Below are positions 1 to 16,232 of a stretch of DNA of 16,232 nucleotides, piece by piece. The translations under genes and the position numbers were made by a program. Below the pieces are notes generated by a model, which saw only the letters and a list, made by a program, of their open reading frames with translations, ran no database searches and was not told the origin of the DNA. This DNA is from Paraspadella gotoi (taxonomy: Eukaryota; Animalia; Chaetognatha): positions 1-16,232 of the forward strand of contig JBJCIZ010000068.1 of the NCBI GenBank assembly GCA_051294375.1. The letters are read 5' to 3'. Positions within the stretch are counted from its first letter, which is position 1; the number at the start of each line of letters is the position of its first letter.

Positions 1-1317
1 TGGCATTAACTTCGCCGAGAAAATTGAGGCCTCGCCTCCAATAAGGGGCTCCTGTGATGGCCGAAGAAATTGTATCGATTGTATCTTCCCAACCTCGCCG
101 AGTACATAAGTCGGCGGCATCGACCCATATTAGTGGCACCAGGATAGGTGATGACTGGAAAAATTCGAAAAGGTAAGTCCGTTGAAGATCATCAGGCGTT
201 CGCGACTGGATGCTTTTAGAATTTAGCGAGGTCGCTCATTAAAAGCATTATTTTTTGTAGCAATGTGGAAAACGCGAGCATCACAATAAAAAGAAAGAAG
301 GTCAATTTCAGTTTTATCTAGACCTGGTAGAGGAGTGTGGTATGCGACGCTAAAGTCGTTTGATTTTGAAATCAAATTCCACAATTCATCCAGACCAGTT
401 TTATCTCTAATGATGAGACCGTGTGACCGGCCGTCTCGTAAGAACGAGGGAAGATTGTGCAAAGGAATGTTAAACGGGTCTCCACAAGAGGAGAAAAACG
501 AATCAGACGCAGCCGGAGGATATTTTGGATGAGGTAGGCCGCGCATGTCCATAAGTCGTGTCGCGAGCCTAGAATGAAGATCGCGATCTTGGACACACTG
601 ACCTGGAAACAACCTGTCGTCTCCTGCTGCAATCGTTTGGCAGGCAGAATACATATCTTCCACCTCGGTTTCGCCTCGCAGGAATGACTCAGTCAAGATA
701 TCTGTGCGAGCTTTACAGACAATTTCGTAGTACGCCTCCTGGCAAAGGTATTTCCAACACCTTCGCAGCAGGTGCGAACAAATCGACCGACGTAGTACGG
801 AGAAAATTTATTTTTGTAATTTGGGATTTCATAAAGAGAGGAGAAAAAGGAAGAAAAACGAAGTTTAGCAAAAATAGTCTCTGGATATTCATAAGAGTTT
901 TATGATAAAGCTGATAATTATTTTGATTTCTTGGCGAGGAAAGTTTCTCGCAGCCTCTTTTAAAGTGTCGGTTCGCCCCGCGCCACTGATGAAATAATCG
1001 AGAAGAATGACGACTGGGCAAAAAAAAATAGTTGAGCTGAACAGCCCATGAAGTCGACCCAGCCCAAAAAACGTTTTCATTTAGAATTGCGCCGATAAAG
1101 TCATTTAAGTGATGATCAGTGAAGATAGTCATCATCGCGCGTGCAATGAAATACAGTCGTTGACGGTTGTCTCGTGTTTGTTTAGGAAAGAGTTTTAAGA
1201 TACCGACAAACTCTTCCACTGTCTTTTCTGGCGTTGAAGACTGAATGCGCTTTAAGTATTTTTAGAATTTTACATCGTTTAAGATTAATCAAGAGCTTTA
1301 CAGGTGAAGATTCAGCA
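1..1317 (-). CDS. Probable ORF3 C-terminal half (frameshift-fragmented): helical domain plus degenerate second exonuclease-fold domain
   Basis: Overlapping minus-strand ORFs (1182..1400, 713..1219, 889..1080, 223..696, and an open frame running off position 1) join into a protein-like sequence with single indels, several at homopolymers. LIIRDKTGLDELWNLISKSNDFSVAYHTP...EIDLLSFYCDARVFHI and VDAADLC...IDTISSAITGAP follow the spacing of a DEDDy fold but lack the ExoI acids. It could be a pseudogenised copy. Confidence 0.5.
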
Positions 1318-2938
1318 TTAATTGCTGGTCGCGCACAAGCGCGTTTGTAAATTAGTTTTCTTTTTAGTTTTAGATTTGTTAGTTTTGTTTGAAGTATCAA
1401 TTTCTATCACAACTGTCTCCATGACATCAGTGTTCAAATCTTCAGTCATAGTGGAAGTTGTTGAAACTGTTGCATTTGTGACAGTAGTTGTTATTGTAGG
1501 TATTGTTTGTTTAGATATGTTGGCTGTTTCTGTTGCCAATGAAGAAACGGACACGGATAGGCGTTGAGAACGACTAATAGGATTTGTTTTACAATAAACT
1601 ATTTCAAAGTTTTCGTTTGGTCGTCGTTGTTTCAGTCTAGCAATTGTGATTTCACGTNNNNNNNNNNCTAGCAATTGTGATTTCACGTCGTTTGCGTCTT
1701 ACCATTTCTTCTTTCTCTGCTTGGGCAATGCGTGCATTAAAATAACTGGCGCATTCTTCGAGCGCACCAGCAGAGTTAGGTTTTAAGCTGCCAGATTTAC
1801 CTTTCGCATAAGTTTCTACAATTTCGTGAAGGGGAGTACCGAAAAAATGGGAATCGTCGCTGATNNNNNNNNNNAACAAGTCAGGCGATAGCCCGAGAAT
1901 CTCCGAGATGTCAGCAACGGCGTCCCTTGCTGCTTTGGCATCAAGGACAGCATAACATAACTTACGCTTAGACAGGAGAGAGTGTTTTTCGCAATAATCG
2001 GACCTATGGTCACGATGAAAGTTTCTCTTGTCAAGGAAACGATCCTTGAAAGCAAAACGAAAGAAAAAACCAAGAGAAATCTCAATGAAATCAACCCATT
2101 TGCCAGTTTCGATGTACTGACGAAGCGCGGAAGGGCTATCTCCAAGGGATTGACAGAACCCATAGAGAAAGCCAATTTCGATTGCTTTTATTTTATTTTT
2201 CTCCCGCGGCAAGATTTGGAGAATTTCGCAAATCTCCTCAATATCGATTTTAACATTCTTACCAGTAAAGATGGCTTTATTGTGACAAAGAATTTCGCAT
2301 AAAAACTTTGGAGGACCCTCACGCAAACAGGACTCGCCAATTTTCGAATGTAACTGATAGAGGACGTGAATTTCTTCTTGTTCCACCATCGCGGATAGTT
2401 GCAGAGTTGCACCCTTACCTTCGCTGTCGAAGCCTATAAGAACAGGCTTGTTGCTTTTTACAAGCCATGTGAGGAGCCTTAACCCCACCTGTTCGTCGTC
2501 GGCATGATTTCGTACATGAGTGATTTTCTCTGGCATGAGAGTCTCTAAGGTGTTTTCCTTTTTCAATTCTCGAAATTCAAAATTTTGATAAGCGTCCTCG
2601 ATTTTTGAATTGGGCGCTCCCGCTTGTTGCGGAATACGGTCGAGGTCGACAAGAAGCTTTGCCATCTTTAAATCTGATGGAATCTCAATCTCGCGAGTTT
2701 CTTTTGAAGGCAAGACCTCCGTGCTATACGAGCATATAAACTGTCGTACGGGTTTAGGTGACTGATCCGGTTCAGGAGGGCGTTGTGGCACCGAACAGGG
2801 CGACTTTGGAGAGAGTTCAACAGACTCCGGCCTCGCGGTAGGCCAGTTTACCGGCTCGTAGACAGGTGTGACAGCGTTATACACTGTCGACATTGCGATA
2901 GCTTGAAGGCGCTGCCTAATATTAGTTTTCTTTCCCAT
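1318..2938 (-). CDS. ORF3 N-terminal half: Pro-rich leader, DEDDy (DnaQ-fold, WRN/RNase D/EXD-like) 3'-5' exonuclease, helical stretch, Thr-rich linker
   Basis: ExoI IGFDSEG (D 2426-2428, E 2420-2422) followed by ATLQLS. ExoII IFTGKNVKID (D 2243-2245), then SL...LDK...RSDY. ExoIII LSKRKLCYAVLDA (Y 1952-1954, D 1940-1942). ATG 2938 is in an AAAATGG context. ORFs 1652..2953 and 1318..1686 fuse once the 21-bp duplication flanking the 1658-1667 gap is collapsed. Confidence 0.85.
1637..1688. other. Assembly gap with duplicated 21-bp overlap
   Basis: CTAGCAATTGTGATTTCACGT is present on both sides of the 10 Ns (1637-1657 and 1668-1688). Other 10-N gaps are at 1865-1874, 3842-3851, 8194-8203 and 8452-8461. 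Confidence 0.85.
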
Positions 2939-3405
2939 TTTAGTGGGCGTCAAGTAAAAGAATAGCTTTTAAACGAACTAACTAAAAAGAGTAAAAACAA
3001 GAATAAAACCAAATCCAAATTCAATAGCTCGGTTTCAAAATAAAGAACTAGTACACAAAGCCTAACACTAAAAGACTTTGGCAGATAGGCCAATAACAAA
3101 TAAAATTCTAGCGCGCATTTTTAGTTTAAGAGATCTCTTATATATATATATATTTTTTTGTTTAGGCAGAATCAAACTACAGGCATTCACAGACATTCAC
3201 ACAAGCATAATTATTATAAAAAATTGTTTATTTGATGGCCAATTCGTTATTATCCATAAGCTTAAGCGGTAGTGAACCAGCTAAATTGAAACATTTTGAG
3301 CTTGGAATCTAGCTTTCATGAGAGCATAAAAACAAGTTGTCACGTCTGACAAACTACATGTAAGTATAAAAGATGAAATATCTACATAAAGTAAAAACAT
3401 TCTAC

Positions 3406-5800
3406 TTATTTTTTCGGTGTAGAGGCCAACAATGGACCTTGCGAAGAAGACGGACTATCAGTTTGTAAATTTTCTACTCTAATATTTCTAATTGATTCTA
3501 AAGGAGAAATATGTTGGTTATTTGATCTAAGTCTTGCACTTCGTCTCACAACCATTTCTTCGGGCTCTTTATTTTTATTTACAGATGGTTTACTTTTAGT
3601 TCTCATCCTATCAACCAATGGGTGAGGGGGAGGAGGTCTATGAAATTTAATAGAGGTTCGTTTAGCTAATTTTTCAGGTGTAGTTACATTATTATCAATC
3701 AAGTCGCCCTCTGAAAATGGCGTAAAAACTTCATCAAAAGATTTAGAGCGATTTCTAACATTACTCTCTGATGCACCGAAAGAATTAATACTCTCTTGAG
3801 AGTCTAAAACAATAGTCTCAGAAAAGTTTCTGAGTTTTGTANNNNNNNNNNGTATGTTTTGAGCATTTAGCTCCGCTGATATCGAATGAGGGGCAGAAGG
3901 CCCTCTTATTAGGTCTTGATTGGTTTCTGGATCAGGTAAATAAGCCTGCAACCTTGCGGTAGCATTATTTAGGTCGCGAAGTAGGCTATCCATATTTGAG
4001 GCCTGGGCTTGAGGCCTTACAATAAGCTGTGCTGCAGAAGGCAGCAATTCCCGATCATTATTGCTTGCATTGATTACAGCATACAAACTAACATTGGGAG
4101 TGTCTTTTTTGATCAGAGGTAGTTTCATTAATTTGTTGTAATTAGCATTTACAATTTTTAATTGTTCACGATTTTTACGAATTAATTTACCATGTTTGTC
4201 TTCACATATATAGGAAGTGCCTGGGCCTCCTGTAGGGCTACGGCATCTTTCCTTAACTGTGATGGGGCCGCGCCAACGCGGTTCTAATTTTCCTCGTCTA
4301 TCGTCTGGGACCCGCTCATAAACGTGGTCACCCACATCAAGAGGAGCACCTTTGGCTTTCTTATTGTAATGCTCTTCGTCTTTTGCTCTTTTTGCATTTT
4401 CCTTCGATTGGGCCTCCTCTTTTGTTTCCAAGACCTTTTGGCGCATACTCTGAACATAGTCATTTAAGGACTTATGTTTTATTTTAATTTCTCCACCTAA
4501 TGGAGGATGAGGCACTGGGGGAGGCCTCCCAAAGAAAAGCAAAAATGGAGTCATATCGTTTTTTGCAATGGGTGTAGTGTTGTACACCCATTCAACATAT
4601 GGCAAGTGGTCTACCCATGATTTACCATATTGTTGAAGACGCTTGGTTAAATCTTTTATTAGTGTTCGGTTTTGTCTCTCTACATTGCCCTGAGATTGGG
4701 GTCTGTATGCGACACTAGTTCGCTTTTTGGTCCCTAGGACCTTACAAGTCGCATTCATGATTTCAGAGACAAACTCACCACCATTGTCAGACGTTAGACG
4801 TTTAGGGGGGCCCGCAAAGCAGACTAAATTCTCAAAGGCTTTAGCGATGCCAATGGAGTTTTTGTTTCTAAGCTTATAAAGCTTAATATACCCAGAAAAT
4901 ACATCTTTGAAAACTAAGACGTATTTAAAGTTTCCGGGAGCAACTGGAAGTTGCAAAAGATCACAAACAACATGGTCGAACACGTTTTCAGCAATAATAG
5001 GCTGTAAGAGAGTTTTCACTTTCGGTTGCGGCTCTCGCATCTGATCACAGATAGAGCAATTCTTTGTAAATTGAGCAACATCTCGCCCAATAGTGGGCCA
5101 AATGGCATAGCGTTTAATTTTGTCTTGCATTTTGTTGTTACTTGGATGCCCAGCTAACATTGAGCCATGGCTATCCTTCAAGACATTTGCGACAAGGCTA
5201 TCCGGTAGCACTGCTTGCAACACCGGAGAATGGATACCTTTGTTAAAACCCTTACGATACAAGGCACCCTTTAGGATAACAAATCGATTAAAGTTCTTTA
5301 AATACCACTTCTCAGGAAATGACCTAGGCGGCCTCTTCCTGATTTTGACAAACTCCATGACTTCTGCCATGGTGGAATCATCTTCCTGTGCGCTTTTAAG
5401 CGCCAAGGCTTCACATTCAGCATTCAATTGTACAACCCTAGAATCATCTAGGTCATCGATACCCAATAGGGCCCAATTACCATTCTCTGCATATAATGCA
5501 TATTCATCCTCTTCAGAGGGCTCGTCATCCTCCTCGCCTCGTCTGCTCATTGCATCCGCGTCAGAATGAATTTTGCCCTGTTTGTATATGAGCTCAAAAT
5601 CATACTGGTCAAGCTCAATGGCCCACCTGGTACGCCTACCAGTGGCATCTTTCTTTGGATCGACTTTCTTCCAAGAAAGCAAGGGTCTGTGATCAGTTAT
5701 AGCAATGAACGGCGCATGCCTAAGATAATGGGCATTTGCGCGGATTGCCGAAAGCAAGGCAAAAAACTCTCTATCGTATGTAGACCATTTTTGTTGGGCT
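3406..5800 (-). CDS. pol: Pol part 2: C-terminal RNase H, integrase and long low-complexity tail
   Basis: After a 1-nt indel near 5800 the frame reads AQQKWSTYDREFFALLSAI...ITDHRPL...HSDADAMSR (RNase H). Integrase shows HHCC (HGSMLAGH...CSIC), the DDE core (VVCDLL, LTSDNGGEF, GNVERQNRTL) and GPY/F-like KLEPRWRGPITV. No chromodomain is recognised. Confidence 0.95.
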
Positions 5801-7907
5801 TAGAAAGCTTTTTAGATCCATAGGAAATGACTTTTTCTTTCCCCTCAATTTTCTGGGTTAGGACATAACCTATAGCGAGTAGAGAGGCATCACTCTTAAT
5901 GGTAAAGGTTTTTGTAAAATCAGGATAATGCATAATTGCATCCGAAATAAGTGTGCGTTTGAGCTCATCAAATGCTTTCTGATGCTCATCTTTCCAACAC
6001 CATTTTGCACCTTCTACAGTAAGATCAGTTAGTGGCTGAGCAACTTTACTGTAATTCTTGACATATTGACGGTAGTACCCCGTCAAACCAAGGAAGGTTT
6101 TAAGGCGTTTTGCATTTTCGGGCGGGGTCCATGATCGGATCTTTTCAACATTCCGAGGATCGAGAGCTATACCATCTCGCGAGAGCTTATGGCCTAAGCA
6201 CACCACGGTATCATGAACAAAATTACATTTTGAAGGGTTGAGCTTCAAACCAGCCCCCTCTAAGGCTGTGAGCACCTGATCAAGGTGCGTGAGGTGGTCT
6301 TCCATATTGCTATCAGCAATTAGGATGTCATCCATGTAACTGATAACATGTTGTGGGGGTAAACCCCGTAAGACGAGCTGCATGAGGGAACTAAGACAAC
6401 TTGGAGAATTTTTAGCTCCCATTGGAGCAACCTGATATTCCAGGTGCATTGACTCCGTAGAGAATGCAAAAAACTTCCTGTCATCAGGATGTATAGGTAT
6501 TTGCCAAAACCCTTTAGTCAGGTCCATAGAGCTGAAAAACCTTGGATTATCAAGACGCTGTATAGAATCTTCAATCCTAGGTAAAGGGTAGACAACTTTA
6601 TTGCATCTTTCATTGATACGCCTGAAATCGGTAAGGAAGCGCCATCCACCTGATTTCATTTTGACTAATAAAATCGGAGCCGAATAAGGGCTCGTGGAAT
6701 GGCTGATCAAGCCATCAGCAATCATTTCAAATGCTTGCTTGTCTATTACATCACGCATCTCAGGTCGAGTACGGTACGGAGGTACGGCAATAGGAGGAGC
6801 ATCTCTGTCCTTAAGATTAGCTCTATATTGTATAAGATTTGTGCGGCCATAGTCTCTGTTGTGTTTGGAAAAAGCTTTCTCATGCTTCTTTTCCAAAAGT
6901 TCGACAAGCCTTTCCTTATAAGGAAGAGCTTCTTTAGAAAGACCCGAATAATCTATAGACAACCTCTTAGCGCCTGGTGGAATGTCATTTTCCACCTTAG
7001 GTGTTGGTTGCGGTTGGTTATGGTCTGACTGAGATGTGTCTGGAGAAGGATCCATCACAATCTCATCTGGTTCCTCCTCTTGGGGAATATCATCAGCCGA
7101 CTCATAAGCCGAATCACTGCTGTTATAGGAACAGAGCATATCTGTTTTGACAGAATAATTATCGAATGTATCATCATCAGAAAATTCAGCATACCCGAGA
7201 ATGTGTCCGGCTGGAAGCTTCATGCTCACCGGGCTACAATTAATTATCTCGGTCATGAATTTACCATCGTCAATGTGGGCACATGCCCTACATGCCCAGA
7301 CATGGCCTCCCTGATTAAGAAAGGGGTCTGTAATAATAGTTTTGGTTGCACGAGGTAAGTGGTCACTATCAAGTTTAAGTTCGGCATCAAAGTGCATTTT
7401 TGAGAGTCCCGGGATGACAATGTCCTCCGGAACTTGGTAAAAGCACCCTGAAATGTAATGAGACTCCTCAATGAGTGGAGCGGAGTGATTACCCAAGAAT
7501 TTTAGTCGGCCTTCCGAAGGGCAAAGGGAAGCCGAATATTTCGAGAAAAAGTCCCAACCAAGAATGAAGGGCTGGACTAGGCCCTTAACTACCCTACAAT
7601 TGATTCGAAGATAGGTATTATCTATTCTAAATTTTACATTAACTATACCAATAGTAAGGACACGAGTGCCATTAATGGCCTTGCCCTTGGCAGAGAAGGG
7701 ACGAAAACTGCGATCTTTGATCCCAGGGTTGTCACGCAAGAATTCTTCGCTTATACAACTCTTAGTGCAACCCGTGTCGCCAAGTGTGGCGATGTTCCTC
7801 CCTTCTACTCTAATCATAAATTCAGCTTTCCATTTTGGCTTTGGGTCTGGGGGTAGATTATTTTCGACCTCTGCTCGACCCGTAGCAGGATCGGGTATTA
7901 GTTTTCC
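5800..7907 (-). CDS. pol: Pol part 1: aspartic protease, reverse transcriptase, N-terminal RNase H
   Basis: Protease LGDTGC (DTG 7770-7778). RT motifs SPYSAPILLV, WRFLTDFRRIN, YPLPRIED, MDLTKGFWQI, PMGAKNSP and YMDD (6327-6338). RNase H start IKSDASLLAIGYVLTQ. Corresponds to ORF 5697..7817 extended to the frameshift site. Confidence 0.96.
7865..7907 (-). promoter_or_regulatory. Candidate -1 programmed ribosomal frameshift signal (gag-pol)
   Basis: G GAA AAC (7907-7901) sits immediately before the gag TAA. The -1 frame is open into pol (GKLIPDPATGRAEVENNLPPDPKPKWKAEFMIRVEG). A hairpin CGATCCTGCT/AGCAG(A)GGTCG starts 7 nt downstream. Confidence 0.7.
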
Positions 7908-9070
7908 GAAGAATTTTCGGGGGTTGAGTCACGGCCATGGTCCCTTAAGGTGGACTTAGCCTTTCTCCGCTGCTTAACGAACTTTCTGATAGCTTCCTCC
8001 TCACTAGCATTAGCGCCACTTTCTTCATCTGATGTATTAACACCTCGATATCTGTCACGGTTACGATCGCGGTCACGCTCGCGACCATCTCGGTCACGTC
8101 TATCGCGACGGAAGTCACTACGGTTGCCACGGCCCTCGCGGCGATCACCATAGCGATCCTCCTGACGATCGGAACGTCGATCTTCATAACGACNNNNNNN
8201 NNNTTCTCGGTCACGATTGTATCGTTCACGACTGTCATAGCTACTACTTCTCCCTCGATAAGAATTTCGGGAGTATGTCTGACGATTACGGTCACGCCCA
8301 CGATCATCACGTCCCGAATCAGAGGAAAAAGAGGGGCTGCGATTAGGCCCTCGATTTCTATCATGGGTCTCAGTCCTTCTCTTGACCTCTTTAATATCAG
8401 ACATCATATTTTCTAGTTTGGTAGAAAGGCCAGCAATGGCACGTTCTACTTNNNNNNNNNNATCGTCAGCCATTGCGGCACCAGTGAAGGTGACCGATTT
8501 TTCAGACTTAGACTTTGAGGAATCATCCTCCTGAGTCATTTGGACTCGCATAGCAATTTGCTTAGCTTTATTAATATTTCGCTCATCTTCTCCACAACCC
8601 AAGTCAATTGCGTCGCGGTAAGGCTTAGGCAAAGCCATCCTGAATCTGAAGAACAACTCTCGCGCTTTGGGCACATCAGTCAAGTCTTTCTCGTGTTTCG
8701 AGACTTTTCTGATGATGCGAGCAGCCAAGTGATTAAATGATTCTTTACCGTCCCATTCGACAGTTATTTTTTTAGCTTGCCATCGATAAGTCTCTTGTGG
8801 GTCATTAAGAAGCTTAATCATTTCTCGCTTGGTTGCGGCATAATTTGCTCCAAGAGCAAGTTTAAAAACTTCCCTAGATGGCTCATCCAATTTTAAAGGG
8901 AGCCAGTGGAGGCATAACTCCTGTGTCCGAGCATCACTAGATGGGTTAGTGGCTAAAATCACTGCACGTTCAAAGAGAGTTATCCACTCTTCGAAGTCGT
9001 CAGTCTCAGAGTCAAATTTATCAATAGGAATAGAAGAAGCAGCCTTCTCGCGACTAGCCTCGCGAGACAT
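7898..9070 (-). CDS. gag: Gag (capsid-like N-terminus, Arg/Asp/Ser-rich C-terminus, no CCHC knuckle seen)
   Basis: First ATG at 9070 (MSREASREK). Retrotransposon Gag-like segment IDKFDSETDDFEEWITLFE...WLPLKLDEPSREVF. It lies directly upstream of protease. Two N gaps fall inside it (8194-8203, 8452-8461). Confidence 0.8.
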   Translation of the reverse strand: MSREASREKAASSIPIDKFDSETDDFEEWITLFERAVILATNPSSDARTQELCLHWLPLKLDEPSREVFKLALGANYAATKREMIKLLNDPQETYRWQAKKITVEWDGKESFNHLAARIIRKVSKHEKDLTDVPKARELFFRFRMALPKPYRDAIDLGCGEDERNINKAKQIAMRVQMTQEDDSSKSKSEKSVTFTGAAMADDXXXXVERAIAGLSTKLENMMSDIKEVKRRTETHDRNRGPNRSPSFSSDSGRDDRGRDRNRQTYSRNSYRGRSSSYDSRERYNRDREXXXXRYEDRRSDRQEDRYGDRREGRGNRSDFRRDRRDRDGRERDRDRNRDRYRGVNTSDEESGANASEEEAIRKFVKQRRKAKSTLRDHGRDSTPENSSEN

Positions 9071-9975
9071 TGTGACCGATTCGAAAGTCACGTACGAAAA
9101 TTTGCAAGACGAAGTTCACGATTGATGATAAAAGTTAAGAATTGTAGAAATTACGAAGTTGAATAAATGTTTATTAAAACGCTGATAAAAAGGTTTATAT
9201 TTGTTAAAAACAGTCCAACAGGTCAGCGGTGCAGAATACCAAACTAAAACATCTTGCATCGGAAGAGAAGTCCAAAAAAAAAGGAACACCAATCACTCTG
9301 AGGATCATCCAGGTGGCTAAAAATCCCGTCGCTCTGGTCGCAGGAGCCGTTCAAGCCGACCCCTTGTCTCGTCACTTGGGAAGTTGGTGAAATCGCACAC
9401 AAGGACTACACCCAGAGTCTTTGGAGAGAAATGTCTTGGGGGTACCCGCGGATTTTTAGCGGTATAGGGCTAAGCACCGTGCCGAATGTAGAGGCGGACT
9501 TACAATCAGCCGATGGAGTGTGCCACAATGAGGGAGGTAGCCAAGCAAGCCTCCCTCCGACTTCTAAAGCAGGGACTTCAGTTGAATCTGTAGCCAGGTC
9601 GTCAGAGTGTCACATGACAAAGCTAATTGGGCTCCACGAACGTTTTGCCGTCTTTTACAACGCGAATGCGAGGAACTGCGCAAGGTCGCTTCGCAAAACC
9701 CGACAATGTCAAACGTAGACACAACTTCTCCACAAGCAAGATTCGCGAAGTCTCAGGAAGAATTATTTTGAAAGAACAAACACAACTTCACAGCAGGGCT
9801 GAACCCAAAAAGGTGCTGTCATAACAGCCAACTGCTGACGAAAAAAAAGGTCAATCGCCAATCCACAGTACGTCAGGATCAACCCGATAGACCAATGGGC
9901 GATGACGCAAAACTCCAGAGAAAAGAGCGCAGATTGTCAACCGACAGGGTTCTCTACATAAGAATGCAGATAGGA

Positions 9976-9985
9976 CGATGCACCA
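9976..9985 (-). promoter_or_regulatory. Primer-binding site, tRNA-Gly(GCC) type
   Basis: Minus strand reads ...CCAACA-G-TGGTGCATCG. This is complementary to the 3' end CGATGCA-CCA of invertebrate-type tRNA-Gly(GCC); the tRNA sequence is recalled, not searched. Confidence 0.7.
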
Positions 9986-9986
9986 C

Positions 9987-10368
9987 TGTTGGGGGTGGTT
10001 TTATGAAGAATCACGGTGGACGATGACGATGGGCGCTGACCTCTGCGGCGGCGCGATAAGGAACTCCCAACTGATTGGCCACGCGGGAGGAGACCAGCAA
10101 ACGGGCGGCACGGCTTGACAGTCCACGGCTACCTTAATATGTGATCTGCGAGATCGAGAACATAATACGAAAGGAGCGACACCATCGATTAGATTATGGT
10201 ATTCATGCACTTGCCCCATATATTAATAATGGCCACGATACTTAGACTGGAAAACAATGCAAATGAAATCCAAATGTTAATCAAATAATATTCAAAAAGG
10301 TATCACAAAATAATGATTATAATCATGAGTCTTTTAATGTTTCGTTGATCGAGAATTACGCTCCAACA
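9987..10368 (-). repeat. 5' LTR (382 bp)
   Basis: Perfect 6-bp inverted termini TGTTGG (9987-9992) and CCAACA (10363-10368), fitting the TG...CA rule. The inner end is 1 nt from a TGG-starting PBS. The outer end coincides exactly with the abrupt start of satellite sequence. Confidence 0.8.
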
Positions 10369-11640
10369 CAGAGTGGCGCCCACTGACACGGAGTCTCTAA
10401 GGATGTGTGACGGTTTCAGGTGGGCGCCACTCCGTGTCACAAACAGTTATTTTGTGGCTTAATCCCCATATTTAACCCCCGCACTAAAAAGCCCACCTTC
10501 CCATATTTTTTTTTAGATAACAAAAAGATGAATTTTCCATCTTTGTGACACAGAGTGGGCGCCCACTTGACACGGAGTTCTCTAAGGGGATGTGTGACGG
10601 TCAGTGGGCGCCACTCCCGGTGTCACAAACAGTATTTTTGTGCTTAATCCCATATTTTAACCCCGCACTAAAAAGCCCCAGCCTTCCCCCATATTTTTTT
10701 TAGATACAAAAAAGATGAAATTTCATCTTTGTGACACAGAGTGGCGGCCCACTTGACACGGGTTTCTCTTAAGGGATGTGTGACGCGTCAGTGGGCGCAC
10801 TCCGTGTCACAAACAGTTATTTCTTTGTGTTAATCCCCATATTTAACCCCCGCACTAAAAAGTGCCCCAGCCTTCCCATTATTTTTTTTAGATACAAAAA
10901 AGCATGGAATTTTCATCTTTGTGACACAGAGTGGCGCCCACTGACACGGAGTTTCCTCTAAAGGATGTGTGACGGTCAGTGGGCGCCACTCCGTGTCACA
11001 ACACAGTATTTTTGTGCTTAATCCCATATTTAACCCCCGCCACTAAAAGCCCCAGCCTCCCCATATTTTTCTTTTTATAGATACAAAAAAGATGAATTTT
11101 CATCTTTGTGACAACAGAGGTTTGGCGCCCACTGACAGGAGTTTCCAAGGGATGTGTGACGGTCAGTGGCGCGCCACTCCGTGTCACAAACAGTATTTTT
11201 GATGCTTAAATCCCCATATTTAACCCCGCCACTAAAAAAGCCCGCCTTCCCCATATTTTTTTAAGATACAAAAAGATGAATGTTTCATCTTTGTGACACC
11301 AGAGTGGCGCCCACTGACACGGAGTTCTTAAGGATGTGTGACGGTCAGTGGGGCGCGCACTTCCGTGTCACAACAGGTATTTTGTGCTTAATCCCCATAT
11401 TAACCCCCGCACTAAAATAAAGCCCCCAGCCTTTCCCCATATTTTTAGATTTACAAAAAAGATGGGGAATTTTCATCTTTGTGCACAGAGTGGCGCCCAC
11501 TGACACGGAGTTTCGTCTAAGGGATGGTTGTTACTTCACGGTACAAAAGTGGTCGCCTAGCCTCCTGTCAACAAAACAGTATTTTTGTGCTTAGATCGCC
11601 CCATTATTTAAACCCCCGCTCGCACCTTGAAAATTATTTA
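10369..11640. repeat. Tandem satellite A, ~185-bp monomer, ~7 copies, with internal 28-bp inverted repeat
   Basis: The motif CTTTGTGACACAGAGTGGCGCCCACTGAC recurs near 10541, 10727, 10917, 11104, 11289 and 11477 (spacing 185-190). Differences between copies are mostly small indels. Confidence 0.95.
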
Positions 11641-14030
11641 ACCGCTCTCTTTCCAGACCTTCTTTACTTTCTCCTTTATAGTATTATTATTTAGATTCGA
11701 CAATAATTAATGCGGTATGTAGTTTTTAAATACTTTCATCTTTCGTTTTATCACAGAGTTGGTTCGACCATTCGGAGACTGAACAAAAGAGACGGGTTCT
11801 TGCCCGTCTTTATATATGTGAAGTATTTTTGTGTGCTTTGTTACATTTGTTCGCAACAAAATCCGGCAATTTGTTTTGTTTGGTTTTTTCTGGCCATCGT
11901 CTCCCTCCGTGTCCACTTTTCTCACAATAAGTTTTTTTGTAGTGACTCCTCTATATATACGAACAACGATTATTTAAACCCGTTCTCTGGGTGCTACTTT
12001 GACACCAGCTTATAATAAGTCTCACCCTGCGTGATCTGAGAGTGACGAGATTCCCCATAGTATGGTTTATAAATCTTAGCAATATACTCACACTCACAAA
12101 AGAGAAAAGGAGAATGAGAGAGATTTTCAGTCTTTAATGCGATTGAACAACAAAGAGTTGAGAGCGCCCAAGAGCTGAGAGAATCTCTACGTAGTTTGTT
12201 CTTCTTGAGTGAAAATGTGTCGGTAATTTAAAAAACGAGAGCTAATTAAGTAGGTGACCGTCGCTCCACTCCGTGTCACAAACAGTACCCTTATTTATAT
12301 GTGCTCTTAACAACCTCGATTGATGTTATTATCGCCACAGTATTTAACCCCAGCTCTTCTAAACCTCAGATATGTCTTATTTCTTCTTCTCCCTGCCTCT
12401 CGACCCAATATTTAATTATTCTAATACTCGAGAAAGATAATTTTCATCTTTGTGACACTCGCTAGTTAGATGGAACATTTTCTTCTCAATCTCGTTACAC
12501 GGAGTTCTTCATAAGTTGGAGTGTGTTTTTTTGTACTTGTCAGTGGTGCGCCACTCTCGTGTCACAAGTCTCTTATGTTTAAATTTATGTTTATCTCTGT
12601 TGGAAGAACTTACGTACTGCGCGTATGTTATTTTTCGATTTTATCCCCTCCGCACTATTTAACATTAGAAAAAGTGCCCGCAAGCTTCCCATATTTTTTT
12701 TAGATACAAAAGATGAATTTCATGCTTTTGTGGACACAGAGTGGCGGCCAATGACACGGAGTTTTCTTCTAAGGGATGTGTGCGTCATGGGCCAACATCG
12801 CTGTGTGCTCGCGCGATGGTATTTTTTTGTGATGCTCTTATTATTACATGGCAACCATACTCAGTTTAACGCCTTTGCGGCGTGTTCTCTAAATAGATAT
12901 TATAATGACTTCCTATTTGTCATAATGTGGTGACACCCATAAATTATTATTTCTGTCTATATATCATCTGTTATTATATATAAAGAGGTTATGATTCAAT
13001 ATTTCTTCAATTCTATCTAGATGAGACAACCAAGTGCGTTTTCTTGGTGTGGTCTTAAACGTTCCACTTGTATCACTAGGTTTAGATTGCTACGTAAGAG
13101 GGAGAATAAGGCGTGGATAATAATTGTAAGAGAAACGAGAGGGGTACAGAGTGAAGAGAGAGAGCACTAAAATAAATGAGAGACATACTTTGTGTGCTTA
13201 CATAGCTTTATTGTTAATATGAGCTCATTAAAAAAATGCCACTCATTCTTTATATATTATAACCTGTCCCGCCACTATAAATCAGACAAACCGACTTTTA
13301 CTCATACCTCTCCTCTGTTATGGAGTAGTACCATAATATGCAGAGAGATATTAAGAATTTTTTTCATTTGTCACTCTTAGTTTCTTGGGCGGAACCCATC
13401 TTCGGTTTTCCCGGTGAGTTTCTCGATAAGAGTGTTATTTGTCTTGTGCGTGTTTCTAGCATGTCGAGAACACAGCGTGGGCGCGCGTTTTTCTTTGCTT
13501 TTTTAACCGCTCTCGTTGTCACATAATCTCATGTTGGTGAATTATTATTGGGTCGTTGCTCTCCGCTCTCGTATATTTAATTGTATATAACCCTTTATCA
13601 ACTTCATTTTAACTAATAGCAACGCTCGGTCTCTTTATCGGTCCGTATATTTTTTATTCATGTATTATTACAATATGAAGGAAAAATTTCAGATTTGTGC
13701 CGGTGTGTGTTATAACCAGGTGTAGTTTGTATCGTCCTTTTTACATTGGCCGCACTAGACACAAGTGGTTTCTTCGTTCTAATATAGTTTTAATAGTAGT
13801 GTTTACTCATGGTTCTAGTGGACAGAGGCGACACACATAGTCGTTCTCGTTCACAGAATACATGTAATCGTTTTTTTATGTGCTTCTTTATATAGAGTCA
13901 GCCTGCAGAGTAATATGCTATAAACCCATAAAACTCTAAACGGCGAAACAGATAAAAGAGACCCGACCGAAAGCGGCAGATTCATCACACATTATAATTG
14001 TGATAGTATGTAGAAATAATTTGTATAAAT
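11641..14030. repeat. Highly degraded or noisy continuation of satellite A
   Basis: Recognisable remnants include CACTCCGTGTCACAAACAGT (~12267), TTTTCATCTTTGTGACAC (~12441), GTCAGTGGTGCGCCACTC (~12539) and GACACAGAGTGGCGGCCAATGACACGGAG (~12733), with fainter traces to ~13900. Confidence 0.65.
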
Positions 14031-16232
14031 AGTTTTGATAAAAAGATATTTAATAACTGTCCTCACCCAATTTTAACAAACCTCGATTGATGTTATTTTG
14101 CAGAAGTATTTAAACGTTTTTATTTTCTTTTATTTCTTTAAAAATATCGTTTTCCGGTTGTTTTAGAAATTTTTTATCTCTTTTTTACATTGAAAAAAGC
14201 GTTTTTCTTTGTTTTTAAAGTTGTTATCTTCTTTGGAAATATGCGTCTGCCGGTGTATTTAACGTTTTTATTTACTTTTAACTTTAGAAAAGTCGTTATC
14301 GGTGTTTTTTAACTCTTTTTTACATTGGAAAAAACGTTTGCGTTTATTTTTTAAAGTTTTTTATTTCTTTTCTACATTGGGAAAAAATCGTTTTCTGTTA
14401 TTTTTAAAGTTTTCATATTCTTTTTACAGAGAAAAAAGTCGTTTTCTGGTTGTATTTAACGTTTTTATCTATTGAGAGTGAGAGAAAGCTACATTAAAAT
14501 TAAAAGAGAAAAGAGGAGAGAGAAAGGAGGACATAAAAATAAAAGAGAGGAAATTGTTGTTGTTTTGATAAAAAGATATTTAATAAACTCTCCTCACCCA
14601 ATTTTTAAACAACCTCCGCCCCGATGATGTTCATTTGCAGAAGTATGTAACGTTTTTATTTCTTTTTTCTTTTAAAAATATCGTTTTCCGGGTGTTTTAG
14701 AAATTTTTTTATCTCTTTTACATTGGAAAGCGTTTTTTCTTTGTTTGTTAAAGTTGTTATCTCTTTGGAATATCGTTTGCCGGTGTATTTAACGTTTTTA
14801 TTACTTTTTACTTAGAAAGGTTCGTTTATCGGTGTTTTTTAACTCTTTTTACATTGGAAAAAAACGTCTGCCGCTTTTTTTTTTAAGTTTTTTATTTCTT
14901 TTTACATTGTAAAAATCGTTTTCGTTATTTTTTTAAAGTTTTTATATCTTTTTTACAGAGAAAAAGTCGTTTTCTGGGTGTATTTAACGCTTTTATATCT
15001 ATGAGAGTGAGAGAAAGCTACATAAATTAAAGAGAAAAGATGAGAGAGAAGGAGACAAAAAATAAAAGGAGGGAAATTTGTTTGTTTTGATTAAACGTTA
15101 TTTAAAAGAATATTTAAAACTGTCCTTATCAATTTTAACAACCTCGATGATGTTTATTTGCAGAAGTATTTAACGTTTTTATTCTTTTTTTCTTTGAAAA
15201 TATCGTTTTCCGGTGTTAGAAATTTTTTATCTCTTTTTACATTGGAAAAAGCGTTGTCTCTGTTTTTAAAGTTGTTATTCTCTTTGGAAATATGTCTGCC
15301 GGTGTATTTTAACGTTTTTTATCCTTTTTACTTTAGAAAAGTCGTTTATCGGTGTTTTTAACTCTTTTTACATTGGAAAAATCGTTTGCCGGTTTTTTAA
15401 AAGTTTTTATTTCTTTTTTACAATGGAAAAAATCGTTTTCTGTTATTTTTAAAATTTCATATCTTTTTACAAGAGAAAAAGTCGTTTTTCTGCTGTATTT
15501 ACGTTTTTATCTATTGAGAGTGAGAGAAAGCGCTACATTAAAATAAAGAAGAAAGAGGAGAGAGAAGGAGACATAAAAAATAAAGAGAGAAATTTGGTTT
15601 GTGTTTTGATTAAAAAATATTTTATAAACTGTCCTCACCCAATTTTAACCACCTCGATTATGTTATTTGCAGAAGTATTTAACGTTTTTATTTCTTTTTT
15701 CTTTTAAAAAGTATCGTTTTTCCGGGTTTTAGAAATTTTTTATTCTCTTTTTACATTGAAAAAGCGTTTTTCTTTGTTTTTAAAGTTGCTTATCTCTTTT
15801 GGAAATATCGTCTTGCCGGGTGTATTTAACGTTTTTTATTACTTTTACCTTTAGAAAAGTCGTTTTCGGTGTTTTTTAAACTCTTTTTTTTACATTTGGA
15901 AAAAAAAACGTTTGCCGTTTTTTTTTTAAGTTTTTATTTTCTTTTTACATTGGAAAAAAATCGTTTCTCTGTTATTTTTAAAGTTTTCAATCTTTTACCA
16001 GAGAAAAGTCGTTTTTCTGTGTATTTAACCGTTTTTTATCTATTGAGGTTGAAGAAACTACAATAAAATTAAAGAGAAAGAGAGAGAGAAGGAGACATAA
16101 AATAAAAAGAGAAGGAATTTGTTTGTTTTGATTTAAAACGTATTTAAAAGGATATGTAATAACTGTCCTTACCCAATTTTACAACCTCATTGATGTTATT
16201 TGCAGAAGTATTTAACGTTTTTATTTCTTTTT
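14031..16232. repeat. Tandem satellite B, ~530-bp AT-rich monomer (>4 copies) made of ~40-50-bp subrepeats plus a purine-rich block
   Basis: ACCTCGATTGATGTTATTTGCAGAAGTATTTAACG variants occur near 14080, 14612, 15141, 15651 and 16185. The GAGAGTGAGAGAAAG block recurs near 14474, 15003, 15516 and 16045. Confidence 0.93.

Follow-up and report, generated by a model that had tools for sequence, protein, structure and literature searches.

A Ty3/gypsy-type element of Paraspadella gotoi encodes an ORF3 protein that joins a likely active DEDDy exonuclease to a helical domain and a second, predicted non-catalytic exonuclease fold

Introduction

DEDDy exonucleases encoded by a third ORF have been described in the bdelloid LTR retrotransposons Juno and Vesta, in which the ORF3s are located after pol (Rodriguez, Kenefick, and Arkhipova, 2017, PMC5408684). 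That paper already raised a mut-7-like role for the DEDDy ORF3, and its text reports no clear link of the rotifer DEDDy ORF3s to copy number. Maelstrom and EXD1 are given there as non-catalytic DEDD domains of the piRNA pathway that retain RNA binding. PMC11347159 describes the helical domain of Nibbler/MUT-7 as RNA-binding and proposes that it brings the enzyme to RNA bound by Argonaute.

Here, a 16,232-nucleotide stretch of DNA from the chaetognath Paraspadella gotoi (assembly GCA_051294375.1, contig JBJCIZ010000068.1, positions 1 to 16,232; the window) was analysed. It carries, on its minus strand, a Ty3/gypsy-type element with gag, pol, and then ORF3. Like the Juno and Vesta proteins, ORF3 has an RNase D-like exonuclease of the DEDDy type whose residues are intact, and it occupies the ORF3 position after pol, replacing env. 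Unlike them, it continues into a helical domain and a second exonuclease fold, predicted to be non-catalytic; the main text and the supplement of PMC5408684 mention neither a tandem arrangement nor a second domain that is helical or inactive, the two sets being compared by description. When the literature, largely that outside subscription journals, was searched for a tandem or inactive-domain form of the DEDDy ORF3, only the rotifer paper and some general remarks (PMC6338049) were found. The DEDDy ORF3 as such is already known from rotifers, and the tandem form with a second, non-catalytic domain is apparently unreported.

Organization of the element

All coding features described here are on the minus strand. 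The gag-position ORF, with an Arg/Asp/Ser-rich C-terminal part, was located at 7898–9070, pol (protease, reverse transcriptase, RNase H, and integrase) at 3406–7928, and ORF3 at 1–2938. The pol stop and the start of ORF3 are separated by a non-coding spacer of about 468 bases (2939–3405). Pfam analysis of pol revealed RVT_1 (E 2.7e-31), RT_RNaseH, and rve (E 5.2e-12), with the protease below the cut-off. The domain order protease, reverse transcriptase (RT), RNase H, integrase behind a gag-position ORF assigned the element to the Ty3/gypsy type. No long direct repeat representing paired LTRs was found in 1–10400, and the 3′ end of the element lies outside the window.

The gag and pol ORFs overlap at 7896–7928 in different frames, a G-GAA-AAC stretch is located just ahead of the gag stop, and run X9 crosses the junction without a gap; the junction is likely a programmed -1 frameshift. 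The pol frame change near 5800 lies at the same place as one gap in the runs. At 3406–4260, pol encodes a long tail past the integrase, and many of its relatives are 1500–1950 aa long. PF04500 was found in five of the listed pol relatives and PF01391 in one.

Searches with the RT region revealed 679 relatives among 3623 candidates. The identity was 70–79% in 58 of the 120 RT relatives listed, nearly all of them ENA assemblies with uninformative names. Since the RT relatives are numerous and without informative names, they point to a large unnamed lineage. An ORF3-like domain was carried by none of the 120 pol relatives compared. A link to the Oikopleura Tor elements was considered and is only a guess; the text of PMC4402516 describes env ORFs, with 0 occurrences of 'exonuclease'.

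In runs X1, X3, and X7, the contig depth of the integrase–ORF3 part was as much as double that of the RT–protease–gag part (27.8 versus 11.5–20.7; 104 versus 54–66), whereas the two parts had equal depth in X9. Joints within window positions 5940–9016 connected 5962 to 8581 (X1) and 5939 to 9016 (X3), with short sides of 23–28 letters. Together, depth and joints weakly suggest internally deleted versions of the element that keep ORF3.

Upstream of gag, the region 10014–10294 showed raised depth and many loose ends, and a joint from 10013 to 10295 was present in X1 and X3; we read this region, whose ends are approximate, as a dispersed repeat or an LTR segment with an insertion. A 187-base satellite of 6.2 copies (10366–11526) adjoins the 5′ side of the element and decays rightwards, and an AT-rich satellite with sub-repeats of 40–90 bases occupies about 14000–16232.

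ORF3 as a single reading frame

ORF3 consists of at least 955 residues and runs past the window start. The contigs of X1, X2, and X3 each showed 17 single-base gaps relative to the window in 7–1636, at full depth. X7, which was assembled in shorter contigs, showed 15 single-base gaps among the listed records, with loose ends at 199/208. X1 and X2 do not differ in depth or in the length of their contigs, and the two may represent a single data set. Twelve of the 19 gap rows were located directly, and the places of the remaining ones were derived from depth bins and frames. At the N gap 1637–1667, all four public runs skipped 31 bases, a duplication in the window. Because the run contigs differ from the window by the 17 single-base gaps and the 31-base duplication, the frameshifts in ORF3 look like assembly errors, and no other breaks occur within the window. 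The run contigs merge copies; what they show is the form prevailing in the organism, which need not be the exact copy in the window. Words sampled from 1–3000 were recovered at 77–81% in 9 of the 11 listed runs.

The initial annotation, drawn from 1–1260, had joined several peptides into one frame after correction of indels. The contigs of the four runs bear this out: when ORF3 was read from 2938 to 8 with X put at each break, 0 stops were found in 955 residues, and single frames across 7–1636 had 17–30 stops. The quoted peptides themselves all lie in minus-strand frames of 1–1260, but two of these frames overlap at 1071–1019, and a few residues were probably taken from the wrong frame.

No transmembrane segment was found in the 955 ORF3 residues (best 19-residue hydropathy 1.31), and none was evident in the tails of the relatives; the window's own C-terminus is located outside the window. 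Since the residues covered are without a transmembrane segment, ORF3 does not appear to be env-like. Pfam, NCBIfam, and PHROGs searches with the ORF3 pieces gave no meaningful match, and sequence searches of solved structures with the window's ORF3 pieces gave nothing real.

The first exonuclease domain

The first exonuclease domain (EXO1, 1910–2533) is a predicted 3′–5′ exonuclease of the DEDDy type in which the catalytic residues are present. They comprise the ExoI D-x-E (D at 2428, E at 2422), the ExoII D (2245), and the ExoIII Y-x3-D (Y at 1954, D at 1942). Over 50 family rows, these residues were D in 45, E in 46, D in 41, Y in 30, and D in 30; the five columns had 4, 4, 4, 17, and 19 gaps, and most non-matches were gaps of partial sequences. 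In the third column D thus predominates, with E in only four further rows, whereas the motif given for Juno and Vesta is DEED (PMC5408684). Behind EXO1, a conserved extension (1600–1909), to which the relatives match to about 1600, is followed by a Ser/Thr-rich low-complexity linker (1400–1560; S or T in 22 of 50 residues). The linker is longer and Pro/Ser-rich in the relatives.

Profile–profile comparison of the EXO1 family with a DEDDy profile gave 97.6% (E 3e-12, 160 columns). A profile built from 70 bacterial DEDDy domains aligned all three Exo motifs of EXO1, and 0 of 200 shuffles scored as high. Atlas analysis grouped EXO1 with PF01612-type eukaryotic clusters at 0.95–0.96, PF01612 itself being found on 18% of one cluster. 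Weak profile matches were obtained with WRN (E 0.2) and Nibbler (E 0.36). Pfam gave no match for the window's EXO1 piece, and two of 20 relatives matched at E 0.017 and 0.041. Modelled from its sequence alone, EXO1 reached a pLDDT of 37.5, too low to be useful, and fold searches with this model returned noise. The best Atlas matches to EXO1 (window 1877–2557) were unnamed proteins of 213–214 aa; among the few members with a record, Basidiomycota were commonest. Judged by its motifs, EXO1 is likely an active 3′–5′ exonuclease.

Relatives of ORF3

With the EXO1 piece as the sole query, a HMMER scan covering all of 1.84 billion representatives revealed 49 relatives at E 0.001 or better, all unnamed. 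The five longest of these (1099–1242 aa) also matched the window's C-terminal pieces, with E 1e-17 to 2e-38 in a search confined to these 49. The C-terminal module, which consists of the helical domain and the second exonuclease fold (EXO2), was present in the same order in all five relatives that reach more than 750 residues past EXO1, and it begins in two partial ones; the other 41 of the 49 are mostly too short for its presence to be judged. In P0195 (565 aa), EXO1 is joined almost directly to EXO2, without the linker and the helical part; this protein may be a natural short form, an internal deletion or an assembly effect. P0173/P0227 have a charged region after EXO1 and no module in 722 aa, and P0185 and P0189 showed no clear module within the length covered. 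The full EXO1–helical–EXO2 layout is not universal in the family. In every protein carrying the module, the module is fused to the conserved, intact nuclease.

The pairwise identity of the module was 21–33% among the relatives and 23–28% to the window's pieces. The module was kept at only 21–33% identity and is therefore held to be under selection. A profile built from the relatives only (seven homologue stretches, 463 positions) was searched against 778 six-frame pieces of the window. Five pieces matched (E 3e-18 to 1.2e-5), all in 1255–20 and in profile order, and the next best piece had E 0.48; the window covers the profile up to position 430 of 463. Pfam, NCBIfam, and PHROGs searches with the 12 rows of the module alignment gave no meaningful match, and the module profile had 0 matches to E 10 among the sequences of solved structures. 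No longer ORF3-type protein was found by word index among 322 and 4420 candidates, pattern scans of metagenome and viral contigs revealed no relative, and Atlas analysis of window 226–807 gave no usable match.

A cluster look-up of ten relatives returned none with a name. The full-length ones were found on contigs of 4.0–4.6 kb without genomic context, and we infer their tie to retroelements. The cluster contigs of P0181, P0182, and P0183 were nearly equal in length (about 3960–3973, 4068–4157, and 4056–4561 bases) and only slightly exceeded that of the ORF, which is what a separate transcript of ORF3 would produce. Contigs that barely exceed the ORF and have no context would also fit a passenger or host-serving gene, that is, an exonuclease which was captured and either restricts the element or has become domesticated, without any gain to the element. 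However, one 6130-base contig of this organism spans ORF3 and the integrase of pol, ORF3 is intron-free and begins 468 bases after pol, and the internally deleted versions of the element appear, though weakly, to keep ORF3. A gene of this kind is considered improbable here.

Structure of the C-terminal module

The helical domain is located at 545–1330 (ends approximate), and EXO2, a predicted DEDDy fold without catalytic acids, at 1–465, with its last helix beyond the window start. An AlphaFold2 model was built of the module of the relative P0183, which is 27% identical to the window's pieces, from a 12-row alignment of seven relatives and five window pieces. The model had a pLDDT of 89.9 and a pTM of 0.83; its residues 1–260 were all helices and its residues 283–463 formed a mixed domain, the helical domain thus comprising about 260 residues.

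Foldseek analysis of the model revealed 23 matches at E 0.001 or better, including Rrp6, the Nibbler exonuclease domain, trypanosome RNase D, Egalitarian, and WRN. Nibbler had the best E-value among the single-domain matches (3.7e-5, rmsd 2.9). Viral DEDDy proteins were matched in a structure search of a viral library. When the model was compared with 48,161 chains, the highest Z scores, all on residues 283–463, were those of WRN (18.7), Nibbler of Drosophila (18.2) and of Aedes (17.9), RNase D (18.0), and Pol I (17.7), followed further down by EXD1 (15.9) and Egalitarian (13.1); a repeat comparison gave the same result. WRN was aligned over 175 residues and the Nibbler exonuclease domain over 179, both with rmsd 2.7. 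By this model, the top five matches appear tied within 1 Z unit, and Nibbler is not singled out. The top 50 rows of three structure searches were taken up by exonuclease matches, and the absence of a Nibbler N-terminal domain entry from these top rows says little about the helical part.

Profile–profile comparison gave EXO2 a DnaQ/RNase D-like fold with E 2.8e-5 over 133 columns, and 0 of 40 column shuffles scored as high. Single-sequence hhalign with the window's EXO2 gave E 0.034 (0 of 30 shuffles as high). The profile of 70 bacterial DEDDy domains did not detect the window's EXO2, with at best 7 of 200 shuffles as high. Taking the model and the profiles together, we regard the second exonuclease fold as real and predict it to be non-catalytic.

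A third exonuclease at 1145–600 was also considered, but 11 of 30 shuffles reached its score and the model shows helices in this region, and the idea was abandoned. An origin of EXO2 as a recent duplicate of EXO1 is unlikely: the two had no pairwise similarity, and their profiles matched over only 28 columns at E 0.014. In a tree of 42 rows (12 EXO1, 6 EXO2, and 24 of the 70 bacterial domains, with no eukaryotic references), EXO1 and EXO2 formed separate long-stemmed clades that were not sisters.

The initial annotation had placed a helical domain before an exonuclease of the DnaQ fold and had likened the pair to Mut-7/Nibbler/EXD3. This order, which is that of Nibbler, MUT-7, and EXD3, was recovered in the P0183 model, and the AlphaFold and Foldseek check that it proposed, run on the relative's module, returned matches of the DEDDy/DnaQ type with the Nibbler exonuclease domain among them. 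The likeness held for the layout and for the place of Nibbler among the top matches; it was weakened by the tie with WRN and RNase D (Z 17.9–18.7) and by the absence of MUT7-C. Unlike Nibbler, MUT-7, and EXD3, the ORF3 module is without catalytic acids, has an intact DEDDy domain in front and is encoded by a retroelement. Most members of that family have MUT7-C, whereas no such Pfam match was found in 20 relatives of ORF3, and the tails in five of five were short and low-complexity. The WRN exonuclease and RNase D gave top-scoring folds for EXO2, but they share only 9–16% identity with it, and ORF3 has no helicase or HRDC domains.

Active site of the second exonuclease fold

The ExoI triplets of EXO2 were D-L-H, A-H-H, G-L-H, H-Y-H, V-F-R, V-F-H (P0195), and A-Y-H (window, 345–337). 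D was present in one of the seven and E in none, and His was found at the E position in six. At ExoIII, with the register set by eye in six relatives, Tyr was present in none and was replaced by His in all six, and Asp was present in one; the window's own EXO2 end and its ExoIII lie beyond the window start. A Cys-x-Arg motif is located ahead of ExoIII in 6/6 relatives. The window has Trp at this place, in a codon for which all four runs read another letter. The His and Cys columns were invariant in the five full-length relatives and were also present in P0195.

Because the catalytic residues of ExoI and ExoIII are lost, canonical two-metal catalysis by EXO2 is very unlikely, and the conservation of His and Cys speaks for an altered function more than for a plain loss. 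The profile alignments place A-Y-H of VAYH at the ExoI position, which had already been read as non-acidic, and the motif columns of EXO1 and EXO2 agree with the earlier proposal of an intact exonuclease upstream in the same protein and a second fold that has lost its catalytic acids.

One explanation for such a protein is a pure decoy, in which a captured and inactivated Mut-7/Nibbler/EXD3 protein would occupy the partners or substrates of the host enzyme as a dominant negative. The lost acids of EXO2 and the leading single-domain E-value of Nibbler would fit, as would the domain order, shared with Nibbler, which is likewise without MUT7-C in drosophilids (PMC11347159). However, the module is always fused to an intact nuclease, P0195 does without the helical part, and the His at the ExoI Glu and ExoIII Tyr sites, together with Cys-x-Arg, points to a different role, possibly that of a metal site; a pure decoy is poorly compatible with this and seems to us quite unlikely. 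The same His and Cys may instead form a zinc site or an alternative catalytic site, as in Maelstrom, which would make ORF3 a nuclease of two activities. The invariance of these columns is consistent with this, and the Cys-His-Cys zinc motif of Maelstrom was noted in some rotifer DEDDy ORF3s too (PMC5408684). A repurposed site is nevertheless given little weight, one of the five relatives having Arg at the ExoI His position.

Like EXD1, Maelstrom, and Egalitarian, EXO2 appears to use the DEDD fold without its canonical chemistry. Those three, unlike ORF3, are host genes with other partner domains, and we know of no report in which any of them is fused, within an element, to a DEDDy domain that is active.

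Putative function of ORF3

The intact nuclease, the flexible linker, and the non-catalytic module read best as an effector with a binding module. ORF3 would then be a long accessory protein in which a flexible linker connects a likely active DEDDy exonuclease to a helical domain with a predicted non-catalytic DEDDy fold. The helical–EXO2 module would likely bind RNA or host small-RNA complexes and bring EXO1 to them, and silencing of the element would be weakened as a result. Host small-RNA complexes are placed first as the target because the module has the Nibbler/MUT-7 layout; RNA of the element itself would be an equally plausible target. We tentatively favour this reading of ORF3 as a counter-silencing nuclease with a binding module, at a probability of about 0.4. 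It is weighed down by the structural matches, which do not single out Nibbler, and by the relatives without the helical part (P0195) or without the module (P0173/P0227).

ORF3 may otherwise serve the life cycle of the element, with EXO1 trimming 3′ ends and the helical, non-catalytic module binding, packaging or transporting the element's RNA or cDNA in the manner of Egalitarian. Processing of the 3′ end of element RNA was the first possibility named by Rodriguez et al. (PMC5408684), who also state that many such elements replicate without any ORF3, which argues against a helper. In Egalitarian, the exonuclease-like domain makes contact with RNA and can do without its putative catalytic residues (PMC13186709). 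Egalitarian chains were among the structural matches of the module (Foldseek E 1.5e-4; Z 13.1), but the match is weaker than those of WRN, Nibbler, and RNase D and covers EXO2 only (model 285–461). The low-complexity tails of the relatives (32–51 residues in five of five) are Arg/Ser/Asp-rich, like the gag tail of this element, and would suit such a helper. We rank a helper of this kind only slightly below the counter-silencing reading, as possible though somewhat unlikely.

For the counter-silencing nuclease, a broader and rather doubtful extension would be that a widespread, undescribed gypsy-type lineage captured a Mut-7/Nibbler-like module, remodelled its active site for binding through His and Cys, and joined the module to an active exonuclease, giving an inhibitor of piRNA/siRNA silencing. 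Few candidates exist for counter-defences that animal retrotransposons themselves might encode against small RNAs, and whether there are any is still an open question. The ORF3 family includes intact natural proteins with a built-in contrast between a domain with and a domain without catalytic residues, and its putative role is testable by ordinary biochemistry and reporters. In proteins unannotated by Pfam, it would add a new layout to the DEDD pseudo-nucleases represented by EXD1, Maelstrom, and Egalitarian.

Follow-up and report, generated by a model that had tools for sequence, protein, structure and literature searches.

A chaetognath Ty3/Gypsy retrotransposon whose third ORF joins a DEDDy exonuclease to a second, predicted inactive DEDD fold

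In retroviruses the third gene position is that of the envelope gene. A different occupant is described from bdelloid rotifers, where the elements Juno1/2 and Vesta2/5 carry DEDDy ORF3s that are shared with Athena/Terminon (Rodriguez, Kenefick and Arkhipova 2017, PMC5408684), a precedent repeated in the available text of PMC6431247 and PMC5718144. As far as the available parts of the 2017 paper go, the rotifer ORF3s are stated to have a spliced message, 3′-end processing and a mut-7-like silencing role are already proposed for them, and the discussion, citing EXD1 and Maelstrom, treats dead DEDD domains as RNA binders; the elements concerned are still covered by small RNAs and show no clear gain in copy number (sections 3.5 and 4). 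Also pertinent is Nibbler, in which, in the available text of PMC11347159, a HEAT-like domain precedes the DEDDy domain and is proposed to recruit the protein to AGO-bound RNA. The role of DEDDy ORF3 cargo has been an issue since 2017.

The case considered here is from Paraspadella gotoi and lies on the minus strand of a 16,232-nt stretch of DNA, the whole of which was analysed and is termed the window. An earlier note, made from the sequence alone, treated cargo of this kind as unknown from any standard LTR lineage; this was wrong, since Juno and Vesta carry DEDDy ORF3s and the cargo is, from the available text of PMC5408684, already a known kind. The likeness to Juno and Vesta, in the available part of their description, is of a Gypsy-like element with gag and pol followed by a non-env, RNase D-like DEDDy ORF3 with intact catalytic residues. 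By the same partial description there are several differences. The rotifer motif is DEED and that of the window DEDD (D at ExoII). Unlike the window ORF3, those of Juno and Vesta are not described as having a second dead DEDD or a helical domain, in what is a text-based comparison with papers whose figures might show longer ORF3s. The CCHC knuckle, described for all rotifer families but Vesta1b, is missing from the window Gag, and Juno and Vesta have a dUTPase between protease and reverse transcriptase, of which the window has no clear counterpart, just a weak dUTPase-like hint. The element is set apart by their description and is not filed under Juno/Vesta. New here are the active-plus-dead architecture and the distinct pol lineage; a literature search, with most subscription papers and Repbase outside its scope, yielded no tandem active-plus-dead exonuclease ORF3 and no such cargo outside rotifers. 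DEDDy ORF3 cargo is thereby extended beyond rotifer elements to an apparently separate Gypsy lineage, and the pairing of an active with a dead nuclease within a single protein of roughly 1,000 residues adds a further architecture.

The element is a complete Ty3/Gypsy LTR retrotransposon with LTR, gag, pol and a third ORF (Table 1), and its primer-binding site is presumably tRNA-Gly-like. The gag-like ORF, for which a Pfam search gave no match, has 46% identity to the leading ORF in a relative, L003 (E 2e-63), whose Gag is likewise without a CCHC knuckle. Right before the gag stop is G GAA AAC (window 7898-7910, minus strand), pol being in the -1 frame, and in L003 the identical word occurs at the corresponding position (about 1485-1495); on sequence, this is probably a frameshift site. 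The Pfam matches are gag-asp_proteas (E 2e-4), RVT_1 (3e-31) and RT_RNaseH_2 (7e-20) in the first pol frame and RT_RNaseH (4e-11), Integrase_H2C2 (1e-13) and rve (5e-12) in the second, the domain order PR-RT-RH-IN being that of Ty3/Gypsy. Since relatives (1677-1817 aa) have a single long ORF, the change of frame within pol, over which contigs differ from the window by one gap letter, is probably an error of the window. The pol stop is at 3408-3406. Throughout the clade the integrase tail is of low complexity and unconserved, and amounts to 250-450 residues (window 3406-4100, minus strand; also P0076, P0077, P0080 and L002). Between protease and reverse transcriptase is a conserved linker of 100 residues (window 7140-7469, minus strand; L002 899-1228; L003 2086-2415). 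One of the three linkers matches Herpes_ORF11, which is dUTPase-related, at E 0.0066, a PDB search with the linker gave no match, and a dUTPase was found in none of 13 pol members; the linker is perhaps a degenerate dUTPase fold.

Table 1. Features of the element and its flank in the window
Feature	Coordinates	Strand	Detail	Basis
3′ LTR marker	1..7	-	LTR start outside window, about 130 letters beyond position 7	
ORF3, second DEDD fold without catalytic residues	20..500	-	two pieces	profile of 5 homologs
ORF3, all-helical domain	502..1255	-	four colinear pieces in different frames	profile of 6 homologs
ORF3, long helix and Thr/Ser-rich linker	1318..1876	-	two N gaps	tblastn of homologs to about 1670
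ORF3, N-terminal part	1877..2938	-	DEDDy domain about 2530-1877; D171, E173, D232, Y329, D333	
AT-rich spacer	2939..3405	-	30% GC; pyrimidine tract and AG at about 3010-2982	
pol, second frame	3406..5799	-	RNase H remainder, integrase (H2C2, DDE), low-complexity tail	Pfam
pol, first frame	5697..7928	-	protease, linker, reverse transcriptase, RNase H start	Pfam
gag-like ORF	7898..9070	-	390 aa	ORF and relative L003
Primer-binding site	9968..9985	-	begins TGG one base behind LTR	sequence
5′ LTR	9987..10368	-	382 bp, TG...CA ends, 6-bp terminal inverted repeat	sequence
Host flank	10366..11526	.	6.2 copies of 187-bp unit with inverted repeats	sequence

About 30 relatives of the pol, at 43-76% identity, are all unnamed, and named matches begin only at 39% or below. 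A reverse transcriptase tree (57 rows, a quick method, matches of fewer than 260 aligned residues left out) places the window in a clade of 24 on a long stem with an SH-aLRT of 100, and by these comparisons the element looks like a separate Gypsy pol lineage. Among the loci seeded with pol, L001 is distant, and L004 and L005 match weakly and over a short length; the L002 sequence stops 99 nt past its pol stop, and that of L003 breaks off within the integrase. An unnamed, diverse pol clade and an unnamed, diverse ORF3 family fit one lineage, the pairing itself being seen in the window element only.

Contigs and depth were compared in four (X1, X2, X8 and X9) of nine public runs from one organism and three studies; six of the nine, X2 among them, are flagged as possible sources of the window. 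X1, a run of another study without that flag, has one contig of 6,130 nt that consists of an LTR piece, 130 further letters and window 7-5969, and so takes in ORF3, the spacer, integrase and RNase H, while X2 has a single contig over 986-5056. The join of pol and ORF3 (2950-3400) is present with both genes on one contig in these two of the four runs; in X9 a pair of overlapping contigs extends across it, and X8, broken at an AT microsatellite, leaves it uncovered. At the other end, a joint of 10368 to 7 is found in all four runs (short sides of 72, 19, 48 and 48 letters), with at least 31 letters on both sides in three of them. Just the start of this second LTR is covered, in the same orientation as the first in each of the four. 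Because the X1 contig spans LTR to integrase and the second LTR is there in every run, ORF3 lies inside the element. A missing 3′ LTR and a chimeric join in 2950-3400 had been named in the earlier note as fatal to its proposal, and neither applies, the LTR being just left of the window; its statement that the ORF follows the integrase stop on the same strand with no LTR between was correct, the gap being 467 nt and the one LTR copy inside the window lying elsewhere. That an assembly chimera brought pol and ORF3 together would be suggested by the five N gaps and the error-rich stretches of the window; with a single X1 contig from LTR piece to RNase H and a level depth across ORF3 and integrase (depth being no copy number), that explanation is largely refuted and has almost no probability left. 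The frame breaks in 7-1636, where the window differs by 17 gap letters from the X1 and X8 contigs, are, given those letters, probably assembly errors of the window. The exonuclease part has no variant letters among the four runs.

Some features of the contigs point to other copies. An X1 contig skips 5962-8581 (depth 15.5, its shorter side being only 23 letters), and within that interval depth falls from 27.8 to 11.5; this may be a copy with an internal deletion, which would retain integrase and ORF3 and be without protease and reverse transcriptase. There are loose ends and higher depth at 9565-9600 and 9880-10320, which suggests that parts of leader and LTR are common to other elements, and both borders of the 5′ LTR have raised depth and many contig ends. 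As X1 has a different flank at LTR end 9987, other insertions or solo LTRs exist.

ORF3 opens with an ATG at 2938 and remains open to the gap at 1658-1667. The motifs on which the earlier note relied are all present: FDSEG (D171 at nt 2428, E173 at nt 2422), KNVKID (D232 at nt 2245) and YAVLDA (Y329 at nt 1954, D333 at nt 1942), together with ATLQLS and SL..LDK..SD. A loose ExoI..ExoII..ExoIII pattern occurs by chance in 20 of 100,000 shuffles, and an HMM made from 48 homologs alone gives the ORF 283 bits, where none of 1,000 shuffles exceeds 4.6. The suggested check with PF01612 came out negative, the Pfam search leaving the window ORF unmatched at E 0.1 and matching two of the 48 homologs, below cut-off. 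Pfam being silent, the domain is assigned to the exonucleases from its homologs, profile and fold. A word-index search with the ORF passed none of 1,899 candidates, a matter of sensitivity since a full HMMER search found 48 homolog clusters at 25-40% identity; in an Atlas search 24 of 30 matches were WRN-like exonuclease, at 0.95. The homologs are diverse (median pairwise identity 27% over 916 pairs). Among those with a residue at the respective catalytic column, D is kept in 43/45, E in 45/45, D in 40/45, Y in 29/32 and D in 29/30, with E at the ExoII column in 4/45.

A PDB search with the single window sequence gave no matches, and with the family profile the best match is WRN exonuclease (E 0.0037). 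A model from the window sequence alone was discarded (pLDDT 41; best Z of its fold search 4.6). The fold model utilized is that of homolog P0095 (1,128 aa; 31-row alignment), which is about 27% identical to the window and has a mean pLDDT of 71, with values of mostly 80-95 where it is folded. Its N-terminal domain, as modelled, is closest to WRN (Z 19.4, rmsd 2.1, 183 residues), then to Nibbler EXO (Z 17.2 and 16.2), with RNase D at Z 15.7; Foldseek agrees on WRN as top structural match. The group named in the earlier note, WRN/RNase D/EXD/Mut-7, is thus backed by homologs, family profile and the fold of the homolog model. From its sequence the N-terminal domain is a DEDDy enzyme with its predicted catalytic residues intact by selection, and we are highly confident of the identity and position of ORF3. 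Though WRN (PDB 2e6l, 2fbt; PF01612) is the best match by both structure and profile, identity to it is about 21-22%, and ORF3 is without the helicase and in a mobile context. In a viral fold library giant-virus 3′-5′ exonucleases come first (E 3e-6; moumouvirus, pithovirus, cedratvirus), and a giant-virus donor of the active domain is possible. A scan for exonuclease loci found nothing in 61 metagenome and 2 viral contig stretches, and a fusion search confined to candidates of 2,175-5,000 aa gave 0 of 5,008, which is weak evidence.

The proposal of the earlier note that the nuclease was captured and is maintained by the element is borne out in part, in that it lies within the LTRs and its catalytic residues are long conserved across the 48 homologs. 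The opposing explanation is that ORF3 is a recently captured, functionless passenger host gene, or a host gene beside the element. Linkage to pol for the window element alone, and for none of the 48 homologs, would accord with this, as would a GC3 in the exonuclease part of 0.455 against 0.36-0.40 in gag and pol. However, ORF3 is between two LTRs with no intron seen in its coding part, the 48 clusters at 25-40% identity have the spread of a mobile family and not of host orthologs, and the ten homologs looked up, with no named WRN/EXD protein among them, are all unnamed environmental ENA sequences, so that a passenger or neighboring host gene is quite improbable.

What the earlier note had described at 1900..2938 is a real ORF, but the end at 1900 does not stand, as homology runs on through several frames to about nt 20; about one third of ORF3 had been covered, the protein being about three times longer. 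Profiles of the helical domain (E 1e-13, 2e-7, 1e-6 and 8e-9) and of the second DEDD domain (E 5e-4 and 3e-7) together match five colinear window pieces from about 1255 to 20 in changing frames, with many gap letters between window and contigs in 502..1255. ORF3 fills the space from spacer to 3′ LTR, and its protein is estimated at near 1,000 residues. Of the 48 homologs, five are longer than 1,000 aa (1099-1242 aa), and many of the shorter ones look like fragments from short contigs. In all five the exonuclease is followed by a long helix (364-410 in the P0095 model) and a disordered linker, after which come an all-helical domain, some 250 residues long, and a last domain of some 170. In the model of P0095 that last domain (residues 905-1077) resembles the exonuclease of the apicoplast polymerase, of family A (Z 13-14.4), and Rrp6 (Z 12.9). 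It is present in all five, and in all five the D-x-E of ExoI and the Y-x3-D of ExoIII are missing, one retaining a single Asp; the four acidic catalytic residues are also absent from the matching C-terminal piece of the window. The second domain is therefore predicted, from the model, to be catalytically dead. As comparison of C- and N-terminal domain profiles was not significant (E 0.055), the second DEDD fold rests on the model. An Atlas search with frame 226-807 gave no usable match. We take the helical domain to resemble the N-terminal domain of Nibbler/EXD3, a likeness listed by no search, the structure lists being filled by nuclease domains. Nibbler/MUT-7/EXD3 (PDB 7jw6, 7jw2), the second-best match of the N-terminal domain, has, in the available text of PMC11347159, the same order of helical domain then DEDD fold as the C-terminal half of ORF3; the difference is that the domain behind the helical part of ORF3 is dead and that no MUT7-C was seen.

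A pyrimidine tract with AG 43 nt before the ORF3 ATG is a candidate splice acceptor, and on that account a spliced ORF3 message is likely. Neither a signal peptide nor a transmembrane anchor was found by hydropathy in the first 356 aa of the window ORF3 and in six homologs, the highest 19-residue value being 0.93 in the former and 1.2-1.8, at differing, non-terminal places, in the latter. With globular nuclease folds in the homolog model, the absence of env features asserted earlier holds.

The reading that we put first, at a probability of about 0.4, is by analogy that ORF3 is a counter-silencing nuclease, one directed at host small RNAs, which it would trim. A spliced subgenomic RNA would yield ORF3 as a soluble protein, its helical domain and dead nuclease would dock on Argonaute- or PIWI-bound small RNAs or their precursors, and the tethered active domain would chew small-RNA 3′ ends, with weakened silencing of the element as the outcome. 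The dead fold is most simply a binding module because it is kept over such divergence, and a target outside particles is favoured since ORF3 is separate from Gag-Pol with no obvious route into particles. The lack of an anchor, the likely binding by the dead fold and the Nibbler-like order favour trimming of small RNAs over roles in replication or RNA handling. This is weakened in that WRN, the best structural match, is a DNA exonuclease, and in that mature piRNAs are usually 2′-O-methylated and resist such enzymes. It is further weakened because rotifer elements with such cargo, in the available text of PMC5408684, do not clearly escape small RNAs. In a more specific form, an unnamed Gypsy lineage would have fused a disabled Nibbler/EXD3-like guide-finding module to a WRN-like exonuclease that destroys Argonaute/PIWI-bound guides; this form is unlikely, and if true would mean that a retrotransposon encodes an enzyme, built from host small-RNA parts, that suppresses piRNA/siRNA defence.

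WRN as top structural match, family-A polymerase proofreading domains as matches of both folds, and a reverse transcriptase that has no proofreading would equally suit a helper in replication, which would trim 3′ ends of the element's cDNA, mismatched primer ends, the tRNA primer or the end of the genomic RNA, the dead domain holding the substrate. Yet ORF3 is outside Gag-Pol with only a hypothetical packaging route, replication in most Gypsy elements does without such an ORF3, and the 250-residue helical domain is poorly explained. Such a role has already been proposed for rotifer ORF3s in the available text of PMC5408684 and PMC6431247, and here is doubtful, if the most serious rival to small-RNA trimming.

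Egalitarian-RNA complexes and EXD1 are also among the structural matches of the N-terminal domain (Z 13-15.5), and dead DEDD domains act as RNA binders in the available text of PMC5408684, which could point to RNA handling without silencing. The dead half would then bind element RNA for transport or protection, like Egalitarian or EXD1, and the active domain would clear competing or aberrant RNA. EXD1 and Egalitarian do have a dead DEDD fold, probably for binding as in ORF3, where it is fused behind an active copy. However, the matches concern the active N-terminal domain, and the fold, common to the whole family, shows no function; handling of this kind is unlikely. The unbroken active domain of ORF3, with its 48 natural variants, is assayable on its own. 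If ORF3 attacks small RNAs, this would show whether retrotransposons encode enzymes against piRNA defence.

The element is inserted at an ACAGAG site, and ACAGAG recurs across the 187-bp units of the host flank. These units are arranged in tandem, contain a 27-bp inverted repeat apiece and are MITE- or satellite-like, with remnants at 12250-12790, and the insertion point is the foot of one inverted repeat. Further along, 14040-16232 is a higher-order satellite, rich in AT, whose repeats of about 520-535 bp consist of subunits of 40-52 bp.
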